From positions 1-56,386 of the forward strand of contig CBFFRP010000183.1 of assembly GCA_965644295.1 (NCBI GenBank): DNA of 56,386 nucleotides. Reading direction: 5' to 3'. Of this stretch, positions 1 through 56,386 are shown piece after piece. The first letter of the stretch is position 1, and each line of letters starts with the position of its first letter. The position numbers and the translations under genes were made by a program. A model generated the notes under the pieces. It made no database searches, had not been told where the DNA came from, and saw only the letters and a list, made by a program, of their open reading frames with translations. Source of the DNA: Paraphysomonas bandaiensis (lineage: Eukaryota; Protista; Chrysophyceae).

Positions 1-577
1 TTAAAACTGCTTTCGTACATTGGTATAAAATAAAAAGACACCGTCCAGTGTGTTTGTTTACCATTATAATTTACAACTTCTTTTTTCAAGGGTTTTAAAT
101 TTTCATCATATAAACAGGAAATCCAGTATCTTTTTTGGCTCTTCATCACCATATACACAAAAGGAGTTTATCTCTTACTATGCCTGTATTAGTTATGAGG
201 CTGTATGTAGTTGGATTTTTAGTATTTTTTACTTTACATTTATTATCATCACATATTGCATATGATCTATTTCTATCACAATGCGTACCACAAACAAGAA
301 ATTGATTTTCGCAAATATCAATACAATTGCTTTCTGTTGAAAAGTTTTCCGCAATAAAATTTAAATCATTGCAACCATTAAAAGCAATTGCTGATATATC
401 TAAGCTTTCATAGTTTATATAAAAACCGATACATTCAACTTCATAATAATCACATTCCCCATTATAAGGTAATGGCGGTAATATAATTGTACAATCTTCA
501 GGTGTATCGCCGACTGTATCAGAATTCATAGATGTAAAATTATAGATAAAAGATTTGTTTCTAGGGAATAGATTCAT
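1..577 (-). pseudogene. Beta-rich virus-like protein, probably frameshifted
   Basis: ORF 146..577 (MNLFPRNKSFIYNFTS..DCTIILPPLP..YEVECIGFYIN). Another frame nearer the edge continues ..NYNGKQTHWTVSFYFIPMYESSF, suggesting the original C-terminus was lost by frameshift. Confidence 0.4.
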
Positions 578-614
578 TATATATAATATGTGTTATATAA
601 TAATTTAAAATAAA

Positions 615-788
615 TTAAAGCTTTTTCTTAATTCTTTTCTTCACAGATGTAGCCTTTTTGTTTATCTTCTTAGCTACCTCCTTACGCTTATTCTCTGCGT
701 GTTTGGTTACGTCTTGTTTAGCTTTGTTTACTGTTGCTCTCAAAGCTTTATTAATCAGTTTGTTTACTTGGGCTTGATTCTTCGGCAT
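615..788 (-). CDS. 57-aa very basic small protein (possible DNA-binding/core protein)
   Basis: Manual translation: MPKNQAQVNKLINKALRATVNKAKQDVTKHAENKRKEVAKKINKKATSVKKRIKKKL*. Below the ORF-track cutoff. Confidence 0.55.
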   Translation of the reverse strand: MPKNQAQVNKLINKALRATVNKAKQDVTKHAENKRKEVAKKINKKATSVKKRIKKKL

Positions 789-856
789 ATATAATAAGTG
801 TATATATTTTTACAGGATAATAGGGAGTAAAATACGGCATGTCTATATATAGTGTT

Positions 857-1770
857 AAACCACGCGAGACGCATGAGGGTTAGGCGCAATTGAGTCGAAA
901 GGCCTTCTTGGGGTCAGGTGTACATGTACTGGTCGCCTTTTCGTCGTGCTTCTTCTGCAGCCGCGAGTACCCGTAGTATCGCTATCATCGTCCCGTTCCT
1001 CCAGCGATAACCATGCTGGGACGGATGCAAAACTTTCTGTTTCACTCCCATACGGTAAGAATTCTATGAGTGATTATCCTTGTTAATATTTTCCTACTGA
1101 CTTCAAAGCAGACCGATCGGTCGGAGATTAGTGAGGGAGGATTCTCCTGGTTTCTTGAGAATGGGAGACATTACCCTGTCTCTCCACCAAATGGGCACAT
1201 GTTTATGTGTTTCCAGAGAGATCTGGTGAGGATGTAAGCCTCTCCTTCAGACTACCGGTGGCCAGAAGTTGACCATGTTGGAGGAGACCATTGAGGTCCA
1301 GGCGCGGTTGAAGGGAGAGAGTGAAGTGTGCAGTAGAATTCATCTGGGTGATGTCTTTTGCAAGAGTAGATTTGAGTGTGGCTGCCATGGCCGGAGTGGT
1401 CTTGGTACAAAGGGCCCGTCATGCAACAGTTGCAGGGGAAGAGGAATTTTCGAGCGGGGGTGGAGTGGTTCCTGGCATGTCGCTGAGCCCGGATCAAGAA
1501 GTGATTTCCACCATGTAGGGTCATCCTGGAGCTGTTGTGCTACAGGGGTCAAGTCCAGGAGGTTTGGCATGATGTTCACGGAAGTGCGCATTGACCTTCA
1601 TGAATGTCTTGCAGCGTGTGAGATGTGTCCGTCCGTTGTTTCCACCGTGGTAAGTCGGAGTGGTGTTTTGACCTTGAGACCAATTTTCTGAAGAATTGCT
1701 TGAAGTCTTTTCTGCTGTAGCAGTGCCTCCAGCTGCTTGGTGCGAGCCGTGAGTCTAGTCCGCATTTCTG
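857..1770 (-). mobile_element. Degenerate LINE reverse transcriptase fragment (RT domains 0-3)
   Basis: Across frameshifts, in the correct RT order: STAPGP, LRPIGLL/EVSRKI, LHPSQHGYRWRNGT, KKAF/DSIAPN/LMRLAW. Confidence 0.85.
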
Positions 1771-2035
1771 TCAGCAGTAGGCGTCGAGAACCGTCACCAG
1801 ATAAGTAGTTAGATGAAGACTAGTGAAGCTAGATCGACTTCCACCTGTGTAGTAGTCTCACCTGATCGTACTATTTAACGCTACAGAAGCTGCTTGTGAG
1901 TCGTTGCAAACACCAAGGTGCCAGGTGCAACCACCTCTGTTCTTGTATGTGAGGGAGAAGCTCTCTATGGACGTGAGTCCTTGAGGTACAGAAGGGGATC
2001 GTCAGGGGGACGCCGCAGGATTCTGTAACGTAGTG
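1771..2035 (-). mobile_element. LINE 3' end fragment
   Basis: Shares AGCAGTAGGCGT..CTATTTAACGCTACAGAAGCTGCTTGTG..CCAAGGTGC with 25436-25600. Encodes a RRPPD C-terminal motif like GRPPD at ~25670. Confidence 0.8.
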
Positions 2036-2036
2036 A

Positions 2037-2257
2037 GCACCTTAAGAACTCATTTTTTGAAGTCAGCAGGTGTCAGGCGTATCTACATTCTGCTTGTTGC
2101 TCACTGCGTTTGCTTTGAGTGATAGAGCTAAAATGGTCACACCTTGGTACTTGCGGTGACGCACAAGAAGCTATCATAGAGCTAAATAGTAGTATATCAG
2201 AGTTGTTAAATTGTTTGTCTAAATTGATTCTGACTCTTACAAGCTTATTGCTAATAA
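2037..2257 (+). mobile_element. 3' fragment of the SINE-like family, opposite orientation
   Basis: 2037-2125 is close to the reverse complement of 39160-39245. It ends in TTATTGCTAATAA, matching the family terminus. Confidence 0.7.
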
Positions 2258-3051
2258 GCAGACATTAACTCATGTTAGCGCAACAGTACTAAATGATCTA
2301 AATAACTTAATAAAACCTAACACGACTAGTGCCATTATTCTACTCTTTGACTCTGCGAATGTTACTTCTTTGTTGCCACAAGTACTGATATTATGCAGTA
2401 TAGTATGAAGTGTAGGGAGAAGTGAAATGGGGTGAAATGGGGTGAAATGAACTGGAGAGAAGTGCAACAGTATCGCTCTGTATTTTTCTACCGACAATGC
2501 TAAACGTGTGGCTGTTGTTGCATTAGATTCAATTTTTTATAGAGATTTTTCTTATAACACTTGCTTCAAGTAACATATAATAAATACTACTATATAGCCA
2601 ACGATTAAGGAAAAGGTTGTCCCATATTGATAAAAAAGGAATACTAACCAAGAATAATAATAATCGAAATTATCATTTTTAAAACCAATAAATTTTAACG
2701 CAAGTCAGGATGTAATTACCAAAAACAGAAGCAGTGAATGAGAAAATGATTCTAAAATTTACAGAATTTTGACGACTCATTGTGTTTGCAGTAAATTAAA
2801 TATAAAAACTATTGAATAAAGAACTTTCGTTCGCTGCTTGTTCCATCTTTACATTTTTGATTTACATCAAAGATTTATATTGGTGGTAAATATTTGGCGC
2901 CAGAATACTCCTGTTACTGTGATTAAGAAAAAGTGTTTTCGGAAAAGACTTTGTCGGTAAATATAGATTGAATTTTTCTACTCTCTGCATATGATCTTAT
3001 ATTAGCACCATCATCATGTTTAAGCTTTCTTCGGTAGTCGGTAGTGGATTC

Positions 3052-3170
3052 CTTATTACTAGTAATAGGCGTTTGAGAGTCAAAACTAATGTAGCAAAAA
3101 ACAATTCAACTAAAACAAATACTTAACTCTGATCAAGCACTTTCGCTCTCTGTCCTTAAGGTGAACACCG
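3052..3170 (-). mobile_element. Degenerate copy of the same LINE/SINE 3' end
   Basis: TTATTACTAGTAATAGGCGTT..GAGTC..AACTCTGAT..CCTTAAGGTGAACA resembles the copies at 2037-2257, 39236-39248 and 45301. Confidence 0.55.
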
Positions 3171-3650
3171 CGAAGATAGTTCCAGCATGAGTGTATTGAG
3201 ATAACAACTTCAATTATTACATGTATGATATTCATTCATCTCGCATGTGGTGGTATACCGGCTAGCTTGAGAGTCCTTATTATCCGTGGTTAAGTATAAC
3301 TATAAATATACTGCTGTCGCTTCTGAGATCAGCTCTTTAGCCTACAGCTCAAAATCTATTTGCCATATGCCAATATTTCGCTGCTGATAAAATAAACCAA
3401 CTTGCAGTATTAAAACCTATGACATTCCAGTAATAACAATTCAACTCCAACACTATTCGTCTGCTAATTCCCTTAATGGTGAAAGTAACCAAGCCACAGT
3501 CCATATATTCTTCCCTGAGTGTCAGACTACAGCGACGGCGAGAGATAAAACCGTATAACCGTCCTATCATTTTTTAAAAGACTGAATATATAACTTATTA
3601 TGTAGCAATCCTGATGACACACTGAACGTCTGAGATAAAACTAGGTAACA

Positions 3651-5068
3651 CTATTTCTCAACAACTTTCCCAGTAAAGGCTTTCGGCTTACTCGGTCCTG
3701 TTTTGATTTGACTGACCTGTGTATTCTGTGTGGCGTTTAGAGACGCTGCCATTCTAGCAGCCTTGAATTTGCTTGTGGGTCTACGTGGAGTAGAGTCGGG
3801 GATATCGGTATTGATCTCACCGACAGGAGATTGAGTGGTGTCAGCCCCACTACGATCAAATGAACTGACTGTCGCTTCTTTTGTCTCTATGTCTGACAAA
3901 CACTTCCCTTGCAATAATCCTGTTTCCATTACAACCTTTGGGCTTTGCTTGACATTATTATTCTTCTGTCTACTCTGCGATGAAAGAAATCCTTTTTTCC
4001 ATTGCTTGGAGGACAGAAATGACTCACTTTCCAGCTTTTCAGTACGTTCTTGTTCCTCCAACTGGTCCAAAAACCGAAACAAGTCATCATCGGAATGGTT
4101 AGCGGTTGGGTTATGGGTAGACGCAAGTTCTCGAATAAACGACGCTTCCGACTATATAGTATCACGGTATATTAGCAACACATGATAATATACAGCGTCG
4201 ACGATAACTAGATACGTAAAAACAAAACATAGGTTCTCTGCTTCAAAGCATATGACATATAGTGAACAGGGTGGGCAATGAAAATGAGTTATTACACACT
4301 TCTACAGTGTGTTACGCACATTTAGCACTTCGGTTGACTTCTCTGTCGCACTTAACTTTTCCTGCATACGTGAGTACATTTCGTCTAAATCCACCACCTC
4401 GCCGTCAGGTCCGGTAATTTTTCCGGTAGTCTTACCATCCTGCACGCTGGTGGTGTTCTTCAAAACGTTCGATGCAGATGTGAGTTCACTGTTTAGGTCA
4501 ACTATTTGACCTGTGATTCGACCCGAATCATCACAGAACTCCCTTATTTCACACGCATGCAAACGTTGATTCTCGTCTTCAGATTCTATGTTCTCAACAG
4601 CGACTGTGTTGCTCGGGGTTCGCACAGCAGGCTTATCTTCGGAAGAAAATTTTGTCAGTAGATTATTTTCCTCAGGCACAGCTGTTCTGCTTTCCACCTG
4701 ATGGATTTCTTTTTTGAGATATTCAATTTCATTCTCCAAGTGTTTCGCTGCTTCCGTGTAAGACATCAAAACATTTTCTCCGCTCTTTGTGTTGACATAA
4801 AACTCATTGGTGTGCACGAGACGTCCAGGAGAAAACGCCACACTCGATAAGGAGATCTGCATGACGATGAGTCTTATCGTATGCTAATGAAGGATCATAA
4901 CATGCCTACCATACACTTGTAGTCCACCTTAGAGGGGAAAGCCAGCACAGTCTTTACCAGTGCTTCTTTGCTCCTACACACACTCATAACTCAGAGGAGA
5001 GAGATGTTTAACTTAACTTACTCCAACTCAGTCTTCATGGCTTCAAGGGATCTTTTCTCGCAGCTCAT
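3651..5068 (-). CDS. URI1: Unconventional prefoldin RPB5 interactor (URI/Bud27)-like, spliced
   Basis: Spliced N-terminus MSCEKRSLEAMKTELESKEALVKTVLAFPSKVDYKCM|ISLSSVAFSPGRLVHTNE matches the URI alpha-prefoldin motif (PxKxxYxxMVP..AFxPGxLVHTNE). C-terminal SKFKAAR motif is present. At least 3 GT-AG introns; boundaries of the third intron are uncertain. Confidence 0.8.
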
Positions 5069-5342
5069 CTTGCTCACGCAACACGTAAGGCGTATGCTGG
5101 AGAGGAGAGACTCGCTGTGTTCTCTCTTGAGTTGACGCACAGCGCAGCGCAGCACACAGAGAGGCTCTGCTCACTCTGTATTACACTCCACTACTGCTGT
5201 ATATCCTGCTGTACTCTTGCAGACGAATACAGCAGTATTATGTATTGTATACCATGGTATACAAGGTGGGAGGTGCTTCGCTCACTGTGAGCTTATTTGA
5301 ATTGGTAACAAACACCCCAACACAACACAACACAACTGAAGG

Positions 5343-5881
5343 ATGAAGCCGAAAACTAATGGGTCCACTATTGAAAGCTCGACCGCCGAGTCGAAAGAAG
5401 ACTATGATGATGCGAGGGAGATAACATGCAGTCAGAATAGTCAAACTTCGTTTGAGTGCAATAAACCTGGACAACGGTTTCCCACTCCTTCACCGGGATC
5501 TGGAGATAGAGTGTTTTATGATACACTTTTGGTACAGCGCCCTGATAGTGAGATGGCACAGGAATGGTGCGTTTCTCATGGAACTCTAGAGTATGATCAC
5601 GCAGAGAAGTTATATAGAATAATTTGTAAGAGAAAAGGAAAAGAATATGATTTTAAAGGCTCGACTTCCAAACGAGCAGCACCGAACACTAGTAAGAGCC
5701 GCGCTCCATCGAATAAGAATCGTAAAATTATTGATGAAACCAATCAGTCATGTGATACAGGTACAACAAAATATGTTACATGACAATAACATCGTGGTAT
5801 ATTTCGTTCTTATTATTTATTATTTGTACAGGCTTAGCTGTGGGATCTGTTTGGGAGGGTCAGGGTTCGTCAGGACTTTGA
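5343..5881 (+). CDS. Conserved eukaryotic protein of unknown function
   Basis: Motif GQRFPTPSPGSGDRVFYDTLLVQRPDSEMAQEWCVSHG. Intron 5761-5831 gives the C-terminus GLAVGSVWEGQGSSGL*. Head-to-head with URI1. Confidence 0.7.
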
Positions 5882-7390
5882 GTTGCGTTCAGTGATTTCT
5901 CGGAATCCTACACAACCCATATAAGACGTCAGTGTATGTGTTATGATGCAGTGATATTGTCTATTAACATAATAACATTTATTGTTAAGCACGTAATATT
6001 CATCTGCTTACTGTTGTGACCTTGGTTACGGTTTGCTGCTGATGTTTGTAGCCCAATTAGTTCCACCTCCAATCGCTCGTGGAGTTTTGATGATAGCTAT
6101 TAATCAAGGCAAGGGAACGATATATTGCAGCATGCTACCTTCCGAACAATACCACTGCAATTGTTTTATTGCATTATATTGGAATGGTGCCTTATAGTAT
6201 ACTACATGCGTATATTCTATTTACGTTCTCAAGATCACCAACTCACTGTGCTTCCAAACAAAGAATACCTACTGCTTACCTGAGAGCTCGTACCCATCTT
6301 GTGCTACAGATGGTTGGGGAGTTATACGTTATACTATATGCAATATGCATGCAATATCACATTAATATATTGTACCTATTATCTATGTCGTATTGAAATA
6401 AGATTTAAAGCTAGTCGTGGTATTTAGTAAAGATACACTTGGTGTTGTGTTATTAGAGATAAAGATTAAATGAGCGATAAGGCCTACTAATAGTACAATA
6501 GCAAGACACTTTTGAGCAGAGCGTTTGCACCACACACATGTGCGTATCTTGTACAGTCGCATATCATATATAGTTTGGTAATTATTCAGTCTGTTTGTAT
6601 TTCATTGTATACATGTGTTGTATTCACGCGTTAAGGGATATACGTGAATCAATGACTCTTAATACTCCCCCTCAATGAAATAATCATTTGACGTGTACAT
6701 AGAACATAGACATACACATGCATGCGTTTGCTGCAAATTAACGACAAATCTTGATATATGCTAAATTTCACCTAATCTTATAGTTCATTACAGTACACCA
6801 TCTAGTTCTCATTATTGCTTGCGCATGTAACAGAAAAGCAATAACTGTACCCCAATGAATGAACTGATTATTACTCAACAGACCAATAGTACTCCAGCTA
6901 CACACTCTACTACTCTAGTCTCTAGTACCAATACTTATTACCTGACACTAGCCGGGAGTCTCTGGAGCTTAAAGCCATTTCTGATACATTATTTCTCTTT
7001 TTACCACGACTGAGAGCATTGCTCAGTAAGTCGAGCATATCCACTACCTCACCTGCATGGTCTTCTTTTTCCATTTCAAACACGGTTTCATGCTGTAAAT
7101 CAGCACATGAATCAACGACGTACTCGGACTGAACTTTCACTGCGCATTTCAAATGCTTTTCTCCCCTCCAATACTAATAGGCATACTGCTTGCTTGCGTC
7201 GTCTTCAATAACCTCGAGACATACACTCTCCGCTTTTCTACAGGTCACGGGAACCCACTTGTCACGCTCATTTTGTCGATAATGAGGCATAAACCTTCAC
7301 AATAGCTCTCCCGCATAGTGATGAAGCTTGCAATACGAACTCACAGTTAATAATGGCACGATTCACAGTGTATTCGCTCTCTCAAATTCC

Positions 7391-7561
7391 TTCTGTGGGA
7401 ATAAGTCGATCCAGCGGAATATGTCGATCCAGCAAAAAAATCGACCTTTTTTCGTTATTTCTCTGAAATATATTCGTCAAAAAACAGCATGCATCAAAAA
7501 AACCTGGATTTTTTTGCTGGATCGACATATTCTGCTGGATCTTATATTCCCACACACAGAA
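7391..7561. mobile_element. MITE-like inverted-repeat element
   Basis: TGTGGGAATA..GATCCAGCGGAATATGTCGATCCAGCAAAAAAATC on the left is mirrored by GATTTTTTTGCTGGATCGACATATTCTGCTGGATC..TATTCCCACA on the right. Confidence 0.75.
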
Positions 7562-8507
7562 TTGTTGCCTTATTGGAATTCCAAGACATCACTATCTAAG
7601 TGCGTGGCATTCGCTACTTCAAAATTGAAGTTGCGGTTTCTGCAGCACGACATCAAGATTTCAGCTGGATGATGGTATCTTGTTCCCTCAAACCATCCCT
7701 ATCTGCTTCTTGGAGTTCCAAAACGCTGTTCACATACCAGTGCCTGCCCATACTTCAATGTTCTGTTCGACGTCACACTTTAGTCAGCCGCATTTGCGAT
7801 TACTACACAATCACAACTTCACTGCAATCAAGTCAGAGTTATCATCACGACTAAGATTCGTGTCCTCACAGTGAGTGTTGCCTGGAGTGACACTTCTTTA
7901 TTGGCATGCTCCATTTCTGATTGGCTTCTGCGGTATATTTTTTTGGACAAGACGATGAAAAACGACGCTTTTGTTCTCGTTAGCGCGAAGGGCATCCCAG
8001 TAGAGCTCATAGAACTCCCATCCATACACTCGTATCCAGAATATACTCCAGAGCGCAAGTAAAACTCCCTTGCCTGACAATCCTGGAGTTTTACTTGCGC
8101 TCTGGAGCTTGAGGAAGATTTTACTCCCTTGCCTGACGATCCTGCAGAGTGTTCGATCATGGAAGACCGCAGTCCTGATCCCTTCTATCAGACATTGCAT
8201 GCTCTTACTTGTCCAGATACACTGGATGAAATGATTCGTTACTAATATTCGCCGCAAGGGAATGGATACTTTAAACGAGCAGCAGCATGTGGCAGCTCGA
8301 ACAGCCGAACTGGAGACATCACGGTATCATGACCAGCTCACTGAAACCAATTCATTTCCGTCGGCTGACTTAACACTGCTTCCTGCATCGTTTGTTTCTA
8401 CTTATTTAGTAATATTTTTTGCTATCTGTTCCTTAGTCTTAGTTTGTTTCATTTTTACCATTAACTAACATTCGATACAACGTAACTTTTACTTACATAA
8501 CCTTTCG

Positions 8508-8646
8508 ACACTTAGTAACACTTACTTCTATTCACACTTAGTAACAACTTAGTAACACTTACTTCTATTCACACTTAGTAACAACTTAGTAACACTTACT
8601 TAGTAACACTTACTTCTATTCACACTTAGTAACAACTTAGTAACAC
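8508..8646. repeat. Minisatellite built from ACTTAGTAAC(A) and ACTTACTTCTATTCAC units
   Basis: Direct reading. A 23-nt identical unit also occurs at 37369-37391. Confidence 0.9.
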
Positions 8647-9346
8647 CATATTTATATGAATATTGGTGTATATATTTGGAGATAGTTCTACTGAGGGTAA
8701 AACCCACGAGTGCAATCACAGATTGTGGATTACTGGATTACACGTATTCTATAATTCGGAGATATGAGATATGGAGATATATTGTTGAAACTACTTAAAG
8801 AAATTTTAATGCCTTGTCGTTAGAAATTATAGAATTGGCGTCATAAAATTTAAATAATTGTTCAAAATAATCAAATTTTAGTTCCAACTTTGGTCATATA
8901 CTCTGAGGTTCAACGCACTTCGAACAGGTGATGCACTCAGCACTTACAAAAATGAGAGATGCCTGTGCTTTTGATGAGGGGTTTAATGTCCATGATGTAA
9001 AAAAGAGAGCGAAACTTAACCGGACTTAACCACAAGATGCCGCTCAATTCTTATTGAATTCCGAAGATGTAATGTAATACATTGCACTATGTGTTGTTGG
9101 TTAGAGGCTATTACACATTTGAGTATAATCTATTGGGCTTGCCACAAAGACATTATTATTGGTCTTTGTGGCAAGGCTTTGGGCGTGGAAAGACAGCATT
9201 AAATCATGGAATAATATGAAAACTTCAATAATTCTTACACGCACAACAAGTTTCGTTCTTTTATATATCCTTCAAACAGTATCTAGTAGAATATATATAT
9301 CAAATATATCTTCTGCTCAATTCATATTCGTCATATTACCTGCAGG

Positions 9347-9706
9347 TCAACTATCCTTTTTAATCATATATCCCTGCTCAGCAGGACTCAAATAATTCTC
9401 AGGAACATCCTGGGCATAATGATTGAACCATTCTCGGACATCCTCATACTTCCAAACATCCAAGTCCATTTTACTGTAAGTTCTGATATCATTGCTACGG
9501 TCGCTTGGGCGAAGGACACGATCGTTGACTGTACCAGTTTTGTGCATTGTCTGTCTTGTTCTGGTTAGTCGACTTTGTGTGTGTGCTTCTTTCTCTGTTT
9601 TCAGCTGTTTGTCCTTCGATTTAGCTGCATTTGACAGTTTGGATATTTCGTCGTAGAGTTTTCGCACTTGGGCTTTCTTAGTTTCAATTTTAGCTGTTCG
9701 ATCCAT
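9347..9706 (-). CDS. Hypothetical coiled-coil, Lys-rich protein (possibly TE-derived)
   Basis: 119-aa ATG ORF with a helical charged N-terminal half. No family recognised. Confidence 0.3.
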   Translation of the reverse strand: MDRTAKIETKKAQVRKLYDEISKLSNAAKSKDKQLKTEKEAHTQSRLTRTRQTMHKTGTVNDRVLRPSDRSNDIRTYSKMDLDVWKYEDVREWFNHYAQDVPENYLSPAEQGYMIKKDS

Positions 9707-10689
9707 ACTTGTTTAGTAATACATAGCCCTTACTAAAGTGTCAACTCTTCTGCTAGACGGTCGAACTTTCTCTTGACTATAAAGTGCAGTTGTCAGTGTT
9801 CTCTCACCTGTATATACTGGTCTATGTACACACGCAAGTCTATATACTGTACTGTACATATGCTAGCTAGTCGACGAACGTTACTTCAGTCGTACTCCAT
9901 GATGGTACTACGAGCAGTAGGAATTTCTACTACTGTACGTCCATATACTCCTACGAGTCGTCGTAATTACCGTTGGAAAACAAAACGGTCGAAAAAGTCA
10001 TGAAAATAGATGATTTTATGTCTATTTTTCAGAAATAGATAACTTTTTCAATATTCAATGATAAATACTGTGCTTTTAACATAATAAAGCCCACATTGTG
10101 AGCTACATTTCGCTATAATTGACTTTGTGCTGAAAATGTATGAGTGACGAGATATGAGCAAATGAAGTCAGAAAATCCTATGAAAAAACACGTAAGAAAA
10201 AATTTCTGTCAACTTTAAACTCACACATTAATTCACACAATCACATTTACACAAATCCGTTCCTGCAATTTGAAGATAATTTTGTGCTCTATCCAGGGTT
10301 GGCATTAACTCTTCTGGGGATGGTCTATGACTGGTGATAAAAATTAATATGTCGAATGACCCCTCTATGGACACCAGCGACACTCAAAATAAATTTGATA
10401 CCCCAGAGCCTGTAAGTCAAACCAGGAGGTGCGGTAGACCACCAGGCTCGATAAGTGATACCAAAAGAATGAAACAAGCTCACTATATGAGCTTGAGAGG
10501 CAAATGGTGACCTGGTATTTCAGAAATGCCGACTGAAACTCCCCCTCCCAGACCATCAGAGGTAAATGCGCTCAATAGATTTTACATGCATCTCTAACGG
10601 TAGATCAATTAGATTTTGCTTGTTCAGCTGCTCGAAAACATAATGCACCTCTTTCCGCTGCATTCATATTGATTGCTTTTCGCTTAAAT

Positions 10690-11450
10690 TGGCATCTGCG
10701 TCATGAGTAGAACGGACACGGTGATGGTATTGTTGTGAGTCGGAAGACGCCAAGAATACGAACAAGCGCCGTATTTATCTGAAGCGTCGTATGGAATGTG
10801 ATGAGCTAATGAACGAAAGGAAGGCTGAAATACATGCATGGGAGACTGGTGGGAAGATTGGATCTAAACCAAGAGAACATTTATATGTTTACTTTGACGA
10901 ATCATATGCAAATAGAAATTATTGCATTGGTTTCACATGGCACGTCTTTGTTGGTGACTACGGTAGAGCAGTAAATATAAGTAAAGGAAAGGAGGATGAC
11001 TTGTTCTCCTCACGGCTATAACTAATGAGTACGGTATATGCTTTGTCGAAGCGTTGTAGAAAATGATTGGAATGAGACTCTTCTCATATTCAAGGCTCGT
11101 AAGGCAACAGGAGATTATGACCAAAACATGAACAGCGCAAGATTTTTTGAATGGCTGGAGAATAGATTATTTCCCGTTTTAGAGTTAAAGCACGTTGAGG
11201 TCGTTTTAGTTTCGGATAACGTATGTATCTTATCATTGTGTTGCGGCGCTAGGTTCCGTTATTGGAAATATTTAAAAGAGAAGAAGATACTTACGAATTA
11301 TTGGATAAGTACAGTGTACCATATACGATGATGACAAAACAAATGAAGAATGTACCGATAATATTGACGATGGCGACGACGAAGTAGATGCATGGGAAGA
11401 AGAATCCGATGAAGAACTAGCAGTAGGTGTGCAATTGCATGTCAACTAAT
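10690..11450 (+). mobile_element. IS630/Tc1-mariner-type transposase pseudogene
   Basis: YVYFDESY (D1), KGKG..LTAIT, GDYDQNMNSARFFEWLENRL..VLVSDN (D2). Frameshifted, with an acidic tail. Confidence 0.75.
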
Positions 11451-12187
11451 TATTATATATTAACCTAAATAATGAATTATTTTAATCCTAATCGAATAGA
11501 CATAATCACATAGTAATTGAGCTAGCTACAATTATAATAAAGAAGTAGTAGGTAGTTACTTTTAAGCAATTTAGATGCTTGAATATCCTGGTAACCACTT
11601 TGTCCTGCCAGAAAGACGAAAATATCAATTTTTTAAAAAACTAATAATAAATAGACTTATAAAATACTACTACTCAGTTAATTATGTGTAGCGTAAGGTA
11701 ATTACTAACGATTGATATAATTTTTAACTATTTTAAGTACTACTAAAGGGTTTTTTAAGGTGTTATAAAAATCCGGGGTTTTTGTAAAAACCCGGAAAAA
11801 TAACCTAGAAATTAAATTATCGTCAAAACTTTTAATTATTTTAAAAAATTATATACAGGGTTGAACAGAGCATAATGTAAGCTTCAAAAAACATATATAT
11901 ATGCTGTAAAAATTTTGACGAGAAGTTGGTGAAATTTCAGTTTTCCAACGCTATTTACAACATCTCGTACTGCTGTATTTGCCTTCGTTGTAGAGTGCAC
12001 GAGATATCAGTTTCCTCGAATCTTGCAGTAAAATAGGGTTTTGTATACACCCCAAAATCCCTATTTTTCAAAACCATGGTCACTGATGAGGAAGTCAGTA
12101 AGGCTGTGCATGCTGTACAGGACACTTGCGCTGCAACTCCCCTAAGAATATGCAGAATGTTCTTGCCCTCTCTGTAGTGCTCTTGTC

Positions 12188-13849
12188 ATGGCATTGGGTA
12201 GTATAAACACGCTTCTAGTGGTAGCGCTAGCGTTCCAGCTCAAGCAGCTTATCAGTGGACTAGAATTAGATGCTAGTAAAATAGTTCTCAGTGTTGCTAT
12301 TGACGGCGACTCACTTGAGATTCAAAGAGAGGGTCTGCGGTTGTTGCAGTCAATCGTGCTCTTTGGTGGTCGGTTGAATAGCGCGAGGAAAGTTGTCTGT
12401 GTTTCCCTTGATAAGAACCACGCAGTAAGCGATTATCTAATTAACGGCTTGGAGAAATTGAATGTTAGCGAAGTTTACTATTCTCAGCGTTACTCTCGTC
12501 CATCCCATGCGCCTAACCTAAATAAATTATGCTCTTTTGACCCCCCGGATTTACAAGATGATGAGTATTTGCTATATATGGATGCAGATGTATTTGTGGT
12601 ACAAGATCCCCTGCCCTTGCTGTCGAATTTGTTGCCAATCAACGACTCTGAAGTTTTATGTGGCAGACCTTGGAACACGTTTCCCAATATACAATTGTTT
12701 TCCTCGTTCGTTGGCGAAGACGTGTCAACACCGTTCTTCTTCTATGACACGCTAGAAGTGATATCTATTCCCGGGCGAACCTACTATGGTATGTGTAATA
12801 CGGGTGTATACTTTATGCAAGCAAAAGCTGCCCGGAGACTACTATCAATGGCATATAAATACTTACTTAAGGCGGAATCTGTACCCTTATATCGAAATAC
12901 AATCCCTTTCGCGCCGAATTACACCGGAATTGACTCTATTATTCTCTGGGCGGCACAATACGCCCTGAATTTCCATGTACGCATTCTTCCGGCGGGCCTT
13001 AATTACATCGCTGCTGCAGAAGAGTATCAGTCCAGATTCCTCCATCGGGATCCTGGCATTTTTGCCGTGGTAAATAATGACCCCAATGAATTATTAGAAC
13101 ACTGTCTTCCGCTAGCGTTTATACACTTTTCACGCGGCAGCGATTTACTGTTCGGGACAGATAGTACTACGAATACCTCTTGTCTTGTAAAAATGTTTCT
13201 CCATAACAGCTCTAATTCGTTGATAAGAGAAGTTGTTGGTTCGCTAGTCACTGTCGAAGAAAATTGTAGGCGTTTCGAGTCATTGTTGCGACCTTTTGAA
13301 GACACTGTTATTCGTACTAGTAGTAGGGCAAATAGTAATTTACAGACATCCTTAGTTGTGGAGAAGCGAGAAATCGTGTATCGTGTTGTTGATGTACAAA
13401 GTAAAGGAAGTGAGAGACGCTGTAGATCTCCCGTCGGAGATAGCTACCTTGGTTTTTGTAGTGATTGCTGTGTTCTTACTTTGAAGGCAGTCCCACATAT
13501 TACTGATGCAGATGTGAACTTCTTTTGGATAGTATTTGACGTTGTCATTCGCTGTGAGTCCAATCAGTGTCCGGCATATCGAAGCTCAAATCTAAGTTTT
13601 GCTAATGGTTCTGTCATGATTTCATTTGATAGTGGTACGTCCACTGCTGTATCTCGACTTGGGGGCGACGGAAGATTTGAATCTTTCGTACACTACAACA
13701 AGTTGATTCCAACAGGTATGGCATTGTCCAAGCAGCAGAAAGAGGTGGCTAGCGACCAGAACTTACCAGTACACATGAATATTACAGTGTGGAATAATGC
13801 TGAGCAAATGGTGTCAATGTTTTTGCTGGACGTGCTGGTGTGGGGCTGA
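12188..13849 (+). CDS. Secretory-pathway GT-A fold glycosyltransferase (GT8-like)
   Basis: N-terminal signal/anchor; LLQSI, NKL, YLLYMDADVFV (DxD), NTGVYF, LNY and FIHF motifs; 553-aa ORF. Confidence 0.7.
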   Translation: MALGSINTLLVVALAFQLKQLISGLELDASKIVLSVAIDGDSLEIQREGLRLLQSIVLFGGRLNSARKVVCVSLDKNHAVSDYLINGLEKLNVSEVYYSQRYSRPSHAPNLNKLCSFDPPDLQDDEYLLYMDADVFVVQDPLPLLSNLLPINDSEVLCGRPWNTFPNIQLFSSFVGEDVSTPFFFYDTLEVISIPGRTYYGMCNTGVYFMQAKAARRLLSMAYKYLLKAESVPLYRNTIPFAPNYTGIDSIILWAAQYALNFHVRILPAGLNYIAAAEEYQSRFLHRDPGIFAVVNNDPNELLEHCLPLAFIHFSRGSDLLFGTDSTTNTSCLVKMFLHNSSNSLIREVVGSLVTVEENCRRFESLLRPFEDTVIRTSSRANSNLQTSLVVEKREIVYRVVDVQSKGSERRCRSPVGDSYLGFCSDCCVLTLKAVPHITDADVNFFWIVFDVVIRCESNQCPAYRSSNLSFANGSVMISFDSGTSTAVSRLGGDGRFESFVHYNKLIPTGMALSKQQKEVASDQNLPVHMNITVWNNAEQMVSMFLLDVLVWG

Positions 13850-16339
13850 TGCTTTATTGTATTTCTATTTCATGTAGCAAACATGAGAATGGGTTATACT
13901 AGCATACAAGAGTATTCCTTTATTTAGTATGTATGTACTGTTGATAGAGTAAACGAAATTCTTCCACGACTTGTTATTGGTGCGAGTTATATTTCAGAAG
14001 ACGATACTACTTTTACTTTCCAACAGTAGCAGAGTCACAACACTTGTATGTATGTAAGTTTTCTTATATCGATGTGGTCTACATACGCTTACTTACTCTT
14101 TATCGAAAACAGCTGTAATACTATTTTACGGTTACTGTATACAACACTACGATGATATCGAGCGCAATGCTATATCTAGCGTGTTAAGTTGGACATATCA
14201 CTGACGTTAATCTGGTCTCTACGTATATCGTTAAACTTGCTCTTGGTTGTACACAATGACTCAAAGAATCCAAACTATTCGATTAAATAAAGAATTGATC
14301 TTTATAACAGTAAAACAATGTTGTGATTATTAGAGTGTAAGTAATGAACACGATAGAGTCAAAATTATGAATAACAATATAGAACATAGCTGTCATGCAC
14401 AACGGAATAGTTAGAAGTGTAACTGATAATGACGACGTTATGATGACGATCACGTATCTTCGACAGATACTCTCTCTAATTCAGTTCATGGCATATTTCA
14501 TTGAACATTATAACTCACAGATACAATCACATTAAGCTGAATCCTAATAGATTAGGGTTAGGGTTAAATTGGGTTACTAAATTGCATAAAGTGTCTTTTA
14601 TAATACATCATATTACTTGCTGAATGCTTGTTTATATGCTCTCCTTCCTCCAAGCCACTAATATTTCGGAGCAAGTATCTTGTACAGTCAGAATGTTTCA
14701 GCTTTGATGCATCAAGCAAACTGAAAATCCTTTCAAGATGCGATTAGGTTCCCAAACCAGTTGTTTTCAGTGTGTAGAGAGGTGTGTAAGAGGTTGTAGC
14801 GTGTTGTTGTCATACTTGTGCCTTATAATTCATAGTTAAATAAGTGATGCTGATAGATCCCCAGAGAGTAAGATTTCATCGATGTTTTCAAAGGTAACTG
14901 AAGGACATGCATGACGATTATGTTGATAGAAAGAATGGTCTACCAGCCTACTTCAGCATTGGAGAGATCGATGGAGTCCTGCCTATGCTGCTATATACCG
15001 CTCTTTAGCTTTGTTTTGACCTGATGTATGTTGCATTGGTTCTACGTCACCTGCTATGACCTCATGCTTCTGTAATGCGTAGCTATATGCGAGTACAATT
15101 CATGACTAGGTTTAATACTATAATTGGCTAGGTTGAGTCATTTATTGCTTAGACTATGTTTTTACACCGAAAATAATATGACAAGGAAATTCAACCAAAT
15201 TGACTAGAGGTTGAATAATATATCTCATTCACGATATGCTATGTAGGAACCATAAGATAAGCTGTCAAGAAAGAGAAAACTTCTTGTTGCCTTGCATTGA
15301 GGAGTAATTCCAACATCTTGTGTGAGATAAATATGAAAGAGATGGCGGTCGAATAGTTGGGGATGAATAATAAATTTGGTGTTGTGACCGACATGGGCGA
15401 ATATGACGACCATTTTACTGGCATCTTGCTTATTGACTATTTACACTAGCATACTGATACAGATCATAAGAGAAAATATTCGGGTAGTCTTCAGTTGTAC
15501 GACGAGGACAACATACTTTTAATAGTTTAGAGTTTACTCGTTGGTGAATAGCTTGACAGAGGCAGTACGAATTCTAATATCGAACATGAATAGCGTTCTT
15601 TATAGCAGGTAATTATCAGAAATTGTTTGATATTATAAAAATAGATGAGCTATGTGATTATAATAGTAATTTATGATTAATCAAATATATTTTCACAGAC
15701 ACACAAAACATGAGCAATATATATCAATAAATTTCCAATACGACTCGTGGGATGGTCTACGTATTGCCACATTGGAAGCATTTTCAGACCAGTGTGATTG
15801 TGTGGCTGTAGGGTCTCTACTGTTGACCTTCAAGTGCGTGTAAAGAGCCTACGGACATGGTCAGATGTTTGTAAACGAAGTAAAATATAACGCACATGGC
15901 GTCATCAAAGGTGCGACCTCAGGTAGGTATGTGGAATTAGCGCCACTAAGACGAACTGATGGTGCGAATGAAGTCAGTTTGTGTAATGGGTGAGTACATT
16001 ATAAGCAGGCATGAGTTGCATAGTACGTATGTGTATATGGCACCAATGCTGTGCTGATACAACAAGAACAATGTGGACTTTGTGCTGTGCTGTCCTGCGA
16101 TGATACGGCCGGGAGATACACATTAGCACGTTTCCATGAAATTTCAGCACCATTGTAGCAGTATTCCGTATTCTTCTCGTATTCTGGATATGGTCACATC
16201 TGCGCAGATGCGGATACACAGCCCAGCCTCCTCCCCTGCCTACAATGATGCGCATCACTGACACACCTCGATCTACACACCTCATAAAGACTTCTCTGGC
16301 AGCTGCAATTGCACACACCAGTATATCTGTGCGATAGCG

Positions 16340-18203
16340 ATGGAGCCCACAAGCGCATTTGTGTGTCCGTTGTTGACGGATATGTATCAGGTAATGGAGC
16401 GGCATTTCTGCAAATATTATTAAAACGCTTCCGTGTGTATCCACACGTGTTACAGGTCACAATGGCCTATGCATACTGGAAAGGAGATCGCGCCAATGAC
16501 CATGCTGTATTTGATTTATTTTATCGGAAACCTCCATTCAAAGGGGAGTATTGCGTATTTGCTGGGCTTGAAGAAGTTCTTCGGTTTGTGGAGACCTACA
16601 AGTAGGACTCTTATGTACAGTTTTGGTGCTATATAAGATTTGTCTGTACAGATTCTTACCATCGCATGTCGAGTACCTCAAAGATCTAATGCCAGCATGT
16701 GAAGATGCGTTTTTTGATTGGATGATGAATATCGACTGTAGAGATGTAAAGATATATGCCATGGACGAGGGCATGGTAGATAGCATCGCATTTTTGTATC
16801 AGCTAATCATGTGGGTGCGAGTAGGTAGCCTTTCCGAGGGAACCACTTATTCGTGTCGAGGGGCCGCTAGCAATAGTTCAACTGCTTGAGACAACTCTAC
16901 TGAATCTGGTCAATTTCCCAAGTCTAATAACTACCAACGCTGCACGCATGAGACAGGCAGCAGGCGAGAAGAAAAAACTTCTTGAATTTGGGCTCCGTCG
17001 AGCCCAGGTACATTGACTATTTTTTCCATGCAGCATTTGACTATTACCACCCCTAGGGTCCAGATGGAGCAATGTCTGCATCGAAGTACTCATACATTGG
17101 AGGATTTGACGGTACCAGCAATGTTCTCTCTGGCATGTTGACAGGCATTCCTGTAAAGGGCACGCATGCGCATTCATTTGTGATGTCCTATTCGGGGTTT
17201 TCAGACTTATCACGTACCACTATTTCCAATGCAGTCGGCAAGCAGGTTGAGTTTTTAGAGCTAGTGAAGAATAAGCGGAAGGCACTTGGAAGTACAGACA
17301 AACCAAATGATGGAGAGCTGGCCGCATTTGTGTCATATGCACAGTCTTTTCCCAAAGGTTTTCTTGCACTGGTTGACACTTATGATACTCTGATGTCAGG
17401 AGTACCAAACTTCTTAGCAGTGGGATGGGCACTTCACGACTTGGGATTCCAGCCATTGGGAATCAGGCTCGACAGTGGTGATCTGGCCTACCTCTCAATG
17501 GAAGCCCGCAGAATGTTTCGAGAAGCTGATCGAATCATAGGAGAGAATATATTTGAGACTTGTTCAATCATAGCCAGCAATGATATCAATGAAGATGTAT
17601 TATTGTCGCTTGGAAGATGTGAAAATGAGATTGATGTCTTCGGTAAGTTAAATCCTGCACCCTCTCTATGATTTGACACTGCCGATAGCTATTGGGACGA
17701 ACTTAGTAACCTGTCAGAGCCAGCCAGCACTTGGTTGTGTGTTTAAGTTAGTTGAACTCAATGGACAGCCCCGTATTAAGCTCTCTCAGGAGGTAGAAAA
17801 GACTGTTATCCCAGGCCGAAAGGATGTGTATCGATTAACTGGACCCCTATCTCCGTGTCCGCTAATTGACCTCATACAGCTCAGCTCAGAGGAGCCTCCC
17901 AAGTCTGGGCAGCGTATATTGTGTAGGCACCCCTTTCAAGAGAATAAGAGGGCGCATATTGTGCCAGCTCAGGTAACGCCTTTGCTATCCTTAAAATGGG
18001 ATGGACAGAATGGTGGACGCCAAGAAAGGCCACAGTGTGTCGAGACACTTCGGACACGTGTCGTGCAGCAGATTCGTTCCCTTCGTGCTGATCACCTCCG
18101 ACCACTTAATCCCACGCCTTACAAGGTTTCCCTAAACTCGAGCCTTTATGACTTTATGCATCAGCTTTGGATGAGTGAAGCACCTATCAGTGACCTGACG
18201 TGA
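16340..18203 (+). CDS. NAPRT: Nicotinate phosphoribosyltransferase, 6 exons
   Basis: Exons 16340-16390, 16456-16601, 16652-16775, 16825-17007, 17057-17642 and 17689-18203 join in frame via GT-AG introns. Motifs [51 protein letters not shown]. Confidence 0.97.
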
Positions 18204-18879
18204 TTGCTATGTAGGGTCGACCACTAACACGTAGTCAAACGTTATCGTTGCTGGAAATCCAAATTATTTCCATATTCAGCGTATGTAGTTACATGATTAG
18301 GATATTTTAGCAATTTCAGAGTATTAATGTGGAATTGATATGGACAAGTGTGTGCTCTGCTGCTGTCAGTTATACCTTGAAGTATTATTTTGCTCCGTGA
18401 ATAGAAGGATTTTTAACTTCTGTCAGATGATCTAAGTTCTTGGTATAGTATCCTATTATATCGAAACTATATTTACATTTTGCTATGGAACACTCAAGTT
18501 TTACTGCTGCTGTTGCAAATCAATGTGTCATCTCTTACCTCTTACTACGTGTACCTTAAAATTCGTAGTTCGTAGCACCGTGAAGTAATCCTTAATATTA
18601 TTGGAGATATATACTTCCAAGAAAGTATTATAATTATTAAAGTAACTCTCCACACAATATTAATGTTCTTCTTCGCCCTCATTTATTATTTTTTATGTTC
18701 ACCAGTCATTATATTATACCATATAGTCATACATACGTCATACATCAATACTGCGAAGCTAAATTCCTCATCCTACTGTAAGCAAAGAATTTGTAATCGT
18801 AAGATTATTTCTTCCCACGCTATATCCCAGGATATTAGCTACTATTATTGGCTATATACAAATAATATACTATTATTGG

Positions 18880-20247
18880 AGTTGAGGTTAACGCTGACAA
18901 TTTGCGACATTGTTGAGTTTTATCTTGGAGATAACTGTGCTACAAACAGAAAATTGGCTAATGATTCCGGTAACACCGTATTACTTGCGTGAAATTGTCG
19001 TATGTTATAATATATATTAGGTGTACCCCTAGTTGGATGTGCATCTCACCGACTAAATCTCGCTGTCAATGAACTCATTAGCAGCAAAGAGAAGAGGAAT
19101 AACAAGGAGATGTGACAAGATCTGACGAAGGCATTAGGCCTCTTATTCGCAAAATAGGCCTACTAATGGGGAAGTAGAAGCAGATTAAGAATGCTGCATT
19201 GCTACATGGCCAAACCAGTCTGCTACCAGAAAGGATAAATGTCACAAGATGGTCTTCTATTTATGTTTCAGGTTCTCGTAATGTGGATGCGTATATAAAA
19301 GATCATGAATTAAAAATTGAAGACTTACCGCTTGCAGTGACTGATATGATTCCTACTCCTCGACAGAATACCGAAATCATCGCCATTGTAGACGACCTGA
19401 GGAAGTTTGAAAGCGTCTCAAAATTGCTTCAAACTGAAGGATTAAGTCAAGTGAATCTTTATGAATGCCGGAACATTTTTGATGGCTTATTGAGGGACTT
19501 TGAGCCAAATAAGTATCTACTATCTGCTTTACAGAAAAACAGTTTCATTTTTAATGATCGAATTTCGAGAATGGAATTGCAAAACTCCAAGCAGGCGAAG
19601 AATTGGACTTGACAAAATCTGAGAAAGATGCTGTTAGAATATATCTCCGTTCAAACAGTGATTGTTGCAACAATACAGTACAGAGGATGATGAAGCTGGA
19701 GTTGGCTATATTTGCGGAAAAAATTCTTCAATCAGCGCGCTCAAAAACTTAAGAAACAGAAAGTTGAAATATCTAAGTATAGGTGCACGAGTCATGATGT
19801 AGTATGTACTTCCAATACACGTGAACGCCTGTTCAGCGCAGCAGAACTGATTATATCAGTGTTGCGCAAACGTATGCATCCTACTACTACACTTAATATA
19901 TATGCTGTTGTTTCTGAAAGCTACCCGACAGTTGTGGCCGGATGCAAGCATATTTCAATCAATATTGAATGATGATGTCACCGATGATGGCTCAGAGGAT
20001 GAGTATGAGGAAACTTTTACTTAGTTAAGAGTAGTGGGTTTGATTATCAAGTGACCTTAGACCTTATAATATGGCAAGTACTAAAAATGGAAACTACGGA
20101 TGTGTTTACTTACTGATTAGTCATACTAATATATTGCAATATTATATTGAAGTAGTATTGTAGGGCCGGTTTAAAAAATCCATCAATGCTATTGATGGAA
20201 CGCTATCATCTAACAATAGTATTGCAATATATTGTTCCCTATCCCTG
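18880..20247 (+). mobile_element. Degenerate hAT transposon (transposase pseudogene plus right TIR)
   Basis: GDNCATN, GCASHRLNLAV, NVTRWSS and SNTRERLFS (hAT dimerisation motif). Ends ..ATATTGTTCCCTATCCCTG, the same TIR as 31553-32342. Left end not found. Confidence 0.85.
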
Positions 20248-20460
20248 ATTTCACTGACTATTGTTAGAAAGAAGTATCATAATCAATTAATCCTATTAAT
20301 TATTATATTATATATATGCTCATTGTGGCATGATTAGAGGCTTGCGAAACAATTACTTGATTTTTAAGATAATAATTGGGAAGTGTTGCCCATTAATAGT
20401 AGGCTAGTAGCTTAATTATATATAACATCCTAAGCTGTATATAGCTGCACAAGAATAAAC

Positions 20461-21167
20461 TAGGGGCTGCTGGTAACCATTAAATATTGTGCTTCGATAT
20501 GAAGCAAGTAGTTGGACTCATAGGTACTATTGTCGAGCTCTCTTGGAGCCCTTGGCGCTGTCCAGAGCACGCTGTGCGAAATGAATTCCTTTTCTTTCTG
20601 TTGGATGCCCTAACATCAATAGATGAATTCAGTGGCAGATGTCAACTACTCTTCTCTCATTGCCTTAAACTTTTTCATTCGGGGAAAGGTATGGATGCAG
20701 CCCTGGAAATTCTTGTAGCACCTCTTTGCAAGAAGGCAAACGTAACACTTGGAATATATCAAGTTGCATCACATATTCATTCAGCACTCGAAAGGTAGCT
20801 GGAATACTAGGCGTTAGGGAAATTGCATTCGACAAGAAAAGGATGCAATTTGATGTACTTTACAAGAATATTGTGTATTGTTTCTCAGGAAACTATTTTT
20901 TATCTCTTATAGCATTAAGTTTGCTACTGATAATGAGCAAAGTTGTCACAAAGTAGCTATAGAGTTGCATAAACATTAATTGTTTAGAGTTTCTTCGGAG
21001 TATAGAGAAGATACTATATCTTTAAAACACTTAATTCTATATGTAGCATATATCAAGCACCAGTAAAAGCCATTAATAAGCGCCCAGTTTCCGGAAATTA
21101 TAATACCATTAATTTAAAATGTCCCGGAAATTATAGTGGCATTACAATTTACGGTTACCAGGCCCTG
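20461..21167. mobile_element. Non-autonomous hAT-type element
   Basis: Ends TAGGGG..CTGGTAACC and GGTTACCAGGCCCTG. 8-bp TSD GAATAAAC/GAATAACC (one mismatch). Related partial copies at ~40940-41189 and 45968-46165. Confidence 0.75.
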
Positions 21168-21578
21168 GAATAACCTCCTAAGTCAATGAGCATTAAATGG
21201 AGTTTACGACATGTTATGGCCAAGCAGTACATTGAATTGCCTACTTATCTGCGTGGTTGTGATTTAGATAGTGATGTGGAAACATAATTTATGTTTGCTA
21301 TGCACTCTTGCAACTACAGATTCAAGCCGAAGAACCTTATCCACTCTGATGGAAGGTTTTTCCTGATAGTAAACAAAATTGTAGCTACTTCTTAATTAGC
21401 CTATACACTGCTAGAAACTCTAGCTTGTGAAGTAACCAAGGACATCACGGCAATAACCACTGCATAGAACCGTATTACTTATATCCAACCATTAAAGTCC
21501 ACAAGTGCAGTATAACGTAATGATACTTCACTTTAATCCTTATGCACTACATGTCTACATGTTCATAGAGAAAGCCAA

Positions 21579-22646
21579 CTATAGCTGTGAATTAGAGTTA
21601 TTGCGTTGAGACGACAAAGGAGGCTTTGGCTGCCCAAATGTCTGGTATAGTAGAGACATTATGACAAACAGAAGAGTAAAGCAGCTCACAACCAAAGTTG
21701 ATATACCAATACGCAGCCGCCCATCGTCGTCATCGTCGTCTTCTAAATTGTTGTCGTTTTCGCCATATACACTGTTTACACAAGCATTTTCATCATTCTC
21801 AATTGATAGCTCATAGCACTGATACATGTGCGAGTCATCTGATGTAACCAATGTGTAAATGTCTTTATAATTTAGGCCTTGACCAAAATAATTGGCATCA
21901 GACACCTTGGAGTAATCAAATTCCGCAACATTTTTAAATGCCCACCACAAAGAATAAAAAGTGGTACTATTCTTAGCCACAAACAGATACAAACCCTCTG
22001 CAGTAGCTGATTCATACCAGTTAGATGCATACACTTGCCCGTTCGTAGAGAGAGCTCCTATATTAAATCCTGGGTATTGTGACTCAGAGTAGTAATAGGA
22101 CGATGAAGTGCCTCCGGATTCGACGTATATGAAACGGACACCCTTTCCGACTGGTTTGACCCATCTTCCAGTGTAGTCAAAGGAAATGGAAGACTCCAAC
22201 ATATCGTCGTCTGCTTTAAAACAATCAATATCCTCCGGTTCATCAGAAGAAGATCGATTTCCATACATGGAATAAACAATCCCAGGAGAGTCACTAAATT
22301 CTCCTGTATACGCTTTATCAGCACCAATGTCAATAACAGTTAGAGTAAATGTCCCGTAACGGCCTTCCCTTCCAGCAAGCCAATACTCGCCAGTCCAAGT
22401 AGAATCGTCAGATATTTCGCCTCTCATGTAACCAATCTCACTAAACTTGGCCTGTCCATAATATGAGTCACCAATTTGAGTAACACAGACTCTAAGACTT
22501 CCTCCGTATACTGAATCCATCCATGTGCCTCGCCACTCAGACTGTGCAACAGTTAAATGTTGAAACCCTTCTAGCCAGATATAAATAAGCACAATACGAA
22601 GTCGGGACGTCATGCAGCTCTGAATAAGATAAAGCAAGCTATCCAC
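21579..22646 (-). CDS. Type I membrane/secreted protein with a Trp/Tyr/Gly-rich beta ectodomain
   Basis: Probable signal peptide (MTSRLRIVLIYIWLEG..VAQ), repeated WxGxW/YTGxW strands, an acidic linker, and a C-terminal TM helix IGISTLVVSCFTLLFVIMSLLY. Confidence 0.75.
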   Translation of the reverse strand: MDSLLYLIQSCMTSRLRIVLIYIWLEGFQHLTVAQSEWRGTWMDSVYGGSLRVCVTQIGDSYYGQAKFSEIGYMRGEISDDSTWTGEYWLAGREGRYGTFTLTVIDIGADKAYTGEFSDSPGIVYSMYGNRSSSDEPEDIDCFKADDDMLESSISFDYTGRWVKPVGKGVRFIYVESGGTSSSYYYSESQYPGFNIGALSTNGQVYASNWYESATAEGLYLFVAKNSTTFYSLWWAFKNVAEFDYSKVSDANYFGQGLNYKDIYTLVTSDDSHMYQCYELSIENDENACVNSVYGENDNNLEDDDDDDGRLRIGISTLVVSCFTLLFVIMSLLYQTFGQPKPPLSSQRNNSNSQL

Positions 22647-23099
22647 GAAAGATGACTTTCAGACTGACGTTTTACCACTTTTATTCTCCAGAAAGCAGAG
22701 GAGAGTGCGAATGCTAACTCAACACTGGACGATACCGCCCATACCATACATGCGACCATGAAGCGAAAATAAGATCTTGAAAAAAAATGATATCCACGGG
22801 GGTAGGAAGGCCTACTCGTACGACGGTATTCCCTACGTCTTGACGTTGTAACACCACTCGTAATTATAATACAAGAGACAAAATGACAAAAGACTTTTTT
22901 TTCAGCGAAATTGTTTTTGTCCGGTGCAAATGGAGCTGATGTTTTAGTGCACACAGAAAGACAAAAGACAAAAAAGACAAAACAGCGATTTTTTAAAGAA
23001 TTTGCTTGAATTTCTGCTCAATCTCTGCTCGCTAGATCTCACTGAATATACTGCCAACCAAAGCATTAAGCATTGACACAAGTCACAAGTGACTATGTA

Positions 23100-23600
23100 A
23101 AGTTGATAGCATGATATTTCATGTGTGGGTGCATTGTCCCGAAAGCTATCTGTACAGGACATCCATGAGTAAACAGCTCATAAAGCAATCTCGAGCGTCC
23201 AGTGAGGATCGTATCTTTGCAATAAGAAATGTCTACGAACGGATTGACTACGATAACACGCCATGGGGACTCCTGCTGAGGAATGCAAGGATAAGAGACC
23301 CCACAACTCGTGAAGGTATGACTTTTGGTATTGTATTATGTACCATGTCACACTGCAACAGGCAAGCAATTTAGAACACGTCTTCGAATCCGTATCAAAT
23401 GTTTCAAGCACGATACTTTTTATTGTCTTGATTAGCATCATTATCACATTTATATAGACACGCTCAACCTCTGCAAGTGCACCTGATTTGAATGATGTGT
23501 GTATGGGATGAAGCACACAATCCTGATAAGCACGACGTGACGGAGAGCTGGGTGCTACTGCCCTTAACTGCCTATACACCATCAGATATGGCACTTAAAC
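23100..23600. pseudogene. Possible scrambled PIF/Harbinger-like transposase fragments
   Basis: IDYDNTPWGLLL..IRDPTTREG resembles N-terminal regions of such transposases. Weak evidence. Confidence 0.25.
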
Positions 23601-25435
23601 TCTCCTGTAATATTCTTGAACTTGTTTTGAAGTCCAGGTTATGAAGATAGATCGCATGCACTGACATCATTATGATCTTCCACAACAGACGAAGGATGGA
23701 CGATGACTTGGAGTGTTTGATGATCTCCTTTTGATAGTTGACTCATCATTGTAGTTTCTCTATAATTGTGTAATATAATGAAATCACATACATATGACTG
23801 TCAATATCATAATTGATAATTAAGATAGAAGTGAGTTTCTGTTAACCCAATATTGAAGTTGAATGTGTATATTTAGTTTATTACAATATGTTGCCAATAT
23901 GTTATATGTACAACACACACTACATTTCAGTTGTTTGTGAAGTTAGATCCCATTCAATATATCTGTGATTAAATGCAAGATAAAATGCACCTTACAGTTA
24001 GATCATGTGATAATTATTAGTCAATTGTAATAAACAAAGTTGTGATTTAAATTTATTCGATTATAACTACGCTTCATTATAACTAACGTGTATAATATAA
24101 TGTGACGATACATGCACCACACGAGATTGTAGGTATACAATAGTAACAAGTAACAACATATGTATAATAATAGAACTTGTATGGATAACAGAAAATCAAT
24201 CGGACCAAGATGATTACCATTGATTATCCTAACCCTAATAGTACTGCTGAACACGGAACACGCACACATTTGGACAGCACGCTCAATGTCTACGCACGAT
24301 AAACAGTAGATGTATGCCATTGAGCAGTAACAGTTCTATGTAATGAACCTCCCCAAACGTATGAATGGGCTGAATGCATGCGAAGAACTTACTTTGGAAG
24401 GTGGAGCTGAGGCAGCCAGCAGTCATCATGTGGAAGTATATAGTCAATATAATGAATCCAGGAAGAAAAAAAGCTACAGTAGGTGCTAAATCATATCAGA
24501 ACTCTCTGACCGAACAATTTGACTGTCCAAGTATGGGGAAAGGTCGGCTATGAATGACCTGGAGCATTGATATGCCTCTTTTCTCTTCATATCAAAGTTT
24601 AAAACGGATGTAGAATAAAATGAAGTCAAGAGAAGGGAGCAATGTATTCTATGTTCACTTCTTACTTATTGATGATCCGATATTGTCGATGTTGTCATAG
24701 CTACTGGACTGGTCAAAATGCCGCCATAAATATAAAATTCTGGGATCACCAAACTGATAAAGCAGGTAATCTGACTATAGTGGTATCAAAGGTGTATATA
24801 AAATTTGTCCTATATTAGATTGTATGCTCTGCACTCAACTATATTGTACTAATCGTACAAACAGTGCAAGTAAGTTTGTGCCACCGTGAATATTATATAG
24901 CTATTACAAGATATCGAGATATTATGTAAGCTTTCTAATGTTTCGTTTCCAATACACGCCCGTGGCATAGATACGGGTTTATCCTCTCCCTGTTGTATAT
25001 ACCACTAAAATTATATCTTGTTGGTGTGGGCTTATTGTGGTGAGTTGTTGTCGGCTTGTGGTGTGATGTATTGATGCTTTCTCTTAGCTATATAAAATGT
25101 TCGGAGTGGCAGACGTTACTATCCATCTGCTTACTGATTAATTTTGCGTCCTCCGTAATATATATGCTTGATCGAAGCAAGTTTATATTTTTTAACACTT
25201 TCACCTTTGGAGCACTTGCAGCTGATATTGCTATGCACAGGAGAAATGATCTGTGTACTAGTTTTGCATGCATGCCCTGTAATTAAGCATTTTTTGCTTA
25301 TTTCCTTTTACCCATGGCAAGGTTCAAGTCCGACTTTGTTGAGGGTAGAGAAACTGAAATACTTGGACTGTATAAGATCATGACTATCAAATATAATATT
25401 GATTGGTAGTTGAGAGATATATATTAAACGTCTTT

Positions 25436-27835
25436 TTATTTAGCAGTAGGCGTTAGAAACCTGCACCAATATAGTGGTTAGTTGAATGCTTGTCATGCAA
25501 GCTAGACCTCTACCCATAACTAATCCGTACAAATTCCATTATCCTACTATTTAACGCTACAGAAGCTGCTTGTGCGTCGCCGCAAGCACCAAGGTGCAAC
25601 CACTTCCGTTCTAAATTTTGTTTGTGAGTTTCGCCCTGCTTGTGCGTCCTTTGACTCACTGGCGCGTGATGTCTGGGGGTCTTCCCTTAGGATACGGCTC
25701 TACCAGGCTCTGTGGTACAGGGTTTTGCATTAATGTCCGAAGTGTACCAAGTACTAGATGGGTGTTCTGTGAGGGAAGTGGAGTGGTGGAGGGTGTCGTT
25801 GTTTCCTTGAATCGCTTGGGCATCAGGCATAGGTGAAGTTGCCGGAGACGGCGTCTTTGTCGAGGACCAGATGTTTTCAAGCAGTCCGGTGCTTTATTCC
25901 TGCGTGCATGAGAGGTGGTGCATGTGGTTGCAGTGGATGGTAGTCCCGTCTCTGTTCGTCTTTGGACTCCTAGTAATCGTAGCACCCTTGGGCGTTTCCA
26001 TTTCCGTTTGTGTTGCGGGCGCGGTCGCGGGAGTAACCTATAGGGGGTCCTTTGTGTGAGGTAATGTATCGTCGACTTCGGTCCTGAATCATTAATTTAG
26101 CGGCGTCGAAAAGCGGTTGAAGCAAGCTGATGACCGCTGTTTCGAGATTGCGCAGACCTTGGGTTGTCAAGGGCTGATGGATGTGATCTCCAAAAATCGT
26201 CTCTAGTTGTGCAGTGGTGATGGTACCTGTCCAGAATCTTTCCACCTGTGGCACAACGGAAGGGTTACAGGCCCGGTTGGAGAGTCTCTTTAGCACATTG
26301 GTGGTCCAATGGGGTAAAACCGAATTTCTCAGTACCTCTTGAAGCGCGTTTTTGTGGTTGTGAAATGCCGATTCCCTTATTTGAGTGATGGCGTCATATG
26401 AATGTGCAGTCTAGGCACATGTGCTTGAGGGAGTCCAATCTAAAGCCGCAGTCAGAACAGACGGCTTTGGTCAGGTCTAGTCCGTGTTTAGTTTTAGCCC
26501 GGTTTCGGCATAATATACTGAAGGATTTGTCCCATGTCACTGCTGCATTGAGCACTCGTTGGCGTAGGTGGGAGCTATCTTTTTCCTTTGTTGGACCACC
26601 ACCTGCTTGCGCCAGTTTGCGCGGGAGTAGTGCCCCACTGTCTGTCCAGTATCTGGGTGCCCTGTCGGGATTGTGACCGTAGTGTAGATCTCTGTAGGCA
26701 GTGTAGAACTCCAGCGTCCGTTGTCTGCGGAGGGACTGGAAGTCTGTTAGCAGGGGGCTCGTACGACATGGCCATCGTTCCCCCGAAATGCGCCAGTGCC
26801 ATAAGCCCGCGGTGAGTATTCGCTCAATGGCTTGGTCTACTTCTATATGTTACAAACAGTGTAGTTTTATCTTCCCAGTAGACGATCAACCTCAAGCCAG
26901 TCTTCTCCAGCTATTGCGTCTGCAAGGTATATACCTTTGTCTTCATATATATGTCCATTCAGATTCGTCGGTGGTGCGTCTTTCCGGGTGTGATCGAACC
27001 CATGCTACTTTCCTAGTGCAATTTGTGGTTGCTGCAATGCTTTCGAGCAGGACGCCCTTGGCACGATGGCCTATAGGGCTCGTCGTCTGGTGGAAAGTGC
27101 CTCTTCCGTGCGGATGCAGACGGCTTTACAGTCTGTGTTAATCGGCACATGTGCATGGATCCGCGCCGATAGTATAAGTGCCATTGCAGCGCCCATAAGC
27201 TCGTACGCATACGGTCCAAGTCCAGGTACATCGCTGAAGGGTGTCTCTAGGCGCAGGATTTTTGTAGTGCCGGTCTGCCATTCGTCCTCCGGGGGTAGCC
27301 AGACAACCGCCGCTCCTCCATGATGTGCCCATCTTAGACGTGAGGGCACATGGGTGATGCGGCGCGGGGAGATGGCTGCAGGCGTGTATGATCCGTCTGT
27401 AAAGATTGCTTGGTAGGTATCAGAGTCGGCATCATCAAGTTTTAATGTGCGTATGATGTTGGTCATAGTGTGGGCATCTTCAGGTTCAGGGGGTAGAGGT
27501 CGTTGGAGTGTGATGCCGACCTCAGCACCCCATTCCCTTAAACTTAAGGCAAAGTGGTGGTAGTTTGGGTGCGGAGCAATTGTCTGTGTAAGGAGGAAAT
27601 GCGCTGCGTCACCTGCATCCCCTCCGAGTGTTAGAGCACGTTGTAGGGAGCCCCATTTTTGTTCTTGAGCAGAGTCTGAGAAGCGTTTCATTCCTAGTCC
27701 ATTATGCTTGAGGGATAGGTAGATCAATTCCGTGGGGTATCCAGGACCTAGGCTTAGCGCTTTCCTGTAGAGATGTGCGCAGGTGGAGTCAATGTCCTTG
27801 TACCATTGTAGAGGCCAAAAGAGGCTTTGGTAGCC
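25436..27835 (-). mobile_element. 5'-truncated, degenerate LINE with RNase H and CCHC zinc knuckle
   Basis: Post-RT segment PTELIY..NGLG. RNase H motifs IFTDGSY, AYELMG, NTDCK, RSHPE, GIYLADAIA. CSDCGFRLDSLKHMCLDC is CX2CX7HX4C. The ORF ends GRPPDITRQ*, and the 3' UTR ends CGCCTACTGCTAAATAAAAA. Confidence 0.9.
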
Positions 27836-28180
27836 TTGTACAGTAGTGTGGGTATGATTTGGGTTTCGATAGTTGAGAGATATAGAAGTAGCGAATGTCA
27901 ATAAATTATGAGAAATGTTGATTATAAATTTAATCTTTGATTGCTGTGTAAGTTCAGGTACTGAAGTCATTTTATCATCAAAAATGTCAAGACTTGAATA
28001 TTGATAGAAGTTACAACTTGAAACTAATCATCAATGGTACTTCAGAGTTCAGAGCACATAATTTCAGATCTTGGCTGAAGCATTACGGCAGTAGTAGTTC
28101 ATATGATTTGGTGTTCATTTTGAAGTACATTTTTATATCTAGTCAACAGACATGAAATAAGTTGTCCTCACAAGCGGTAC

Positions 28181-28546
28181 ATTTCAGAGGAAAATTTATT
28201 GCGTAGTATTGGCCGTTCAAACTGAATAATTATCTAAAAATATTTTCATAATTACAATATGCAGAAAGAAAGTATTCAGCTGAAACCCTATTTACGAAGG
28301 TCTACAAGAAGTGCTATTGTACACACCACAAACACTGTATTAGCTCCAAAGTCTATCAAATACTTTCAGAGGTAAATTTATTGCGTAGTATTGGCCGTTC
28401 AAACTGAATAATTATCTAAAAATATTTTCATAATTACAATATGCAGAAAGAAAGTATTCAGCTGAAACCCTATTTACGAAGGTCTACAAGAAGTGCTATT
28501 GTACACACCACAAACACTGTATTAGCTCCAAAGTCTATCAAATACT
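28181..28546. repeat. ~182-bp near-perfect tandem duplication (2 copies)
   Basis: GCGTAGTATTGGCCGTTC..CTATCAAATACT at 28201 and 28383. Confidence 0.95.
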
Positions 28547-28635
28547 TATACATAATATAACCTCATCAAAGTTTTCCCCAGTAAAGATTCCCCATCATAA
28601 AATGATGTTTCGATTGTGGTGTTTCCACTACATTA

Positions 28636-28902
<267 letters not shown>

Positions 28903-29515
28903 CTACCTTCTAAGCAGACGCCATTCAGAAATACGCGCTGCTCCAACCTGTCGCACGAAGGTGAGAACGAGGCTACCACAACTCGCGATTAGACCCTCGG
29001 CGAGGTTTCATTATAATTGATATAACTAAAGTACTGCATCATGACACATAATATATTCGATTCATAGTAACACTGATATACCTAAAATTATTAATGCACT
29101 CAATTGAAGAAAAATTAATCTCCCTCGAGACGGCATCGCAAGAAAGAATGCTGGATGGAATATACGCTAGAGACCGGTATTAAGAAACACTATGGAGTGA
29201 GATGCAGCAGTGTGTATCCACCCCGTTAGAAAACAGCGTATCGTTTAATGTGCCACGAAATAAAGTATTACTAACACAAACATCAACATACCTTCCATTG
29301 TACTAGAGAACATAACCTCTTTATTCCAATCCCGAGACGACCATAAAACCTTTCCAGTATTAGCATCCCTCATATTCATCATATTTCTAAAGAAATAGAC
29401 GTATGAAGTTACAAGTAAACGAATCCTGTAGATCGGCTTACATGCGGAAACCGGAAAGAATTTTGCGTGATTGCGGATGTGTAGGCTCGTATGATGTGCC
29501 TAGAAATCGTAATTG

Positions 29516-29848
29516 TTAATTGTAAATATCTAACTCGTGACTACACTGAATGAACTCGCCTTGATTGGGCGATTTCATTAGGGCCTCGAACTCCCGGTCA
29601 GCTTCATCAATGCTATCATCTAAAGACAAATTTGTACTATTCGTCATACTCTCCGTGGAATCTCCTGAGACATTACGTCTTACTGCGCGTCTGGCTTGAT
29701 CATTGTAACTCTTCGCGTCTGAGTGCTTCATTTCATAATCTGCTAGCTCTTCATCCCAATAAGTCTCATTTTTATAGGTTGTTTTTTCTCCAGTTTTAGA
29801 GGCTTTGTGAGTGGAATATAAGCCTTTTCCTTCACTCTTGGATTCCAT
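29516..29848 (-). CDS. Hypothetical protein, probable first exon
   Basis: 110-aa hydrophilic ATG ORF, divergent from the cathepsin gene. No family recognised. Confidence 0.45.
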   Translation of the reverse strand: MESKSEGKGLYSTHKASKTGEKTTYKNETYWDEELADYEMKHSDAKSYNDQARRAVRRNVSGDSTESMTNSTNLSLDDSIDEADREFEALMKSPNQGEFIQCSHELDIYN

Positions 29849-30255
29849 TACTTACAGCTATAGGTACTTACGTTCCTCTGATAAGAAGATTAAATTGCAA
29901 AATTAAGGAACGAAGCTCTAAAAGCTGCACCCCAATTGCGTGCTTAAGATATCCACTCAAGGGAGAGAATTGACGAGAGGGAGGCAGAAAGTCTGCCTGC
30001 TACAGTGGCTGGCCCCTATAAGGATCTCAAATGGGCGCACCTTATAGGGGCCAGCCACTGTATTTCTATTCTGTATTTGACAAAAAAACACATCCTGCTA
30101 AATATCAATCAGAAATCAAAACTGAAATATGCGACTCTCCAAGATCTGAGACTCCTCAAGATACGACTCTCACCAGTGATTTTCGCATCACAGCATTTAC
30201 TCTTCGCTCAATATCACAATTAATACCCCCATCACTCCTCCGCCGTACCTTAATA

Positions 30256-31254
30256 ATGATCTACCAAACAATTGTTCTTGCTACTGTTGCTGCCACTGCT
30301 GTGGCTAGCAATGTGCATCCACGTGAAACGTATGAAATGCTTTTCGTTAACTGGATGAAAACCCATAACAAGAGGTTTGAGAATGGCGCGGAGTTTGTGA
30401 AGAGATTGAAGATATTTGCTGACAACCACGACGTCATCGAGGCCCACAATGCTCAAGAAGGCGTAACCTATAAACTTGGCCATAACGAGTTCTCGCATAT
30501 GACTCTTCAGGAATTTCACGATTACCTTCATCTTGGTGGTACGCGTCCTGGCAACCTTCGTAAAAACCCGACCGGTCCCAAGCACGTTGCTGCTCCGAAC
30601 AAATCTCTTCCCGAGTCGGTTGATTGGGTCGCTGCAGGTGCTGTAACTGAAGTAAAGAATCAAGGATCTTGTGGATCGTGCTGGTCATTCTCCGCCACTG
30701 GCGCATTGGAAGGTGCCTACCAAATAAAGAATGGTAACTTGCTTTCTTTTTCAGAGCAAGAGCTTGTGTCTTGCGATCAAACTGATGGCGGCTGTAACGG
30801 AGGATGGATGGATGATGCTTTCACGTGGGTAAAAAATAATGGCGGTCTGTGTACAGAAGGTGACTATCCTTACACTTCTGGTAACGGCAAAACAGCAGCT
30901 TGCCAGAAAGATTCCTGTTCCAACGTCGCTATGTCTCCTACATACACCGATGTAACTGAAGGGTCAGTTGAAGCTCTTATGTCTGCGGTTGCCCAACAGC
31001 CAGTTTCGATTGCTATTCAGGCTAATCAAATGGCGTTTCAGCTTTATTCTGAGGGTGTCCTAACCGGTAGGTGCGGTCAGAATCTTGACCACGGAGTGCT
31101 GGCTGTGGGATACGGAACAATGGACGGAACTGACTACTGGAAAGTGAAAAACTCGTGGGGACCAACTTGGGGTATGGATGGATACATTCTCATCGAGAGG
31201 TCGGATGCCGATCTTTGTGGTGTTCTCGATGCTGCTTCTTATCCCAACTTATAA
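30256..31254 (+). CDS. Cathepsin L-like papain-family (C1A) cysteine protease, intronless
   Basis: Signal peptide MIYQTIVLATVAATAVA; I29 propeptide (ERFNIN-like EFVKRLKIFADN, GHNEFSH); QGSCGSCWSFS, LDHGV, WKVKNSWG. The ATG at 30256 is preferred over 30031. Confidence 0.97.
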   Translation: MIYQTIVLATVAATAVASNVHPRETYEMLFVNWMKTHNKRFENGAEFVKRLKIFADNHDVIEAHNAQEGVTYKLGHNEFSHMTLQEFHDYLHLGGTRPGNLRKNPTGPKHVAAPNKSLPESVDWVAAGAVTEVKNQGSCGSCWSFSATGALEGAYQIKNGNLLSFSEQELVSCDQTDGGCNGGWMDDAFTWVKNNGGLCTEGDYPYTSGNGKTAACQKDSCSNVAMSPTYTDVTEGSVEALMSAVAQQPVSIAIQANQMAFQLYSEGVLTGRCGQNLDHGVLAVGYGTMDGTDYWKVKNSWGPTWGMDGYILIERSDADLCGVLDAASYPNL

Positions 31255-31552
31255 TTTGCTGTATTATAGTGAGACATCAAAATATTAAATGACATTTGTA
31301 GAAAAGTGTTTAGTGCATGAATCTAAATGGACATGTGATTATGAGTGGAGTAAGTGGATGTTATTTCCCTTGCAAATCTTGTCATCATTCTTTACAACGT
31401 GAGTGATAATTATTTTGAAAAATAATAAATCACCTTATTATGAAACTAGAGACAAGAGTTGCAAAATGAAATTTTTTGTTGGTTTAAGCAGAAAAACATC
31501 ATACGGTAAGAACCACTGCCAGTATCTAGTTAGTTGAAAAATTATTACAAGG

Positions 31553-32342
31553 CAGGGATAGGGAACAATATATTGCAATACTATTGTTAGATAGCGTTCC
31601 ATCAATAGTATTGACGGATTTTTTAAACCGGTCCTACAATACAATTACAATATATTGCGATATATTAGTTTGACTAATCAGTAGGTAAACACATCCGTAG
31701 ATTTCATTTTTAGTATTAGTCATTAGTATTAGTCATTAAGATCACATGACAACCAAACCAACTGCTGCTTATAGCTACTAAAAATCCACCTCGTCCTCAT
31801 CCTCTGAGCATCATCGGTGACGTCAACATCGCCATATTCATCCACAGAATTAATTGAAATATGCTAGTATCCGGCCATAACTGTCGAATAGCTTTCTAAA
31901 ACAACAGCATATTAAGTAGGATGGATACTTTTGCGCAACACTGATATAATATGTTTAGCTGTGCTGAACAGACGTTCCCATGTATTGGAAGTACATACCA
32001 AGGCCAGGCAACCGTTAATGACTCGTGGATCTGTACGTTTCTTAATTTTTTGAGCTGACTGAAGATTTTTAGTCGCATAGTCAACATCAGCTTCATTATC
32101 CTTTGTAATGTTGTAATCAATTTCTCGGTTATTTATATCCATTTTGCACCCTACAGTTGAGAATCTTCTCTTATATGACTATCATAATATTGATTGCAAT
32201 ATATTGCAATAGTATTGTGAGCTCTTTTAGCAGAAACACTATTGATGGAATATTTGACCAGTCCACCAATCAATATATTTTACAATATATTGCAATATAT
32301 TGTACAATGTATTGCAATACAATATATTGTTCCCTATCCCTG
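31553..32342 (-). mobile_element. Internally deleted hAT element
   Basis: TIRs CAGGGATAGGGAACAATATATTG at both ends; perfect 8-bp TSD TTACAAGG (31545-31552 and 32343-32350); retains SNTWERLFS. Same family as 18880-20247. Confidence 0.95.
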
Positions 32343-32919
32343 TTACAAGGTGTTGGAGTTAAAGTTGAGCACAAGCCAAGTTAAAGTAATAGCAATACAA
32401 AGCTAGCTGACTCCGCTATGTAGTATTCCCTCTTAAAAGAGAGTGGTGAAAAGAAACGAAAACCATGGATCATTAAACATATTATTGTCAAGTTTTTTCA
32501 ATAAAGAAGTAAACCCTAAACAATGAATATCATATCAGGTCGGTTGGGAAGACTTTCAAAGAGATATCACCTGTCAGAAGGGAGCTACGGGGTACTGCGC
32601 ATAGTAGAAGATTTGTTTTGGTAGCCATTTTAAGTGGTGGTATATTAGAATATGGATCTTATTCTAGTATATTCAGTATGTCACTTGAAGACAATGTACC
32701 AGAATACAGTGAAATATAGTGATGTACAAATGCTGTGATGATATTGAGAAACTGAAATAGTTTGATCTTTCAAGATATGTTCAGTAACGAGAGGTTCGCA
32801 TATGTAGGATATTATGCAGGGATTATAATGAGTTAGTGTTGGTTATCACAACTTCGTGTAAACGATATTAATAAATCTATCTAGTCTTACGACAAATTCT
32901 CTCTGTGATCTAGCTTAAA

Positions 32920-34519
32920 ATGAGCAATTATCAATATGGTAGCGAGCGAGGAGGATAGAGGAGTAGTTCCTCAGTTCAACGAGAATAACGTTGAACAATG
33001 GATTGAAGGCTTCGAAACATTCCTGATGAGGAAAGAGGAAAGTGAAGTAGCGGTGGCAGCCACCACCGAAGAAGAGCGACTTCGGGGAACAGCCACTTAC
33101 GTTAATGGAGGAGAAGTCTTACAGACAGGCTGTGAAGAAGTACTGGAAGGCGAATGCCATAGCGTATTCGTACTGTAGAGAGGCAGTGCAATCATCTTCG
33201 AAGGTGCTTCAGAAATTCCATCTTTTACATAAAGGGTTCAAGGCTGATGGAAGAGGAAGCAACAGGTTTAAGGCGCATGTTATGATTGATGAGTTGAAGA
33301 AATGCTTTGCTGGAGGGAAGCAAAACAAGATCAGCGAGCTATTAACTCAGTATGGCTCTTTCCGTATGCGTCCGGAGGAGACTGCGAAGGACTATATAAT
33401 ACGGTTTGAAATACTGCTGAAAGAGCTACAGGAGCAGCAGCAGGACATATCGGAGCTCTCAAAAATAACACGGTTACGAGAAGGTCTGTTGAATGAGGAA
33501 TATGCTCCTTTGAATGTTGCTTTTTGTACTTGATGCCTGATGATGTGGATTTTATGCAACATTATCAAGGAAGATAGAACGGTATGATGATACAATTCCT
33601 GGAAGAATAGCGCTGGAGCGGAAACGCAAGAAGGTGGAGGAGCTGAATTTCATTGAAAAGAACAAACGGTCTCGAACTGAACGGGATAAGCGTAAGAAGG
33701 GCAATTGTCGATATTGCAGGAAAGAAGGAATTCCTCATAGCCATCAACTGAACAGTGCAGGAGGAAGCAGAGGAAGAAGGATGGAGAGATATCAGGGCAG
33801 CGTCCTGGAAGTGCTGAGTATACGGGATGCAGAAACTGCAAGTCTCTGGAACATCTTGCTGCTGATTGTCCAACACGGCGAAGAAAAAGCATTCTAGAAT
33901 AGGAGAGAAAGGGAAGAATCATGGTAGGAAGCCGGACAAAAAGCTGCTGACAGTAGAGAATATACGGCGTGGAGAACCAGCAGATTTCTCTGATGAAGAT
34001 GAAGCTAATATGATCGAGGATGTTATGTTTTCATGCCAAATATATGAAACAAATATCTGTAGTGTAAATGATGACATCCATTACACTTATATTGACACTG
34101 TTGTTCATCGTCGATGTTCTTGATGAATGATGTAACCATGCTTGACAATCATATGAGTACATCAAAGGTAATTAACGGTTTTAAAAAGGGATCAGAGATT
34201 CGGATCACGAGTGTGGGTTCCCGTGGAGCATGGAGGGACATTGAAATATCAGACCAGATTAATCGATGCCTGTGCTCGGGACGTAAACTGAATGAGATGG
34301 GCTATCAATTTACGGTATGGTATGGTATACAAATATATAATAGTACAACTGGGGAGCTGGTGCTGGAGGGACCCATGAAGAATGGAATGACTGCAGTGCC
34401 AACTCAGCAGCTGTTAGAGCTGCCAGATGTGTCGACACCGAGTGATTGTGAAGTGAATCTAAGCAATAGGACTGGTAAGGATGAGTTAGAATTCTGCATC
34501 GGAGAGCAGGTTACTTCAA
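32920..34519 (+). mobile_element. Degenerate Ty1/Copia gag-protease-preintegrase region
   Basis: Gag-like FRMRPEETAKDYIIRFE..LREGL; zinc knuckles (CRYCRKEGIPH); protease remnant YTYIDT; LCSGRKLNEMGY; GAG-pre-integrase LHRRAGYF, interrupted at 34520 and resuming at 37504. Confidence 0.85.
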
Positions 34520-34739
34520 AAGCAAACTATTTTCAAACTTGGGAAAAAATTTTTCCCAAATATTTTCATTAATGATTTCTAGTTGACTATACATATTTTA
34601 AGATGAAAAAAGGATATACAACAGCTTGGATGTTGATAAAAGTAAGGTAATATTATCAAGCTGTTTTTAGGTTCTTAACAAGTTTATTACTTTATTGTTA
34701 TTGTTGCATGCAAAATACAATAGACAATACTCATTATAC

Positions 34740-35571
34740 TTATGATTGCAAGAAACGCAAACGGTTAATTTCTTTTTTCATTTTGCAGTTATCATCAATT
34801 ACTGAATTTTGTTGAGCAAGCATAACAAGAGTACCTTCATCAACAAATTTCTTCAATCCCTTCGTTCTCCTCTTTCGTCGTCTTGATTTATTCTTCTTAC
34901 TTCTGTAGTCCTCCTCGTCGGCTTCGGAAGTTATTGAATCTTCATCATCATGAACGCTCCTCTTTCGCGAGCAGTTCGGCTTAGAAGTATCGGCAGGGCG
35001 AACTCGTTCTTTGGCAATGAGGGCATCAATTTGTTCCTGTTGATGCCTCACCATTTCCGTCAACGATAAAATCGTCTTCTCCTGCTGATCCAGTATCTCA
35101 CTGCGAACATTGCGAACATTCTCCCTTCTTCCCACTTTCCACTCCTCCTCTACTACATCATCGGACACCAAATCTTCAACAATAGGCTGCTTCTCTTTGA
35201 AAGGCACGCAGTTCTTCTTACCTTCATCGTCTTTTGACATCTTCTTCCATTGGTATTGACACTGAGCCTAAACCATAGCTAGTAAGTAACATTTATAATA
35301 ATGTAACTTCGAAAAAACATAATATATATTATACTACCTTATCAAAACCAGTCTCTTTTTCTACCATTACCCAAGCAATTCCTCCATTTTGGGCCATTCC
35401 ACGATGCTTATTTACAGAAGCACTAAGGATATCACAGTGCTTGCAATCCCATTTTGGAGGCAAATTTTTTTTTGAACTCGATTGAGGGGTTTCCTTTTTT
35501 CTTTTCTTCTTCCTCTCCTTCGTGGACACAGGAACAACTACGACTACCTCATCATCATTTTTTGATGTCAC
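34740..35571 (-). CDS. Charged, coiled-coil, NLS-rich hypothetical protein inside the TIR element (probably spliced)
   Basis: ORFs 35329..35571 (CKHC motif) and 34740..35240 are separated by an intron-sized AT-rich gap. Start uncertain. Confidence 0.5.
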
Positions 35572-35663
35572 CAGCTTCTTCTTTAGAAGCCTAGACGATT
35601 TTACACTGGACCCGTGTACGTGGCGTGCTCCTTCAGCTACTCCGTCTAGATTTATAGTTTCTT

Positions 35664-37298
35664 TTGGAAGTTTTCGATTACCCTATGCGCGATGTCAGGA
35701 GAGGAATCATGGTAGATGGAATGCGAATTCTTGATTCCTTACCGTTCGAATTACCATCACCTTATTCTTTTTCTGAAGGATCTCGAGAGGTCCTTGATAA
35801 TGTAATGATAAAAGTACGGACTGATTTTCATCAAAAGCATTCAGTAGCCCTCGATGAGTGGAATGCGTGGGCAAGAGATGAAGCACCTGCCGTAGATACC
35901 GTTGAAGAGTACGTTCAGCAACACCCTCTTAATATTCCATTAGGAGATATTCTGTTCTCCGGTGAGCCAATCGATCAGACTGAAGTTCATTTACCGAATG
36001 ATGGTCGCAATATCTGTAGTGACTTAACGAGGATGAGGACAACGGACTGTGTCAAATGGTCACGCTGGGGTTTTAAACGGGATGATTACCACAGTGAGAA
36101 CTTTGCTAGGGTTGAGAGGTGCACTATCAACGGTGATGTAGTGGAGAGAAGTGCACTACCTGCACAAGTAAATATTTTCAGAAAGTGGAAGAGAAGAAAG
36201 AAACTCTCTCCTGATGAGGTTGGAAAATTTAAATTTGTTCTCGGAAGAAGTATTCCGAACGACATGTCTTCACCATTCACTCGCCAGGGTCAAGTAGTTT
36301 CTATAAGAAATGGAGGACATCGTATATACTGGAAGAACAAGCGAGGAGGAGAATTTTATCCTGATAACCCCCCTGACAAGTCATTTGAACGAAAGTTAGA
36401 TGGTGGATGGATTGCGTTTGGTGAAATAGATTCGCCACCTGATGGAGTGGGAAATCAAGGTGTAGTTTTGCTTCGCGATATTGCAGACGTATCTACGCGT
36501 GCACAATCGATATCCAGCAATAATGGTGGTGGAGTGGTATTGTCGGATGCCTCCGTTGATTGTGAAAGTAGTAGCGAAGATGACAACATCATGCAATGGT
36601 GAGATTCAAATAGCTTTTTGATAAAAAATAACCTTCCTTATCTATTTTGTTTGTGTAGTAGTACCAGTCAATCTGCAAGCCATCATCATGCAAGAAGGCT
36701 TCGAACGACTTGTAACACTAGACGTTGTAGACCAGAAACGGATTCTATGTCGTCCGCAGAGGTGGATAACCAATTTGAAACCGCGAGTAGTATGATAAGT
36801 CGGCGAAAAAATAAGGGAAGGAGGATTAAAAATTTAAGGAAGCGACACAAGACTATTCAGCTTTCAGATATCAGTGATGAAGAAGATTGTGTTGATAATT
36901 ACAGCAGCTCAAGGGATAGCGTTGTTGTCGATAAAACTCAGGCTTCAGAAAGATATGAATCTGATTCCAGTGATAGTAGTTGTAGTAGTGATGATTTGCA
37001 ACTATATGCCGTTGGTGAGAAAATTAGAAATATATATAATTTCAATGGTAGTGTTATTGGATATAAAGATGGTAGGTATGATATAGAATTCATAGATGGT
37101 GAAATTATCAGAGGTATAAGGCAGAAAGAGTTGAAACCTGCAATAAAACCCTCCGGAAAGAAGAAAACGAATACATCAGGTAGGTGGGATATCGAAGTTG
37201 TTCCAAATACGGATTGGGTAGACACAGGAGCGGTTGGAGCTGCGCCTGTACTCATTGGTAAACGTAACAGGAAGAGAATTGAAAATTATAGTTATTAG
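35664..37298 (+). CDS. Hypothetical protein(s) inside the TIR element with a C-terminal Tudor/SH3-like domain
   Basis: 312-aa and 226-aa ORFs, probably joined by an intron starting at ~36599 (GTGAGA). YAVGEKI..GSVIGYKDGRYDIEFIDGEIIRGIRQKELK fits a Tudor-like pattern. Confidence 0.55.
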
Positions 37299-38338
37299 TA
37301 GAGAAGAGTATTCATATTATATAATAATAATACATATATCATATATCTATATAGTATATCTATATCATACACTTAGTAACACTTACTTCTATAACATTAC
37401 CTCTGTCTAAATTATATCATCAATAAACATGAGGTTTTCATGATGAATTTTTTAAAAAGTCCCAAATTTAGAAATTTTTCCCAAGTTTGAAAAAAGTTTG
37501 CTTCAACAAGCATGCCTTAATGCTACATATAAGCGTCAGTGTTCGAATATATTATGTATGTACTCTTGACTTTATGTATGAGAATATGTCGTCTGTGTGT
37601 TTGTGTGTGTATATGCATATATATACGAGCGTTCTGAATGTATGTGTATCTGTGTGTTGTCATGTAGATATTTATAATAATAATATGATATCGTTATAGT
37701 CGATGCAAACTTGCTTGCATAAGTACTAGCCATAGTAAAGTAGCTATATATATATGTAGATCTTAAATACAATGATTGGCAGTATGTACATTGTGTTAAC
37801 AAGAAGTATAGTAGGTATAAGGTATAAGTTTGCTTATCACACAAGTAAGTGTCGAAAATTCTAAACTACGAAGGAGTACAGTAGCTGATTTATATTGACA
37901 GAAGTAGTGTACTATTCCAAGTTATATGTGGGCTAACATCGAAGTATTTGCTGGAATAATTACATGCATAACAAGGCAGTATACTATCAAACCACACATC
38001 ATATATATCGGCATGAATTTTTAAGCAAATATTATTAGAGTATTAGTCAAGTGGTTATCTAGTTTCAAAATGGCAATCAATAGACGATAACTACCTAGGA
38101 ATTATAAGCACACTACCAGCACTCTCGCCACTAAACAGATTAGTTGGGAATATGTGCGAACAATAGCATACAACTACTACGCAATGGTATAACAAACTAT
38201 TGAATATCCCTACATCGAATTAGTCATTTTAAGTACAAGTGCTCCTGGTTTTAGGAGCAGCTAGAAATGATAGAGCATGTTCAATTTGCCTCCGCCTAAC
38301 CTCTTCTGTGATATATATATTGAATTCTGAGCAAAGTA

Positions 38339-39553
38339 TAATTGAATGTCAGATTATTAAGAAGCGCAAGCTTGTGCGTTGCCGCGACCAACCTAGCAAC
38401 TCGCGCGACACTATGCATAACAACATGACTCTCATCTAGTTACTATTGCATGCACCGACAAGTGCTCAACTATACAACACGATTTAGTTAGCTACATGGA
38501 CATACGACGAGTTGCGTGTTTAAGCCGGATCATACGCTCCTGCCCAATCTACTTGTCCTAACACAAACAACTTGCGGTCGGTGTCGTCGGCATATGTCTC
38601 CTGTATATGCGGCAGATCTTTAGGGCCCTCTTCAAGGTGGTGTTCACAGCAGCAGGTAGTATAGAAGAGGGAGAATAAAGTAGCTCTAGCGCCGGGTCCT
38701 CCCACGGTCACGAAGCGGTCTCACTGGTGCAATTTTGCACACTGACGCATGAAACAGACGTCTACCAAAATCTGTTACAAATTCAAGCTGACTCCAATGT
38801 CTTCCCTCCATTGTGTGCACTCGTCCAGCACATGCATCCACCTTGCACTCTTCTACCGAGTGACTTACACTAGTAGGAAACCGTGCACCTTCCCCGCTCG
38901 GATGAAAACCTACTAAGCAAGAATAACATAAAAGCACCACAAATGTACCTGACACTGCTTGGAGAACAGTGCCAGAGCCTTGATATAATCTCAATGACCT
39001 GGGTCAGGAGAAACCAAGACTAGGCAGTAGACGTGTGAGAAGACATGACAGGTCTAATCACATCATTGCCATTGCTATGCATCCATGAGGAAAGTTTGAC
39101 GCATTACCTCGGTCATTGGCCACACAGATACCGAATAATGTGAACTCATACTCAGCATCAATCACTAAAAGCAAACGCAGTGAGCAAGCAGAATGTTGAT
39201 ATACCTGACATCTGCTGACTTCAGGTTTTTTGAGTTCTTAAGGTGAACATCCCGGATGCTTAACTTCAGCAGGCAGCCCAATACCCCGGTTACCCTTCTG
39301 GTGGGCCCTGTCCCGGATGCCCTTGAGGTGGGCCCATTCCCGGACGCCTGTTTATTCGTCAGGGCCCAAAGACGTCTACACAAGTGACCCTTATTAGTGT
39401 CCCTTGTACCACACAAGCATTTGGCTATGAGTGGGCAGAACAATATATCTGCTGACTATATATATGCGGCTCACGTTAGTTTCCCGGAGAAATATCTCCG
39501 GTACTTATCCCCCAGAACACCACGAAAAGGTGCGAGTCTGACTTTGTTGAGGG
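38339..39553 (-). mobile_element. Non-autonomous non-LTR element with a 15-bp TSD
   Basis: ATTCTGAGCAAAGTA at 38324-38338 and 39554-39568. 39160-39553 is homologous to 45490-45845. An internal TLFSLF..YADDT RT-like remnant is present. Confidence 0.8.
39470..39553 (-). ncRNA. Candidate HDV-like ribozyme fold at the element 5' end
   Basis: CCCUCAAC..CUCGC ACC UUUUCGU GGU GUUCUGGGGG..CCGGAGA uauu UCUCCGG GAAA CUAA C GUGAG follows the order P1-P2-P3-L3-P3'-P1'-P4-J4/2-P2'. L3, P1.1 and the 5' nucleotide are non-canonical. Confidence 0.4.
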
Positions 39554-40939
39554 ATTCTGAGCAAAGTAATATCAGCTCTACGTTTCGATTAAGACTCTGA
39601 TTTTCTTTTTTTAAGTGTCAAGTTCTTTCACTTGTTGCTCTTTACAGCGTATCTTCTGCCTTTTTTATTCTTTTCCTTTCTGCTTTATAGTTGTTGCTGT
39701 ATTGAAACCATTATACGAATATTTTCTTCATCCACATGTATTCTATAATGAACTTAAGATCTCCAGCAGCCATCTCCGCTTTGTTGTAGATGTAACAAGA
39801 AGACCCCAATAAAGCTGAATAATGAGTGCAATATATTAGGTATCCTACATATATGACATGAGTGAACACTGCTTGCTGTGACCTACAGCACCCTAACATG
39901 GGGTGCCAGCAACCAACAAGCTAGTCAAGGGTATTTGCAACATTAATCATTGTACAACGCACAAGAAGGAAGCCCAGAAAGTGCCAAAGCTCTTTCTACC
40001 ATATAAATAGCGCTTATCTTCCATTCGATAAGTCGGTTCCGGCACTGATATAAGCTGACTCGGATGGTGACAAGGTAGCATATCCACATAATTTCTACGG
40101 ACGGCAGCGGTGCACTTAAATCTAATCAAATTGGTTGATATGGCCTATCAATGCCCTCCATCCATCGATATGGCATATTATTTTGGCGCATTTCAAATTT
40201 CTGGTGAATGTATGACCTGATGTGCACTGTGTGGACTCCTCCTCCCTATGGACAAATACTGACCGGCACAGAATCCAAGCCACAGAGATGATACGTGACC
40301 CTCCCACACCCTCTCACCTCTCCAAACACTTTGTCTGCAGAAGTAAGTCGAATATAGAGTCTCAGTAGTGGTTAATGTATCCCACTGCTCTGCATATAAT
40401 AGCAATCAATAGCCATCCTGAGGACACAGGGCTCCTCTGTCTAATCACTCGAGGCACAGGATGTGATGGTAAAAATGGCTGCATATATATAATGTTGACA
40501 TACTTCATATTGTAAAGATAGCGTATATGTGTCTGATTGTATTGGTGCATGTTGTGGTTAGTTGTGGTGTTGGAATTAATGTGTCATGTATGTATCTGCA
40601 TATCAGTTCAAGGGGGGGTGGGAAAATGGATGAGAAAATGGGGGGGCCGATTTTCTTTTGTTATAATAGGAAATATAAAATATACATATTTTCAATGATT
40701 ATTTTAGAGTTTTTGGGTATATGGGCACGTTGCTATGGATAGCTATTGTTGCCGTATGCATCTTATTTTTCGGAAATATGTTGAAGCAAAACCCTTCTAT
40801 ATTACTGCAGTACAACTACGTCTGGAATACAGATAATTGTTGTCTCAAAATTAGAGGCATCTTGGAACAAAAATATACGAAGGATGCCGATACGGCTCAG
40901 GACACTATTCTCTAACTCTGCTCTAGAATGCATTAAGAA

Positions 40940-41189
40940 GATAGTGAACAAGGTTGCCACAGAGTGCCTGTAGAGTTGCATGAACATTGTTGTCTAATAT
41001 TGTTTAGAGTTTCTTCGGAGTGTAGAGGAGATACTATTATATTCTATATTATCTTAATAACACTCAGTTCTATATATTGCAGTACAGGTCATTAATGGGA
41101 TACCATTAATGGTAGTCCAGTTACCGGCAATTATAATGACATTAATTTAAAATGTCCCAGCAGTTACCATTAATGGTTACCAGGCCCTG
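40940..41189. mobile_element. Partial copy of the 20461-21167 hAT-type family
   Basis: TTGTTTAGAGTTTCTTCGGAGT..GATACTAT and terminal GGTTACCAGGCCCTG are shared. Confidence 0.75.
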
Positions 41190-41700
41190 TCTCACTATAT
41201 AATATGTTGTGGATGACATCTTCATCGCATGTGCTGACCTTAACATTTTTACAGAAATAAAAGCAAAATTCTGCGAACGTTTTGACATGACAGATAAGGG
41301 AGCAGTTGGACATTTTCTGAATGTTCGCCTCACTCGAATTTAGGATTTCATTCAAATGGGTCTGTTCGCCTCACTCGAAGTCAGGATTTCTTTCAGCTGG
41401 ATCTGAAAATGTCCAACTGCTCCCATATCTGTCATGTCGAAACGTTCGCAGAATTTTGCTTTTATTTCTGTAAAAATGTTAACGTCAGCACATGCGATGA
41501 CGATGTCATCCACATATATAGTGAGATAGATACATTTTATGACCTTTATATACAGCATGATACATGAAGTAGGGTTCTGACACACACGGTCGCAATCCAG
41601 TAATTTGATGAACTTATTTTCTACTATGATCTTTGTGAACTACGGGGTCCATATAAAGATTTCTTTAGTTTAAAACAATGTCCAGGTGGAAGTTGACAAT
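41190..41700 (-). mobile_element. Copia RT (RVT_2) fragment with a fold-back duplication
   Basis: PPGHCFKLKKSLYG and IYVDDIVIAC..FDMTDMG on the minus strand. 41190-41316 is an inverted copy of 41405-41526. Confidence 0.85.
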
Positions 41701-42737
41701 CTCATAGTACGATTAACAAGAGTACAACTGTAAACTGCTGTAATTTAAATACCTTATAACTACAGCTTTCAATTGCTCTCATATAGCAGAACTCAACAAA
41801 TATCATCAATCATAGTTTTCATCATTATTCTTCATTGCTAGTCTTTATTATACCGGTATACATCTGTTATCTCTAATTCTGTTTCTGTTATATCAATTCA
41901 TAATATATATATAGTAAGCCTATCATACATACATAATATTATTCAGTAGATCTTGATTCATTGGGCCAATAATAATAGTTGTATCATTTCGAGCATACAA
42001 TATGTACAAGCATAAACAGAGCGCTCATAGTATATATTACCCGATAGCTGCTTATTACACATATCGCACACTCTACAGCTCTACAGTACTCAACTCACTG
42101 TGTGCATGTGTGCCCTGTTACACTTGTTTAGACAGCAATTAACTGTTGTACTAAACGTCATACTTAGCGGTGTATATCAGCGACATGCTTTATTAATATA
42201 TATACGCCGTTTACATAGTAGAAGCTGGCGATTGACACACATCAGGGCTGCGTAACAATTAATTGCAATTAAGTTTCAATTATTACCTATAGCTTGCGCA
42301 ATTATAATTGCAATTAATTGCAATATTATTGTGCCTATTATTGTCTAATTAACTTAGTTACTCATTACAAGCACGTATAGCATCTTCAACCGTACTTGCA
42401 TTCCACAGAAATCTATTAAAGCGCAAGAACATAAGGTCAAGAGTAAAGACACATAATCGACCGTACAAAGAACACAGTACTTCTCTTAATGTAAAGATAT
42501 TTATAATGAGAGGACAACCTCTTCCCACCATTTGAATAACCGTTATAACAGCCATTAAAGGTGATGGCCATTACAAGGGCAATAAATGGCTATTGACCTT
42601 AATGTTTTCCAAGTTCTAATTCTAATATTATGTCCTAATACATCATTATTTCGAAAGTCTAACAATAGATAATCCAAATGGATACTGGCAACTAACAAAA
42701 TAGAACAAGGAAGCAGTCGTCATATATAACAAGGCCT

Positions 42738-44154
42738 CTACTTTTTTTTTTTATCTTCAACTTCAGCTTCAGAGGAACCATCAATCAAATTTCTCCCCAA
42801 GAGAGCGTCTTTGGCTTTCTTCGCTCTAGTGTTAGCTGCGTCTTCATCATATGCATATAGACCGCTTAAATCTTTTAATACAACGGCAACTGATAAAGAC
42901 GCTCCGAGACACATAGGAACAAGATAAAGCAGTGCAGGCTAAAAGACATGTAAGAAATCATCGTTAAAAACGAGGGGATGTCACGCGACGTGTATAGATA
43001 CATCAACATCACTGCACTGACACGAATCAACACTGGGTGTGTAGCACAAAGCAGTCAGTCTTATCAAAAGAGCATCAATGCGATCTATTGTACACACTAT
43101 ACCTGAGCAGCGTTGAAAAAATACATCACAAATACAGTAGACATCAGGCCAAAAGCGTAGGCCGCTATACTTGTCATGAAGTACGGTTTTGGAAATGCCT
43201 TGCACTCCGCGTTAACAGGGGCCACTGTGGCTCTTGTGGCATCGTAGCGTATTAGTAAGGCAATAAACAGACCAGGAACTACAATATCTCCCAAGCCAAG
43301 AAGACTAAATTCACCCTTGGAGCTAAGACTAGGTAGGACCTGTAATACCGAATACAGGTCAGAAATGGGAGTGGAATAGGTATAACGTCAGCAGTTACCC
43401 GTGGAAATAATAGTTTAATCGGCCCATCAAATGACTTGGCAACAGTTACCATAACATCAGTGCCAAATACCCAAAAAATATCATAAAAAAACAACCCGAT
43501 GAGAAGAATAGCTCCGATTTTGTATGAACCCAGTGATACACGTTCAATAGCCTGAACACAAAACGATATTCCCAGAACGTTGTTAAGTATGTAGTGCTTA
43601 GTTTGAACATAAAAGTAACAGAATATCATAGATAAAAACATACAAAAGATTTCTGCTTTGGTCATGGTGGCATCCACTTCGCCAAGAACTGGAACGGTTC
43701 GCTTGAATCCATATTTGGAAGTACCCTTGATAACAACAGAGACTGCGGGGGAAAATGTACTTGTCAAAGTAAAAACACCAACCAATGAGAAGTAGCATGC
43801 CAAAATTATATTGACCATATCTTTATCAAGGTATTTAAACGCCGAATACAAACCAAATAGAGATACAGACCCTATGATGGGAAATTTGTATGCATCCTTT
43901 TCGGACAAAGTTTCCTTTTCTTCTAACGGAATAGCATCATGATCAAGAAGGCGAAGTGAGCGATGGCAACCAAGGAATATAATCAATGTTGAGGTTGCAA
44001 TTAGGTTGATAGAAACTGGGATGACAATGAAATAAGACGCGGCCCAAAAGCTGAACAGAGCAATAAACGATGCATTGTACATAATCGTGCCATTAGCATA
44101 ACTCTTGTATACGACCTGCTCGTTTAAATTACTGTCAGTGTCACAAGGTGCCAT
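42738..44154 (-). CDS. HM13: Signal peptide peptidase (A22B intramembrane aspartyl protease), 3 exons
   Basis: Exons 44154-43399, 43339-43103 and 42938-42738 join in frame. YD (FYDIFWVF), LGLGD and QPALLYLVP motifs; C-terminal DKKKK* ER-retrieval signal. Confidence 0.96.
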
Positions 44155-45300
44155 TATAAACGTTTACTGAATCCGTGGTTCAGGAGTGTGGCTCCTCTGA
44201 TGTGTTATTCATATGATGGTGATCATGTGGACCACACTCTGTACACATCACATCAGCACATCAGTGCGGGTATGTGGTATGGTATGCGGAATACAGTGGC
44301 GTACGGCTCGACACAACTGTTTTTGTGGACCGTATACATATATTAGGATATATAGATATATTGAAGTGAGATCGCGATATATCGCGAGTGGATTGACATT
44401 TTTTTCTCTCTTGGAAGTGTTGCGATATGGTCATATACCATATAGTATTCATGGGGTATTCTACCTCAACTCTTTAGATCTTCTTTGCTGCTATCTCAGA
44501 GTCTCTAGTGGACTCTTTTGAGCTTAATAAAATACAATTGCTTACATTTTGCCATAATTGAAAATGGTTTTGTTCGTTTAATGAGATTTTTCCTTTCATC
44601 ACTGCCATTTTCAAGTCTCATGAGAAAATCCCTCGCATGGTGCCGAAACAATTATTCCAGCACCCACAATCCCTCGTCCTGATGCCGTTGCATTCGGAGA
44701 CATGACATATTCACAGTTCAGGGGAAACATGTTGTCATTAGGATTTAACTCCGATAAACATTTGAATGAGTTGCAGGACTGTGCCGTGGAATATTTCTGA
44801 CAGAATTGCACGCCAATACTAACTGGTCCGGTGGAGACGATGTTCAGAGCTTCTGGTCTCTGTAATGTCAACCCTTTCTATGTCTTGTGAAAGCAATTGA
44901 ATCTGGTTATTCATTGAATTTGGTTTTTCGTCAAGTTAATTGACTGGCACATCAGCGGAGCAGATGTTTTCCTATACCCTGATGCAATTCAAAGCAAATA
45001 GTAGGGTCCAGACCAATATGTCCCACAGTGTATGCTGCCAGAGATTCATGTCAAGGTAAGACTCCTAAACAACATTTTCGAAATAAGCGATTCTTGGTAT
45101 TATACTATTAGGCCTTATTCTTAATAATAATCAATCTGTACCTTTAAACAATGAAAAGTGTATCTTTCATTAAACGCCAAGACTAGCTATAAATCTCATT
45201 TCACGCGCAAGGATATCAAACTTGACTGTGAGGCAAATCGGAGGAAGGGAGGGTCATGTAAGGAACGAGGTCTAATGCTTCCAACATATTGAAAGTCTTA

Positions 45301-45845
45301 TTATTAGCAATAGGCGTTAAGACTCAGCACCAGTTTAGTAGATAGAAGAAAACTAGCCAAGCTAGATAGACGTCTACCTGTAACTAGCTAGTACAAACTC
45401 TATTTTCCTACTATTTAACGCTACAGAGGCTGCTTGTGCGTCGCCGCAAGCACGCAAGCTCCAAGGTGCATCGCACTGCCTCCGCTCTATCGCTCAAAGG
45501 AAACGCCGTGAGCAAGCAGAATGTTGGTATAACTGCCGACTTTAGAATGTTTGAGTCCTTAAGGTGACAGACAGGGTGCTTGAATTCAGCAGGCAATCAA
45601 TTACCCCGGATGCCGTGGAGGTGGGCCCATTACCGGATGTCTGTTTATTCTCCAAGGCCCAAAGATGTCTGCACAAGTTGACACTTATATTAGTGTCCCT
45701 TGTACCACACAAGCATTTGACTATGAGTGGGCAGAAAATTATCTGGTGACTATATATGCGGCTCATGTTAGTTTCCCGGAGAAATATCTCCGGTACTTAA
45801 CCCCCATAACCCCACGAAAAGGTGCGACTCCGACTTTGTTGAGGG
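45301..45845 (-). mobile_element. ~545-bp SINE-like element: structured 5' module plus LINE 3' UTR
   Basis: 45301-45470 matches LINE 3' UTR 25436-25600. 45490-45845 matches 39160-39553, and homology stops at the same 5' nucleotide (CCCTCAAC). No TSD seen. Confidence 0.85.
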
Positions 45846-45967
45846 TACAACTACTGATGCTTCCATAATGTACGATATACAGAATTACTTGGCAGTGTAA
45901 TGTATTAACACTAAAGGATAGGAAACTACAGCTATGCCTACATATGACATATGTATATAGTTTCGAG

Positions 45968-46165
45968 CAGGGCCTGGTAATCATTATTCATAAAAATGCT
46001 ATTTTTCTCCAAAGTTGAAAGAAGCTACAGTACACAACAAAGCAAAGTAATATTATACTCTGTATTTATACCATACAGCATACCATTAATGGCCATTATA
46101 ATTGCCGGGACATTTTTCATTAATGCCATTATAATTGCCGGGAACTGGACTACCATTAATGGGCC
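45968..46165. mobile_element. Inverted terminal fragment of the 20461-21167 hAT-type family
   Basis: CAGGGCCTGGTAA terminus and CCATTATAATTGCCGGGA subterminal repeats. Confidence 0.7.
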
Positions 46166-46455
46166 ATTTCTTTCTAGCTATAAGCTATAACTTTGTTGAG
46201 AACAGGTGTATAATAACTTCCTTTCTAGCTCAAAGGCTTTGAGTTTTCTTAGCAAGAGCAAATCGTTCAGTGTCCGGCAAAAAATAAGATTTCGAGACAT
46301 CAATTACGAGATAGAAACAGAGTGAAATCGAATACATCATCTTAAGTTCATAAATAAGTGAACAATAGACCAACTCTTCAGCAATCAAAACTATTCTTAA
46401 CGACAAATAGAATCAAATATTTCATTCGTATACGTTTTCACGGAACAATTTATAT

Positions 46456-47843
46456 CTAATTATTTTTTACTACCTCAGGCGAAGGCGAAACTATATTACT
46501 CTTTACTAGAACCTCAACCGTAGGTGTTTCTGGCTGCACTTCTGGTTTACGTTGAACATCGACCTCGCTTCTAGCAGATGAATTAACTGTTGAATATATC
46601 TTAAGTTGGCGTTCATCACTTGCTGCTAAGTCAGTGACAGGATTCGCTACTTCTTCACTATCAGCCGCGGAATCAAATTTTGTCCCCAACTCAACTTCGA
46701 TCGTACTAGGCTGTATTGTTTTGTTCTCGGCAGCACGCTCATTACCAGTTCTTACAACAATTGCTTGGTCTACATTCCGATTGTTAGCTGGACTAATACT
46801 ATGGGCTGAAGACGAAACGGCTGAAATTTTTGCAATGGGACCATCAGTACTATCTGCTGAGTCGTTTGTGGGATTTTCAACCTTAACCTCAATGCTTGTT
46901 TCAGATTCTTGCTTGCCATCTTTACCACCTGACGGCATAGTCGGCAATTTATCCTCAGCTTTCTCCGTAATTTGTAGAGGGGCAACATTAGAAACTTTAG
47001 GCTGGCCTGGTTGTGGTTTACTCAGCAGCTTGTTGGCTGGAAGAGCTCTGGTTACAAGTGGTCCTCGAGTAACAAGAGGTTTATCCGGGAGAGTCCTCAT
47101 GATGCTCGGAAAAGGGGGAATTTCGTCAATATTGTGAAGTTTCTTTAAGTGAGACTTCAAAGAAGTTTTACTACTCAATCCCTTGCCGCATGTCGTGCAA
47201 TGGAACTGAGATAAAACAATCACATGTTGAAATCATAAGTGACGCTTTCTCACCTTGTACTCTTTGCCTTGCTGTTGCGGCCTCGATGACGAATTCTTAG
47301 AAGATGAGCCATAATTACCACCCGTACAGTCAACTTGAGACATACCACACACAGAATATCGGCCAGAGAAGCTACAATGACTATTACGGAATAGCAATCT
47401 CATATTCAACATATCACCTCGCCACGGGAGTCACAGCTTCTGTGGGCGGCCCTTCATCCTGCCGTAGATCACGCATCTCATTATGTAGCCGCTTGCGTGA
47501 CGACTGTTCAGATACGCTGCATGCACCCTGTCTGGTATTAAATATCAACTGCATTGGTGAAAATGGGACGCACCGGCTCCGTGGTCGAATCCTTTCCCGG
47601 AGATTCTCCGTAGGCAACGTAGTTCCAAAGAGCAGAACAATTCAAAGGGTACAATTTCAGACCATTATCGTTCATGATTGTGCTAATTTGATCCCAGTCG
47701 AATTCCCATGCATCTGGGTTCTTATGTTGCCACGCCCTTATCGCCTGGCATAGAGCAGATGCCTGAAGAAATAGGTCATATTTAAATATCTGCAAATCAA
47801 AGCATACATGAGTGCTAATATCTTGATTCCAATCAAGCGACAT
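46456..47843 (-). CDS. Myb/SANT-like plus C2H2 zinc-finger protein, spliced
   Basis: DWDQIS..CSALWNYVAYG helix pattern; FHCTTCGKGLSSKTSLKSHLKKLH C2H2 finger; disordered tail. Exon boundaries not fully resolved. Confidence 0.7.
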
Positions 47844-48129
47844 TGCAAAGCTTGAAAGCGGTCTCTCAATACAAAATATATCAATCGTTGTCCATCACTG
47901 CCAAACAAGTGATAGATTTAGTCATCATACACCTACACATGCGATGTACATATTTATGTATAGGTGTATGCTTGGTATACAGTCAGATACATACAGCAGT
48001 ATACAGTATATACAGTGTATTCATTCACACTTTCCAGTTTCTCTATTCTTTCACAGCAGTCTGAGGTGTGTTGAGGGTTGATCTCCAGCCCTTCTTCATT
48101 ACGCACATTCTATAAAGAGAATAAGCGTG

Positions 48130-51100
48130 ATGGTTCCATATCTATTGGGGTTTTTATTTTTCTCGATTGTTTCGGCTGAACAAGATTCATATGTCGTCAC
48201 AAAGTACGATACTGTTGTTGGCGAGTCTTTGCTTGGGGGTAAGTATGAACAGTTGAATACATTGAACCTGGGGGACGATGATGTCACCAGGCTATCTCTG
48301 CCGTGGCAGTTTCCTTTTTTCTCTGATAAGTACTCTTATGGGTACTTAAGTAGTAATGGAGTATTATCATTCTCGAATGAGTTTGTTCCTGTTGGAATTT
48401 CATCTTCGCAAAATGAGAAGGAAGATGACGTTCATATAGCTGATGTAACATCCAGAATTTACAACGTTGTGTTACATCGACACACGTTGTCCAAACATAC
48501 GTATTCTCTTGCAGAGAACATTCGTAAAAATCACAACAACCGTGGTTGGCGTGGATTCAGCGGATATATACACAAGATTTTTCCGAGACTGCGTATGCTT
48601 ACGGTGAAGGATCCCAGCCCGGACGCACTCCACTATCTTCGATCAAACGAGCACGTTCTCTCAGTTCATGAAGAAAGAAAACTGACTGTCGAAGATAGGA
48701 GCTATCTGCGCTCCAAAAGGAAACTAACTTCAGATCCCTACTCATGGGGTTTGGATAGGATTGATCAAGATGATCTTCCACTTGATGAGGCCACATATAC
48801 CCCTCCATTAGAAACCAAGAAGGGTGCTAATGTGGATGTGTACGTATTAGACACTGGAATCGCCACTACACACGTTGAGTTTGAGAGCCTTCCTGGATAT
48901 GAGAGAGAGGTGAAAAATGTATGGGACGGATATATATCTGATGTCACTAGCCCTGATGCAGACAATGATGCTCATGGTATGTAGCAATGCAGTGAAGGAA
49001 TTGCCTGATAGCTTATTGTTTCTTTTTGTAGGACATGGGTCTCATTGCGCTGGAACTATCGGAGGGGTAAATGTGGGTGTCGCACCAGCTGCAAATATTT
49101 ATGGAATGAAAGTGCTATCCGACTCTGGCTCGGGATCTACGTCAACAATAATCGATGCACTGGAATATGTAATGGAACAAAGAAAAGCAAATACCACGCG
49201 TGGAATCGTGGTTTCTATGTCTCTTGGAGGATCTTGCTCAGCGGACTGTGAAAATGATGCCATTGTAGGGTATTCCTGCCAATTGTACATCTTATTGTGG
49301 TGTCATCATAGTAAACATGCCCTATCCGTATTGTATTGTAATCTACTGTTATTATGACAGGTCATTGCAGTGAATGAGTTAAGTCGGTATTCTATCACGA
49401 CGGTTGTTGCTGCAGGGAATGACGCCACGGATGCATGTACTAAAACCCCAGCCGCGGCCCAGACCGCCATAACTGTGGGGTCTACTACTAGCTTAGACGC
49501 CATGTCTTCGTTTTCAAATTACGATGTATGCGTCGATGTGTTTGCCCCGGGATCTAGCATACGAAGCGTGTGCTCAACCTGCTCTAGCCGGTCCTCATAC
49601 ACTCTTTTGTCGGGGACATCAATGGCGTGCCCACATGTTGCGGGTACTGTGGCACTCTGGCTGGCGATGACTTCTTCAGAATATATAATGGATCCTCCAT
49701 CTGCAGGACAGCTAGCAACTGCGGTTCAATGTACTGGAGCTTGGAACAAGCTCTCTTCTTTGGCGGGCAATTCTTATGATATCCTACTTCAGGTTCCACC
49801 GAAGGTTTCCAGCCTAACTGAAAGTTATGATTCTTGTGATCTCTTGTCAAATAACTGTGCAATTGGGAGCGGGGGTGCAATATGCTCTGGTCATGGAATT
49901 TGTTTTGATGATGGGGCCTGTCGCTGTGATACATTTTATGACGGTAATGACTGCAGCGAATATCTGAACAACTGTAGTCCAGAGTGTGGTGATCATGGAC
50001 GGTGCGTATTTGGGTGGTGCGATTGTGAGAGCGGTTGGTTCGGGACTCAATGTACTATGCCGTGTGTAGTAGACGGAATCGAGTGCTCTGGCCATGGCAT
50101 GTGCAGCAATACGGGATGTGCATGCGATGTCGAGTGGGGAGGGGACAGGTGCGATATTACTTGTGAAACGGTTGACGGAGAGGTGTGTTCAGGACAGGGT
50201 GTTTGTCGAGGGGGCAGTTGTTTGTGTGATAGTAAGTACACCGGGACAAACTGTGAAGAAGATTATTTTGACTACCTGTCTGATAGCTACTGCTGTGTTG
50301 GTAGTACTCTGGATGCTACTCATGATCCCCCCTTTGACGCGATCGCATTTTTCTGGACCGATCTAAACCCATCCTCTTCCTCCAGTGGCAATGTTTATGC
50401 AGGGTCCACTGATGATAATACTTTCGCAGTCGTGTTTGATGGTATTGTGCCGTATGGTGCATCGTACACGAGTTGTCTCCTGACGTTGGAATTGATTCTT
50501 TATGATACTGGAAACTTCGATATTGCTCTGGTATCGAACCGTATTGCACATGACCCATCATGCAGTCAGCATATGATATCGATGGGTATAAAGTCAGCTT
50601 ATCAGAATGGTAAACTACAATATGAACAGACAGAAGGTCCTGCGTATTATGGTCTTCCTCAATCCGCTTTGTACAGTTATAGACGTATTCTAACGATTCC
50701 CCCATCATCTTTTCCCACCATCTTTCCCACAGTTTCTTCGAAACCAACAATAGAGGTGACTAGCTCCTGCTTTCATGGAATCGATGACGAGATGATAGAT
50801 CTCGTTTCGGGAGAGCCTTTGACTTCGACCTGGGTAGAAATTGGTTTTGTAACTGTGGATGATCAGGCATGGGTTTCTGTGGTCACCTCTCTATCTACAT
50901 TCTCTGATGCTAGTGTGTTCATAAGCCTTCCCGATGTTCCTGGAGATACATCAAGTGAGGGCTATCCTGTAATTCCTCGGGTTCGCAATGTGGAGGTATC
51001 ATCCGGTCATGTCTCGTTTGAGGCTCGTCTGTATCAGGCCAACGATAGTTTGTGTTCCAAAGAGTGGCATATTCCTGAACCGGTGTCTCCAGCCCCATTG

Positions 51101-54100
51101 TTGACGTGGCTCGTAGCTGAACATGGAGCTTATGATTTGTCTGGTCGGCACATATTTGTTGGGAGTGGACCGATTACAAGACAGAGTGCTGACCCATCTA
51201 ACCGTGATAATTTTGTTCGCATCAATTACCCGTCAGGTTGTGGTTCCTCCACAACACTTTGTTCCTTTGCTGAAGATGTCGATATCGGAGTGATACTTCA
51301 ACTACAGACCGTGGTCTATGATCGTTTGTTGATACCTCGCGGGTTCAATATTGCGAGGCGATTTGGCAAGTATGTGATTCAACCTCATGATTCAGTAGAT
51401 GAGAGCTACTATGTAATGCTTCTGCCAGAGACACTGTCGTACATGGCATTTGAAGCTGGTATTTCTGTAAGCTGTGCGGAGGGCTGGACATTTGAGACCC
51501 ATACGTATTCTGGCGTCACGGATAGTCTTTTGCATATCGATTTCATCAATGAGTACATTTCACCTCCAGGTGTATTTGGCATTGTGGGTACTTCGACGAG
51601 TCTTGTCGACAGCACCGGTCTCCGTGTATTTAGTGTAACAACAACTGGAGCGAATATGATAACCCAGGAGGATCAGTGTGTAGACGAGGAGACAATTCAT
51701 ACCACGGGGGAGAGTGTGTTGGTGTTCGTAATCGGAGAGGGAGCAGCTTCATCAGATTGTATCTTATGCAAAGGTATTTTGAGTGATTCTGTTACTGGTG
51801 CACCATCACCGTCACCATCGACCTCCTCACCGTCGGTATCTCATAGCCCTACCTCTTTTCCTACCCATACATCTACACCAAATCCTACAAATGCGCCAAC
51901 TTTCCAACCGACGCATTTCCCCACTGTACCCCCGACTCTTTCACCAACTGTAGCAGGTACAGATGCATGTGACGGCGGTGTTGATGACGAGATGATAGAT
52001 CTCGTTTCGGGAGAGCCTTTGACTTCGACCTGGGTGGAAATTGGTTTTGTAACTGTGGATGATCAGGCATGGGTTTCTGTGGTCACCTCTCTATTTACAT
52101 TCTCTGATGCTAGTGTGTTCATAAGCCTTCCCGATGTTCCTGGAGACACATCAAGTGAGGGCTATCCTGTAATTCCTCGGGTTCGCAATATGGAGGTATC
52201 ATCCGGTCATGTCTCGTTTGAGGCTCGTCTGTATCAGGCCAACGATAGTTTGTGTTCCAAAGAGTGGCATATTCCTGAACCGGTGTCTCCAGCCCCATTG
52301 TTGACGTGGCTCGTAGCTGAACATGGAGCTTATGATTTGTCTGGTCGGCACATATTTGTTGGGAGTGGACCGATTACAAGACAGAGTGCTGACCCTTCTA
52401 ACCGTGATAATTTTGTTCGCATCAATTACCCGTCAGGTTGTGGTTCCTCCACAACACTTTGTTCCTTTGCTGAAGATGTCGATATCGGAGTGATACTTCA
52501 ACTACAGACCGTGGTCTATGATCGTTTGTTGATACCTCGCGGGTTCAATATTGCGAGGCGATTTGGCAAGTATGTGATTCAACCTCATGATTCAGTAGAT
52601 GAGAGCTACTATGTAATGCTTCTGCCAGAGACACTGTCGTACATGGCATTTGAAGCTGGTATTTCTGTAAGCTGTGCGGAGGGCTGGACATTTGAGACCC
52701 ATACGTATTCTGGCGTCACGGATAGTCTTTTGCATATCGATTTCATCAATGAGTACATTTCACCTCCAGGTGTATTTGGCATTGTGGGTACTTCGACGAG
52801 TCTTGTCGACAGCACCGGTCTCCGTGTATTTAGTGTAACAACAACTGGAGCGAATATGATAACCCAGGAGGATCAGTGTGTAGACGAGGAGACAATTCAT
52901 ACCACGGGGGAGAGTGTGTTGGTGTTCGTAATCGGAGAGGGAGCAGCTTCATCAGATTGTATCTTATGCAAAGGTATTTTGAGTGATTCTGTTACTGGTG
53001 CACCATCACCGTCACCATCGACCTCCTCACCGTCGGTATCTCATAGCCCTACCTCTTTTCCTACCCATACATCTACACCAAATCCTACAAATGCGCCAAC
53101 TCTCCAACCGACGCATTTCCCCACTGTACCCCCGACTCTTTCACCAACTGTAGCAGGTACAGATGCATGTGACGGCGGTGTTGATGACGAGATGATAGAT
53201 CTCGTTTCGGGAGAGCCTTTGACTTCGACCTGGGTGGAAATTGGTTTTGTAACTGTGGATGATCAGGCATGGGTTTCTGTGGTCACCTCTCTATTTACAT
53301 TCTCTGATGCTAGTGTGTTCATAAGCCTTCCCGATGTTCCTGGAGACACATCAAGTGAGGGCTATCCTGTAATTCCTCGGGTTCGCAATATGGAGGTATC
53401 ATCCGGTCATGTCTCGTTTGAGGCTCGTCTGTATCAGGCCAACGATAGTTTGTGTTCCAAAGAGTGGCATATTCCTGAACCGGTGTCTCCAGCCCCATTG
53501 TTGACGTGGCTCGTAGCTGAACATGGAGCTTATGATTTGTCTGGTCGGCACATATTTGTTGGGAGTGGACCGATTACAAGACAGAGTGCTGACCCTTCTA
53601 ACCGTGATAATTTTGTTCGCATCAATTACCCGTCAGGTTGTGGTTCCTCCACAACACTTTGTTCCTTTGCTGAAGATGTCGATATCGGAGTGATACTTCA
53701 ACTACAGACCGTGGTCTATGATCGTTTGTTGATACCTCGCGGGTTCAATATTGCGAGGCGATTTGGCAAGTATGTGATTCAACCTCATGATTCAGTAGAT
53801 GAGAGCTACTATGTAATGCTTCTGCCGGAGACACTGTCGTACATGGCATTTGAAGCTGGTATTTCTGTAAGCTGTGCGGAGGGCTGGACATTTGAGACCC
53901 ATACGTATTCTGGCGTCACGGATAGTCTTTTGCATATCGATTTCATCAATGAGTACATTTCACCTCCAGGTGTATTTGGCATTGTGGGTACTTCGACGAG
54001 TCTTGTCGACAGCACCGGTCTCCGTGTATTTAGTGTAACAACAACTGGAGCGAATATGATAACCCAGGAGGATCAGTGTGTAGACGAGGAGACAATTCAT

Positions 54101-56386
54101 ACCACGGGGGAGAGTGTGTTGGTGTTCGTAATCGGAGAGGGAGCAGCTTCATCAGATTGTATCTTATGCAAAGGTATTTTGAGTGATTCTGTTACTGGTG
54201 CACCATCACCGTCACCATCGACCTCCTCACCGTCGGTATCTCATAGCCCTACCTCTTTTCCTACCCATACATCTACACCAAATCCTACAAATGCGCCAAC
54301 TCTCCAACCGACGCATTTCCCCACTGTACCCCCGACTCTTTCACCAACTGTAGCAGGTACAGATGCATGTGACGGCGGTGTTGATGACGAGATGATAGAT
54401 CTCGTTTCGGGAGAGCCTTTGACTTCGACCTGGGTGGAAATTGGTTTTGTAACTGTGGATGATCAGGCATGGGTTTCTGTGGTCACCTCTCTATTTACAT
54501 TCTCTGATGCTAGTGTGTTCATAAGCCTTCCCGATGTTCCTGGAGACACATCAAGTGAGGGCTATCCTGTAATTCCTCGGGTTCGCAATATGGAGGTATC
54601 ATCCGGTCATGTCTCGTTTGAGGCTCGTCTGTATCAGGCCAACGATAGTTTGTGTTCCAAAGAGTGGCATATTCCTGAACCGGTGTCTCCAGCCCCATTG
54701 TTGACGTGGCTCGTAGCTGAACATGGAGCTTATGATTTGTCTGGTCGGCACATATTTGTTGGGAGTGGACCGATTACAAGACAGAGTGCTGACCCTTCTA
54801 ACCGTGATAATTTTGTTCGCATCAATTACCCGTCAGGTTGTGGTTCCTCCACAACACTTTGTTCCTTTGCTGAAGATGTCGATATCGGAGTGATACTTCA
54901 ACTACAGACCGTGGTCTATGATCGTTTGTTGATACCTCGCGGGTTCAATATTGCGAGGCGATTTGGCAAGTATGTGATTCAACCTCATGATTCAGTAGAT
55001 GAGAGCTACTATGTAATGCTTCTGCCAGAGACACTGTCGTACATGGCATTTGAAGCTGGTATTTCTGTAAGCTGTGCGGAGGGCTGGACATTTGAGACCC
55101 ATACGTATTCTGGCGTCACGGATAGTCTTTTGCATATCGATTTCATCAATGAGTACATTTCACCTCCAGGTGTATTTGGCATTGTGGGTACTTCGACGAG
55201 TCTTGTCGACAGCACCGGTCTCCGTGTATTTAGTGTAACAACAACTGGAGCGAATATGATAACCCAGGAGGATCAGTGTGTAGACGAGGAGACAATTCAT
55301 ACCACGGGGGAGAGTGTGTTGGTGTTCGTAATCGGAGAGGGAGCAGCTTCATCAGATTGTATCTTATGCAAAGGTATTTTGAGTGATTCTGTTACTGGTG
55401 CACCATCACCGTCACCATCGACCTCCTCACCGTCGGTATCTCATAGCCCTACCTCTTTTCCTACCCATACATCTACACCAAATCCTACAAATGCGCCAAC
55501 TCTCCAACCGACGCATTTCCCCACTGTACCCCCGACTCTTTCACCAACTGTAGCAGGTACAGATGCATGTGACGGCGGTGTTGATGACGAGATGATAGAT
55601 CTCGTTTCGGGAGAGCCTTTGACTTCGACCTGGGTGGAAATTGGTTTTGTAACTGTGGATGATCAGGCATGGGTTTCTGTGGTCACCTCTCTATTTACAT
55701 TCTCTGATGCTAGTGTGTTCATAAGCCTTCCCGATGTTCCTGGAGACACATCAAGTGAGGGCTATCCTGTAATTCCTCGGGTTCGCAATATGGAGGTATC
55801 ATCCGGTCATGTCTCGTTTGAGGCTCGTCTGTATCAGGCCAACGATAGTTTGTGTTCCAAAGAGTGGCATATTCCTGAACCGGTGTCTCCAGCCCCATTG
55901 TTGACGTGGCTCGTAGCTGAACATGGAGCTTATGATTTGTCTGGTCGGCACATATTTGTTGGGAGTGGACCGATTACAAGACAGAGTGCTGACCCTTCTA
56001 ACCGTGATAATTTTGTTCGCATCAATTACCCGTCAGGTTGTGGTTCCTCCACAACACTTTGTTCCTTTGCTGAAGATGTCGATATCGGAGTGATACTTCA
56101 ACTACAGACCGTGGTCTATGATCGTTTGTTGATACCTCGCGGGTTCAATATTGCGAGGCGATTTGGCAAGTATGTGATTCAACCTCATGATTCAGTAGAT
56201 GAGAGCTACTATGTAATGCTTCTGCCAGAGACACTGTCGTACATGGCATTTGAAGCTGGTATTTCTGTAAGCTGTGCGGAGGGCTGGACATTTGAGACCC
56301 ATACGTATTCTGGCGTCACGGATAGTCTTTTGCATATCGATTTCATCAATGAGTACATTTCACCTCCAGGTGTATTTGGCATTGTG
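48130..56386 (+). CDS. Giant secreted subtilisin (S8A, proteinase K-like) with EGF repeats, a split NIDO-like domain and 400-aa tandem repeats; 3' incomplete
   Basis: Exons 48130-48976, 49032-49264 and 49361 to the window end. Signal peptide; triad VLDTG, HGSHCAG, GTSMACPHVAG; oxyanion AAGN; 4 tenascin-type EGF repeats (CSGHGxC). Exon 3 reads open by manual translation, giving at least 2,702 aa. Confidence 0.92.
50783..56386 (+). repeat. Coding tandem repeat, 1,200-bp period, at least 4.7 copies
   Basis: Units start at 50783, 51983, 53183, 54383 and 55583. They are in frame with exon 3 (50783-49361 = 474 codons). Confidence 0.99.

Follow-up and report, generated by a model that had tools for sequence, protein, structure and literature searches.

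The gene that begins at position 48130 of the window (the whole stretch of 56,386 nt that was analysed, from a marine protist, a Paraphysomonas-type chrysophyte) raises the question of how a complete protease precursor can lie between two motifs of one NIDO-like domain, and what such a layout would mean for the enzyme. The preliminary description had claimed that the zymogen and its EGF repeats are nested in a loop of a single NIDO-like domain. Profile mapping, unsplit copies, predicted assembly and conservation all agree with this claim, and we consider it probable that the split sandwich assembles around the zymogen cassette, clasps the cut site and retains the N-terminal fragment after autocleavage.

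The encoded order is signal peptide, five-strand N-piece, loose linker, I9-like propeptide, S8 domain, four EGF repeats, eight-strand C-piece and 400-aa repeats, all on the + strand. The start codon is the ATG at 48130, one codon downstream of the GTG at 48127 that was called by the ORF tool. It opens a predicted 16-residue signal peptide (48130..48177) with a hydrophobic core and small residues at -1 and -3, whose cut after VSA was placed by eye. The N-piece of the NIDO-like beta-sandwich (48181..48372), the last of whose five strands is SSNGVLSF, was delimited by hhalign, HMM bits, the predicted interface and conservation; its motif LGDDDVTRLSLPWQFPFFSDKYSYGYLSSNGVLSF is at 48268-48372 in exon 1, 14 residues past the predicted signal-peptide cut. 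The C-piece (50276..50716), with eight strands from the CC.G motif and IAFFWTDL onward, was delimited by hhalign, HMM bits, interface and alignment, and its motif IAFFWTDLNPSSSSSGNVY..FAVVFDGIVPY..TLELILYDTGNFDI begins at 50342 in exon 3. The gap between the two motifs, previously put at about 600 aa, is 606 residues in the spliced protein. As had been proposed, the I9-like propeptide, Peptidase_S8 and four EGF stretches sit between them, as judged by Pfam, fold and alignment.

The gene has three exons and two GT..AG introns, which were predicted from the sequence and then seen to be removed in RNA-type contigs. Intron 1 (48977..49031, +, 55 nt) and intron 2 (49265..49360, +, 96 nt) correspond to skips of 55 nt and 96 nt in runs X1 and X2. 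Record 1 of X1 (2612 nt) and record 9 of X2 (2560 nt) each comprise the segments 48072/48124-48975, 49031-49264 and 49361-50834, with both introns skipped, and both introns are retained in the DNA contig X10. Spliced RNA-type coverage therefore runs in one piece from the 5' leader through the C-piece (48072..50834, +), placing the N-piece and the C-piece on one transcript; the assembly of the RNA-type contigs ends at the 1.2-kb repeat. Although the gene contains two introns and the contig ends within it, the idea that the pieces come from different genes or transcripts and were joined by a faulty gene model has a practically negligible chance of being right and was rejected, given the one-piece spliced contigs in two runs, the identical order in uninterrupted reading frames of the paralogues C92, C297 and C137, and the paralogue P0001, which is a complete MMETSP transcript.

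Downstream of the C-piece is a frame-continuous tandem repeat (50783..56386, +) of at least 4.67 copies of a 1200-bp (400-aa) unit, which ends with the contig. Copies start at 50783, 51983, 53183, 54383 and 55583, are 99.4-100% identical and contain a P/T/S-rich spacer. They were measured by script, since a unit of this length is invisible to Tandem Repeats Finder, whose maximum period is 500. No Pfam hit was obtained with the 400-aa unit, and an Atlas feature search with it gave weak leads and no clear relative.

Judged by its sequence, the gene product is a proteinase K/aqualysin-type subtilase that is secreted or surface-anchored. The S8 catalytic domain is encoded at 48745..48976 in exon 1 (+; catalytic Asp at 48850-48852), at 49032..49264 in exon 2 (+; catalytic His at 49034-49036) and at 49361..49801 in exon 3 (+; oxyanion Asn at 49418-49420, catalytic Ser at 49619-49621). 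The Pfam match to Peptidase_S8 has E-values of 5.3e-11 for exon 2 and 2.9e-18 for the exon 3 part, and of 4e-42 on intron-less paralogues, which stood in for the whole module, the window gene itself being analysed by exon. The catalytic tetrad is intact, with the Asp in DTG, the His in HGSH, the Asn in AAGND and the Ser in GTSMA. Among solved structures, the closest relatives of the S8 domain are aqualysin-1 (4dzt; 3.1e-62) and proteinase K (1.7e-58), and PCSK9 is also matched (1e-35). Four EGF-like repeats of the teneurin/tenascin type follow the enzyme (49835..50263, +) and are matched by Pfam EGF_Teneurin (8.7e-22) and EGF_2 (6.9e-14), each over four stretches.

The I9-like propeptide (48457..48711, +) was assigned from the fold of a paralogue model and from I9 hits in homologues. 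In the paralogue model a beta-alpha-beta-beta-alpha-beta fold lies directly before the catalytic domain, with strands at residues 98-103, 133-138, 143-147 and 163-168, helices at 109-124 and 151-158, and a pLDDT of 86-92. At E up to 1, Inhibitor_I9 (PF05922) was matched by five of nine aligned homologues, the best at 0.003 and all under the cut-off, and on L013 the E-value was 0.19. The window's own propeptide gave no Inhibitor_I9 hit in Pfam, and a propeptide profile found no match among PDB sequences. Between the N-piece and the propeptide is a poorly conserved linker of ~28 residues (48373..48456, +; 12.7% mean identity), a candidate tether, whose equivalent in the paralogue has a pLDDT of 23-30 in the AlphaFold model. 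The junction of propeptide and enzyme (..SYLRSKRKLTSDPYS; 48712..48744, +; 13.6% identity), where autocleavage is expected, was set by aligning WGLDRIDQ to the mature N-terminus of aqualysin and proteinase K.

Do the two flanking pieces make up one domain? At E up to 10, neither the N-piece nor the C-piece of the window was hit by Pfam NIDO (PF06119), nor was the unsplit copy P0115:440-660, and the link to NIDO was therefore made through profiles; the gathering score of the Pfam model is 25 bits, and the control L014 scores 101-105 bits. On a NIDO-family profile (alignment A8; 224 columns and 20 members, 15 of them Pfam NIDO), the N-piece occupies columns 34-75 (hhalign 98.7%, E 4e-16) and the C-piece columns 85-207 (99.3%, E 2.4e-20). 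Hence the pieces map on a single profile, colinear, adjacent and without overlap. The N-piece HMM scored 39.6 bits on the canonical NIDO of L014 and 53-59 bits on unsplit copies, on which the C-piece scored 84-91 bits. In a six-frame search of the genome (62.5 Mb), the N-piece picked up the genome's only Pfam-NIDO protein (E 5.8e-5). Within L014's canonical NIDO, Pfam's own domain limits include the split, since the model begins inside the last strand of the N-piece. Mean identity is 40.7% for the N-piece and 37.4% for the C-piece, compared to 12.7-13.6% for the flanking linkers. The signal peptide of the window protein and TM segments in its relatives place the split domain outside the cell.

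Unsplit copies of the same subfamily are present in the relatives P0115, P0121, P0123 and P0124, in each of which a complete copy comes after the last split module. A gap of 5-8 residues separates the two pieces in P0115 and P0121. Residues 441-645 of P0115 are predicted to fold as one domain of 13 strands, 5 plus 8 (pLDDT 89.1, pTM 0.86), and this strand pattern equals that of N-piece plus C-piece in the model of the split paralogue. A word-based search with the unsplit copy matched only itself and P0121. The contiguous fold is widespread: TM scores to single domains are 0.79-0.85 over residues 1-205, and about 130 other proteins have 10-20 residues between the two parts. In bacteria the NIDO-like fold occurs together with gingipain, trypsin and cell-envelope proteinase domains. 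Against solved structures, the model of the unsplit copy gave no Foldseek match at E ≤0.001 and a best Z of 5.8 in a wide VIA search, and the sole sequence match among PDB entries was RemA of 8gl6. A tree of the C-parts leaves the backbone without resolution, and the layout may have arisen by one insertion with later excisions, or the unsplit copies may be ancestral.

When the window's N-piece and C-piece were given as two chains to a language-model folder, whose output may simply reflect memorised contiguous domains of NIDO-like fold, ipSAE values of 0.81, 0.81 and 0.86 were obtained, compared to 0.00 for the best of three controls; among solved complexes 51 of 78 reach the mark used for this score, among mismatched pairs 2 of 108. 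The predicted interface has more than 200 strand-to-strand contacts, of which at least 86% are shared between runs, with a partner pLDDT of at least 83. In it, the GVLS strand from the N-piece is matched to AIAFFW from the C-piece, and a second pairing joins VVTKY, the first strand, to LYSY, the last. With an unrelated chain the pLDDT was 37 for the N-piece and 51 for the C-piece, and with each other the values rose to 83-86 and 72-83. An AlphaFold model of a whole paralogue module, made from 12 sequences, had a mean pLDDT of 56.9 and no contacts, and was used for secondary structure only. Because that model is poor, the assembly rests on one two-chain prediction, from which the window's two pieces are predicted to assemble into one domain.

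A sceptical reading of these data is that the N-motif is a mini-domain in its own right or a remnant in decay, that the C-piece is a truncated NIDO-like domain folding alone, and that their likeness to halves of one domain is coincidental. The absence of Pfam NIDO from either piece and the low confidence of the full-module model speak for it. However, the pieces share one profile without overlapping, they are joined by a gap of a few residues in unsplit copies, the N-piece matches the C-piece in conservation, each is poorly folded with a foreign chain and well folded with the other, and in one compact domain of 13 strands the N part supplies 5. We therefore regard chance resemblance or a relic N-piece as highly improbable, and have largely rejected it.

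The layout is not peculiar to the window. The same order was found at four or more other loci of the genome (C92, C297, C137, which has three modules, and C342) and in about a dozen other protein clusters, including P0002-P0011, P0176 and P0185. Single-module members are the majority (the window gene, C92, C297/P0001, P0004, P0005, P0006, P0008, P0010 and P0011); two modules are in tandem in P0002/P0003. Where modules are in tandem, a P/S/T-rich linker of ~60-70 residues connects each C-piece to the N-piece of the next module. In all members seen, the propeptide is within the loop, directly after the N-piece.

How might such a module work? In the mechanism that we propose, the hairpin loop that connects strands 5 and 6 carries the whole precursor cassette of I9-like propeptide, S8 domain and four EGFs (~600 residues), and the five strands after the signal peptide would join the eight strands after the EGFs as one sandwich. 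Since this NIDO-like domain straddles the junction of propeptide and enzyme, we propose that it acts as a clasp. The zymogen would cleave itself at the junction, and the N-terminal fragment, consisting of the N-piece, the ~28-residue tether and the propeptide, would be held non-covalently after the cut. The retained propeptide would then remain at a high local concentration until a second cut or its degradation frees the enzyme. In relatives with two or three modules, the clasp would keep everything upstream of each cut on the membrane-anchored remainder. That the propeptide may act as a tethered or re-closable inhibitor, as the preliminary description had suggested, is plausible.

At the level of the two-chain prediction, pairing in cis and in trans look alike. 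It is conceivable that complementation takes place between modules or molecules, with an N-piece pairing with a neighbouring C-piece in a circularly permuted domain or by a domain swap; the split would then drive compaction of the chain or oligomerisation and would not bridge the protein's own cleavage site. Pairing of the first strand with the last, as predicted, puts the chain ends of the domain side by side, which makes a permuted connection feasible, and only the short linker separates a C-piece from the next N-piece in tandem proteins. Most members, however, have a single module, for which only cis or intermolecular pairing is possible, and what follows the last split module in P0115, P0121, P0123 and P0124 is an unsplit copy and not a lone N-piece. 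We consider permuted or swapped pairing quite unlikely.

A further alternative accepts the nesting as real and denies it regulatory meaning: the sandwich would be a binding or scaffold module, the propeptide would be degraded as usual, and the N-strands would simply stay in the sandwich. Proteinase-K-type enzymes normally degrade their I9 propeptide, and for this reason lasting inhibition is not the default. Several unrelated proteins (P0190, P0199, P0209, P0252 and P0254) have S8 followed by contiguous NIDO-like repeats, and the association of the fold with protease domains in bacteria points the same way. In addition, the loop of the second module of P0123 contains only an EGF, indicating that the loop tolerates different contents. 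Against this, the propeptide keeps its place in the loop in every member seen, and whole modules have been multiplied in tandem, to two in P0002/P0003 and to three in C137; such proteins would lose their upstream modules if nothing bridged each cut. A purely scaffolding role is in our estimate unlikely, and we retain the clasp as the probable explanation.

A more far-reaching version of the clasp is possible, although we hold it to be doubtful: that it was built across the activation cut, giving a permanently tethered, re-bindable propeptide inhibitor and strings of self-cleaving zymogens held on the cell surface. If so, these proteins would represent a new way of building multi-enzyme surface arrays and a natural case of regulation by fold complementation. 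The clasp itself, if true, would provide a natural system for fold complementation and a new way of controlling zymogens among subtilases, the family to which PCSK9 also belongs, and would explain how tandem zymogens stay together after cleavage. It would also give the NIDO fold a testable structural role; to our knowledge, NIDO has no known function even in nidogen, MUC4 and tectorin. Such architectures escape standard domain annotation altogether, since the proteins carry only the label 'Peptidase_S8'. In line with the earlier suggestion that the architecture had not been described, full-text literature searches found no paper describing a zymogen nested in a split NIDO-like domain.

Compared to known NIDO domains (PF06119/SMART: nidogen, MUC4, SUSD2, alpha-tectorin, SNED1, and a MUC4-like protein on contig C563 of the same genome), the split domain is likewise all-beta and about 200 residues long, and its pieces share the motifs DD..v.LPF.FpFfG..Y..i.vSsNG.lSF, IAp.W.DL..G.iyY, F.V.w..V, tFq..L...G and vGi. 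Unlike them, it is interrupted, some 600 residues separating the SNG..SF strand from the IA..W.DL strand, and the Pfam model fails to reach it. A CC.G motif and two more conserved cysteines are particular to its subfamily. With proteinase K and aqualysin (MEROPS S8A), the window protein has in common the WGLDRIDQ start, the Asp, His, Asn and Ser, and a propeptide directly upstream. In contrast to theirs, its propeptide is not N-terminal but is preceded by five strands whose domain is completed 600 residues later; the enzyme is followed by EGF repeats and a NIDO-like piece, and its relatives include tandem whole zymogen modules. P0190, P0199, P0209, P0252 and P0254 also combine S8 and NIDO-like domains in one secreted protein, but there the NIDO-like domain is unsplit and comes after the enzyme, with the propeptide outside it.

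Domain insertions usually place one small domain within a loop of a larger one. Here, a multi-domain, presumably self-processing cassette of ~600 residues is in a hairpin of a 200-residue sandwich, and the host spans the expected activation cut of its guest. The PA domain inserted in the S8 domain of plant subtilases, C5a peptidase and lactocepins is also a nested architecture with a subtilase, but of inverse topology: there the subtilase is the host, whereas here the zymogen and EGFs (~600 residues) are the guest in a 200-residue host. In PCSK9, of the same S8 subfamily, the prodomain remains bound after its cleavage and holds the enzyme closed. The mechanism proposed here would likewise be autocleavage without release of the prodomain; retention in PCSK9 is by the prodomain's own binding, whereas here a separate domain spanning the cut would enforce it. 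The SEA domain of mucins, GAIN/GPS of adhesion GPCRs and the GDPH cut in the vWD region of MUC4 are modules that are cleaved but held and, as in the proposed clasp, strands of the cut folded module hold the chains together non-covalently at the cell surface. Those modules cut themselves within their fold, whereas in the window protein the nested protease would cut its own propeptide junction and the chains would be held by an unrelated domain.

The gene is of eukaryote type and starts at 48130 on the + strand. Exon 1 runs from its ATG to 48976 (48130-48976), exon 2 spans 49032-49264, and exon 3 begins at 49361 and is open to the window end; contig C183 stops there too, and the gene continues past it at its 3' end. 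Both introns are GT..AG. X1 and X2, contigs from two public RNA-type runs of this organism, lack precisely these stretches of 55 and 96 bases, and each contig spans 48072/48124 to 50834 in a single piece; the introns are retained in the DNA contig X10. The preliminary description had raised the possibility that the N-terminal and distant motifs lie on different transcripts, but the splicing of X1 and X2 places both on one messenger. All covering public runs, X10 included, carry CC in place of AT at 48140-48141, giving Ser instead of Tyr in the signal peptide, and a few further single-base differences from the window were seen (including 48502 and 49254). These reflect either a strain difference or an error in the window assembly.

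Beyond the module, the reading frame stays open through a tandem array (50783-56386), in which a 1200-bp unit recurs at least 4.67 times before the contig ends. The unit comprises 400 aa plus a P/T/S-rich spacer, and its copies are 99.4-100% identical. It had no Pfam match, and an Atlas feature search gave weak leads (a diatom hypothetical protein, 0.92; H-type lectin, 0.82). The repeat is collapsed in the public assemblies, which end at 50783/50834, where the unit starts. Upstream of the gene, a reading frame on the - strand (46456-47223) contains a C2H2 zinc-finger-like motif (HCTTCGKGLSSKTSLKSHLKKLH).

Whole-module work was done on intron-less paralogues, and the window gene was analysed exon by exon. 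The protein begins with a 16-residue signal-like peptide (from 48130, judged by eye), followed by the first part of a NIDO-like beta-sandwich, the N-piece (48181-48372, ~64 residues), a non-conserved linker of 28 residues, an I9-like propeptide (48457-48711), a proteinase-K-type S8 catalytic domain, four EGF repeats, and the second part of the sandwich, the C-piece (50276-50716, ~147 residues). The closest solved relatives of the S8 domain are aqualysin-1 (3e-62), proteinase K and PCSK9, and all catalytic residues are present (Asp 48850, His 49034, Asn 49418, Ser 49619). The propeptide was called because the equivalent stretch in a paralogue model folds as beta-alpha-beta-beta-alpha-beta (pLDDT 86-92), because I9 matches, all below threshold, occur in 5 of 9 homologues, and because it immediately precedes WGLDRIDQ, the start of the S8 domain. 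The motif coordinates first reported were exact, and 606 residues separate the SNG..SF strand from IAFFW.

Neither piece matched Pfam NIDO, even at E 10. Five lines of evidence besides Pfam agree that the two pieces are one domain: a link to a canonical NIDO, unsplit copies, a contiguous family, predicted structure and two-chain prediction. When all six frames of the 62.5-Mb genome were searched with the window N-piece, the genome's only Pfam-NIDO protein, on contig C563, was found (E 5.8e-5). There the N-piece motif lies at residues 285-317 and IVPLWHDID at 338, the short spacing that the preliminary description gives for ordinary NIDO domains. The Pfam NIDO model begins within the last N-piece strand, and so the split falls inside Pfam's own domain limits. 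The C563 protein (L014:1772-5977, - strand; 1402 residues) has a metazoan-looking, MUC4/SUSD2-like architecture in a protist, a chrysophyte: NIDO, AMOP, VWD, MUC4-type C8 and Sushi (Pfam values of 1e-28, 4e-10, 6e-9, 1e-8 and 0.012), then TM.

In the related proteins P0115 and P0121, the S8-EGF-C-piece is followed by a same-subfamily domain with no protease cassette between its pieces. In these unsplit copies, the N-piece HMM (53-59 bits) and C-piece HMM (84-91 bits) match 5-8 residues apart, and alignment places the junction at a CC.G motif. Further unsplit copies occur in P0123, P0124 and P0222. A profile was built from the first two unsplit copies; among 1.84 billion representatives it matched 2289 proteins (E ≤ 0.001), most of them in a single stretch that runs over the split point. 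When both HMMs were mapped on fetched proteins, the parts lay 10-20 residues apart in ~130; among these proteins, a separation of 490-550 residues, spanning the His and Ser motifs of S8, was found only in this split family. In a 224-column alignment of 20 distant contiguous members, 15 are Pfam NIDO and no other family was matched. The N-piece matches columns 34-75 (98.7%, E 4e-16) and the C-piece columns 85-207 (99.3%, E 2.4e-20), adjacent, colinear and without overlap. Both pieces thus match one NIDO-family profile, as expected if, as originally suggested, a zymogen cassette sits inside one such domain. The same alignment profile matches the N-terminal region of RemA (PDB 8gl6 chain D, residues 22-222; E 7.8e-24), the only solved-structure entry carrying this domain by sequence, a match known from sequence rather than from modelled coordinates.

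The unsplit copy P0115:441-645 is predicted to fold as a single domain (pLDDT 89.1, pTM 0.86) of 13 strands, 5 before the loop at 62-80 and 8 after; the pieces of a split paralogue likewise show 5 and 8. Surface proteins of bacteria and phages, as modelled in the ESM Atlas, superpose on the copy at TM 0.79-0.85 (residues 1-205), and a solved-structure search with the unsplit-copy model gave no convincing match. Modelled as two chains, the window's own pieces scored ipSAE 0.81, 0.81 and 0.86 against 0.00 for the best of three controls, a measure of model confidence that may reflect what the model has learnt from contiguous domains with this fold, the very likeness in question. In calibration, 51 of 78 solved complexes reach this ipSAE mark, as against 2 of 108 mismatched pairs. 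The runs shared at least 86% of their 208-223 contacts, with partner pLDDT of at least 83; with unrelated chains, pLDDT fell to 37 for the N-piece and 51 for the C-piece. The first strand (VVTKY) is predicted to pair with the last (LYSY), and N-piece GVLS (60-63) to contact C-piece AIAFFW (22-27), which would put the insertion in the hairpin between strands 5 and 6. The sandwich is thus predicted to close from its two pieces.

The same order recurs in a 702-residue protein on C92 (within an uninterrupted 722-codon frame) and in a 959-residue protein on C297; a complete transcript from MMETSP1103, with the genus label Paraphysomonas, matches the C297 protein identically. The C92 paralogue has a long microsatellite-like run immediately upstream (L011:4857-5687; translating as IHTY/MYVC). 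On C137 (L010:1890-9998, - strand), one uninterrupted 2703-residue frame holds three whole split modules in tandem. A long P/T/S stalk comes next, and after it another domain and a membrane anchor. The modules are nearly identical from propeptide through C-piece, and their three N-pieces differ. C342 also has modules in tandem and an intron placed at the same His site, and the order is found again in about a dozen more clusters of marine-assembly origin (P0002-P0011, P0176, P0185). Over ten non-redundant modules, mean pairwise identity was 40.7% for the N-piece, 37.4% for the C-piece, 33.6% for the propeptide, 55.1% for the S8 domain and 12.7-13.6% for the two linkers, indicating that the N-piece is constrained like a folded element.

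In a tree of the C-part, all split and same-subfamily unsplit copies form one supported clade (96/93), with distant contiguous domains outside. The tree does not resolve the backbone within this clade and is compatible with either direction of change between split and unsplit. In the second module of P0123 (residues 445-715), the loop between the pieces is ~70 residues, a linker and one EGF, and has neither propeptide nor S8, either as an intermediate of natural excision or through a stretch skipped by the gene model. If the gene model is right, the loop can accommodate lengths of about 6, 70 and 600 residues.

Each part is of a familiar kind: a domain of the NIDO superfamily, a proteinase-K-type S8 enzyme whose propeptide is I9-like, and EGF repeats. 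We found no description anywhere of their arrangement, in which a multi-domain self-processing guest sits in a small host domain that bridges the guest's site of activation, nor of the multiplication of the whole guest-in-host unit in tandem. A full-text literature search did not find the arrangement, and 'NIDO' and 'peptidase S8' appeared together in the literature found only as separate coral proteins. Database entries for these proteins are labelled only Peptidase_S8 or EGF.

The gene product is a zymogen, secreted or on the surface, lodged within a NIDO-like sandwich. In the most likely reading, autocleavage would split it into two chains that the sandwich keeps together, since the loop contains the propeptide/enzyme junction. 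The pieces may instead pair between neighbouring modules or between molecules, which is feasible given that the domain's chain ends are adjacent. Alternatively, the sandwich may be a plain scaffold or serve for binding, and the propeptide may be broken down in the usual way. If the sandwich does act as a clasp, on which the significance of the architecture hinges and which we infer, the propeptide would stay on its 28-residue tether beside the active site after autocleavage, as the preliminary description proposed. In tandem-module proteins, where the backbone would be severed at every activation cut, we add that a clasp across each cut would hold all upstream fragments on the anchored chain. 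The tethered propeptide would then work as in PCSK9, and the clasp would resemble SEA and GAIN modules, which likewise hold cleaved fragments.
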